Source: Mobula hypostoma
Lineage: Eukaryota
Length of the DNA stretch: 64,000 bases
Direction of reading: 5' to 3'
Assembly: GCF_963921235.1 (NCBI RefSeq)
Contig: NC_086108.1
Coordinates: 73,720,001 to 73,784,000, forward strand
Part shown: positions 1-64,000 of the stretch, in pieces
Layout: every line of letters begins with the position of its first letter
How positions within the stretch are numbered: position 1 is the first letter of the stretch
Program-made: the position numbers and the translations under genes
The notes under the pieces: generated by a model
The model's database searches: none
Seen by the model: the letters and a program-made list of their open reading frames with translations, nothing else
What the model was told of the DNA's origin: nothing

Positions 1-1320
1 CTAGACTGAGATTTCCAGATGGTTTAGTGCCTCCAGATGCCATAGTCAGAGACACCTCGGAACACATCCACAGCACTTTTAAGTGAGCAATCAGAGGTTG
101 TGGTTCACATCAGTATCAATGAAATGCGTGGGAGGGGTAATGAGGTTGTGCAAAATGAGTTCAGAGAGTGAGGTGCTAAGTTAAAGGACAGGATCACCAG
201 GGTTGTGACTCAGGATTGTTATCTGTGCCATGTGCCAGTGAGTCTAGAAATAGGAAGATCATATCATTTAACACATGGTTAAGGAGTTGGTGCAGGAGCA
301 AGAGCTTCAGATTTTTGGATCATTGTGCTCTCTTCCAGGGAAGCTGGAACCTGTACAGAAGGGAAGGTTTGCACCTGATCCAGAGGGGGAACTAATATGC
401 AGTGGGAAGGTTCGCTAGTATTGCACAAGAGGATTTAAACTAGAGTTGAAAGGAGATGGGAACCAGAGCACCAGAAGATAGTGGAGTAGTTGTGCAGAAA
501 GATGCTGTTAAAACTACATACAAAGTCAGGAAGTGAAAGATTGAGCATGGTGGGACTAATGTTCTGAGCTGCGTACATGTCCACGGAAGGAGTATTGTAG
601 GAACGGCAGATGAGCTTAGGGCATGGATTAGCATGTGGAATTATGACATTGTAGCCATTAGTGAGATGGTTGCAGGAGGGGCAGGACTGGTAGTTCAATG
701 TTCAGGGGTTCCATTGTTTTAGACATGATAGAGTGGAAGGAAATAAAGGGGGAGGGGTGGCATTACTAGTCATGGAAAATGTCACGGCAGTGTTCAGTCA
801 GGTCAGATTGGAGAACTTGCTTGGTGAAGCTTTATGGGTAGAACTGACTATGTTGATAGGATTAAATTACAGACCAGCCAACAGTGTGCAGGATTTAGAG
901 GAGCAAATTTGTCGAGAGATCGCAGACTGTTGCAAGAAACATAAGGTTGTGCTAGTAGGTGATTTTAACTTTCCACGTATTGACTGGGACTCTCATACTG
1001 TAAAAGGACTGGATGGGACAGAGTCTTTCAAATGTGTTCAGGAAAGTTTCCTTTATTAGTATGTAGAATTCCGAACTAGAGAGAATGTGATACTAGATCT
1101 GTAGGGAATGAGAAAAGTCAGGTGACAGAAGTCTGTGTAAGGGGACACTTTGCATCTAGTGATCATAGTGCCATGAGTTTCGAAGTAATTATGGAGAAGG
1201 ATATGTCTAGTCCTTGGATTGAGATTCTAAATTGGAGAAAGGTCAATTGTGATGTCATCAAAAAAATTCTGGCAAGTGTGACTGGGACAGGTTGTTTTCT
1301 GGCAGAGGTGTACTTGGTAA
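1..1320 (+). mobile_element. Decayed CR1 LINE: ORF1 esterase-like end and ORF2 endonuclease start
   Basis: ORF 733-1059 GGGVALLV...NYRP...VGDFNFPRIDW; SDH motif in ORF 1122-1337; stops and frameshifts. Confidence 0.85.
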
Positions 1321-2064
1321 ACAGAACGCAGTTCTGAGAATTTCTATGTAATGAACGGAAGTTAACAAAAAATTTTAAAACTCGGCATAAAGTGAAAAAT
1401 GAAAACCTCGACCGTATATTGTCAGTGTCAGAGTGAACGTATACAGCTTAACAGTATGCTGATCATGAAACAAGCAAAGATCTGTCACAACAAACTGAAA
1501 ATTGAAGGAAATTGTCAATATTCAGCAGGCTGATTGCAAAAATTTAAGAAAAGGCACTGCATTCAATTTTAAAGCATCTGCAGATCACGAAGCTGCAGAG
1601 AAATTAATTGATGAGTTTGCCAAGATCATCACTGATGAAAATCTAACCCCAGAACAAGTCTACAATGCTGATTGTTTTTATATCTTACAAAAAACCCAAA
1701 CAAAAAGTAGAGTACAAATACAGTGCAGTGTAACACTTTAATCAAAACATGGCATTGTAAGTGGAGATTGAAAGCCTGCGGTTGTTTGTTGTTGTTCAAC
1801 AGCTGATTCAGGTATTCTCCTGATGCTGCTTTGCTGCTTTTGTTACCCTGCACATGTTCTATGTTCATTATATTAATGGTATCTAATAGTTTTTACAGTT
1901 AACTACACCAGTGTGATGAACAAATGTTATACAAAGACTGCTTACTGGTCGCACATAAATTCAGAATCAGAAGTGATGGTGATCTCAAACAATCTCATTA
2001 TGTATTTCAAAATTTGAAAAAAATTGAAAACCCGACACACTTTGGATAAGGGGTACTCAACTAT
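1321..2064 (+). mobile_element. Tigger/pogo DNA transposon remnant
   Basis: Transposase-like SADHEAAEK...LTPEQVYNAD (1502-1741); Tigger4-like end TTGGATAAGGGGTACTCAAC near 2042-2061. Confidence 0.75.
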
Positions 2065-3036
2065 GTTTACTTTGTTATTCTTCCTCTTTATCATCTTTAA
2101 TCATCCTTTCCTAAGTTTCTAATAATTTCCTCTGAACAGGTCCTGCAGAACCCCACTACAAACAACCTTCCAGTTACCAAAATCTTTTGAAATAAACCTA
2201 TAAGACTTTAAATTAATGCCAGCACGCTGTTCTCATTAACCAATAAAAGGAAAATGGACAGGCATTCACTCTCCCATCTGTTCAGTGGCAAAATAATTTT
2301 TAATAGCATTTTAAGCAAACCTATTAATTCACTAATCATCTAAATTAATTAAAATACTGGAATCATTTTAATTAACAATTCATCATTAAATCTAAACATC
2401 CCAGTGACTTGCTATTAAATATTCTTGACCATAATTTTAATGCATGGTCTTTGGAGAAACAGTGATGAACCAAACACTTATGTCCCTTATGTTGTCTCTG
2501 TTAATACTTGGTCTGCATTCTTGCCCTATTCATTTATAACCAACTCCAAAAGAGGCTCAAACAACAGTAGCTGAATGCAACATACTTATTTTGCATTCAC
2601 TGGCTCACCCATCTCTGCAAATCTATTTTGTGACACAAAAGAATTGTTTCTTTGGAGTGGAGGTGAATCAATGGAACATACATTTCTGTGGTGTATTGTG
2701 ACACAATCATTTATTACAAATGTTACCTTGATTTAAAGAGCTACTTCACCAAATTCACGAGGAAGCTAGATACGTTGGAAGTACAGACAGCCACACAATT
2801 ATGGCATTTAGAACAAACCTGTGTTATTTCTTAGCAATTTATAGTCAAATTATCATCTGTCCACACATTATCTTAAACTAATTTTTTCCTGCCTGTACTT
2901 TTCCATAATGCAAAATGTAAAATTTAACAACAGTACAATGATCTGCTTGACCTGTTAACCTTGCCTCCTCAATTCAATGCATGCATATTTTATTGATGGA
3001 CATTGAGGTAATGAGTACTTGAAAGTTTTCTCTCAC

Positions 3037-3138
3037 CAGACACTCTAGCAGCCGTGCCGGCCGGGCAATAATGATCATCAGTTTCTTCACCAGCTGAGTA
3101 ACAAATGTCACCTCTGAACTCTCAGACCGCTCGTGTGC
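3037..3138 (-). CDS. MAST2: MAST2 exon (102 nt): [34 protein letters not shown]
   Basis: ttttacAG acceptor and GTgaga donor; [10 protein letters not shown] and [10 protein letters not shown] fit MAST2 better than MAST1 or MAST4 as I recall them. Confidence 0.95.
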
Positions 3139-4153
3139 CTGTAAAATAAAGGATTAGATTCACATTTAAAACAAGATTTTATAACACCACCACAATTTAT
3201 TTCAGCAACAAAAGAAATTCTATATTGTATACAAATAACACTCAGGGCCCTCTGCCTCAGAAATAGGACCACTAATAAAAGAAGGGGCTCAACTTTTAAG
3301 AGTATGTCTGCCAAAAACCTTGCACATTTCTGAAGCTCCAAAACTCTCGTCAGGACACTATCATGCTCAAAAGATAATCGAGACATCTTGTTTTGATGCT
3401 GTTTAAACCTCTTTTGAAATATGCTATACTACATACTAGAACCTCATTTCTGTGCAAGTTTAGCCTTGCCAGCAGCAGCACACGATCATTAGCTTCTGAA
3501 GCTGATGTCATTGCTTATCTGAGAAATGCCTATGTCATTCCTATACACAGTGAATCCCAATGACATAATCACCAGCAGAATAATTTACCCAGACAGGTTA
3601 AGTTATACTCTGTCTGAAAAGTCATCCATCAACACTAGTAATCACTGGTGCATGAAATTAAAATGACCCACCATTCCCCCACTCCTCCAGGTCACATCAC
3701 AATACCTCTTTAAGAGACTCCAAATAGGTGGGTGTTAAGAAATATACAGAAAAATAAACTCAAAGCATTTTTCTCCTAGAAACATTACATTTTGGATCGT
3801 GTTAATATGTTTTCTCTATTAAAAATTACCTTCATATATTGGTTTTTAATACCTCCATATATTAAGATTACTAAATTAACATTTTATCTTGCAAAATAAA
3901 AGATATGTGGAAGATCACACTTACAGAATTAAATAGTAACAGAAAAAGATTTTAGTGTGGAGTTTTGCTCTAAATTAAATGTAAATCAATTTAATAATAA
4001 ATACAAACAAAAAACAACATTTAAAAAGAACAACTTCTCCCCTCCCCAAATCTTGTTCATGACTTCTTCAGAACTTCAACTGCAAGACACTGCAACACAC
4101 ATCAAAGTTGCTGGTGAACGCAGCAGGCCAGGCAGCATCTGTAGGAAGAGGTG

Positions 4154-4195
4154 CAGTCGACGTTTCAGGCCGAGACCCTTCGTCAGGACTAACTG
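4154..4195 (-). ncRNA. Minimal type I hammerhead ribozyme motif (PLE repeat)
   Basis: AGTC-CTGACGA-AGG gtctcgg CCT-GAAA-C-GTC-GACT: intact core, stems I and II, palindromic ACGT stem III. Confidence 0.8.
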
Positions 4196-6762
4196 AAGGA
4201 AGAGTGAGTAAGGATTTTAAAGTTGGAGGGGGAGGGGGAGATCCAAAATGATAGGAGAAGACAGGAAGGGGAGGGATAGAGCCAAGAGCTGGACAGGTGA
4301 TAGGCAAAAGGGATACGAGAGGATCATGGGACTGGAGGTCCGGGAAGAAAGACAGGGGCGGGGGGCACCCAGAGGATGGGCAAGAGGTATATTCAGAGGG
4401 ACAGAGGGAGAAAAAGGAGAGTGAGAGAAAGAATGTGTGCATAAAAATAAGTAACAGATGGGGTACGAGGGGGAGGTGGGGCCTTAGCGGAAGTTAGAGA
4501 AGTTGATGTTCATGCCATCAGGTTGGAGGCTACCCAGACGGAATATAAGGTGTTGTTCCTCCAACCTGAGTGTGGCTTCATCTTTACAGTAGAGGAGGCC
4601 GTGGATAGACATGTCAGAATGGGAATGGGATGTGGAATTAAAATGTGTGGCCACTGGGAGATCCTGCTTTCTCTGGCAGACAGAGCGTAGATGTACAGCA
4701 AAGCGGTCTCCCAGTCTGCGTCGGGTCTCACCAACATATAAAAGGCCACATCGGGAGCACCGGACGCAGTATATCACCCCAGTCGACTCCACTAAGAAGC
4801 ACCAGGCCATTGTCTCCCACACCATCACCGACTTTATCCACTCGGGGATCTCCCATCCACTGCTACCAACCTTATAGTTCCCACACCTCGCTCTTCCCGT
4901 TTCTACCTCCTACCCAAGATCCACAAACCTGCCTGTCCTGGCCGACCTATTGTCTCAGCTTGCTCCTGCCCCACCGAACTCGTTTCTGCATACCTCGACA
5001 CGATTTTATCACCCCTTGTTCAATCCCTTCCAACCTATGTTCGTGACACTTCTCACGCTCTTAAACTTTTCGATGATTTTAAGTTCCCTGGCCCCCACCG
5101 CTTTATTTTCACCATGGATGTCCAGTCCTTATATACTTCCATCCCCCATCAGGATGGTCTCAAAGCTCTACGCTTCTTTTTGGATTCCAGACCTAATCAG
5201 TTCCCCTCTACCACCACTCAGCTCCGTCTAGCAAAATTAGTCCTTACTCTTAATAATTTCTCCTTTGGCTCCTCCCACTTCCTCCAAACTAAAGGTGTAG
5301 CTATGGGCACCCGTATGGGTCCTAGCTATGCCTGCCTTTTTGTTGGGTTTGTGGAACAATCTATGTTCCGTGCCTATTCTGGTATCTGTCCCCCACTTTT
5401 CCTTCGCTACATCGACGACTGCATTGGCGCTGCTTCCTGCACGCATGCAGAACTCGTTGACTTTATTAACTTTGCTTCCAACTTTCACCCTGCCTTCAAG
5501 TTTACCTGGTCTATTTCCGACACCTCCCTCCCCTTTCTAGATCTTTCTGTCTCTGTCTCTGGAGACAGCTTATCCACTGATGTCTACTATAAGCCTGCTG
5601 ACTCTCACAGTTATCTGGACTATTCCTCTTCTCACCCTGTCTCTTGAAAAAACGCCATCCCCTTCTCGCAATTCCTCTGTCTCCGCCGCATCTGCTCTCA
5701 GGATGAGGCTTTTCACTCTAGGACGAGGGAGATGTCTTCCTTTTTTAAAGAAAGGGGCTTCCCTTCCTCCACTATCAACTCTGCTCTTAAACGCATCTTC
5801 CCCATTTCACGTACATCTGCTCTCACTCCATCCTCCCGCCACCCCACTAGGAATAGGGTTCCCCTGGTCCTCACCTACCACCCCACCAGCCTCCGGGTCC
5901 AACATATTATTCTCCGTAACTTCCGCCACCTCCAACGGGATCCCACCACTAAGCGCATCTTTCCCTCCCCCCTCTCTCTGCATTCCGCAGGGATCGGCCC
6001 TACACAACTCCCTTGTCCATTCGTCCCCCCCATCCCTCCCCACTGATCTCCCTCCTGGCACTTATCCTTGTAAGCGGAACAAGTGCTACACATGCCCTTA
6101 CACTTCCTCCCTTACCACCATTCAGGGCCCCAAACAGTCCTTCCAAGTGAGGCAACACTTCACCTGTGAGTCGACTGGGGTGATATACTGCGTCCGGTGC
6201 TCCCGATGTGGCCTTTTATATATTGGCGACACCCGACACAGACTGGGAGATCGCTTTGCTGAACATCTACGCTCTGTCTGCCAGAGAAAGCAGGATCTCC
6301 CAGTGGCCACACATTTTAATTCCACATCCCATTCCCATTCTGACATGTCTATCCACGGCCTCCTCTACTGTAAAGATGAAGCCACACTCAGGTTGGAGGA
6401 ACAACACCTTATCTTCCGTCTGGGTAGCCTCCAACCTGATGGCATGAACATCGACTTCTCTAACTTCCGCTAAGGCCCCACCTCCCCCTCGTACCACATC
6501 TGTTACTTATTTTTATGCACACATTCTTTCTCTCACTCTCCTTTTTCTCCCTCTGTCCCTCTGAATATACCTCTTGCCCATCCTCTGGGTCCCCCCCCAC
6601 TTGTCTTTCTTCCCGGACCTCCTGTCCTATGATCCTCTCGTATCCCCTTTTGCCTATCACCTGTCCAGCTCTTGGCTCTATCCCTCCCCCTCCTGTCTTC
6701 TCCTATCATTTTGGATCTCCTCCTCCCCCTCCAACTTTCAAATCCCTTACTCACTCTTCCTT

Positions 6763-6804
6763 CAGTTAGTCCTGACGAAGGGTCTCAGCCTGAAACGTCA
6801 ACTG
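6763..6804 (+). ncRNA. Minimal hammerhead ribozyme motif (PLE repeat)
   Basis: CAGTTAGTC-CTGACGA-AGG...CCT-GAAACGTC-AACTG; one stem I mismatch. Confidence 0.7.
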
Positions 6805-7793
6805 CACCTCTTCCTACAGATGCTGCCTGGCCTGCTGCGTTCACCAGCAACTTTGATATGTGTTGCTTGAATTTCCAGCATCTGCAGAATTCCTGTTATT
6901 TGCAAGACACTGCTATAGTTTTAAGGGTACACTGTGAGAATCTCTAAGCCATATAATACAGAAAAAATGTAAATAATGATTTATGTGCTGTCTGCTGTTC
7001 TGCCATGGCTAAAAATACAATTATTCTTCAATATTTTTGCTTTATGATCCAGTATGATGTAATAGTCAATGCTAGTTAATGCTAGGCAGAGAATCAACTG
7101 CAAGGATTTATCTTTTCATCCTCCCAGCATTATGTTTAACATCCCCCAAAGATTGATTCTAAATCACCTTCTTCTCATTTGCATGCTGTAGTTCATCAAC
7201 ACTGTCTAAAATACAATACAAGATTCTATGAATATAGTTAGGTTCACCAAATTATTTCCTTGGCAGTGCCTTTGCACAGTCAAAGTCCTTGTCAGCATCC
7301 AAGAAAGGATGATAGTTTTATTATGAAAAGAATTAAGCTAACTTATTCAGTCCCCACAAATTCCAGCTACATCACTCATCCTAGCTGTATATGACTGAAT
7401 TTCAGTGTGCTACTGTACTCTGAGCTGTGCTTTATCCACTTAATGCATCCATCACTAAACTTATAAAGCTTCACTTGCACACCATGGCCATTTCTACCTT
7501 GGCCCATCTGCTACTAAAGCCCTCTGACCTGACTATTTTAATGTTTCTTTGATAGGCATTTTATATTTTATCTTCCATAAACTTAAGGTCATCAAAAATT
7601 TGCTGCCAACATTTTGATTCTCACTTGGACCATATCTGTTTCATCCATAAGACATACAACTAAGACCATCGGATTTGCTCAGCCATTCCATTACAGTAGA
7701 TTTATTATTCCTCTCAATCTCATTCTCCTGTCTTCTCCCCATAATGTTTGATGTCCTAACTGATCAAGAACCCAAAAACCTCGTCTTTAAATA

Positions 7794-8002
7794 CAATGCC
7801 TATAAAAAGTATTCACCATCACCGCCCCCCCCCACCCCGGAAGTTTTCATGTTTTATTGTTTTACAACATTGAATCACGGTGGATTTAATTTTTTGACAC
7901 TGATCAACAGAGAAAAAACATATTTAATCCATTGTGATTCAATGTTGTAAAACAATAAAACATGAAAACTTCAAGGGGAATGAATATATTTTATAGGCAC
8001 TG
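7794..8002. mobile_element. Tc1/mariner-type MITE (fold-back, 209 bp)
   Basis: TA flanks; ends CAATGCCTATAAAA...TTTTATAGGCACTG; long internal inverted arms (GAAGTTTTCATGTTTTATTGTTTTACAACATTGAATCAC and its reverse complement). Confidence 0.85.
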
Positions 8003-10845
8003 TACATCCAGTGACGGCCTCCACAGCCATCTGTGGAGGACTTTTCTCATGATGGACTGGGCACTATTCACTTTTTTTTATATAGAGGATCTTCCGTTCA
8101 AGGGCATTGGTGTTTTCATACCAAGTTGTGATGCAGCCAGTCACTACCAAAGTTCAATATACTCTCCACACACATGTATAAAAGTTTGTCAAAGTTTTAG
8201 ATGCCATGCCAATTCTTCACACGCTTCTGAGGAAGTAGTGGGAAGTATACTGTAGGCTTCTCGACGCCCTATTCCATCTGCCACTTCTTTGCCCATTGTC
8301 CCAATTTGTCTAAGTCCTGCAGACTTGCTGCTTCCTCATCACTACCTGCCCCATCACAACCGTGGGCACACTGCCTTCTATTGTTTCCTGATCAAGACAC
8401 AAATTGTTTTTAAAACTTTCCTCAAATCTTTCTGTGGCGTCATCTTCCTGTTATCAAATCTTTCTGTGTTCATCCTTCCCTTACCATGTAACTGCACTCA
8501 AACACCAACCTAATGACAAATGCTGCCTTTTTTTTTGCTATTGCCCAATTTTTGTCTTCCAGAAGGTATTCTGAGGAAATATTAAACTACACGATTTGGG
8601 AGTTAAGCAATGAGGCAAATGAACCACTAGCTTTTGATACCCAATTATACTCAGTATTAAAGTCAGTCATATTCATCAACCTATCCAGCAAGATCTTCAA
8701 ATTTGTTTTTTGTTCGTTAATCAAAACCAAATAAAATCAACCAAAATCTACTGAATGCCAATGTCATGGGAATCTGGAGAGAAAACTTCTGTGTAGGAAA
8801 AGACATTGCAGAAAATCGCATCAAATTCCAAACAATTAGTTAGTGTGGACTACCTTCTCATTTATTATTTGTATTTTCTATCATGTAGGGCGAGCACCAT
8901 GGACTCACTGGGCCAAAGGATCTGCATATATGGACTGTATTGTTTTATAACTCTATGTACTTTGAATTCTTATTGAAATGAAAAAAATACCACTCTGAAT
9001 AAGTTGATTTTATATTGAAATATCTTCAGACTCTTTAACCTTATGAAATAATTATCAGTCAAATACAAGATCAAGAAGGCATCGTGGAGAGCGAGCAAGC
9101 AGCTGGATAAGTGTGGACATGATACTCCAAAGGGCTTATTTCCGTGCGATATGGATCACTGGAGAGTGAAAAGTCACAACGCCTGTAAGTGAAAACGCGG
9201 ACAGATCAGAAAGTGAAAGGCATCATGTGTGGAGAATGAGGGTCTGGCAAAGTGTGGAGATAGTGCTGTGAAGAATGGACAGGAGGAGCCTAGACAAGCA
9301 AAGTGACACAGGCCTTGTGAATGGAGAACAGGTAAGCAAGAATGGGTCCTGAAGTGCCTTGTCACAAGATAGCCATGAATGACTGATAGGTATTTCTTTC
9401 CAGTCTCTTTTGAATACCCAAGTAATGTAGCCATAAGTACACGATTAAAATAACTAAACCCAAACTAATTAATCAGAACAGTTGTCCTGTAATATATGGA
9501 TATCTGCAGATCCTATCAAGGGGTGGCAAAGCTATAGCACGCATGCCTAAGGTAGCATACATAAAAGAATTGTTGGGATACAACCTACAGTGCCGCCCCT
9601 CAATTCTTTAAACCCCACCCATAATAAAATGATACATAATAATCTTCACTGCCAAATGAAGAAGTGACAGTTGCAAGAACAAGTGACATTGGATGATTTT
9701 TTAAAAAAAATCCTTGCAGAAATTATGTACACTTCAGTATTTGGCAACAACATTATCATAACCATCAACAGCAATTGCCTCAAAAAAAAGATTGCCCTAC
9801 CACTTCATTTGTAAGTTGGTGGAAATCTGCAGCGTGATTATCTCCAAGTTTCATCAACAATCAGACAGTTTTAAAGGGTAGCTTTTAAAGAATCACTTAT
9901 ACTTACAACATTTAAGTATGTTTTTATAGTGTGAAAAGGATTCTGTAAATAAATAGCAATAAAGATATGACCTCTATAACACTGTCAGAAATGCTAAGAG
10001 ATAGTACCAGTCCAGAATAGAGTCTCGATCCAGCCATCGGCTGAAGCAGGACTTAACAACTATAATAGGTTACAAAATGAAGTCAGGCAACATCACCAAT
10101 GCAATCCCATCCCATCCCAATAAGCTTTTCAACAGAAAGGGATGGGTATGTCACCATGGACCATGACTGCATCCACTGCACCTGAATCTACAGTTACCAT
10201 TGTGGGCCCAGATGTGCCTGTGGCCATAACAATAGATCCTGTACCTTATGTGAGAGGGAGGAGTTGGGGATTTAGGATCTGATGTTCTTATTCATGTTTT
10301 GCTGCATGGGCAACCTGTTAGTTTTCTGTGTGTGAGAGAGGGTGTTGGGGGTTTTGATGCCATGTCACTGTTCTTTGCTGCGAGGGAGGGGTCAAGGGTT
10401 TGGCGTTTTTGATGTTCTGCCTGCTGTTTTTCATGTGGGCAACCTGTTAGTTTTCTGTGTAAGGGAGGGGTAAGGGGTTTGGGGGTTTGCAAGTTTTGTT
10501 TCTTTTTCTTTTTTAGAGCTGGTGGGGGAATGAGGGAAATTGATGCCTTTTCTTCCAACAACTCCCATAGTTTTTCTGTATTTCATGACCATATGGAGAA
10601 GACAAATATCAGAGTTGTATTGTACATGCATACTTTGACAATAAAATGAACCTTTGATGTTACTGCCAAGAAAGCTCACCAACGTTTCTACTTGCTCAAA
10701 AGACCAAAGAAATTCACCATATCCCTGTCAATAATTACCAATTTTTATCGATGCACCATTGAAAGCATTCTGTATAGATGCATGCAACACACATCAAATT
10801 TGCTGGTGAATGCAGCAGGCCAGGCAGCATCTATAGGAAGAGGTA

Positions 10846-10887
10846 CAGTCGACGTTTCGGGCCAAGACCCTTCATCAGGACTAACTG
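10846..10887 (-). ncRNA. Minimal hammerhead ribozyme motif
   Basis: AGTC-CTGATGA-A-GGG tcttgg CCC-GAAA-C-GTC-GACT. Confidence 0.8.
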
Positions 10888-11356
10888 AAAGAAGAGCTAG
10901 TAAGAGATTTGAAAGTGGGAGGGGGAGATCCGAAATGATAGGAGAAGACAGGAGGGGGAGGGATGGAGCCAAGAGCTGGACAGTTGATTGGCAAAAGGGA
11001 TATGACAGGATCATGGGACAGGAGGCCTAGGGAGAAAAAAAGGGGGAGGAGAGAAGCCCAGAGGATGGGCAAGGAGTATAGTCAGAGGGAGAAAAAGGAG
11101 AGAGAGAAAAAGAATGTGTGTATATAAATAAATAACAGATGGGGTACGAGGGGAAGGTGGGGCATCAGTGGAAGTTTGAGAAGTCAATGTTCATGCCATC
11201 AGGTTGGAGGCTACCCAGACGGAATATAAGGTGTTGTTCCACCAACCTGAGTGTGGCTTCATCTTTACAGTAGAGGAGGCCGTGGATAGACTTATCAGAA
11301 TGGGAATGGAACGTGGAATTAAAATGTGTGGCCACTGGGAGATCCTGCTCTTCTTT

Positions 11357-11398
11357 CAGTTAGTCCTGACGAAGGGTCTCGGCCCGAAACGTCGATTG
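11357..11398 (+). ncRNA. Minimal hammerhead ribozyme motif
   Basis: AGTC-CTGACGA-A-GGG tctcgg CCC-GAAA-C-GTC-GATT. Confidence 0.78.
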
Positions 11399-12094
11399 TA
11401 CCTCTTCCTAGAGATGCTGCCTGGCCTGCTGCGTTCACCAGCAACGTTGATGTGTGTTGCTTGAATTTCTAGCATCTGCAGATTTTCTCCTGTATGGATA
11501 CATAACGGCTTGGTATGGAACTACTCTTAATGTGGCTGCAAGAAGCTGCAGGGCTGTGGACGCATCTCAGCATATAGAAATCAGCTCCATGGACTCTGTC
11601 TATACTTCTCACCCCAGTAAAGCAGCTGGCAGAATAAAGACCCCACCCACTCCAGACATTCTCTTCTTCCTTCTGCCATCGGACTGAAGATACAAAAGCC
11701 TGAAAGCTCGTACCACCAGGCTCAAGGACAGCTTCCATCCCACTGCTATCAGATTCTTGAACTGTACGATGGACTCTTGGCCTCACAATCTATCTCGTTA
11801 TGATCTTGCACTTTATCATTTACATGCACCACACTTTTTTAGTGGCTTTTACACTATATTTTGCATTGTTATCATTTTAACTTATTCTTGCTCAATGCAC
11901 TGTAGGATGATTTGATTTGAATAAACAGTACGCAAGACAAGCTTTTTACTGTGTCTTGGTACACGTAACAATAAACTAACATCATTTTCATCAGAAAGAG
12001 GAGTACATATAATTGGATGTACAACAATTGTATTTTACTTTTAAATTTGAGTATTTGTGATATTATTTTATTTTTTACTCATATCTACATGAGT

Positions 12095-12292
12095 TCTTCT
12101 TCTTCATGTGCCTTGCGCGTTACACGCATGGGCAATCGTGGCTCTCCACATGGAATGATCCCATGCAGCGTCAATGATATCTCGCACACTTAGATCTGTT
12201 AGTTCTTTCACAGTGTCCATATATTTTCTTCTTTGCCTTCCTCTTCCGCGTTTCCCAGGCGTACAGCCTTGTATTGTAAGGCATTCTATTTC
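12095..12292 (-). mobile_element. RTE-clade LINE 3' end (198 bp) with (GAA)n tail
   Basis: Open frame EIECLTIQGCTPGKRGRGRQRRKYMD...WRATIAHACNAQGT*; perfect TSD TATCTACATGAGT at 12082-12094 and 12293-12305. Confidence 0.85.
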
Positions 12293-12415
12293 TATCTACA
12301 TGAGTATTTCATAATTAAAACCTCATTTACTTTCCGTAATTAAGAAACATTTGATAGCAATAGAGAGATCTGCTTATAATGCCATCAGAATTTTAAACTC
12401 AAACTGAATACTTAC

Positions 12416-12625
12416 ATCTTGCAGAAGCCTCTCTAAATTCTCTTGCAGCTCAAAGAAATATCTGGAAGTGATAAGGCCATCTCGGGATTTAGCCAGGCAG
12501 TCCCTAGCGAGCTCAATCACCTGGTGGTGGATGAAGCTGAGAACTCCATCAGCTAACGGCAACACATTCTCTGGAGCACTGGATTTGATGAACTCCTGGA
12601 GGTTCTCTTCCATTTGAGCCGTGGC
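12416..12625 (-). CDS. MAST2: MAST2 exon (210 nt): [12 protein letters not shown]...[23 protein letters not shown]...NLERLLQD
   Basis: caacAG acceptor and GTaagt donor; overlaps ORF 12374-12613; DUF1908/IRE helical domain. Confidence 0.97.
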
Positions 12626-13363
12626 CTGTTGAATGAAATTTGTTTGCCATAGGTTATTTGTAATAATACTATTGTTATTTTTAATACTTATTGAAGAGGC
12701 TCTAATGTCCTTTCATTTTTAACAGTGATCACATTTACAAATAAATATTATTTACAAAACATTGTACACATACTTCAGGTAATTATTGTCAATAATTTAC
12801 TTCTGAAGTATGATTGCTGTACTTTCATAAGGACAAGAGGATCTCAAAAGGTTCTGTATTGAGATTGCAGAAAGTCATAGTTGAAATGTGTTCTGAATCA
12901 ACATTTTAAGACAAAAAAGAATACATTAACAGGGCATGGTCCAAGATTAATGGATCTGAGAAGAAACTAGAATGGGAAGTTCGAAGAAAACCCAGCCATA
13001 GGAATATCGATTAGTTTGCAAATGGTCGATAATCCTGCCAAGACTGACAATCCTGATTTCCTTGAAATAGTAACTTTTGCAGGGTGGTAATAATTAGTGA
13101 GTTGTTTCAGTAGATAGTAAGAGAAAACACCATGAGGGACCAGAATTGCAAGCTGGGAAAGAAATTAATGAGAGATTTTCTAACAATTTAGAAGATTTCC
13201 TATACTTTGTTTTTGCAAGCAAGACTGCAAATTTATATAATAGACGCACAACTTGCCAAGAAAAGATAACCATTTCCAATTTTGTAAGATTATGCTAATA
13301 TATCACAGCAAGAATGATAGAAAGTTAGAGATTACAGTGGGGCTAACAAATGCTAAATATCTC

Positions 13364-14484
13364 GTTTAGATTAGAAACTTTTTAAATACTGTTTCTCCTA
13401 CCTTCCCAAATATATATTCAGTAGATATTCTGGAAAAATTTTAGATTTAAATCCTTTTCAGAAAGGTGTAATAGCAATTATTTATAATATAATTATGAAA
13501 ATACGTCCAGACCTATTTAATAAAGTTAAGGCTGATTGGGAAAGGGAACTTAAGATCACTTTACCATTTGAAAAATGGAGAAAAATTCTTCAATTAGTTA
13601 ACTCATCCTCTATATGTGCTAAACATCCATTGATACAGTTTAAAGTAGTGCACAGGGCTCACATGTCTAAGGATAAATTAGCTCGTTATTATTCTCATAT
13701 AAATCCTGTATCTGATATATGCCACTTTGAGATAGCTTCTTTAACTCATGTTTTGATTATGTCCTTTTTTGAAAAAAATATTGGAAAGATATTTTTGATA
13801 TTATTTCAACTGTTCTGAATATTGATTTATAACCTCACCCTGTTACTGCAATTTTTGGGTTACCAATAATAGAATCAAGTCATTTAACCTCTTCAGCTCG
13901 TCGGTTGATTGCATTTCTTACATTAATGGCTAGAAGATCCATTTTGCTGAATTGGAAAGAGATTAATCCTCCCACCACATTTCATTGGTTCTCTCAAACT
14001 ATGTTGTGTTTAAACTTAGAAAAAATTATAAGTGTTATTTTTGATCCCTCTATTAAATTTGAAAAGACTTGGAGGCCATTTATTCAACATTTTCATATGA
14101 TGTAATTTGACCTTTCCAAACTTATTCTATTCTTTTTTAATATATGTTGAGAGGAGCGAAGTCGACGACACTAATGGTTCCTTTTTCTTTGATGTTATAT
14201 AACAGCCCTTGTCTTTCTTTTCCTCTTAGTTTAGTTGATTAACACTGTTTAGGTTAGTTTTTCTTTTGGGGTATATTTTTCTTTTTTTCTCCTTTTTCAT
14301 GATTTTTTTTCTTTTTTTTTGTTTATTACATTTACATCCTGTATGACTGGGAGGTTTAATACCCATGTGTTAAATGAGTTTATATTTAACTATGTTAATC
14401 ATAACAATGTAATCTGAACAATTTTGTATCAATATTATGGTATGTTTATCATTATGAAACTAATAAAAAGATTGAAAAATAAAG
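13364..14484 (+). mobile_element. 5'-truncated L1
   Basis: ORF2 C-terminus (IQFKVVHR, ARRSILLNWK); T-rich 3' UTR; AATAAA and A-rich tail; 16-bp TSD with 2 mismatches at 13348-13363 and 14485-14500. Confidence 0.9.
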
Positions 14485-15999
14485 AAATGCCAAACATCTC
14501 ATAATGAACTAAGAAAAGAAAATCTTGTTATTTTTAATTTGAGAATGCATAGCAATAAATATATTTTTTTAAATAATGCAAAATTATTACAATCAGGTCA
14601 TAACTGCATGAGATCAAATAATTTTTAGATGCTTCATAAAATAACAAATAATTCAAAATGCCTGAACACCATTCCTGAGATGGAAATGTTGGCAACAAAT
14701 TGATTAGCGTAATAGTAAAAAAAGAAAAATTGGCAAATAACTACTACTTCCACAAGTAAAGCAAAATGTCAAAGAGGAGGAAACCACAAACTAAAAAAGA
14801 CTTGAAGGTCAATGATTAGATTAGATTAATTCTTGTGCACTTTGCACATACTCAAATAGTAGCATTTCAAGTACAGCTTTGGCACTTACTCATGACATTT
14901 GATGATAGCCAATAAATACTGGGCTTGCCAACAATGTTCATGAGAAAAATTACACATAGCAATGAATAACCTATCAGACAGGTTTCATCATAATGAATAT
15001 TTCCCACACAAATAGACCAACGAGGTAGATTTCAGTGGCTTTTACTGACATATACTCCTAGATTGAAAATTTTACTGGGATTAGGTAACTGAAGAGAAGG
15101 CACTAAATGTAGACTACTTTTGTGTAAAAGCAAACATCTTAAGGATAATGAGAAAGAAACCCAATACGTAAGTTCCTCCCATTATAATCCAAGGGTGGAG
15201 TCTGTGGCATAAATTTTGATGGCTGTCGTAGTGGCAGGAGAGAGAATTGCTTTAAACAGTTCTCAAGGAACTGAGGACAATTTTAAAGACCTAGGAAATG
15301 AATTATCACATCAGAATATGTTTCAAAGAATGATTCCCATAAGATATGACAATTTGTGAACAAAAGATGCATCCCACTAGAAAAGCATTAATACCTGACA
15401 CACAGTTAGATAGTTCTATCAAGCAGCTGCTCAAAGATAGATTTATACATTCATTGTTCAAGGTGAAGATAATTTTAACAGTAAGTTCATTTTTTTACAA
15501 TGGAAAAAAATTGTGGGAGAAGTGAAATATCATGCCTAACTTGACAGGAGGGAGAGAGTGTGTTAAACACTCGATTTCATCAAGAATAACGTCAGTTATT
15601 TTACTGAAAGAGTTAAAGATTAGAATTGAATCAAGGAAAGAAATACTGAATATACAATTAAACTGATTTATTAAGATGATGGGTGCTTCAATATCTTTCA
15701 TCCAATATGACAATGAGAAATATAAACTATGCAACTCCATCCATAGTAACTTGTTTAATTTAGCTCCAGTATAATTCTAAAAGGGATAGCGTTGGACTTG
15801 GATGAGGACATTTTCCCAAGACAAGATTAGCCACATAATCCTGCCAACAGCACACAACCCTCAGCCATCTTAAGGGCTCTACCCAAGCCCGATTTGGATT
15901 CTCTATCTAGAAGATAACCTGTTCCTGTAAAGGTTTCTTTCCTTGCTTTTATGTGATTACCTTTAATATTCTCAATGATTCACACTGGGCCATTTCTAC

Positions 16000-16560
16000 T
16001 TCATATCTGCACTCTGCCCATAGGAACTTGACCTTTGGATGATATCATTTAAGCTTCATGCTGATGACATTAACAGCTCTAAATTGTCAGACTGCTTACC
16101 TGATATCAGGTGCTGGATGAGCAGAAAGTTCCTCCAAACAAATAAAAAACAAAGCCATTGTCTTCAATTTCTGTCACAAAACAAGCTCTCTAGCTACACA
16201 TTTATACCATTGTCTGGGAATTGTCTAAAGTTATATGTAATCAGGTGGCATATCTAACCCTGTTCAGCTTGCAACCATATATCTGCATATTTTATCTTGT
16301 AATATTGTCTGACTCCATCTGTTCATTAAATCACCTGCTGTTGAAACATTAATCCAACCCTTTGTTACTTCTACAGTTGATTATTTACAACATACTCTTT
16401 GCTGGCCAAAGGTCCAACTTCCATAAACATGAAAATATCCACAAATCTGCAGCCTGTGATCTAATTCACATATAGTTTCACTAATTCTGTAACTGTTGAC
16501 AAACAATGGCTTCTAGTTATGCAGTGCTTGACTTCAAATTTTTCATCTTTCCTTTTTAAA
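16000..16560 (+). mobile_element. Ancient L2-like LINE fragment
   Basis: HADD...LSDCLPDIRCWMSRKFLQ in ORF 16039-16257. Confidence 0.6.
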
Positions 16561-16773
16561 ATATTTTTTCCTGTCTAATCTGTGAATCTGGTCTAACCTT
16601 AAACCAACTGAAGATGTTTGTGCACTTTTGAAAATGTTGAGTGTTTACAGCATTTTCTGCTTTTGCTTCAAAATTTTCACCATTTGGAGTTTTTTCTGTG
16701 CATTCATCAATTTGATAAACTGTAAAGCATACAAGTGGACAAACAGTAAAAAAATAGAATAATCATAACTCAC

Positions 16774-16849
16774 CTTGGGAAATCTTTCTTTATACACATG
16801 GTTCATCATTACTATCTCATTGTCATAGAAACAAGGGGATCTTCCGGGA
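16774..16849 (-). CDS. MAST2: MAST2 exon (76 nt): (S)[25 protein letters not shown]
   Basis: aagcAG acceptor and GTgagt donor; [12 protein letters not shown] is a MAST signature. Confidence 0.96.
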
Positions 16850-17016
16850 CTGCTTTTTCAAATGGACACAAATGTGAAAAGCATGAGTACATTTTATTCA
16901 TCAATGACTACATTATAAACTTTGGAAATTATTTGCTGCTTTGTCTAATCTGACTCAATGTATTATGTCTAATTATAAAGCAAATTGTTCCGAAGGAAAA
17001 CACAATGGCAGTTCTT

Positions 17017-17224
17017 GCAACACACACAAAATGCTGGAGGAACTCAGCAGGACAGATAGCATCTATGGAAAAGAGTAAATAGTCGATGTTTTGAGCCAAG
17101 ACCCGTCCTAATGAAGGGTCTCGGCCCGAAACTCTTTTCCATCGATGCTGCTTGGCCTACTGAGTTCTTCCAGCATCTTGTGTGCACTGTTTGGATTTCC
17201 AGCATATGCAGATTTTCTCTTGTT
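17017..17224. mobile_element. Miniature fold-back PLE derivative
   Basis: Inverted plus forward PLE termini joined at a degenerate hammerhead; degenerate TSD at 17004-17016 and 17225-17237. Confidence 0.8.
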
Positions 17225-18274
17225 AATGACAGCTTTTCATTTTATTAATTCTCTATAAACATGGAATAGTAATATACTTTCCCTTTCCCTTGTCAATTTT
17301 CAAATTATTTTTAAGGATTCTGACTATCTCAGCAAACATAAACAGATACTAAAAGTGATCAACCAGCCCAATTTCAAATACACAATAAACATTGACATAG
17401 TCGCCACAATGCAAAAGTGTACAGCCTTTGTATTTCTTATACAATAACTCTTTTCAGTAGCTTTGTTACAATTTAATATAGCTTTCTGCAGAGTAAGGCT
17501 GTCATTTCAATCTGTCATACAAGGCAGGAGTGTCCATCATTTCATTACTCTTTCAAATTTGATTTATTGATTTGGTCAGTTATACTTTAGGAATCTTGTT
17601 CCACAGAGACCAAATCTGTTCTAATTTCACATATGTCTTTAGAAATAAATATTTATTTTTAAATCCTATTTCAGAATAATACCATAAAACACATTTTACT
17701 TTAAATGTAGCATTAATGACAAGTTGAGAATTTTTCCCCATTCATTTTGCAACATACCTGTGTAAGTTGATTGAAAAGGAACTTATTTCAATGTGTTCAT
17801 TATGCATTTCCCATAATTTTGCATTTAATGATTTAATTTTATTGTCGGCTTCAGTTATGTGAATACTTATGTTTGTTATATTAATGTAATTTGTGTTGTC
17901 CTGTTTTCACCGCTCTGCCATCTTAATAAATGCTCCCACATTTCTATAAGTCACAAGTCCAGTGTCAATGGAAATAAAGTTTTGTGCCTGGTTGAATAGA
18001 ATTTGCCAAGAAAACACTCTCATTTGGAGCTATAAGTTAGGGTTTCATTCCTGGTTCTGTCAACAGAATAAATGTTAACAATTAAATGGACAACATACAG
18101 TATTTTGTTAATGGGTTGTCGATGGTCAGCATAGACTCAATGGGCTATAGGGCTCGTTTCTATGACTCTCTGACTCAAACATTTTGTACACCAATTAAAA
18201 TGCCATTCTTGTTACCATCTCTGATAATTATATTTAAGAATAAGAATCTTCTACTCATGATTTGTTATCTGCAT

Positions 18275-18720
18275 GAAGGAGAATAATTCTAGGAATGAAA
18301 GGGTTAACATGTGAGGAACATTTGATGGCTGGGTCTGTACTAACTGGAGAATGGGGGGGGGGATCTGATTCTTGAGAGGCCTAGATAGAGTGGACATGAG
18401 GAGGATGTTTTCTAGTGGGGAAGTCTAGGACCAGAGGGCACTGCATCAGGAAAGAAGGATATCCCTTCACAAAAGAGATGAAGAGGAATTTCTTTAACTA
18501 GAAGGTGGATAATCTGTGGAATTCATTGCCACAGATAGCGATGGAGGCCATGTCATGGGGTATATTTACAGCAAAGGTTAAAAGGATCTTGATTAGTCAG
18601 GATGTCAAAGGAGAAGGCAGGAGAAGAGGGCTGAGAGGGATAATAAATCAGCCACAATGGAATTGCAAAGCAGACTTAGTTAGTCGAATGGCCAAATTCT
18701 GCTCCTATGTCTTATGGTAA
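18275..18720 (+). mobile_element. CR1 3' fragment
   Basis: TRGH and NLWNSLP motifs; 3' end similar to 50640-50812 and 62640-62835. Confidence 0.8.
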
Positions 18721-19447
18721 AGATTTACATTAACATTATACAATTTCATTCCAGTATAGAACATAGGTATGCATATTAAAAGAAGCTGCAATAATTTCAT
18801 TTTCTTTTGGGATTTCTGTTGTTTCATACAATAAACTTAATTTCTTGCATTTTTCATGCTTTCACATTAATTTTACTAGCCTGCATCATGTTATCACAAT
18901 TTTAAATTGAGCACGGATTAATTTTAAAGTGTCTATATATTTTTTTCAACCTATCTCTATTGATGTATACACTCAGTAACTTGCAATTCATCTGTCCAAA
19001 GAAAATTCTACACTCCACTACTAGTATTTAATCTAAATATCTCAAATGATTCTCTAATATTTTATGTTGTTGTCTTGAGGCTAACTCCAGTTGTTGATTC
19101 CTCTTCGTTTGAAGAAAAAAATTAAGAATATTTGTTTTAAAAATACCCTATTGCAGCTTCAGGAAAGTACTTTCTAGCTCTAATCAAGCAATTGATTGCA
19201 AAGACATAAGGGTTAGTAAGATGATTGGTCACATGGGTGAATTGGCTGATGCAGGCTCTTTGGACTGGAAGGGCCTGTTACCATACTGAATCTCTAAACA
19301 AAAAATAAAATAAAATAATAATATGTTCCAAGTTTACCATTTCCAAACCATTAATTTGTAACTTAACCATTAACCTATAACTGAACAATAACACAAATGC
19401 CTCCTTTCCAGCTGAAGAAAACAAATTTCTATTCATTGTTCCAGTTG

Positions 19448-19570
19448 GCTCTCAGCCTGAAACGTTAACTGTTTATTCAACTCCATAGATGCTGTTTGAC
19501 CTGCTGAATTCCTCCAGCATTTTGTGTCTGTTGCTCAAGATTTCCAGCATTTGCAGAATCTTGTGTTTCT
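19448..19570 (+). mobile_element. PLE terminal fragment (3' half of hammerhead plus tail)
   Basis: TCTCAGCCTGAAACGTTAACTG...GATGCTG...CCAGCATTTGCAGAATC. Confidence 0.75.
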
Positions 19571-20336
19571 GACATACTTCCATTGAACACTTCCTCACTA
19601 GCATTCCTAGATTAGTATTACTTGCAGTTTTAGTGTGGAATTTAAGAATCCAAGTTAACTAGCTAAATCATAAGATTAAATTGTGCCAATCTGAGCACAA
19701 AGCATAGTCCTAATTCCAATGCAACATTACATTCGTAAAGCATGTTCTTGTTTTCTTTCCATCCATAGTTTCAATTCATTTCAATGGTTAACAAGTTAAC
19801 AAATCTCACATCATATGCCAGTGATAATAAACCTGATTCTGATTCATCCTAAATCACCATTTTGAACTCTATAATCTGAAGAATTAACTGATTAAAACCA
19901 CTTAATTTGAAACTATTATTTATCTTTTCAAATGACGTTGACATATGTTTTATTGGGAAATTATGAATTACATGGCAGTGTCATGTGATAACCCTGGGAC
20001 AATTCTATATTACCTGTCAACAATCAAGAGTATAAGAAAACAGAAATAATGGGAAAGATGGGCAAATTGCTTTTGAGAGCTCTCCAGAATTTTCAGCACA
20101 GTTTGCTTTTATTACAGGTTTTCAAAATGTTCCATTTTTATTTTACAGAAATGCCTATACACTTGCTTTGAGGCAACTGTGCTTTGGGCAGAATAGTGCC
20201 CTTCTCTGTCATAAATTGCTATGTTCTGTGAACTTTTATTTAGTGGCTTTATTATATTCTATACTACTATCTCAAATATCCTCAAAGTAAATTTAAAGAA
20301 ACAATACATTGAAAATGATGTGGGGGTGGATTAGGG

Positions 20337-21581
20337 CAGTGGTCCCCAACCACTGGGCCGCGGACTGGTACCGGGCCGCAAAGCATGTGCGACCAGGCCA
20401 CGGGCCGCGAGCCATGAGGAAACGATATGATTTGGCGATATGAAACGATATGAGTCGGCTGCACCTTTCCTCATTCCCTGTCACGCCCACTGCTGAACTT
20501 TAACGCACGCGAGGTCATCAGTGACCCAAGACGTGCAAAGGAATGGGTCCGTGACCTACTTGTGAATGTTTCCGGTGAATCTTCCATGTCAGCGCAGGAA
20601 GGAGATCAACTCCTCGAGCTTGCGAATGACGGTGGGCTAAAAAGAATGTTTGGCATAACACCTCTGCCGGCATTCTGGATCAAAGTCAAGGCTGAATATT
20701 CTGAGATAGCCACGAAAGCACTGAAAACGTTGCTTCCACTTCCAACATCATATCGCTGTGAAGCAGAGTTTTCCGTGATGAATGCAACGAAAACAAAATT
20801 GCGGAATAGACTGGACATAAGGAACCCCCTTCGAGTATCGCTGTCTCCCATCACCCCTCGATGGGACCGTCTTGTTGCAGGGAAACAAGCCCAGGGCTCC
20901 CACTATGATTTTATATGCTCATACGAGGAAAATATGCGCTGTGTGTTTAATATCCAAACGTTACTTAAAATGTTATGATGCTATTGATCTATATGTGACT
21001 TACAATTCAGTTGTCCGCAACCTCCGAGCTGCAAAGAATACAGCGGTGGCTGGAACGCACCCAGCACATCTTTAAGAAAAAAAAGCTGAAATAAACAAGC
21101 AAATTAGTTAGGTGCCGCCCGGCACGTAAATATCGGCCCAGATCAGAGGCAATTACCGATTGCGTTGCCTCTGATCTAGGCCGGCATTTACGTGCTGGGC
21201 AGCACCTAATCAATTACCTTGTTTATTTCGGTTTTTTTCTTAAAGATGTGCTGGGTGCGTCCCGGCTACCACTGTACTCCTGCATGCTTCACAGCAATGT
21301 ATCGGCCCACAGCCCGGAGGTTTGGGACCATTGTTATAATTGACTTATTACTATATTCATGCGAGGAAAATATGCCCTGTGTGTTTAATATTAAATTTGT
21401 TAGATAAACCCCTTTAGAAATGAAATTGAGTGTATTAGCCACTTATAAGTGACTTATCACCTATATTCCAGTTGTGATTAACACCCACCGCACCCCCCCC
21501 CCGCCCCCCGGGTCGGCCGGTCCACAAGAATATTGTCAATATTAAACCAGTCCACGGTGCAAAAAAGGTTGGGGACACCTG
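20337..21581 (+). mobile_element. Non-autonomous hAT (Charlie/Buster-like) transposon with transposase C-terminal remnant
   Basis: TIRs CAGTGGTCCCCAACC and GGTTGGGGACACCTG; perfect 8-bp TSD GATTAGGG; ORF 20562-20978 FWIKV...PTSYRCEAEFS...KTKLRNRL...QAQGSH (dimerisation domain). Confidence 0.95.
21008..21333. mobile_element. Palindromic hAT MITE nested in the hAT element
   Basis: TIR-like CAGTTGTCCGCAACCTCCG and CGGAGGTTTGGGACCATTG; 8-bp TSD TTACAATT/TTATAATT; long internal palindrome centred near 21160. Confidence 0.8.
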
Positions 21582-23099
21582 GATTAGGGGATTGCTGCTG
21601 CTGAGTCAGCCTGATTTGCAATTAATGTCCAATTATTTATGATTTACTTATTCCTTAAGGGCTTTTGTATGACACTGTTTACAAAATACACAACTCAAAC
21701 TAGTAACTAAATTTTAACTCTTGCAGCTAAGAGGTAAAAGCAAAACTTTTTTTTCTTTGACAGGTGATAAATTAATGAAAACCAAATTAGTTACATTTTG
21801 ATCTGCTGAGATTTCTTTCATTATGCTTCTACTACTAAAGACAGCCCAAACCTGAAAAGCTAACAGTGGGGAAAATAAGTCAATGTGATTGGATATAAGG
21901 CAAGTTAACTAGAAAGTACATTAAAGGTAAAATAGGAATCAAAGTGAACATCCTTTTCCAATATTTCTTCTTACAGTTTAAAAAAATATATTGAATATAA
22001 TGGTGAAACAGAAATTTTTGATCTAACAGTTTTAATATTCAGGTATTAAACTATTGTGTTTGTTGAAGATAATACCGAAAAACCGTGTGTGCAAGAATCT
22101 CAACACTGTTGGCCAAATCTTTGTTTTCAAAGAATATAAGGGAAAATAAAACTGATTTTATAATTGTTGTTGAACTATTTATCTTTCTTATGGATAAAGA
22201 TCCCAGTCTCAAAGGCATGAAAAATAACATCTAGCCTGGTTTTGCGGTTTCAGTATCCTGGATTAATTTCAAATCTGATACTATTATTCCCATTGTCCCT
22301 CAGGTTTCTTAATTTGCGACATCATACATACTGCAATTTAAAAATTATAATCTCGCCTTGCATTTAATCCTGGTACAATGATGAAAGGTTGCAATTTAGT
22401 TGCTTGTTCTAACATCTTTCAATTGGAATTAAAAAGAAATTTTGGTCATCAAAAACATCTATTTCAATCCAAGAAGAAAAAATTTACTATGTCACCCTTG
22501 TACTTAATAAATTTCAGCTCAGTGTCATTCAGCCAGTTTTGTATTCATTCTCATCAATCCTCCTGTCACTTTGGAAATGATGCATAGAACTTGGAGAAAG
22601 CTGACAAATTGTTGATGACTTCATCTTTGGGAGAGCAGGGTATTGTAATCTTCACAATAACATCCTTCACATTTACAAATTTATTAGACAGCAAGGACAT
22701 TGAAGTAATTTTTTTTTAGTTATAGCTTGCCTAATAAATAAATAACCGTCAAATCAATGTATTATTTAACTGTCATCTTTTATTGGACAGTAGAAAATAT
22801 GGCTACTAATTCATCCAACGATCCTTGAAGTTGTAATGTAGTATCTCAATATAACAGCAAGAATATATAAAGCGAGTACTGATTTTGATAATTAAATAAA
22901 AACGTGAGTTCTTTGCAATGGAAAGCTGTTGTCAGGGTCGCCTTTTGCATTACACATTACATGGTAGCAAGGTGGGAGGTAGTAACCATAGACATAAAGT
23001 TGATGATCTGACAAGTATTTACACACAGTGTGTACTAATCATTCATGCACAGTGCACATGCAGGACAACCAATGGGAAAAATGGGAAGAGGCATAAAAA

Positions 23100-25230
23100 A
23101 TCTGAATGGGAATAAACAATTGACATTTTGGGCTGAGGTCCTATATCAGGACTGGAAAAGGAGAGGGAAGAAGCCGGAAAAAAGGCGGCAGGAGGAGGTG
23201 AAAATGTACAAGCTAGGTGATGGGTGAAGCTGGTGGGGGGGGGGAGAGAAAGGGGATGAAGAGAGAAGCGGGGTGGTAATAGGTGGAAAAAGTGAAGGGC
23301 TGAAGAAGAAATCTGATAGGAGAGTAGCGTAGACCAAGGGAGAAAGAGAAAGAGGAGGGGAGAAAGGGAAAGGTGATAGGCAGGTGAGAACAAGAGGCAA
23401 GAAGGGATCCAAAGAGGGGAGTGGAAAAAGAGGACGGGGAGGGGGAGAATTACTGGAAGTTAGAGAAATCAATGTTCTTGCCCTCAGGTTGGAGGCTACC
23501 CAGGTGGAATATGAGATGTTGCTCTTCCAACCTGTGAGAGGCCTCATCAAGGCAGTAGAGGAGGCCTTGGACTAACATGTCAGAATAGGAATGGTGATTG
23601 GAATTAAAATGGTTGACCACTGGGAAATCCTGCTTGTTGCGGATGGAACAAAGGTGTTCGACAAAGTGGTCCCCTAATCTACATCAGGTCTTATCAACGT
23701 ACTGGAAAGAAGGTTGCATCGGGAGTACTGGATACAATATACGACCCCAAGAGATTTACGAATGAAGTATTACCTCACCTGGAAGGATTGTTTGGGACCC
23801 TGAATGGAGGTAAGGGAGGAGGTGAATGGGCAGGTGTAGCACCTCTACTGCTTGCAAGGGATACATGCCACCAGGGAGATAGGGTGGGGAGGGATGAATG
23901 GACAAGGGAATCATGGATCCCTGCGGAAAGCAGAGGGAGCGGGGGGGGGGGAGGTTGAGGAAGGCAAATGAAGTGGAAAGTAGTGCACTGGATGTGAAGG
24001 CTCAGGAGGTGTTAGGTGACGACAAGAGGAACTCAACCCTGTTAAGGCTGCAAAAAGATGGGGTGATAGCGGAAGTCTGGAAAATGGAGTAGATGCGGGT
24101 GAGGGCAGTAAACGAAGAAACTAAGAAAAGGGAATTGCATTTTTACAGGTGACAGGGTGGAAGAAGTATAGTCAAGATAGCTGTGAGATTTGGTAGGTTT
24201 TTAAAATATATCAGTAAGCATTCTCCTCAGAGAAGGAAACAGAGGTCAAGAAAGGAAAGAGAGGTGTCAGAAATGAACCAACTGAATTTAAGGTGTGACG
24301 AGAATACACATAGATTAAGATGTTAGCTGTCCTGTGCTGGCACCAGCAGTTGGTCTGCCACCTGTCTTCAGGAGAAAGAGAGATAAGGAAAACAATGGAG
24401 CAGCATTTGGAGATGTTAATGAAGGGATGGGAGAGCTTAACGGAAGGAGAGTTGTCAAGATCGGCTCCCCCTTTGAACCCTGAACTGTTTGAAGTGATGG
24501 ACAGGCGATACCTGGTGTGTGTCCGCCCTTGCCTGGGTGCCAGGTTCACCGCAGAGAAACGATCGTATCTGGAACGGAGGGGTCACGGTCGGTGACCTCA
24601 GAAGACATCACAAAGGGCTCGCCCGAAAGCTGACTGCGAAGAATATCGAAGGTCTGTGTGGAAGCTGTTTGAATATTCATTCGTTTTGCTCTTTCTCTCC
24701 CTCCCCCCACTGTCCATCTCCCACGGCAGTGATTACGGTGAACTGAACTGAACTCAATTGAACTGAATTTTGCGTCACTTTGAAACGGGTCATTTACCCC
24801 TAGACGACGATAGAGCTTGATTGATCCTGTTATCCTAATTCTGTGTACATGTGTGTTTATCACTGCTGAACTGTTGCATTTATTATCCTTTTGATTAGAG
24901 TACTGTGTTGCTTGCTTCTTTAATAAAACTTTCTTAGTTCTAGTAATCCAGACTCCAACTGAGTGATCCATTTCTGCTGGTTTGGCAACCAGTTACGGGG
25001 TACATAACAAAGAGCAGAGTGGAAGTTGGAGGCAAAGTTGATGAAATTTATGAGCTCAGCATGGGTGCATGAAGCAGCACCAATACAGTCATCAATGTTG
25101 CACTAAAAGAGTTGGTGAGCATTACCAGTGAAGGCTCGGAACACGGACTCTTCCATGTAGCCAACGAAAAGGCAGGCATAACTGGGGCCCAGGCAGATGT
25201 CCATAGCTGCACCTTGGTTTTGAAGATAGT
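23100..25230 (-). mobile_element. Older Penelope-like element interrupted by a solo LTR
   Basis: Reverse-complement similarity to 5290-6810 continues on both sides of 24294-25009; degenerate hammerhead at 23117-23155. Confidence 0.85.
24294..25009 (+). mobile_element. Solo LTR (716 bp, probably Gypsy)
   Basis: TGT...ACA termini; 4-bp TSD AAGG/AAGA; AATAAA at 24922-24927; cleanly splits the PLE RT sequence. Confidence 0.8.
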
Positions 25231-25391
25231 GGGAAATTGCTGCTACCTGACCTGCTGAGTTCATCCAGGATTTTGTATTTGTTATTCTGAATTTTCATCA
25301 TCTGCAGAATCTTGTGTTTATAAATCTCCATAGCATTCTTATGGATTGAGCAATTAAGGTGAACTAATTATAAACAATCTTTTTATTCAGT

Positions 25392-26514
25392 TACAAATGA
25401 GAGAAAATCTGCAGATGCTGGAAACCCAAGTAACACACACGCAAAATGCTGGAGGAACTCATCAGGCCAGGAAGCATCTATGGAAAAGAGTACAATTGAT
25501 GTTTTGGGCTGAAACCCTTCAGCAGGACTGGAGAAAAAGAAATGAGGAGTAGAGTTAGAGGGTGGGAGGACGGGGGGTGGGGTGGTGTGGTTGGTGAAGT
25601 AAAGATTTGGGAAGTTGATTGGAGAGAGAGGTACGGGGCTGGAGAAGGGAGAATCTAATAGGAGAGGACAGAAGGGCATGGAAGAAAGAGAAAAGGGAGA
25701 GGAGCACCAGACAGAGGCAATGGGCAGGCAAGGAGATAAGGTGAGATAGGGAAAAGGGGATGGGGAATAGCAGGGGGAGAGCCATTACCAAAAGTTCAAG
25801 AAATCGCTGTTCATGCCATCAGGTTGGAGGCCACCCAGTCGGAATATAAGGTGGTGCTCCTCCATCCTGAGTGTAGCCTCATCACGACAGTAGAGGAGGC
25901 CATCAATGGACATGTCAGAATGGGAATGGAAAGTGAAATTAAAATGGGTGGCCACTGGGAGATTGCACTTTTTCTGGCACACAGAGCTTAGGTGCTCGGC
26001 AAAGCGGTCTGCCAATCTACGTTGGGTCTCACCGATATACAGGAGGCCAAACCGGGAGCACCGGATACAATAGATAACCCCCAACAGACTCTCAGATGAA
26101 GTGTCATCTCACCTGGAAGGACAGATGGGGGCCCTGAATGATTGTGAGGGAGGAGGCCTAACAACCCCTTTTCCCCTCTCTCACCTCATCTCCTTGCCTG
26201 CCCATCACCTCCCTCTGGTGCTCTGCACCCTTTTTCTTTCTTCCATGGCCCTCTGTCCTCTCCTATTAGATTCCCCCTTCTCCAGTCCTGTATCTCTTTC
26301 ACCAATCAACTTCCCAACTTTTTACTTCACCTCTTCCCACCCCAGTTTCACCCATCAACCTGTGTTTCTTGCTCTCCTTCCCCCACCCTCTAACTCCGAA
26401 ATGTCTTTTCTTCTCCAGTCCTACCAAAGGGTCTCAGCATGAAACGTTAGCTGTATTCTTTTCCATAGATGCTGCCTGGCCTGCTGTGTTCCTCCAGCAT
26501 TTTGTGTATGTAAC
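25392..26514 (-). mobile_element. Penelope-like fragment (GIY-YIG plus terminal repeat) with inverted arm at about 26160-26514
   Basis: ORF 25785-26084 GVIYCIRC...YIGET; perfect TSD CTTTTTATTCAGT at 25379-25391 and 26515-26527. Confidence 0.92.
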
Positions 26515-26802
26515 CTTTTTATTCAGTCCATTAGCCCAGCTGATTTATATCATTCACAGAGTGTAATAGTCACAACTGAAATTCACGGAAGTTGACAAAT
26601 GCTCCCTACAAACTTTCCATTTTTAAAGAACATCTTCTATTTTAGTTTAGACTAGAGAGCAACAAGAGTTAATCATACAGTTGATGTTTTGTATCAGTTC
26701 ATAAAAAACATACAAGGGCTCACCAGATTGTTATTCCATTCAAACATTGACAAAACAGCAGTGTACATCATTTGGATAGACTGTGCAGATGACTGGCTGT
26801 GT

Positions 26803-26883
26803 GGTGGGGAAATGCTGGTTACCAGCAGTGTGTGGCCAGCACATTCTTGGCCACACACTGCGGGTAGCCAGCACTTCCCCACC
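26803..26883. repeat. 81-nt inverted repeat (36-bp stem, 9-nt loop)
   Basis: GGTGGGGAAATGCTGGTTACCAGCAGTGTGTGGCCA versus TGGCCACACACTGCGGGTAGCCAGCACTTCCCCACC, 3 mismatches. Confidence 0.9.
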
Positions 26884-29179
26884 TGTGCATATCTGTGTTT
26901 TCAATACAGAGGTCAGGAACATACTGGAGGCCAGATGCCATTGCATTCTGTCTCCCACTGCACCGCTAAATTCAGCACTGTAGGGGCAGAGCTCAGTCAT
27001 CCCAAAAGTCATCCAACCCCTCAAGCATCAAAACCCCAATCAATTGCAGTTTTTCTTTTTTTTTAAATCTTACTCATTCCAAGGTTTGGTACTTTCAATG
27101 TGTTTTTAAATTTTAAAAATCTATTTTGCTTGTTATTCCATGCCCTTCACCATGTGAAAGAACAATGATCTGTTTTTAAGGCATCAGTGCAGTTCAGAAG
27201 TGAGTCCATCCCATCATTCTTTTGAGATGACTTTGATATCTAAGATCAAAATTGAGAAGAGGTTTGCGTGCTTGTAGACATGGTGCAGAGCTGATCATAA
27301 AGATTTCATTTTCATGATTCAGCCAACATTTTGTTCTTTGTTGAGGAGCAGAATTATAATTAGTGAAAATAATTTGAGTATGGTGATGTATCATTTTAAA
27401 AGGCATAGGTTCTGCATGATAAAGAGGACAACAGAATGAATTAGTCCATGCTTTCAATGACAAAAACATTTTAATACAATTGTATTAAATGGAGCCACAT
27501 TAAGAAACATCAGTGTAAACATTAAGAGTAGTTAGAAACAAATAGTACCAAAAGTATCATTTTGTAAATAACTGCAATTTTAGCACAATAATTTCAAGAA
27601 AATTGTCCAGATTTTCAGTCAATAATGATAATGAAGATGTGAATTATTTTCTTCACATCAATAATGCATTCCTATTTGAGGTGAAGTGAATTGGATGGTA
27701 ATTTCCAAAATCAGAACGTCTGAAATTAAAGAAGAAACTGCAAGTTGCTTCTTCGGTTGCCCTGTTTCTCCATAAACATTACTAAACCTGTAAATCAAGA
27801 TACTTAGCATTAAAGCTACAACAGCTTTCTAGCTCAATACTTTTTCCTAAACAGACCAAGGATAGAGCTCACCCACTGCAAAAGAATTTTTAACTATTTA
27901 ATGATTATCAAACAATTTCTTTGACAATTATTCATTCAGATTAATTATGGTTACATATTTAAAAGTTGTGAAAAATTAAAAAACATTTTGTCTGTTCTTT
28001 TTGAATCTCATTTTCTATTGTGGTTTTCATTTAACTTTCAATAGATGTTTTTACATTGAACTAAATATTCAAACTTTAACTACCCGGTTGAGATTATGGG
28101 CCTCAGAAAGGATTTTTGAATCTAATTTGTCAAAGACATGGTCATACAGGTATGCAACACTAAAATGACTCCCACTAATGTAATTTATTGCAATACAACA
28201 ACTAAAATTCAGAAAACAAAAAATTGCAAATACTTAAAGTCTTAAATTAAAACAGAAAACATGCATTAATTTAGCTCGTCAATGGAGATGGAAACAGTCT
28301 CAGATCAGTGATCTTTCATCACACCTTAGTACTACTTTGACCTCTGAAGAATCTCTAGCAAACCCTAAGTGCTGCTCACCTGCTGTTGACTGCTAAATGT
28401 TGGCCACCGCACTATACATTGCAGGATATGGTCAGACCTCCAAAGAGTGTTCAGCCATGTAAGCTAAAGTCATGACTTGAACACATGCTGTGATTTCATG
28501 ATTTACTGATACATATATAAGGAATTTGTCAGATGCCCGCTGATGGACTATTCATGGTGTCCAGAGACAGGACTCTGTCTTGCTGGGATTCCCTGCTAAT
28601 TCATTGGTTAAATCCCCTCTAAGCTCCTGTTCCAATCAAAATCCAGGATCTAAATTCCATTGATTCCAATGGAGAAACCAGGCTTGCAGATTCAGAGGTA
28701 AATGGGAAGGTAACTTTTCTTAGCAACACACACAAAATGCTGGAAGCATTTCTTCTTTACCCATTTTGTTTTAGTTTTTAAGCAATTTTTATGTTTATAA
28801 TGAATTAGAATAATTATTTTAAATTATATCAACCTTTATGTTTATGATCACAAAATCTATGACAGTGTTCACTAAAATCCTTTCAGGAACATTGCATGGT
28901 GGGGCTGGGCAAACCTCCACACCACATCAAATGAGAACAAGCCACCATTTAGGCATGTAGCTCAACTTGAAGGAAGGAAAGACCAGTGAATTTGAACCCA
29001 TGTTAAAGAAAACATAGGTCTATGAGGATTGTGGACAGATTTACAAGATCCAGCCAATTGTTTGTATTTTTCAACTACGTCTACGAATGTGACAATGACA
29101 GGTTTACTCATTTTGCTGGAAGCCATAAACTGGGAGACATAACATTGGAGAGTAGAAAACATACATTTACCCCTATGTA

Positions 29180-29935
29180 TGTCCATGGATTCTGGTTAAT
29201 TGGGTAGACGCTTATTAGGGACAACTCCTAAAGAACAAAAACTTGGCGAAAATAGCTCGAATTCCCTTCATGCATTTGGGACAGAAGACTGTCAACCAGT
29301 TTCTAACCAGAGTCAGTCAAGCACACTTGTGTGACCATTAGACACTACCCTGTGCTTAGAGCGAACAGTTTTTAAGTAGTATTATTTGCATGTGTGTTCA
29401 AAAAACAGTAATTTTTGTCCCTGATAGTTGGAGAAAAATAAGCAGTAAGACAATTCCCAACTGCTTAGCTCACTGCGATTTCAAGTATTCAAGATGGGGA
29501 TGCCAAAAACAGCCAGGAGTGAAAATAAAATGATTTCACTACTTCAACAAGTTTAGGAACTAAAAAATTTGGAGGCATCAACAATCATCCTGAATGTTGG
29601 AGGAATTAACCTTTGGAAAACATTAAAGGCAGACCTTTATCTGGACTAGGTGTCTGTGCTGATTTTGTTCATTTATAGTCAGTCAGAAGAATATGACAGT
29701 ACACTACACTGGATGAATTCCTCCATCAATAATCTAATACACAGTTTTATAGCACTATAGTAGTATTAGTAGTGTTCTAATTTGTTCTGTATTTCATTTA
29801 AACACATAATTTCTTACTCAGTTAAAAAGTAGTTTGTCTTTTTTTATACCTTTTTAAATGTCTATGAAACTTCAGCTAATTTGGACAGCCATTTAATTAG
29901 CCACAATGTGCTGGTCCCAATAGAATCCACTACAT
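29180..29935. mobile_element. Old Tigger-like non-autonomous DNA transposon
   Basis: Degenerate inverted ends TGGATTCT...AGAATCCA with GTTAATTGG/AATTAGCC subterminal motifs. Confidence 0.5.
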
Positions 29936-30029
29936 ATGGTAACCAGCAACATTGTACATTTGAAAAACATATATATATATTCCGTTGCTCAGTTTCCATT
30001 GAAATAGCTGCTGAAATTCCATTCTAAAA

Positions 30030-30840
30030 TTCCAACCAAAAATAAATGATTTAACTCCAGTATGAGGACAGCCTGAGAGCTTTTAACTTCTTCCTCAAAC
30101 AGAGACCTAAGCAGTTCCCCTCCACCAACACATTCTATCACCTGGCTGAACTTCTCTTCCCATTAAGTGTCTTCTAATTTCACTTAGTTTTCTCCAGATC
30201 AAAGGTGTATTTATGAACGTTAGACCTGTCTTTTTAGTGGGATATGTGAAATAGTCCACTTGCATTTTACTCTCAAAACATTGATGGCTGTGTTGTTGCT
30301 GTATCCTGAACTCATACTGAGCATGAAAATTTCAACACTTTCAAAGCCAATTTCACAGCAGTGAGCCTAAACATGTCACCCTCCTACACCAATCTGACCT
30401 CTGTTTGTGGACTCCAGCCCTGTTACAACAAACCCAATGCAAGCATGAGAAACAACACCCCATCTTTTGTCAGGTTTTATGGTAGCTTGCAGGATTCAAT
30501 ACCAAATTTGTCAAATTTAGAATACTCCTCCTTTCTCTCTGTACCAGGACTGGCTGGTTCTACCTGCACCACCTCACCCTACCTATTCCCCGCCCCCAAC
30601 TTGTCTGTTTTTTTCTCCCTTTTATAATCTGAACTGCTGGACATAGCCCTGGAGAGATTATACAACATTCCCCAGCCTTTATAACATCAGAAAAACATCA
30701 CACAAAGGAGTTTAAATGCTTCTTAACAACCAAATTACTTCATCCAATCTGAGAAACTCCCTTGAAATTAAGAGTATGTTAACTACTTCTCATTCCCCGA
30801 TGCTGGCTGACTTGCTGAATTTTTCCAGTATTCTGTTTTC
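30030..30840 (+). mobile_element. Highly decayed PLE remnant
   Basis: AGACCTAAGCAGTTCCCCTCCACCA resembles 5189-5215; GATGCTGGCTGACTTGCTGA tail near 30800. Confidence 0.65.
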
Positions 30841-31607
30841 ACCATTCATGATTTACTGATGGGAGAAACGAGGAAATAAGATGCTAAAATATTTTCAACA
30901 CTGGAAATTTAGCATACCAAAAACATTGAAAGGCTCTGTTTGTGAAAATATTTTCAAGTTTCACACAGAACTCATGTACAAGGATTATTGTTTTTAATTT
31001 GCATATACATTTCTGGAGTAAAGGATTACCATTCTTAAGCAAGGCATATGGACTAAGACTGAAAGACTGATTCTGCTGGATCTGGTCTGCTACCTATAGT
31101 CCACTTGATTACGTGGATTTAATATGGAGGCACAATGTTACTCTGACCCCATTTCGGAATTTCCGTCTGCTTTAATAGAAGGCAAAGCTGTAAGGCACAC
31201 TAATAGACTTTAAATACTTCCAGCATTCAGAGACATGCAAAAACAATTAGCATTGATTAAAGTCATTTATATGAATTTGAAAATATTGAAGAATTGGAAA
31301 AAACATGAAAAATATTGAAATAATTAAACATTAAACTAAAGTAACTTTTGTTCAAATATTAAAACTTAATTTGCCATTTTTTTCCTAATCCACAACCCTC
31401 AAATCACTATAGAGATCAATAATATTCAGAACATGTGCTGGGTTCTCCAGCAAAATGATAAAGCATCATAACAAGCCTGGATTCCAGTGGGCTCGAACTG
31501 CCAATTTTGACAAGACTTATAGAAACCTTATATGGTTGAACTCAAACCATAAACTCTAGCCAGCAAGATTTGATTGTCTAGATATAAAATAAATAAGAAG
31601 CCATGTT

Positions 31608-31766
31608 ACAAACAAGAGAAAATCTGCAGATGCTGAAAAACTATGCAACATACACAAAAGAGTACAGTTGACCTCTTGGGTTGAGATCCTTCAGCAGGCC
31701 CAAAAGGTCGACTACTCTTTTCCAGCGATGCTGCCTGGCCTGCTGAGTTCCTCCAGCATTTTGTTT
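31608..31766. mobile_element. Miniature fold-back PLE derivative
   Basis: Two opposed PLE termini; degenerate TSD GAAGCCATGTT/GAAGACATGCT. Confidence 0.75.
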
Positions 31767-32204
31767 GAAGACATGCTGTAAGGTTGTTACCACAATAATA
31801 TATCAGATTTAACTTAATGCATAAATGGTAGAAAATATAGTTCAAACGGAAATTTTAAGGACCTAAGCTATGGTTCAGAAATCACTAACATTTGAACCAA
31901 CAAGACTAGATGCCATTAAAAATTTCTGATGTGCACTTTGGAATTTCCCATTTACAAATATTTAGATAAAACAATTTCTTTCCTCCCTATCCAGCTATGC
32001 AATTCATCTTAATATATAAACAGCTGAAGATTTATAAAGTAAACCTTGTTTTCACTGAAAACAATGTCCAATAATCATTAAATGTTTCAAACTTTACAGC
32101 CACAGTAATTCAAACAAATGCATTATCTCCTCACTGAAATTTCAACTTTAGTAGTATTACACTTAACTGACATGCTTGCCAAGATTTATTTTTATACCAC
32201 TAAC

Positions 32205-32359
32205 CTGAGGCTACGTGATCGAGGACGCATGGTTGGAGACTGTCGTCCATCATCGTCTGTGATGCTCTCAGTGCTGAAGTGCTTGCTGAGGAAATGCAGT
32301 TCATCGGCTGTTGGCTGATATGGCAGCTGGTGAAGTTTCTCCTGTGACGAGCAGGATGA
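32205..32359 (-). CDS. MAST2: MAST2 exon (155 nt): [51 protein letters not shown](S)
   Basis: cacacAG acceptor and GTtagt donor; DUF1908 region of MAST kinases. Confidence 0.96.
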
Positions 32360-32599
32360 CTGTGTGCAGTAAACAAAACTGTCTCTAAGTGCTATTTCTC
32401 ATCAGCCCACTCCATTCTTCTAAATTACAGGAGTATATTAGTGAAAGAAGATATAGGTATTCAAGTGACAATGAAACAAGTAAATTTCTCCCACAGAACA
32501 TCACATTTGAAACTCACGCCTGAAATCTAAAGAATTACAATAGCTTTCGAAAAACAAAGCTGAATTATTTTTAAGAGTAAAGTACAATTTTAAGCTGAT

Positions 32600-33235
32600 A
32601 TACAAAGTTCACAGTTCAAAACAGCTTTATTTATTATCAAGTATGTATATGTTCTTAAGTACTAGTGTGAAATTCATTTTCTTACATGCATTTACAGGAA
32701 GAATACAATTGAATTTCAAAAAAACAGCCAAAAACTGGCAAACAACCAATGCGCGAAAGAAATCAAACTGTGCAAATAATACTGAGAACAGGAATTGTAA
32801 AAGAGCCCTTAAAAGTGAGTCTGTAGGTCATAGAATCAGTTCAGAGTTGCAGTGATTGAAGTTATCCACACCAGTAAAGGGGCCTGCTGGTTGTAGGGTA
32901 ATAACAAAACTGGTGGTGTGGGACCTAAAGCTTCTGTACTCCTCTCCAAGGTTAGCAGCGAGAAGATGGCATGGCTGAATGAAGGGGGTCTTTGATGATA
33001 GATGCTGTTTTCTTATGGCAGGGCTCCATATAGATGTACTTAATGATGGAGAGGACTTTGCCTGGGTATACCCCACATTTTCTGTAGCTATTTCTGGTTC
33101 TGGACATTGGTGTTTCCATAAGAGGTCATGATGCAAACAGTTCGGATACTCTTCACTGTGCATCTATAGACATTTGTCAAAATTTTAAATGAGACACTGA
33201 ACCTACGCAAACTTCTAAGCAAGTAGTGGTGCTGT
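32600..33235 (-). mobile_element. Rex-Babar-type LINE 3' fragment
   Basis: Reverse-complement similarity to 10690-11760 and 58400-58760. Confidence 0.65.
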
Positions 33236-35412
33236 TGGTTATTATTATCATTTCTGTTAAATTATTTCAGCACAACTGTTTGAGCTATAGTTGTGAATGA
33301 AGTACTCCAAATGCAATCCATTCCTTGGACAAGTAGCTTAACAAAGAATATCAAAACAAAAAAAAACATATAATACAGGGCTTAACTACGCTGCAAGTCA
33401 GCAGTGAGATAACATATTGAAGAATAAAAACCAAAAATAAATATAATTCATTATGTATGCTCTTCAGCCGTAAATATAATACTAAAAACAGTTAGAAAGA
33501 CGTTGGGGTAGATGATCAACTGCTGCAAAGTTTACGGCTGCCTACACCAAGACCACTTTTTTTTTTATCTCAGCAAGGTCTTGGCACAGGTCCTTTGGGA
33601 ATTAGCCTCTACAGAGTTTCAGCGTGCTTGACTGCACCGTGAAGGCCGGCTCAGCACAGACGACCTGCTGCTCTCACAGACTAGTTTTTAGAGCCAGTGA
33701 GGCTCACTAACAGTCATATTATCAGTACATCTGACTGTCAATGCCTTTGATATTTGCAGACAGTTACTCATTGGACTTAAGTTTTACAAGAAAGGTACAT
33801 TAAGAAACATTTTTGCACCCCCAAAAAAATCAATGAAAAACATTGAAGTCAAATAAATAAAACATAAAAGAAATTGGCTAGCAGTAAGTTTCTCCTATTA
33901 GAACTCAGGAGTTCTACCAGTTTAATTTTAGGTAGGAACAGCAGACAGGCTTCCTGGGAAGCCTATGAAATTTTGTCCTGCCCTGTTAAGACCCAAAAGA
34001 GCATCCTTTGCTGCAGCAGTTAGGTGGGGGTTGATGCCATTTGCATAGTCCTATGCCAGCGCTGGAAATGTGCACGTCTGCTGGGGTAATCAGTATATGT
34101 AGTGGTATCAAATTAGAAGTTCCACCCCATTAAACCTTAGTTTCTCAATTTTAAGTAAAAGCACAAAGTCAATTGCATTGGTATTATCATATCTGGAAGG
34201 CTAACACATGCAAAACAGAAACATAACCAGAATTAGATTTCATTGCCCTTGAACCTTGCCTACTTTGCACTAAGAGTATGAAAAGAGATCTCAGACCTTT
34301 AGGTTAATAAACAATCATCCAGTTCCTTCACTTTGAAATCTCTCAATGTCAGTCTTGTTTAAACCAAAGAAGTGAACCACCACAGCTTCTGAAATGGAGA
34401 ATTCTATCCTCTCTGAAAGAATATTTTCCTCACCCAAGACCCAAAAGACCATTTCATTGTCCTGATATTATGCCGCCTACTTTTCAGCATTGAACAGCAG
34501 TAAAGAGCCTCTTGGCAAATCACTCAGAATCTTTCACGTCTCAATGATAAAATGTGTCGATACTCAAAATTTCAATAACTTTAGGCCAACCTCTCATTTT
34601 CTAACAGATCTCCCCTTCCAGGAACCAACTTAAGTTATCTGGAAATTCTAACATAACCTCATGAGTGCACTAAAAGGGTTTGGCAGATGACTTTCGTTAT
34701 TCACACTCCGTTGAAAACCTCCTCAAGTTACTAAGGAGATCTAAAGTTATATGGCACTGCACATTTTCAGGGTGACTGATTTTGAAGACTAGGATTGTGA
34801 ATTCAGTACAGGCGAGGAAGGAAACAAAGTGAATAGCACTGATCATGAAAATTGGGATTGCATACTCAATGATTCATTAAAGGGATCACTCTGGTTAGAA
34901 TTAAGTCACAATTGAGAAACTATCATGCTGCTAGGATACACTGAAGACCTGATCAAATGGAAAAGGAAGGTAGAGGGCCAAATTTACAGGCAAATCATAG
35001 CAAGATGCAAAAACTACAAACAATAGAGTGCAACGATACTAACAATAGACTGAACAACTACTAACAATACAGCAACACTTAGATAATCTGGCATACTTAG
35101 GACTTTGGTGATGCTGGACAGGCATATTTTCCAAACTATTGGATGTTATTGATACCAGCATCATTTTTAAATTATTTTCTTTAAATGTTACAAATAATTT
35201 GATAAACTTACCAGTGAACCTCATGAGTGTAAAGACAGCATGGAAAGTAGGGGCCCCAATGAATTAATAGGGAGCAAGAAACCAGTGCCCTAGTGGAATG
35301 AATCAAAGCATGGGAACTGAAGCATTAACAGGGTATAAGAACCAAGACCCTAATGAGTTGATAGAGAGCACAATAAACATCACCTGGTGAATCTGATATA
35401 GTAGAAACCTAC

Positions 35413-38400
35413 TGGCTGTCGATGGAGTAGCAGCGTTTTTATAGTTGCTCCTACTTTACTTAATTTGCTGTTTCCAACTTGTTTTGAAATCTTACTTTTA
35501 AACGCAATATTGTTTTACGATGACAGGTGTCAAAGCTACTAAAAAAGAAGAGGACCCTCCTATAACTTTGGAATCTATTATGGAGACACCTTGGAAGCAT
35601 AAAAATGAGCTTTCAGAGGAGTTCCAGCAGAAATTCCAGCAACTCAGCGCTGAATTTAAACGAATGGATGTAAAATTGGATTCTATTCAAAAAACTTTAA
35701 GTGAACACGATAAACAGATAAAAGAGAATGAAGACACTTTGATGATGTTGGATGCGAAGATTGATGACCTGGAAAAGATCTGTGATAAACAGTCAAAGGT
35801 TAATGAAAAATTAAGACAGAAGATTATCGAATTAGAAAATAGAAGCAGAAGAAATAATTTACGAATTCTGGGTTTTAAAGAGTTAATGGAAGGCAATCAG
35901 CCTTCAGAATTTTTTGCAAACCATTTGGCTAACTTATTTCCGAATATTTAAAAATCTCCACCTAAAATAGACCAAGCTCATAGATCGCCAGTACCAAGAC
36001 CTCCTCCAGGATGGTACTCCTCCTCCAAGACCCCATTCAGTGATAATTTGTCTTCACGACTTTCAACTAAGGAACTTTTAATTCGTGAGTGTCGTTGGAA
36101 AGGTATGATTGATTAAGAAGGCCAGAAGATCAGAATGTGAAGGAGTTTTCACCCGAGGTGTTGAATGAACACTTCAAGTTTTAAAAAGTTATGTCAGAAT
36201 TGTATAATAAAGGTTTTAAACCCTCTCTTCATTGCCCCGCTCGACTTAGAATCATTTTGAAAAATGGCTCTCAGAAATGGTTCTGTTTGACTCAAGAGGT
36301 GCAGGATTTTTTAATTTCCGAATCAGTATCAGAAGTTTAACTGTTCAATAATTCCCTACGTAAATCTATGTTGCAACTGCCTGATGGATCCTTTTTTTAA
36401 GAATCAGCAGTCTAACTGTTGATTACTTTCTTTTATGAACAATTGTTTTTTTTTAAACTTTTGGTATACCTTCCTATCTAATTTTTTTTGTACTTCTACT
36501 TCTTTGCTTAGAAAATTAAGGATTTAACATCAGTAAGTTTTCACTGAGTTAATAATTTCCAAGTTAATAGGTTCTGAATTTTCTTAGTTCTTTTTAATAT
36601 TTTATACTATATTTTTTCATGAGTTTTTTTTAATAAGTTTAATTTTGCTCTGTTTTTTGTTGTGTCTTGTTGGAATGCAGTTAGCCTTGAAATTTTTTTG
36701 GAGCTCAGCCAGTAGATTGTTTTGGGAGTGTAATATTGGTAGGTTTAGCTGTCGACTGCCCTTTGGTCAGGTTTCTCTCTTTGGGTGGGTTTCTTCTTTT
36801 CTATCAGCTGTTTGGTTCTCTTAGATTCATTTGCTGCTTGGTTACTTTATCTTAAAGCTCATTGATTGGATTTAGTATGCATTCCAGCAGTTTTTATTCT
36901 GACCTCTCCTTTAAGCAATATTTAAAATGGACCATATGATTAATTTACTTAGTTTTAATGTGAAAGGATTAAACCATCCTGTGAAATATAAGATACTTAA
37001 TAATATTAAGAAATTGAAAGTCTCAATTTTTTTTACAAGAAACACATGTTCATAAATGCGATTAACTTACGTCTTTTCAACTGTTGGACGGGCTTATTTT
37101 TTCATTCCTCCTTTCAGGCTAAGGCCAGAGGAGTTTCGATTCTTATAGACAATTCAGTTTCTTTCATTCAACATAATGTAGTGTCTGATACCAACGGGCG
37201 TTTTGTTATAGTGTTAGGGAAATTAGATAATAAATTAATGATTTTTACTAATTCATATGCCCCGAATATAGATGATCCAGGTTTTTTTGAACACTTTTTT
37301 TCGCTTTTACCAGACTTAAGTCTGTATTCTCTGGTTTTAGGAGGAGACTTCAACTGTTGTTTAGACCCTGTTTTAGATCGCTCATCTTTTAAATGATTGA
37401 CTTTTAGTAGATCTGCCTCCTTTGTCCAATCTTTTCTAATGAAAGGTGATATTGTTGATTTGGCACTTTTTGCATCCAACAGATAAAGAGTACTCATTTT
37501 TTTCTCACATTCATCATACATATTCCAGGATTTTTTTTTTGTTGATAGTCAATTGATTCCATTGATTCAATCCTGTAAATATAAAAAAATTGCTGTTTCA
37601 GATCATGCTCCTGTGTTTTTATCTTTAAATTTTCCGGGTGTCTCCCAAATAAACAGATTCTGGCGTTTTAATCCAACTCTGTTATCTGATAAGGATTTTT
37701 TAAAATTTTTGGAGAGACAAATTACTTTTTTACTTCTAGTCTTATTTTATGGGATGCTTTTAAGGCTTATATTAGAGGACAAATTATTTCTTTTACCACA
37801 AGTGTTAAGAAAAAAACTAATAAGGAGAGAATTGAATTAGCCAATCAGTTGAAACAATTAGACCAAAAATATGCTTTGGCTCCAGATTCTGCTTCATATA
37901 AAAGACATGTTGAAATTAAAACTAAATACGATCTGCTTTTAACTTATCCAATTGAAACTCAACTTTTAAAAGATAAAAGTCAGTTTCATGTTCATGGAGA
38001 TAAAACGGTTAAACTATTGGCTAACCAATTAAAGACCTTTATAGTTAAATGCCAAATTAAAGAAATTTGTAAAGTTAATCGTGATAAAACATCTGATAAT
38101 TTAGAAATAAATGATACTTTTAGAGAATTCTATTCTAAACTTTAGAGTTCTGATCCTCCGAAAGATAATACTGTAATGAATAATTTCTTAGATCGATTAA
38201 ACATTCCTACACTTTCTGATGACAATCGAAAATTGCTGGATCAACCCACTTCTTACGAGGAAATTGCCGAGGTTGTTCACTCTTTGCACTCGGGGAAGAC
38301 TCCGGGTCCTGACGGAGTTTCTGGAGAGTTTTATAAGGCTTTTTCCTCTTTGCTTATACCTCACTTATATTCAGTTCTTCGGACTCTTTTAAATTAAGTA

Positions 38401-40938
38401 GGTTGCCACAATCTTTTAATGAAGCCTCTATTTTGCTTATTCTTAAAAAGAATAAGGATCCAACTGAATATTCTTCTGATAGACTAATTTCCTTACTTAC
38501 TGTTGATACTAAAATTTTATCTCAACTTTTGGTTCATAGGATTGAAAATATTTTGCCATCTATTATTTCTGTTGATCAGACTGGATTTATCAAAAATTGA
38601 TACTCCCACTTTAATATTCATCATTTATTGAATGTTATTTATTCTGCTTCTAAAGAGATATCGGAATGTGTGATATCCTTAGATGCTGAGAAAGCCTTTG
38701 ATCGGGTTGAATGGAATTATTTATTTAAAACTTTAGAAAAATTTATCTTTGGGTCCGATTTTATTCAATGGATTAAGTTACTTTATTTATCTCCCTCCGC
38801 TCAGGTTCTTACAAACTCTTAGAACTCTAAACCATTCAAACTTCAACATGGAACTAGATAAGGTTGTCCTTTGAGTCCTTTGCTTTTTGATTTGGTGTTG
38901 GAACCTTTAGTTATTGCCTTCCGGAAATCCAATGATATCATTGGTATTTTAAAGAGGGGTATTACCCACAAAGTTTCGCCTTATGCTGATGACGGTTTGC
39001 TCTACATTTCTAATGTGGAGTTGTCTTTACCATCCGTACTTTCTTTACTCTCCTGCTTTAGTCAGTTTTCAGGACATAAACCTAACTTTCATAAGAATGA
39101 ACTTTTCCTTTGAATAATTTTGTATTAGTTAATACTAACCTTCCTTTTAAAATTGTAAGAAATCAATTTACTTATTTGGGCGTAACAATTACTAGGAATT
39201 ATAAATTCCTTTTTAAAGAAATGTTTTTTTACACTTCTGAGTTATATTAAGAAGGCACTATCAAATTGGTCACCCCTCTCCTTATCGTTGATTGGCTGAA
39301 CTAATTCTATCAAAATGAATATTTTGCCTAAATTTTTATATTTATTTCAGGCCGTACCTGTTTTTATTCCTAAATCTTTTTTTGATTCTCTGGATTCTAT
39401 TATATCTTATTTATGGAAAAATAAAATTTCTCGATTAAATAAAATTCATTTTCAAAAAACTAAAAAGAATGGAGGTTTAGCCTTACCCAATTTTAGGTTT
39501 TATTACTGGGCAGTCAATATACGGAATCTTACGTTTTGGTTATATTATATTAATCGAGAGGACTGTCCAGTCTGGGTTTCTCTAGAAGCTAATTCTGTTA
39601 ATAAATTTTCTATCATTTCTCTTCTTGGATCCTCAATTCCTTTATCTTTAAGTAAGTTAACTGATAATTTTGTAGTTAAACATACTTTGAGGATTTGGTT
39701 ATAATTCAGAAAATATTTTGGTTTACTGAGTTTTTCATTATTTAAGTCCCATATTTTCTAACTATTTTTTTAAACCTTCTTTGACTGATGTAGTTTTTAA
39801 AGAGTGGAATAGATTGGGTATTAAATGTTTTCAGGATTTGTTTGTTGGAGATAGTCTCTCTTTATTTGAGCAACTGTCAGCTAAATATAGCCTACCCAAA
39901 ACCCACTTTTTGTGATATTTACAAATTAGAGACTTTTTGCATTCTCAAGTACATACACTTCCTAAAAGCCCAGATAAGAATTTACTTGGTATAATTTTTA
40001 ATTTGAAACCCTTCCATAATGGATCTATATCTAATATTTATGGTATGTTGTTGGGAATGAGAAATATTCCTTTAGACAAAATTAAAAACCTCTGGGAACA
40101 AGATGTACAGATTCCAATTTCTGAGGATACTTGGAATGAAATTTTTTAATTGGTTAATACCTCATCGTTATGCGCCCGTCATTCCCTTCTACAATTTAAA
40201 GTGGTTCATAGGGACTAAAGATAAGCTGTTTCATTTTTATTTGAATATATCTCCCTATTGTAATAGATGTAACAATGGAGAAGCTTCACTAATTCATATG
40301 TTTTGGACTTGTCCGAGCCCTGAAAAATATTGGAAGGAAGTATTCCAAACCTTTTCGATGCTTTTCAAAGTAAATTTTAAACTTAATCCTTTGACTGCCT
40401 TATTTGGTATTGCTGGAAGAAATTATATTATTTTGGAGACACATGATTTGCACATTTTGGCCTTTATTTCTCTTATAACCAGGAGCGCATTGTTGCTTAA
40501 GTGGAAGGATGCCACTCTGCCCACTCATACTCATTGGTTAAATGATGTTATGTCATGCTTAAATTTAGAGAACATTCGCTGTTCAATTTCTGAACCTAGG
40601 CTAGATTTTTTAACATTGTGGGGACTTTTTTGAATTATTTTCAAAATCTTTGATTTGCTATTAAGCACGGATGTTAGCTAATAATATGTTTTACTATATG
40701 ATAAGGATTTTTTCCTTTTTTTTAAACCAGTTTTTTTTCCTGGTAGTGGGTTTAGATTTTTTTTTGTATACTAAAATTACCTCTTTTCGATATTATGTTT
40801 AAATTTAATTTATACGGATATGGGGTAATGAGACTATATTTGTGATTCCAATATATTGTAATCAATATATATTATATATCCTACTGTACTCTGTATTCTT
40901 TTATGTAAGAAATCAATAAAAATATTGAAAAAGAAAGA
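35413..40938 (+). mobile_element. Near full-length decayed L1 (ORF1 35520 to about 36340; T-rich spacer; ORF2 36927 to about 40633)
   Basis: ORF1 coiled coil plus ELENRSRRNNLRILG; endonuclease NVKGLN, GGDFN, SDH; RT PGPDG, SLDAEKAFDRV, YADD; C-terminal C..C...H..WTC; AATAAA and A-rich tail; many stops. Confidence 0.95.
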
Positions 40939-41129
40939 ACTTTATATAGAATATTACAGATTTCTATTAGTAGATCATTGGAATTTTACTATATATATCA
41001 TGAAAATTGCAGAGCACATGGGTAAAGAAAGGGATAAGTTCCCAAAAGATGAATGCAAGAACATCCAAGGACTCACTTTCAAGAAAGCTACAATTCATGT
41101 TCTCGATATTTATTATTTAGTTATAGCGT

Positions 41130-41515
41130 CATAGGAAGTCATTCCTGTCTGTGACCATCAAACTTTACAACTCCTCCCGTGGAGGGTCAGACACCCTGAG
41201 CCAATAGTCTGGTCCTGGATTTATTTCCTGACACAATTTACATATTACTATTTAATTATTTATGGTGCAACTGTAATGAAAACCAATTTCCCTTGGGATC
41301 AATAAAGTATGACTATGTCTATTATTTTGTTTATTTCTTTTTGCATTTGCACAATTTGTTGTCTTTTGCACGTTGGTTGCTTGTCCATCCTTGTTTGTGT
41401 GTAGTTTTTCATGATTTCTATTGTTTCTTTATATTTACTGTGAATGCCTGTAAGAAAATGAATCACAGGGTTGTATATGGTGACATATATGTACTTTGAT
41501 AATAAATTTACCTGA
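41130..41515 (+). mobile_element. Rex-Babar-type 3' UTR fragments (two stacked ends)
   Basis: GGGATCAATAAAGTATGACTATG and TGTACTTTGATAATAAATTTAC termini. Confidence 0.55.
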
Positions 41516-41868
41516 ATTTTCTTGAACAGTATGGCTCAAGTCCAACAAGGGATCTAATGAAGGAGTGCTAAGGAGAACTATGAGCATGATGCAAGGGACA
41601 AAACACTCAAGTGAACAGATAAGATAGAACATAAACTGCACTTCTTAGATTAGAAAACAATTTCACAAATTTTTTTTAAACTTTTTTTGCTTTTAGAGAA
41701 ATTGTATAAATAATGGAAATAAAGGAATTTTTAGGTCCAGTACTAACAACAAGGTATTGTGACCAATTGCTTAACAAAAGCAAGAGAGACAACATATTTT
41801 CCTATGTTATGTCCTTTACTAATTAGAATCAGAATCAGGTTAAGTATCACTGACATATATTGTGAAAG

Positions 41869-42687
41869 AGGGCGGAGCTTAGTTATGATGGCGCTAAACG
41901 GTGACTACTTTGCTTGCAACTTCGGAAACAGCTCTATTTCCATCTTTAATATCTTTAGTCTTTCCTTTCAGGGTTCTTTTGAAGACCCTGACCTGTAGTT
42001 ACACGCTGACTTCAGTTCTTAGCGGGAATGCAATCTGCTCTCGGGGTTTCTTAACTGGCCATTATCCAACATGCCAAGGATGCAGCCTAAGAGCTTAGCT
42101 CGCCTTTGGAGGCCTGGGATCTCGTGGCTCTGGAAGCAGGTGGATCAAAGGTCAGCGTCCTGACAGGAAATTGGTGTGTTGTGGGAGTCGGAAGATCTCT
42201 GGCTGTGTGCCCAGGGACCCAAGATCTTTGGGCACAGAACTCGGAAAAAGCGACGCAACGGATGTTTAACATCGTAAACCAACGAGTTGTTTGCTATGTT
42301 TTCCCTCTCGCTGTGAAACAGAGACACCTCTTTTTCCCTTATTAGGTAGGAAGAGAGCCTGTGGTATGTAAAATACTGGGTGAACGAGTAGTCTTTGGAG
42401 TACTGCAAGTCTGTATCTTTTCTGTTGCTTTGCTGCACGCTTGAGTGCTCAGTGGTGGGTGCTGATGCTTTTTTTTTGCTGGTGGGGGGGAGGAGGGATC
42501 GTTGCTTGCTGCTGCTTACATGCGGAAGGGAGGGGAGCTGGGGAGAACTTTTGGGTTCTAACATTTAACTGTCATTCATCATTGGGGCACTCCTCTGTTT
42601 TTGCGGATGGTTGTGAAAAAAAAGCATTTCAGAGTGATATTGTATACATTTCTCCGACATTAAATGCACCTTTGAAACCTTTTGAAA
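41869..42687 (+). mobile_element. Non-coding retroposon (SINE-like) inserted in a Rex-type remnant
   Basis: GC-rich start GGGCGGAGC...GATGGCG; end ATTAAA...CCTTTGAAACCTTTTGAAA; possible TGAAA TSD. Confidence 0.6.
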
Positions 42688-42948
42688 TCAAATTATATAA
42701 GTAGTGCTAAAAGAGAGCAAAATAATCGTGAGGATTCATTGTCTGTTCAAAAATCTGATGGCGAAGGGGATGAAGTTGTTTCTGAAACATCGAATGTGTG
42801 TCTTCAGGTTTTTGTGCCACCTCGACGGTAGTAGTGAGAAGAGAGATGTCATGGATGGTGGGGTCCTTCATGATGGATGCCAGCTCGTTAAGGAAATATA
42901 ATATTAGCTGATAGTATCAATACAGGTACAGTCTGGAATGTGCAATTA

Positions 42949-43137
<189 letters not shown>

Positions 43138-44744
43138 TCACATGATGAACATTCTACATGTGACTAGGAATTCTAATCCTAAACTACATCTGGTGAATTC
43201 ACAATTGCAGCCTTCCCACCAGTGTGTTTCATGAAATGGGGAGAAACACAAAAAACGTTGGAAGCACCCCGACAGCACTTTCCTAAGTACGAAAAAGAGA
43301 TAATATTTCAGAGACACAAGACACTGCAGATGCTGGAATCCGGAACAAAAAAAACTCAGAGTCAGAATTCAACAAGTCAAGCAGCATCTCTGGAGCTAAA
43401 AGATGGTCAACATAATGGGTTGAAACCACATCAGGACCCTGCTAGGGATTTAAATGTTTGTTTGATTTTTTTTTTAACATTTCATCAAACAGTTGAAACA
43501 TATTTCATCAGAACTGGAAACAGTTCAGAGTATCCCAATATCCACAACATCGTAATTCTAGTCTGTGTTCCGAAAATAACCACTTGATGATTTAAATATT
43601 TGACGTAAACCCTCTACTCTGAAGTAATTTATAGGTATTTTATGTTTTTCTCTGAAATCTTGAGATATTTATAACCTCAGTCTTCAAAAACAAACTGTAT
43701 CAATGGAAGTGTCATCTTGAGCTTTATGATTTGCTTTCATGGTCTGAAAACTTGCAACTTTTGCACCGTTAGTTTAATTTAAAAGGATTCCTCTCCCTTC
43801 TGGTGCAGAAAGTTCAGCAAAACATTGTCAATGACATGTATAAAAATCCCACCCATAAGTATTGCTAAAAGACTGAATATTAAAACAATAGAAATATAGA
43901 AAACATGAGTAGGAATGGGCCCTTTAATCATTTGTGACTTCTCCATCATTCAAGATCATCACAGCTGATCATCCAAATTCAATGTTATATAGTTAGGATT
44001 CCCCCCATCCCATCTCGTTAGCCATTAGAACCATACTTAATTCATTCTGCAATGTATTTAGTAATTTGGTTTCAACTGTCCTCTATAGTGGAGAACTTCA
44101 TATGTTCACCACTCTGGGTGAAGTAATTTCTAAGCATAATCAGTCCTAAATAGCTTATCATGCAATCTTGGGGTACTATCCCTGTGTATCGTCAGGAATA
44201 GCCTTCTTATATCTTCTCAGTCCAGCCCCATTGAGGTTTTGTAAGTTTAAGATATCTTTGTATTCTTCTAAGGTGAATATAAACCCAATTACCCCAGTAT
44301 GCATTTGTTCTGCCATCCAGGGAATTAATCCTCTAAAATTCGATTCACTCTTCATCAGACAGGAGATCAAAACTGCACACAATATTCCAGATGTGGTGTT
44401 ATCAGACTCTGACTCTAAAGTCCAAGTAAACTGCATCTACTAGTTCTCCCACTCCTAATCCACTAGTTTTAGTAGATTTAATAAGCACAACTTCCTTTCA
44501 CAAATCGATGATGACTTTGTTACTGTTTTCTAAATGCACTGTTGTTACATCTTTAAAGACTGACTTCAGGATATTGGCTAAATCTAATGACAGATTACCT
44601 TGTTTACAGTCATTTTTTTTCCTCTCACCAATATTTTCCACATACCAACCTACAGAAACTCATCGACAATCCAAAGAAAGATGGGAAGTAATCACCAATG
44701 CATCAACTCTTTCTAACGCCACTTTCTAAGTGCCCAAGGGAGGT

Positions 44745-45278
44745 CTCCAAATTTGAGGAAGGATGTTCTTGCTATGGAGGGAGTGCAGCGTAGGTTCACT
44801 GGGTTAATTCCAGGGATGGCGGGAATGTCATATGTTGAAAGATTGGAGCGACTGGGCTTGTATACACTGGAATTTAGAAGGATGAGAGGGGAAATGAAAC
44901 ATATAAGATTATTAAGGGATTGGACACGCTAGAGGCAGGAAACATGTTCCCGATGTTGGGGGAGTCCAGAACCAGAGGCCACAGTTTAAGAACAAGGGGT
45001 AGACCATTTAGAACGGAGTTGAGGAAAAACTTTTTCACACAGAGGGTTGTGGATCTGTGGAATGCTCTGCCTCAGAAGGCAGTGGAGGCTAATTCTCTGG
45101 ATTCTTTCAAGACGGAGTTAGATAGAACTCTTAAAGATAGCGGAGTCAAAGTATATGGGGAGAAGGCAGGAAAAGGATACTGATTGTGGATGATCAGCCA
45201 TGATCACAGTGAATGGTGGTGCTGGTTCAAAGGGCTGAATGGCCTACCCCTGCACCTATTGTCTGTTGTCTATTGTAT
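44745..45278 (+). mobile_element. CR1 3' fragment
   Basis: ORF 44920-45183 SRTRGHSLR...FFTQRVVDLWNALP; (TATTGTC)-type tail. Confidence 0.9.
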
Positions 45279-46624
45279 CAGCCTTCAATCCCATCAATTT
45301 ACCCATCACTGTTTCTCTATTATTACTGACTTGCTCAGGTTCTGTTCTTTCACAAGACCTTTAGTTTCCCTACATTTCTGGAAGGTTATTTTGAGAAGCT
45401 AGAACCAACATCTTTGCTCAATTGGTTTGCTGTTTCTTTGTTCCCCTTTCTCAATTACCCTGTTTCTGATAAGGAACCTACAATTGTTTATACTAATCTT
45501 GTTCTCTTCACCTATTTGTAGAAACTTTTATAATCAGTTTTTATATCCACTTCAAATTCATGTGAGCTCGATTTCAACTTTAAGAGAAGTTTGGACTGAT
45601 AAGGATATGGAGGGCTATGGTCCTGGTGCAGGTCGATGGGAGTAGGCAATTAAGTGGTTTTGCAAGCCTAGATGAGCTGAAGGGCCTTTTTCTGCACTGT
45701 GTTTTTCTGTGACTCAACTCTGTTTACTCCACAGCCCAGTTCCTCCTCTTAATTAATTTCTTGCACCTCTTGCTGTGTTCTGATCTGTTTTGCAGTATTT
45801 GGGTTAGCTTTTGCTTTTTCTAAGTCAATTTATAGCCCTCTCCTTTGGCTCTAATACTATCACTTATTACTTTTATTCGCCATGGTTGAGTTAGTTTACT
45901 GTATTAAAGAGAAATGAACAATGGTTGTGGTTTATCAGTGCACAATGTAAATGTTTTCCATTGCTGACCCGCTGACAACCCGATAGATGACACATGTCAA
46001 TCTATCTTAGCCAAGTCAGGCCTCATATCATTGTAGCTTCCTTTATTTAGTCAGTTATCAGAATCAATTACAGTACTGTCCAACACAATGAAGAATTTTG
46101 TCATATTGTGACCACTACTCCCCAAGGGACTCGTCACAGCAAAATTGCTAATTAATCCTTCTCAGCACACAATGGATTCCTCTCTAGTTGGTTCATCGAC
46201 AGTATCTGCAGAATCCCGTGTTTATGTGTAGATTAAAGTTACCCATGCTTACAATTATACCTTTATTAAATGTACTCTAATTTCCTGTTTAGTGCCATCT
46301 CTAACTATAGTTTGGGGATCTATATAGAAACCCAGTGTTTTCTGTCTCTTAGTAATTACCCTGCACACAGGGAGTCCATATTATCCAAGTTAATATGGAC
46401 TCTTTCCTCACTTTCACATTTTCTCCTTAGTCAGCAATACTATTCCACTTCATTTTTCTTTTTGCCTGTCCTTATTAAACCTTGAGTAAATTAGATGCTC
46501 AGTTCCCATCCTCTCTCCCTTCCAGAAATGTCACTGTAATTGCACCTATATCATATATGTTGAGATCTATTTGTATCTGCCTCATTGTGAATGCACTGTA
46601 CGTTTAGGCACAAAGCCATTAGAC

Positions 46625-46706
46625 CAGGGGTTCCCAACCTAGGGTCCACGGACCCCTTGGTTAATGGCAGGGGTCCATGGCATAAAAAAAGGGCTGGGAA
46701 CCCCTG
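46625..46706. mobile_element. 82-bp hAT MITE
   Basis: TIRs CAGGGGTTCCCAACC and GGCTGGGAACCCCTG; 8-bp TSD CATTAGAC/CCTTAGAC. Confidence 0.85.
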
Positions 46707-47739
46707 CCTTAGACCAATCGTTTTAATACTCCTAGATCTCTTACACTTAATTTACACAATGACCCTGTCCAGCTTTTGCCTTTGATCTCTCTGCCTTCAT
46801 TTTTGCACATTTCCTTCCTACTTGAATTTCTACCCTAAGTTCCTCCTCTTCTTTCTCTCAGCATAGATTTGTCTCACCTTGCCATTTTCCTTTACACCGC
46901 CCCCCCCCCACCCCACCCAGCAGCCTTCCTCTAGGATATCAGCTCTACTCCAGCTCAAGGACAGGCCCCACTTAGAATATCCCAGAAATTTCCTCTTCAT
47001 TACGTTCTCTTTTAAGCCATGTAATCATCTAATTTATCCTTCTTTTCTATCGTGTGACATTGGCATTAATCCTGAGATTAGTGCCTTTTGAAGTCCTTTT
47101 TCAAACTGTTTTCAATTATATTCAGCCTCTAGGACCATATTCCTTTCACCCACATTCTCACCTATGAATATTACCTGACCTATCGCTGAGAACACAGTTG
47201 ATACGTGACTGATTCTATTAAGAAGCTGGTGTTGTGTACTATCCAATTTATGAAGTACCTTCAATGCTTTAGTAATTTTCACAACCTTAAATTCCAAATG
47301 CTATTCTTTGCCTTTATTCCATATACTTACTTTTGAAATTTACTTGATATACATTTGTTCTGCAAAAAGTAAATGTATTGGAGTAATTTTAACACGTCAT
47401 AACTACATGGTAGAAGAATATTTGAAGAAGCATTGATCTCTAATATTATTTAGAAATTACAGGATTTCAAGAATAAGATTATTCCGATCCTATGTTACAC
47501 CTGCCTTCTTTTTGGCACTAAAACATAACCAACAAAAATAACAAGGATCCTCAGTTTTGTGGTACACACCAATTTTTCCTATCCATTCAGAAAATACTCA
47601 GCATGCCACCTATGAAAAGAAAATCAGCTAACTTCCAGTTTAACAATCTCCAATATACTTGCACTTTCAGTTCAAAGCACTCTGTTTGCTACCCACAATT
47701 CTGCCATCAGTCACTGGGAGGGCTCAGTCTAAAATGGTA

Positions 47740-48420
47740 GAAGAAGAGAAGAACGGTTGGAAGTATATAGTGACTGGATGTGCATAATGAAAATGAAGTG
47801 ATCAGGGCCCGGGAACTAAAAGCAATTTGAAGTGATGAAGAGTATGTAAAGTGTCACAGACATAGGTGAGAAGGGATTGAACCAAGGGGAACAAAATGGA
47901 ATTGAGGTATGCAGACATAAGTTCAGTGGGACAAGAGTAAGAGACAAGCAGTACAGGAAGCTATGAGGTTAGTGGCAGTGGATGGAAAATCTCCAGAGTC
48001 CATGAGGTTGGTGATAGCTCAGGAGACAATGACTTGATGCTTCTTAGTGAGCAACAGGTAAGTAAGAAGTGTCTGAGACCTGCCATCTGGCCTCAGCAAA
48101 GTAGAGGTCAGACTGCCGGACTACAACAGCACCATCCTTGTCTACAGGTTTGATGGTGAGCTTGGAAAAGATGAGGAGAGAGTGGACAGCAGTGCTTTCA
48201 GAGGGTTTGAGGTTAGGAGAGAGGAGTACTGAAGTTGGGATAGTTGATATCTACTCGGGAGTTAAAGTCGAAAAGATCAAGATCAAGGGTAGGGTGTCCA
48301 AGAAGAGGGAGGAGGGATGAAGATGGGAGAAGGGGTCATCGGTAAGAAGTGGAGAATCCTTGTCAAAGAGGTAGGCTTGGAGACGTAGGCGATGGAAGGA
48401 GAACGTGGCATCATGACTTG
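47740..48420 (-). mobile_element. Old PLE RT N-terminal fragment
   Basis: Minus-strand LTIKPVDKDGAVVV...DLY near 48100-48160, matching the IKPADKG motif. Confidence 0.7.
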
Positions 48421-48860
48421 ATTGAAGTGTGTGCAGGGCACAATTTAAGGCCCTTGCTGAGAGCAGAACATATTTTGAACAGCAGGAAAAAAGCTACAAA
48501 ACTGAAAGCTAAAATGGGACTGGCATCATCACAGCAGGGTTTTACATACAGAACGGATGCTGAGTAGAAACTGTGAGGTTTCTTTGATATACTTGGCTCA
48601 CCAACATAAGACGTGTGTTGCCATCTGGTCAAAGTCAGTGAATAACAAAATACCTGCCCTTCAAAGTGTAGCTAAACCACACATTAGCAGTGCTAAAGTA
48701 TTAGTTATATTTAACAATGAATAAAATAAAGCAAAAGGGGATTCATTAATAGGAAGCAAAAAGGTTTTAAAATGCTTCATGTAAATAGTAGAGATTCAAT
48801 GCTAAAATAACCTTCATATACACCCCTTTTGAAAGGGGATTATATAATCTCAAATTTTTT

Positions 48861-49526
48861 TTTAGATTAGATTATGAGGACACTCCGTCCTCGTTTATTG
48901 TCATTTAGAAATACATGCATTAAAAAATGATACCATGTTCCTCCGTATGATATCACAGAAACACAAGACAGACCAAGACTAAAACTGACAAAAACCACAT
49001 AATTATAATATATAGTTACAACAGTGCAAAGCATTACCTTAATTTGATAAGAGCAGACCATGGGCACGGTAAAAAAAAGTCTCAAAGTCCCGATAGCCCC
49101 AAGATCTCACGCAGACAGTAGAAGGGAGAAACTCTCCCTGCCATGAGGTTCCAGCACCGCAAACTTGCCAATGCAGCATCCTGGAAGCACCCGACCACAG
49201 TCCAACTCTGAGTCTGTCCGAAAACTTCCAGCCTCCGACCAGCCTTCCGACACCGAGCACCATCTCTGCCTAGCGCTTCGACCCCGGCCCCGGCCGCCAA
49301 GCAACAGGCAAAGCTGAGGATTCAGAAACCTCCAGAGGTTTCGGATCACACAGTAGCAGTGGCAGCGAAGCAGGCATTTCAGAAGTTTCACCAGATGTTC
49401 CTCCATGCTCTCACGTCTGCCTCCATCAAATCAGAGTTGTGCACGGCCTCCTACTTGACAGATTACAGATATTCATCACCGGAGACCCCGTGTGCGCTGC
49501 GTCGCGCCATCATCTTCTCCTCCTCC
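48861..49526 (-). mobile_element. Non-coding retroposon (SINE-like), CpG-rich
   Basis: 5' GGAGAAGATGATGGCGCGACGCAGCG; 3' AATAAA followed by a (TAATC)n tail. Confidence 0.65.
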
Positions 49527-51279
49527 TTTTTAGTTCTAACATCGAGTTTGGTCAATGGAATTCAAGACTTAAACCTTATGCCAACAGAATGCCATCCAGA
49601 AGAAGGCTTCACTAATGTAAAACAGCCCAGTGAAAGAGCCTATAGTATTGTTTTTTCCAAAGGCAGTGACAAGAAAACAAGCAGTCTTGGCCAGCTTACT
49701 CAAGTCATTAGAATATATGCTAGAGCACAGAAGCAATGAGAACAACTTCTCACATCTATCCTTCCCAGCAAATTTCACAATACATGCTGATGATATTAAA
49801 CTTCATCTTGATTCTGATGCTGATTCATATTGCCCTAAGGAAGGTTTCAGTTAAACGCAAAAGACAGACAGAAAAGGATAATAGTGAAGAGGTATAAGTT
49901 CTTGTTAATGGGGTTTATTATATCAGAGAGAATATGTTAATTTGCACAGACAATTTGGAAACTACTGGTTGATAACTAATCAATATGCCTCTAATATGAA
50001 AAATACCTCGAAATGCCATTCAGAATAAAGCACTGGGTACAAACATAAAGGACAATAGAAATAATAGCTGTCCATTATGAAGTTTTAATTTCAGGTATAA
50101 AATGAACTGGCGGTCATGTACTAATAACTGGGAAGGATTAAAATATTTGCAGATTTTCTATTTTTTAAGCTGTATTACATAAGATACTATGGAAATCATA
50201 TAACAGATCTGACTCTCAAAATGACTCCAGAAAAACTTCTGACTTCCAAATAGGAGAGTAAGTGAGTAACAATAGCATTCCTGGATTTAACATAATCAAC
50301 CACACTCATATGGCTGAAAATGCTACTGTACCTCTGTCTATACTTCACATAAGATGTAAAGCCATCTCACACGCAAACCAGAAACTCTGGACCAAACTTG
50401 CATCACTAAGGGATGCTCGACAGCTGTGGCAGGGCTTGAATGCTACAACTCCTACAAAGTGAAACCAAGCGACATAGGTGACGATATAGGTGACAACAAG
50501 GTTTCACTCCCAGAGGAGCTCAATGCCTTTTATGTTTGCTTTGCCTGTCATAACATGGAGGCACCTTCACGAACTCTCCTAGCACCAATAATCCTGTGAT
50601 TTCAGTCTCCGAAGCCAGTGACAGCATCCTTTGGGAAGGTGAACTATATTTAAAGTGGAGGTCGATAGGTTCTTGATTAGTAAGGGCATCCAAGGTTATA
50701 TGGAGATGGCAGGAGGATGGGGTTAAGTAGGATAGTGTCAGCCATGATGAAATAGCAGAGCAGCCTCAATGGGCCGAATGGCCTAATTCCGCTCCTATGT
50801 TTTATGGTCTTATAGCAGTTTCATTCTTTTCATCAATTCACGTGCCAGTACAGATAATTTTTTTGGTATCAACTCCAAAGTTTTCCTTACTCTCCCAGGT
50901 ACTGCAAAGGCATGGTTCAAATTTATTTATGAACAGTTGCAGCAAGTGATGTGATTCTTTAAACCACCAGCGAGCTCAATCTCTCACAGGAGTTGAGGGA
51001 GAAATGTGTAGGTGACCATGTTCCATGTGGAATTTGAAGCAGGTCTTGAAACTTAAAAAGTCTGCTTTGTGACTATTAATAAAGCAGACATTTTGAATAT
51101 AAAATAATAGTGTCTTGGAACGCAATTCCTAAATTCTGATAAATTTCTTTGAACATCAGATAATAAAAAGATTCAGAGATTTTGGTCAAAGCTTTTGCAA
51201 GGCCAGCCAATCAATGTTAGAATGCTGGTTACTTGAACATTTTCATGTTAAATATTGCTAATGTTGACATAGGGTCTCA

Positions 51280-52254
51280 GGCTACGTCCACACTACGCCG
51301 GATAATTTTGAAAACGCCGGTTGCGTGTAAAAACGATAGGCATCCACACTAAGCGTTTTTCAAAATGTCTCTGTCCACATTAGACGGATATTTGGGCGAA
51401 TCTCCTACTGGGCATGTGCAGGACACACAGAAAACAAGCAAAGAGGAAGCGATATACTTGGTGCACGTTTGTCCAGTTACAGAGTAGAAAAACTTAAAAG
51501 GAATTGCTCTTGGCTCTCATGCAGGAGGACTTAAAACTAAAATAAAACAAATACTGGAGCGTATGGAGGCAACCGACAAGGAGTTCACAGACAGTATGAC
51601 CCGGCCGATGACGAATGTTGAAAAACTCTGTTGCATTAATAAAGCACCTTGTTAAATGTATAAAACATGTCTGCGTGAGTGTTATCTTGTATTTCCATAC
51701 AATGTTACATTAGGCTGTTACACATCTATTGTCAGAGAAGTACTTGCATAAATAGGTAAAGCACCTTCATACAAGCAAGGACAGAAAACGGCAAAGTGAG
51801 TGGACTTATTTATTCAGTAAGCTATGGGTCAAAGTATTTGGTGAACACATTTCTAACTCTTCTGGCTTCAGTCTCGTTGCCGCCTGTTCTGAAATTGTTA
51901 GGTTCTGCAAAGCGCAGAATCAAATATCGCTGTGATGATGGTACGCTCTAGTATCAATTCTTTGGCGACAATAAAGTAGTAACAATAAGAAGAAGAATAA
52001 GAAGAAGAAAACAATGAAATGCCGCGCTGTCGCTATCTGTTCCAGCACGTCATAACAGCGGTTTTAAAAAGCTCCGGTTACCCCATACACATTGCAACGG
52101 ATATTAGGCATTTTCAGATTTATTCACTCTGGAGACCGTTTCTGAAAATCTCCGTTTTCGGGGGCTGAAAACGCCGTTTCAGTGTGGACGGAAGGTCAAA
52201 ATGAAGAGAAAAGGCTTTGTTTTCAAAATTATCCGGCGTAGTGTAGACGTAGCC
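51280..52254. mobile_element. Non-autonomous PIF/Harbinger-type transposon (975 bp)
   Basis: 36-bp TIR GGCTACGTCCACACTACGCCGGATAATTTTGAAAAC (1 mismatch); 3-bp TSD TCA; repeated subterminal TCCACA(C/T)T. Confidence 0.88.
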
Positions 52255-52523
52255 TCAGAAGTAAAGGGACTAACAAAGCAGAATAGGGTGGGAACCACTG
52301 TCAAGGACAAGATGGGTCAAATGGCTTCCTTCTGTATTGGTAATTGATATGATTCAAATGCAAATCTTTACAATGTTATCCTGTAAAGGAAGAAAGTTAT
52401 ATTCAGGATTAGAATATCAAATAGTTAGTCTTTAATTATTTACAACTCTTAGTAAAAAGTTCAAAAACAGCAGCATAACAAAAAGTGTCTGGGATCCTGG
52501 GGGGAAAAAATCAATAATTATTT

Positions 52524-52681
52524 TGAACAGTAACTTTTCATCAGGAATCATGATGAAGGGTTTCAGCCCGAAAAATTCAACTGTTTATTCCCCTCCGTAA
52601 ATGCTGCCTGACCTTCTGAGTTCCTCCAGCATTTTATAGGTGCTTCTTAGACTTCCCAGCATCTGCAAGAACTCCTGCATT
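52524..52681 (+). mobile_element. Miniature PLE derivative
   Basis: Degenerate hammerhead plus tail; perfect TSD AATAATTATTT at 52513-52523 and 52682-52692. Confidence 0.8.
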
Positions 52682-53315
52682 AATAATTATTTGCTCTATT
52701 AAGAAAAATGGAAGAACATTCAAATACAGCAAAAAGAAGAACATGTCCCAAAAACACCTTCATACTGTGGGGATAGAAGAAGGAAATACAAGAACATTGT
52801 TGTTTTGAAAACAAACAAGTTCTCAGATTTCGCTGGAAGCCTGCTCATTTAATGGCAATGAGACTCTATTATACCATGACATTATTTGTTTCAAATGAAA
52901 ATTACTTAAAGCCAACAATAAGTCAAAATACCTCATGAATAAAACTCGTCACAATTTTACAGAAGTATTAATAAGAAACATGAACAACAGTCTACCATTT
53001 TATAAGACAGAAAGACACAAAAATTAGTCAACAGTGGTTAATACTTCCATAACAAAAATATACAAGAACACTGAACAGACAACATTAAGTTTGCATTAAT
53101 CTAAACAGGTCAGCACAAGGAGGACCAAAGCAACTTGGTTTTCATTAACGTACACTTATTTACAGATCCAATGACTTCAACTGAGATTCCTCAAGAAGCT
53201 ACATTATCCACAAAATACAACTTAAGTATTCCATTTCCCAAAGAGTCAAGTACAGTTTGTGCATTATTCTGCATACACACAACTAAAAGTGAAATACTGT
53301 TCACTATTGCATTTT

Positions 53316-53365
53316 CATGCAAAAAAGCACATGCAAACATGGAAATTGCAGCTGCAGAACATGCA
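53316..53365 (-). promoter_or_regulatory. Cluster of three UGCAUG (RBFOX-type) intronic splicing motifs downstream of the microexon
   Basis: CATGCA on + at 53316-53321, 53330-53335 and 53360-53365, 36-85 nt into the downstream intron. Confidence 0.75.
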
Positions 53366-53400
53366 ATAAATATGACAGCAACACTTATATTGAGTGTTAC

Positions 53401-53421
53401 CTGTCAGCTCTGTGACCATGG
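53401..53421 (-). CDS. MAST2: MAST2 21-nt frame-preserving microexon, giving ...AR-SHGHRAD-RTDGRR...
   Basis: ttctattttttcgatgcAG|CCATGGTCACAGAGCTGACAG|GTaaca; phase 2-2; resembles the SHGHR-type insert I recall from some vertebrate MAST2 isoforms. Confidence 0.85.
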
Positions 53422-54282
53422 CTGCATCGAAAAAATAGAATTGCATTAATAGCTCGCAAAACAGCAGAATGTAATACAGTCAAGCAAGTTGATGTATTTA
53501 TCAACATTTGTGATAAAGACAACTGAGACTTCTTCATTTCTCAGTATCTATAGACTTTTTTTGCATTAGGTGCTCACGGCAGTGAATTATTTCTAAGGAA
53601 CACACAAGGTACATTTATTGTTTGTTTTTAAGATAGTCCAATTCATTTACAGTAGCCAAAGTAAACCATTGGCTCTATTAAAAAATTAAAAATTTTCAGT
53701 AAGATTCCTTTTCACATGGAATATCTGCTTGACCATATTTAAAATATTTTTTGATATATGAATACACAAATTGTTTTAAAATAATTTTTTGCATCACTGA
53801 GCAGAAATAAATAAGTTGGTGACACAAACAGTGAACTATTTAAGTTTATACCATGTTTCACCCGATAAATGAACAATTACCTTTCCTCTTTTTTATTTTA
53901 CATCATGTTTCTATTACTACCTCCTTCGTGACAAAGTGATCAGGGTTACAAAATGGTAATCTATAGCCCCAACATAATTAGACAATACTTAATGTTTTAG
54001 ACTGCATTATTTAAGCAGAATTGGCAAATGGTATTTGCCATTACCAAGATGAGAGAGTTTTGAAACCAATACAAGAACTGCAGTGAAGTAATAACACCAC
54101 AAGGGTAAAGATTGACTTGTGAAACATATGCATTAAGAAGGCAATGTAATTGAAACAACCCTTTAGTGCAGGCTTTTCTTTGCAGTACATATAAAAGATT
54201 CTCTAAGTTAGGTTCCATAATAATGATTTTGTATCAAAGCTTCACTTATGTAGCAGCTTTAATGAAGTGAACTTCCTAACTT

Positions 54283-55478
54283 AGAACACAGAACACAGAA
54301 TAGTACAGCATACTACAGGCCTTTCGGCCCACAATGTTGTGCCGACCCTCAAACCTGCCTCCCATATAACCCCCCCCACCTTAAATTCCTCCATATACCT
54401 GTCTAGTAGTCTCTTAAACTTCACTAGTGTATCTGCCTCCACCACTGACTCAGGCAGTGCATTCCACGCACCAACCACTCTCTGAGTACAAAACCTTCCT
54501 CTAATATCCCCCTTGAACTTCCCACCCCTTACCTTAAAGCCATGTCCTCTTGTATTGAGCAGTGGTGCCCTGGGGAAGAGGTGCTGGCTGTCCACTCTAT
54601 CTATTCCTCCTATTATCTTGTACACCTCTATCATGTCTCCTCTCATTCTCCTTCTCTCCAGAGAGTAAAGCCCTAGCTCCTTTAATCTCTGATCATAATG
54701 CATACTCTCTAAACCAGGCAGCATCCTGGTAAATCTCCTCTGTACCCTTTCCAATGCCTCCACATCCTTCCTATAGTCAGGCGACCAGAACTGGACACAG
54801 TACTCCAAGTGTGGCCTAGCCAGAGTTTTATAGAGCTGCATCATTACATCGCGACTCTTAAACTCTATCCCTCGACTTATGAAAGCTAACACCCCATAAG
54901 CTTTCTTAACTACCCTATCCACCTGTGAGGCAACTTTCGGGGATCTGTGGACATATACCCCGAGATCCCTCTGTTCCTCCACACTACCAAGTATCCTGCC
55001 ATTTACTTTGTACTCTGCCTTGGAGTTTGTCCTTCCAAAGTGTACCACCTCACACTTCTCCGGGTTGAACTCCATCTGCCACTTCTCAGCCTACTTCTGC
55101 ATCCTATCAATGTCTCTCTGCAATCTTCGACAATCCTCTACACTATCTACAACACCACTAACCTTTGTGTCGTCTGCAAACTTGCCAACCCACCCTTCTG
55201 CCACCAAATCCAGGTCATTAATAAAAATCACGAAAAGTAGAGGTCCCAGAACAGATCCTTGTGGGACACCACTAGTCACAATCCTCCAATCTGAATGTAC
55301 TCCCTCCATCATCACTCTCTGCCTTCTGCAGGCAAGCCAATTCTGAATCCACCTGGCCAAACTTCCCTGGATCCCATGCCTTCTGACTTTCTGAATAAGC
55401 CTACCATGTGGAACCTTGTCAAATGCCTTACTAAAATCCATACAGATCACATCCACTGCACTACCCTCATCTATATGC
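54283..55478 (-). mobile_element. Young 5'-truncated CR1
   Basis: ORFs 55091-55480 (DFSKAFDKVPH, SGVPQGSVLGP, FADD) and 54281-55075 separated by a single stop; (TGTTCTG)-type tail. Confidence 0.95.
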
Positions 55479-56811
55479 AATCTCCAATGATCAAAACAAA
55501 TAATTTTTAAAAAATGAAGAGTGGGTGTAGCATAATTAAAGAGATATGTTTTGAAGAACTTTGTTCTTCAATGTACAAAACAATGTACAAAAGCCAGAAG
55601 TGAATATGATGCATAGAAGAGTACAGTAAGAACAAAGTACAATTAAAGGCAATGTTACAGAAATAAAGTAGATCAAAAAGTGGAGGATTTTCTAAACATG
55701 CATAGAATTCAAGGCTGAGAAATGAGGACGTGTCAGAGGTGGAGTGGTTGGGGAACTGGTGAGGATATGCTGGCAGAAACGATCGAGAATAACCTGAGTT
55801 TCATCAAGTTTTAATTTAGGCACACAATTGTGGATGAAATCTTGTAATCTCAGACGAGATTATATTTTCTTTTTTCATTTGTGGTGTTGTTGTCATTGTG
55901 AGCATCAATTCCTTATCCCTATCCCTCCTTGAAAATGTGGTGGTGAACTATTGCAACTTTCTGGTGAATAATTCTCCTGGTGCTGTTGGGTAGACAGTTA
56001 GGTGCAGTTTTTAAAAACTGAAAGATTGGCAACCTAGATTAGGACTGCATATGTCTTGGAGTGGAATTTGCAGCTAGTACTCTCATCTTTCTTGATTAGC
56101 AGAGTTTGTGGCTTCTGGAGGTGTTGGTGCAGTAGTCTTGACAGCAACTCGCACAGTGTTTTAAAGATGCCACAAATTGCTGCCAGAACATCAGCAGGCA
56201 AATTACTTTACATAAGATACCCAAAATAGTGCAGGGCTTTGTCAACATAAATGTCAATGGATAAATAGTTAGACCTGTTCTTTTGGTACATGATTTCTTT
56301 TCTTTGAATTTTTGTGTAGCAAATGTGACTTATTAGCCTATACTTGAGTGTTGGCCAACTCTTGCTACATGCAAGCACAAACAGCTTCATTTTCTGAGCA
56401 GCGGCACATGGAATTGGACATTGTAATCACTAAGAACAATGCACTCAGCTGACCTCATGATCTAAGCAAGATCTAAGTAAGGAAACAGCTGAAGATGGGC
56501 CAACGAACTAGGACGCTCCCTGAAAGACTCCTGGGTGATGTTTCTGAACTAGAATGATTGAAGTTTTCCGTGAACTTTGATTGCCTTTTCTCAGACAAGG
56601 CTATCAACTTCATTTTAATTGAGGCCCGTAACCCCATATTTGATGACATGCTATCTTGTCGCCAAGGACAATCTTTCTCTCTTACCCCTGGAATCTAGCT
56701 CTTCGGTCCACATATGGACTAAGGCTATAACAAGGTCAGGAACTAACTGAACTTGACAAAATTTTAATTTAGCATTGGTCAGCTAGTCATTAAAGACTAG
56801 GTGCTGCTTCA

Positions 56812-56935
56812 TTAATCTCTGATCATAATCCATACTCTCTAAACCAGGCAGCATCCTGGTAAATCTTCTCTGTACCCTTTCCAATGCTTCCACATCCTTC
56901 CTATAGTGAGGAACAGATTGTGGTCTTCCGGTTAG
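56812..56935 (-). repeat. Inverted copy of the Rex/CR1 junction at 57430-57572
   Basis: Reverse complement reads CTAACCGGAAGACCACAATCTG-TTCCTCACTATAGGAAGG...GAGATTAA. Confidence 0.9.
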
Positions 56936-57124
56936 GCAATACTTTCCATAACTTTGACAATTAAGAGTAGACTAAATGGAATCTTCCCTCTACAATTGCT
57001 TTGAGGTGGTAATTTTTAACAAGATCACCTTAGATACATTTATTTGCATAAGGCAGATTTGTGAGGATGAGGCCAAGGAGCTTCAGCCCTCTTTGGCAGA
57101 CATTTCCTCAGAGTCTGATGAACC

Positions 57125-58995
57125 AGGTAGCACTTACATCGACAGCAATGAAATGATTTGAGAGGTTGGTTATGACTAGACTGAACTCCTGCCTCAGCAA
57201 CGACCTCAACCCATTGCAACTTGCCTATCGCCACAATAGGTCAATGGCAGACACAATCTCAATGGCTCTCCACACGGCTTTAGACCACCTGGACAACACA
57301 AGCACCTATGTCAGGATGCTGTTCATCGACTATAGCTCAGCATTTAATACCGTTATTCCTACAATCCTGATTGAGAAGTTGCAGAACCTGGGCCTCTGTA
57401 CCTCCCTCTGCAATTGGATCCTCGACTTTCTAACCGGAAGACCACAATCTGTGCGGAAGACCACAATCTGTTCCTCACTATAGGAAGGATGTGAAAGCGT
57501 TGGAAAGGGTACAGAGGAGATTTACCAGGATGCTGCCTGGTTTAGAGAGTATGCATTATGATCAGAGATTAAGGGAGCTAGGGCTTTACTCTTTGGAGAG
57601 AAGGAGGATGAGTGGCGACATGATAGCGGTGTACAAGATAATAAGAGGAATAGATAGAATGGATAGCCAGTGCCTCTTCCCCAGGGCACCACTGCTCAAT
57701 ACAAGAGGACATGGCTTTAAGGTAAGGGGTGGGAAGTTCAAGGGAGATTTTAGAGGAAGGTTTTTTTACTCAGAGAGTGGTCAGTGCGTGGAATGCACTG
57801 CCTGAGTCAGTGGTGGAGGCAGATACACTAGTGAAGTTTAAGAGACTACTAGACAGGTATATGGAGGAATTTAAGGTGGGGGGGTTATATGGGAGGCAGG
57901 GTTTGAGGGCCAGCACAACATTGTGGGCCAAAGGGCCTGTAATGTGCTGTACTATTCTATGTTCTATAACATATCCTCCTCGCTGACGATCAACACTGGC
58001 GCACCTCATGGGTGTGTCCTTAGCCCACTGCACTATTCTCTATATACACATGACTGTGTGGCTAGGCATAGCTCAAATACCAGCTATAAATTTGTTGACG
58101 ATACAACCATTATCGGTAGAATCTCAGGTGGTGACGACTGTGCATACAGGAATGAGATATGCCAACTAGTGGAGTGGTGCCGCAGCAACAACCTGGCACT
58201 CAACGTGAGTAAGACAAAAGAGCTGATTGTGGGCTTCAGGAAGGGTAAGACGAAGGAACACATACCAATCCTCATAGAGGGATCAGAAGTGAAGAGAGTG
58301 AGCAGCTTCAAGTTCCCGTGTGTCAAGATCTCTGAGGATCTAAACTGGTCCCAACATATCGACGTAGTTATAAAAGAGGCAAGACAGTGGGATTAGGAAT
58401 TTGAGAAGATTTGGCAGGTCAACAAATGCACCCAAAAACTTCTATAGCTGCACTGTGGAGAGCCTTCTGACAGGCTGCATCACTGCCTGGTGTGGAGGGG
58501 CTACTGCACAGGACCGAAAGAAGCTGCAGAAGTTTGTAAATCTAGTCCGCTCCATCTAGGGTACTAGCCTATAAAAGTACCCAGGACATCTTTAGGGAGC
58601 GGTGTCTCAGAAAGGCAGCGTCCATTATTAAGGACCTCCACAACCCAGGGCATGCCCTTTTCTCATTGTTACCATCAAGTAGGAGGTACAGAAGCCTGAA
58701 GGCACACACTCAGCGATTCAGGAACAGCTTCTTCCCCTCCGCCACCCGATTCCTAAATGGACATTGAATCTTTGGACACTACCTCACTTTTTTTAAAATA
58801 TACAGTATTTCTGTTTTTGCATGATTTTTAAAAATCTATTCAATATACATAATTGATTTACTTGTTTATTATTATTATTTTATTTTATTTATTATTATTT
58901 TGTTTTCTCTGCTAAATGTATTGCAATGAACTGCTGCTAAGTTAACAAATTTCATGTCACATGCCCGTGATAGTACACCTGATTCTGACTCTGAC
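57125..58995 (+). mobile_element. Rex-Babar-type LINE (RT to 3' end) interrupted by a CR1
   Basis: [15 protein letters not shown] (57166-57483); TGAPHGCVLSP, KFVDD, LNVSKTKEL (57923-58396); (TGATTC)-type tail. Confidence 0.92.
57472..57966 (+). mobile_element. CR1 3' fragment nested in the Rex element
   Basis: Nearly identical in reverse complement to about 54290-54780; TTCTATGTTCTA tail. Confidence 0.93.
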
Positions 58996-61524
58996 TTAAT
59001 TTGTGATGGTTCCATTCTTCATTGTGGATACTAAAATTGCCCAACCAAGAATATTTTACGTCTTTGCCTCTTTCTCGGTGCATCTGACAAGTTGTGCTCA
59101 ATGTGCAGGAGCACAGATTCATCAGCTGGAGGTGCTACTTGACATAAGGCTCCCTTGACCAAGTTTGATATGACGCCACAAGACTGAACAGAGACATAAG
59201 AAATTCAGCAGGTACTGGAAATTAGTGTGTCAGCCCAAAACCTCCACTGCTCATTTCCCTTTTATATGCTGCCCGATCTGCTGAGCTCCTTCAGCATTCC
59301 GTCTGAATTGCAATTAGACTTACTGGAGTTTGGAGTTAACATTAAGGCCACTGCGCTCCAAATTCTGCTTGTCAGTAGTATAGAGGACAAAGGAGCAAAT
59401 AGCATATTTTAAACATGTATAAGCTACCTAGGAAAAAAGATATAAATTTGGATTTAATTTGAAGATAAAATATCTTTCGATCCTCAAATTTATTTGTCCG
59501 AACAAGATATTAAACTTACAAATAAACTCAGAGCTGGAAAATACTCAGTTGGGAGAGTGGTTGAGAATACCAAGTATGATGGAAAGGAAGAAACTGAAGT
59601 TAAGATGACAAAACTCTCACAACATGAATAATCATAAAATGCATTCTGCAAATACAAGTCATTCTTTGGTCAGGAGAAAGAAATGTTGTTTTATTTCTCC
59701 CGTTAAGTACAGAAGCAGTAAAGAAACTGCACTGTCTCACCTATTAATGGTTTTTCAATGCACAATAGACATCTTTGAGGCCATTGGCCTAGAGTTGTAT
59801 CAGATAAGGACTTGAACCACAAGACATCAGAAAATAATTATCTGTAGTCAATACAGAAGCTATTTTTCTTCTATCATCATGCTGTAGGACCTCATAAGTG
59901 TTTGACTCATTTTTAAATGCCTGTCGAGCAACTTTAAATAAAGAATATCTGCTGCACGTATTGTAATTGCCGATATTTCAGTAATGAATAAAAGCAACTT
60001 GCAAACATTTCTGACAGTTTTCACTAAGCAGTGCAGTGTAAATAACACGTTATGTCTCCCACAGACCTGTTGTAAGCCTTTCAATCAGGTTTTTCTTAAA
60101 TATTTCAGCTGTTGACTAAAAGTTATAGTGGTACCTATAGAAGCAAAGGGTAGAAACTAGCCTACTATAGTGGAAAGGCCAAAAGTATGATTCGGTTTGA
60201 TTTTTATTTTTAAAATTTTTTATTATTTGTGTTTTTTGTAACATATCAGAAGAATCAAATCCTAATTATGACAAAATTTGCAAAGATGGATATTTCAAAT
60301 TCAAAACTCTCTCACCTGTGTTAAGATGGTTAGTGGGTTTGTTGTCATAGAGAACTATATATAACCCCAAATAATCCTTTAAAAATGTAAACTAATTGTT
60401 GCCTTCTCTTGCCCACAGGAATTGAGATGATGAGTAGAAAGAATACAACTTAAAAAAATGGAATAGCATGCACAAACCCGAGAGAGTTTCTGTCCAATAA
60501 GGCTATTACTTCTAGGACTGCTAGAGCTTTCAACACAGAGATGTTATCTCATCAGATTATCAGTGGATGTGGATCAAAGGCAAGAAATAGAGCAAAGGCA
60601 AAAATTAGACATGATTTCATTTTTAATGTAGCAGGTCGAAGGAATTAAATGCTTAACATCTGAAAGCAAAATCAATTTCTGTAAGAACCTTTGTATCTAC
60701 CATGCTTCAGTTTTGCTCATCAGTCCTTAGTTCCATCGCAACTGAATTTAGATAAAACTGACTAACTTTTCATTTTATTTGCTTATATTTTTTATTCAAA
60801 TTATAAGCTTGCATCTTACCAATACTCCAATTGAAGATAATCCTGTAAAAAATTTCTGTATATCATGATTCCAAAACCCACCAAAACAATTCCAGTCAAT
60901 GACTCCACTACCAATTCTGAAACGTTCCAGTATTCCACCAAATCACACTCTCTGATGTTTTCCCTTTCTTTTCAACTCTTAACTTCACCACGCTGTGATG
61001 AAAGGTCAATAATTCAAAACCTTCACCATTCTCTGATCAAATATTTTCTGACCCAGTAAGTATTGCCAGCAATTCCTGTTTTTATTTTAGAATTGTAATT
61101 TCTGCAATGTAACACTTTTGAGAAGGAATAGATTTGAGTAAGATAACATTAAAGCTTGAAAATTAAAGAGATACAATTATATAAAAACCTGAGAGAACTG
61201 TAATTTTGAAGTCCTTGGGCCACAAATGTATAAAGTACTTTGACATGACACTTAGTTTTTGCACTTCTCAGCTGTTGTACAGATTACTGGAACAATGTAA
61301 TATTGGTAAAGAGATAAGTTCAGGAGAAAAAGAATAATGGAGTCTGAAACTCACTGACTGAAAGGCTGATGGAGGTTGAAAACCATATTTATATTTCAAA
61401 AGAACCTGAATGAGCACTTAAAGATTACCCTGACAGATGGAAAATTGGACTAAGGTAAAATAGCTTTACTTATGGCAGGATTGGACATAATTGTTTGAAT
61501 GCCCATAATAAAATGGTAAATGAT

Positions 61525-62860
61525 AAGATAGACCATAGTCAGCATGCTTTCCTTGCCTGACAAGTCTGTTGGAATTCTTCAAAGAAATAACAAGCAGGAA
61601 GACAAAAGAGAATCAGTTGATGTGTGTACTTGGATTTTCATAAGGTCTTTGACAAGGTGCCACACATGAGAAACATAGAAACATAGAAAATAGGTGCAGG
61701 TGCAGGCCATTCGGCCCTTCGAGCCTGCACCGCCATTCAGTATGATCATGGCTGTTTAACAAGCTATGAGCACATGGCATTACAGTAAAGAGCTTTTTCT
61801 GACTGGCTGCCAGTGACTAGTGGTGTTCCAACAGAGGTCTGTATTGGGACCGATTCTTTTTACTTTATATATCAATGATTTGGATGATGGGCTTGACAGT
61901 TTTGCTGTGAAGTTTGCAGAATATCTGAAGATAGAAGGAGTGGCAGGTAGTTTTGAGAAAGTAGAAAGGCTACAGAAGAGCTTAGATAGACTAGGAGTAT
62001 GGGTAAAGAAATGGTAGATGGAAAACACTGTTGGGAAGTGTATGGTCATGCTCTTTGGCAGAAGAAATGAAAGGGTTTACCATTTTCTGAATGGAGAGAA
62101 AATACATAAAAACAGAGACGCAAGGGATTTGGGAGTCCTTGTGCACGATTCCCTAAAGGATAATTTGCAGGTTGAGTCTGTGGTGAAGAAGGCAAATGCA
62201 ATGTTAGCATTCATTTCAAAGGACTAGAGTATAAAAGCAAGGATGTACTGTTAAGATTTTATAAAGCACTAGTGAGGTCTCACTTGGAGTTTTGAGAGCA
62301 GGTTTGGACCCCTTAGCTTATAAAGTATGTGCTGAAACTGGAGAGGGTTCAATTGAGGTTCATGAAAAAGATTCCAGGATTGACTGGCTTGCCATATGAA
62401 GATTGTTTGATTGCTCTGGGACTGTGTTCACTAGAATTCAGAAGAATGAAGATTGACTTCATTGAAACCTATCAAATGGGGAAAGGCCTAGATAGAGTGG
62501 ATATGAAGATGTTTCCTGTGGTGGGAGGGTCTAAGATCAGAGGACACAGCCTCAGAGTAGAGGGGCATTCTTTCAGAACTGAAATTAGGAGAATTTCTTT
62601 AGCCAGAGAGTGGCAAATCTGTGAAATTGTTTGCCACAGGCAGCTGTGGAGGCCAAGTCTTTATGTATATTTAAGGTACAGTTTGATAGATTTTTGATTG
62701 GCCAAACGTGAAGGGATACGGGGAGAAGGCAGGAGTTTGGGGCTGAGAGGAAAACTTGGATCAGCCATGGTGAAATGACGGAGCACACTCGATGGGCCAA
62801 TTGGCCTAACTCTGCTCCTATATCCTATGGTCTTATAAACGTCTAAGATTCTATGTTTCT
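61525..62860 (+). mobile_element. Decayed CR1 RT and 3' end, with a minus-strand CR1 tail inserted at about 61668-61754
   Basis: SVLGPILFTLYINDLD and LERVQLRF motifs; (AGAAACAT)n tail interrupts the FDKVPH region. Confidence 0.85.
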
Positions 62861-63124
62861 ATATCCACTAAGGATACACTATATCTCCTACTTTATGGCC
62901 TGGAATGAATTTTAAACATAAATATGAACTCTGTTATGGCATTCATCCGTATGTGAGGTTCCAGAAGTACTAGATAATATGATTGTTATAATATTACTAT
63001 TAGGTGACAAAAGACTAGACAACATGACTTTCTGTTTCTACCTTCAGTAGATTTATTATATTATTTTCAACAATGGCACGTTATGTACTAATTGATTGCA
63101 AATGTTAAAAGATGCATTTGGTAA

Positions 63125-63245
63125 GTGTGTGTGTAAATATGTATGTATGTATGTGTGTGTATATATTCTTACAAAACATCCGCATGACACACATACATAT
63201 ACATACACATATACCCCCCCCCCACCGTATATGTACCATATGTAT
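63125..63245. repeat. Imperfect (TG/TATG) and (CA/CATA) microsatellites
   Basis: Seen directly. Confidence 0.8.
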
Positions 63246-63345
63246 CATTCATCTGGTTAATTCCACATGCATCTGTTAAAATTTCATGCAACACCCAGAA
63301 AACTGTTCATGCAATTCCAGTTTAAAATGAAGCAACAAACCTTAC

Positions 63346-63421
63346 CTTCGTGCTGGTATGAATGAAAAATGAGCTGCTGCATTGGGAGAAAAATTCCTTG
63401 GACTGTCGAGGGGACTGCCAC
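63346..63421 (-). CDS. MAST2: MAST2 internal exon (76 nt): [24 protein letters not shown](R)
   Basis: Acceptor tttacccgcAG and donor GTaagg; peptide matches the [15 protein letters not shown]...HFSF motif; ends in phase 2. Confidence 0.93.
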
Positions 63422-63679
63422 CTGCGGGTAAATTGAGAATGCAAAGAGTGAAATTTCACCCAGTTTGAAATACTACATGAATATGTGTTCCCAAGTGATT
63501 TGATCCATAGGATCAATGAACCAGATCAAAACCATTTATGGTTCAATTTCCTAACCGTATGAGGATAACTGGTTTCACCTCAGTTAGCAGAGTTGGATAT
63601 AAGCATGCCTCAGTGCCCTTTTGTCTCTTTGTTAGGATAGGAAAATCCACTGTTCATAGAACACTAAAAATTATAAAAA

Positions 63680-64000
63680 TCAGAAATTCTGCAGATGCTG
63701 GAAACCCAAAGCAATACACACAAAATGCTGGAGGAATTCAGAAAATTAGGCAGCATCTATGGAAATGAATAAGCAGTTGACATTTTGAGATGAGACCCTT
63801 CTTCAGGACTGGAAAGGAAGGGGGAAGACACCAGAATAAAATGCCGGGGGTGGGGTGGGGGAGGAGGATAGCTAGAAGGTGACAGGTGAAGCCATGTGGA
63901 CAGGAGAGGTAAAGGGCTAGAGAGGAAGGCATTTGATAAGAGAAAAGACAGAAGACCATAGGAGAAAGGGAAGGAGGAGGCGACCCAGGGGAGGTGATAG
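63680..64000 (-). mobile_element. PLE terminal repeat, cut by the window edge, with degenerate hammerhead
   Basis: Similarity to 25400-25740; CTGAAGA...AAAATGTC core with GAAA mutated. Confidence 0.85.

Follow-up and report, generated by a model that had tools for sequence, protein, structure and literature searches.

Closest described microexons

Human MAST2 carries a 21-nt microexon, exon 13 (hg19 1:46466631-46466651), whose inclusion in breast cancer cells is promoted by ZRANB2 and SYF2 and falls upon knockdown of these factors (PMC7049692, accessible parts). The 21-nt MAST2 exon with the VastDB identifier HsaEX0037980 is included in HEK293 cells with a PSI of 23.6 under GFP and of 81.6 under SRRM4, a rise of 58 points (S4 Data of PMC7935315, available in part). 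In mouse, a Mast2 microexon has been employed as a neural-differential exon that depends on Srrm4 (PMC11283458); its coordinates were sought in the accessible text and supplements of that paper and were not found. The exon described below is, in this sense, already known, since it is annotated in shark and skate and its splicing has served as a read-out in cells of mouse and human. HsaEX0037980 is very likely human exon 13, an equation that we assume from the equal length and the hg19-hg38 offset rather than from a lift-over.

As a general rule, UGCAUG is enriched below alternative microexons (PMC4317164, accessible parts), and Mast2 is mentioned among the genes that acquire neuron-like splicing after Rbfox2 overexpression, the exon being unnamed in the accessible part of that report (bioRxiv 10.1101/2024.09.20.614071). 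A search of the literature for exon-level RBFOX evidence on MAST2 returned nothing beyond this gene-level mention. In the accessible supplements of PMC12868881, PMC12626420 and PMC12626424 no Mast2 row was found, and the zebrafish neural-exon tables searched in PMC12626424 do not list mast2. The MAST2 'exon 8' of PMC10325915, as described in the accessible part of that paper, was not equated with the ray microexon. Finally, paralogous microexons as such are already known from APBB1-3.

A MAST2 microexon in the ray genome

The window, that is, the whole 64-kb stretch of Mobula hypostoma DNA that was analysed, sits within a 3.48-Gb genome, and a single MAST kinase gene contributes six larger exons to its minus strand. 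With MAST2 from skate, sharks and chimaera, the 70-aa exon at 12625-12416 shares 94-97% identity, and with the three other MAST loci of the same genome 77-81%. One of these other loci is 100% identical to ray MAST4 and one to ray MAST1-like proteins, while the third has one peptide, NFPFARR, in common with chimaera MAST3. A single Heptranchias isoform among the matches of the 70-aa exon is labelled MAST1 and clusters with MAST2 isoforms. A tree of 21 named MAST proteins, which includes one long, unreliable pigeon row, resolves four groups and sets MAST3 and MAST4 apart from MAST1 and MAST2 (support 87/99). By these comparisons the gene is MAST2 of cartilaginous fish and not MAST1, MAST3 or MAST4, in agreement with the name first given to it from its sequence. 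Its introns are filled by broken retroelement-like open reading frames (4068-6473, 35502-40633, 54281-58396 and 62317-62697), which, judged by eye, consist of reverse transcriptase and endonuclease-like pieces and represent ordinary repeats.

The microexon (53401..53421, minus strand) is a 21-nt cassette exon of phase 2-2 that adds SHGHRAD, matching residues 207-213 of skate MAST2 X1 (P0121); a tblastn search with this protein placed residues 207-214 exactly there. It is located between the donor of a 76-nt upstream exon (63346..63421) and the acceptor of a 79-nt downstream exon (42991..43069), both on the minus strand, and its splicing in keeps the frame. When it is skipped, the intron measures 20,276 nt (9,924 + 21 + 10,331). 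The acceptor reads CAG (53422..53424, minus strand) and the donor GTAACA (53395..53400, minus strand), the latter fitting the U1 consensus at 7 of 9 positions with the exonic CAG counted. A short polypyrimidine tract covers -19 to -8 (53429..53440, minus strand). Further upstream, TATTAAT at -30 to -24 (53445..53451, minus strand) is a predicted branch point with a putative branch A at 53446 (-25). It fits the branch-point consensus YNYTRAY at 7 of 7 positions. Thus the exon has the length (3-27 nt), the AG/GT ends and the frame preservation of alternative microexons, and every sequence feature that the sequence-only reading had ascribed to it, namely a frame-preserving 21-nt exon adding SHGHRAD, with canonical splice sites, inside an intron of about 20 kb, was found on the minus strand.

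The shape of the exon is by itself common: 16 open-frame candidates of the form AG-21-GT occur in the 20,276-nt intron, so that the exon is established by conservation and not by shape. A chance match in a long intron, which this number of candidates might suggest, deserves practically no credence, since only this candidate encodes the annotated MAST2 peptide and homologous exons lie in the same intron of two paralogues; conservation refutes it.

In Fig. S12 of PMC7049692 (accessible parts), the neighbours of human exon 13 encode the same peptides as the flanking exons of the ray, the 76-nt and 79-nt exons being the counterparts of human exons 12 and 14, respectively, and 19 of the 21 bases of exon 13, aligned by eye, are identical to those of the ray microexon. 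On this agreement of gene, flanking exons, length, phase and sequence, the ray microexon is the orthologue of human MAST2 exon 13. The two differ at position 3 of the peptide, which is G in the ray and S in human, and in the introns, which are far longer in the ray.

Conservation across vertebrates

The peptide is strongly conserved in annotated MAST2 isoforms. Among the best 120 matches to the 70-aa exon, the insert is present in 38 (in 36 of them behind the normal upstream exon) and skipped in 67, while six have another upstream sequence and nine are without the region; these counts come mostly from predicted gene models and are not junction counts. In all 38 carriers the insert reads SHGHRAD. 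Carriers among these matches include skate, sharks, chimaera, frogs, caecilian, lizards, snake, alligator and birds, and further comparisons add Xenopus, gar and platypus; both forms are annotated in chimaera, both Xenopus species, gar and platypus. The insert is absent from the listed isoforms of Heptranchias (0/4), Pleurodeles (0/7), Electrophorus (0/2) and coelacanth (0/1). The conservation among jawed vertebrates that had been suspected from the ray sequence is therefore borne out by alignment to vertebrate MAST2 isoforms, with an identical peptide from chimaera to platypus.

An invertebrate or lamprey outgroup was sought in a search of 50%-representative sequences, mostly fragments, in which 8 of 145 new proteins span the junction. 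The four junction-spanning proteins looked up by name, together with the P0497 cluster, are all from jawed vertebrates, so the age of the exon cannot be taken beyond this group. What the present comparison adds to the known exon is mainly evolutionary depth, the peptide being unchanged from cartilaginous fish to platypus.

Skipping of the microexon in public contigs

To follow splicing in the ray itself, contigs from 8 of 22 listed runs were examined; 16 runs were guessed to be RNA, and none bears a tissue label. In one contig set, position 43069 is joined directly to the upstream exon at 63346 in four of four runs, the 20,276-nt skip junction being read from contig loose ends on a short stretch. 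Two of these runs (X7 and X8) are identical to the window at each of the 30 letters shown, and two (X3 and X4) are one letter off near 63349-63350, with the arginine kept; the difference reflects a close relative or an allele. Run X4 is flagged as probably DNA, yet its contig is spliced. In the second contig set, the match of two contigs stops at 43071, the end point expected from skipping, whereas with inclusion it would reach 43072. The skipped form of the microexon thus occurs in this ray.

Of the two junctions that had been proposed as a check, the skipping one (63346>43069) was accordingly found, and the inclusion one was seen in none of the contigs, whose tissues are unlabelled: in the second set, 0 of 4 runs cover 53166-53500 and no 53401-43069 joint is listed. 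The included form is annotated in isoforms of skate, sharks and chimaera, which are predicted models. Since every contig bridging the junction skips the exon, it could be argued that the exon is real in other vertebrates and no longer used in this ray. We regard such disuse as very improbable, because the peptide equals the vertebrate consensus, both splice sites are preserved, the UGCAUG cluster described below is above chance and the skate orthologue is annotated with the exon. Moreover, contigs keep the main path and drop minor forms, and the runs are without tissue labels, so that the absence of an inclusion contig is not evidence of absence of the included form.

Two further observations concern the downstream exon, which encodes RRWS. 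In run X5, a contig continues into the intron on the upstream side of this exon (43070-43125) and is spliced downstream, as would be expected of partly processed RNA or of an alternative start. Another run of the second contig set starts inside the exon.

Regulatory motifs around the microexon

Three UGCAUG elements lie within 85 nt of the microexon donor, at +36 (53360..53365), +66 (53330..53335) and +80 (53316..53321, ending at +85), all on the minus strand, where the sequence-only reading had placed them. Given the rate in the whole window, three such elements in 85 nt at a given site have a Poisson probability of about 5e-6, and comparison with local dinucleotide shuffles gave P = 0.013; the cluster exceeds chance. 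A second cluster of three, missing from the sequence-only reading, lies below the donor of the upstream exon (63266..63313, minus strand; +33, +56 and +75; shuffle P = 2e-4). These two are the only threefold clusters of this kind on the sense strand of the 64-kb window, and the antisense strand is devoid of them. The upstream-donor cluster may strengthen that donor or share in the same splice choice, and it could act differently from the downstream cluster. By eye, the human gene has one UGCAUG at about +43, near the first ray element at +36, and another at a similar place below the exon 12 donor; the human exon thus retains one of three downstream elements. Elsewhere in the ray gene, a single UGCAUG (2985-2990, minus strand) is found at +52 below the donor of the AHERSESS exon.

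Upstream of the exon, a UGC at -24 to -22 (53443..53445, minus strand) adjoins TATTAAT, as reported earlier, and a second one lies at -5 to -3 (53424..53426, minus strand), between the pyrimidine tract and the AG. A TGC within -30 to -2 accompanies 35% of 1,967 sense-strand YAG sites, so the UGC of the microexon is not above chance. It is at best a weak candidate site for SRRM3/4, and at this chance frequency the -24 UGC was rejected as diagnostic of these factors. It is placed upstream of the pyrimidine tract and is without a human counterpart: at the human exon no UGC was seen, by eye, within the 30 nt that precede the AG, as compared with two in the ray.

The ray exon resembles the SRRM3/4-dependent (eMIC) microexons of 3-27 nt in its length, frame, deep conservation, location in a reportedly disordered region and, as a weak feature, an upstream UGC with a pyrimidine tract, and the human event is SRRM4-responsive. 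It departs from them in the position of its -24 UGC, and the human exon does so in its notable non-neural baseline inclusion and in the lack of a proximal UGC. With respect to RBFOX-enhanced alternative microexons (PMC4317164, accessible parts), the ray exon is similar in having UGCAUG in its 3' flank, although for MAST2 the published link is a gene-level mention. RBFOX control of the microexon is plausible from the motif counts, the general rule and this one mention. SRRM3/4 regulation of the ray exon is likely by orthology. The proposal that it is a neural, SRRM3/4-type microexon thus gains from the published SRRM4 response of its very likely human orthologue and has in the -24 UGC a weak argument.

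Considering these data, we think it likely that the conserved cassette microexon of the ray, the orthologue of human exon 13, is included mainly in neurons, probably through SRRM3/4 assisted by RBFOX at the downstream UGCAUG elements. The small size of 21 nt and the short pyrimidine tract would make skipping the default. Inclusion could be raised by SRRM3/4 acting close to the acceptor, by RBFOX on the downstream cluster and by ZRANB2 at the donor, and would be strongest in neurons. Some findings count against this model, among them the lack of the UGCAUG cluster at the paralogous exons described below, the missing mast2 entry in the zebrafish tables searched and the listed isoforms of four species that are without the insert. 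Inclusion is not confined to neurons, given the control PSI of HEK293 cells and the inclusion in breast cancer lines (PMC7935315 and PMC7049692, accessible parts). Furthermore, the human exon keeps one UGCAUG, has no proximal UGC and is still SRRM4-responsive, so the ray motifs are to be regarded as candidates and not as demonstrated working elements.

In a different pattern, which we consider the less probable one, rays would lack a sharp neural switch: the exon would be included broadly and partially, mainly under the general factors SYF2 and ZRANB2, the latter acting at the 5' splice site, and, in muscle or mesenchyme, under RBFOX2. This pattern would account for the inclusion of human exon 13 in breast cancer lines and its fall on ZRANB2 or SYF2 knockdown, for the HEK293 baseline, for the absence of mast2 from the zebrafish neural lists searched and for the many isoform models genome-wide that contain the insert. 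It fits poorly with the 58-point effect of SRRM4 and with the neural-differential, Srrm4-dependent behaviour of the mouse exon, as given in the accessible parts of the papers cited above. In zebrafish, moreover, a 21-nt exon of mast3b, possibly a paralogue of the MAST2 microexon, shows a neural dPSI of +91.8 and a change of -24.8 in srrm3/4 mutants; its human counterpart is not neural (PMC12626424, accessible parts). Neuron-biased inclusion through SRRM3/4 and RBFOX thus stays our preferred explanation.

Location of the insert in the protein

The insert occupies residues 207-213, near the start of DUF1908 (185-466). It had been proposed that these residues change the context just before the RRWS phospho-motif; this is not borne out. 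With its final D and the restored junctional R, the exon leaves RTDGRRWS untouched, positions -7 to -1 of the serine being identical in both forms, and a change of the RRWS motif by the insert was ruled out. The insert most likely acts as a spacer and not as a motif switch, one of seven residues and fixed sequence between an SP-rich/FSF segment and the RRWSLAS serine cluster. The RRWS serine itself is presumably phosphorylated, given its PKA-type consensus.

The N-terminal DUF has been described as disordered, with predicted 14-3-3 sites, and disease mutations of MAST kinases are reported in DUF1908 (PMC12024977, accessible parts); Mast2 requires this domain for its in-vitro activity (PMC12732324, accessible parts). 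Among the best 60 of 667 matches to solved structures, only the kinase domain is covered. No discussion of this exon was found in the accessible parts of three MAST papers. Inclusion would introduce seven residues into this reportedly disordered N-terminal part, and such a spacer, neither creating nor destroying the RRWS motif, might subtly tune phosphorylation or the binding of a partner such as 14-3-3. Lying in DUF1908, the insert makes it simple to test whether MAST kinases are tuned by splicing. In zebrafish, most deletions of single microexons are without phenotype in most tests (PMC12626424, accessible parts), which suggests that the effect of a single microexon is often subtle.

Homologous microexons in MAST paralogues

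The two other ray loci with a homologous exon carry it in the same intron. In the MAST1-like gene, a 21-mer with AG/GT ends and five mismatches (G000:C81:19516561-19516581, plus strand) encodes SHGHRSD; its T tract is long, and the first UGCAUG comes as late as +176. In MAST4, a 21-mer with four mismatches (G000:C12:167452751-167452731, minus strand) encodes SHGHRTD. The acceptor of this exon is poor in pyrimidines, several UGC lie upstream of it, and a single GCAUG is found at +9; use of an inner AG could also yield a 9-nt form. As a control, 663 AG-21-GT sites in 193,151 bases were compared, and fewer than eight mismatches were obtained only in the MAST2 exon itself. The UGCAUG cluster was sought at both paralogous exons and is absent from them, with no UGCAUG within 170 nt of either. 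In the MAST3-like intron of the ray (2.77 kb; L014:7150-9920, plus strand, G000:C73), nine open AG-21-GT candidates are present and none is homologous; the missing exon likely reflects a lineage-specific loss.

Inserts are annotated at this place in 11 of 22 chondrichthyan MAST1-like proteins. For MAST4, they are annotated in sharks, rays and two birds, and in 2 of 64 listed bony-vertebrate members of the MAST4 cluster. MAST3 of the swift and an unnamed relative have SHAPRTD at the same place. None of ten catfish MAST1 proteins spanning the site contains an insert. As inserts are found on either side of the deepest split of the tree, they are most simply explained by one origin that preceded the MAST duplications, and we hold it highly probable that the microexon arose in the ancestral MAST gene, before the vertebrate duplications. 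The sister exons in MAST1, MAST3 and MAST4 would then make it a family-wide, pre-duplication feature, which is a modest addition to the known microexon. No paper on a paralogous microexon of the MAST family was found among the titles listed from the literature, mostly open-access, that was searched.

The MAST1-4 exons are comparable to the 6-nt microexons of APBB1/2/3, which likewise hold the same position in early-vertebrate duplicates (PMC4317164, accessible parts). They differ in that the APBB microexons lie in a folded PTB domain, whereas the segment that holds the MAST exon is reportedly disordered, and the ray MAST3 intron lacks the exon. A more far-reaching scenario, which is tentative and on balance doubtful, would have a single ancestral microexon kept in four paralogues with lineage losses and rewired control, the RBFOX double cluster being present only in MAST2, and a DUF1908 spacer tuning kinase activity or 14-3-3 binding throughout the family.

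A different, longer insert (NGLRDVCVC-like) is observed at the same junction in the MAST4-type proteins P0249, P0256, P0263 and P0495, of which the named ones are cyprinid; it may represent an extended acceptor or a model artefact.
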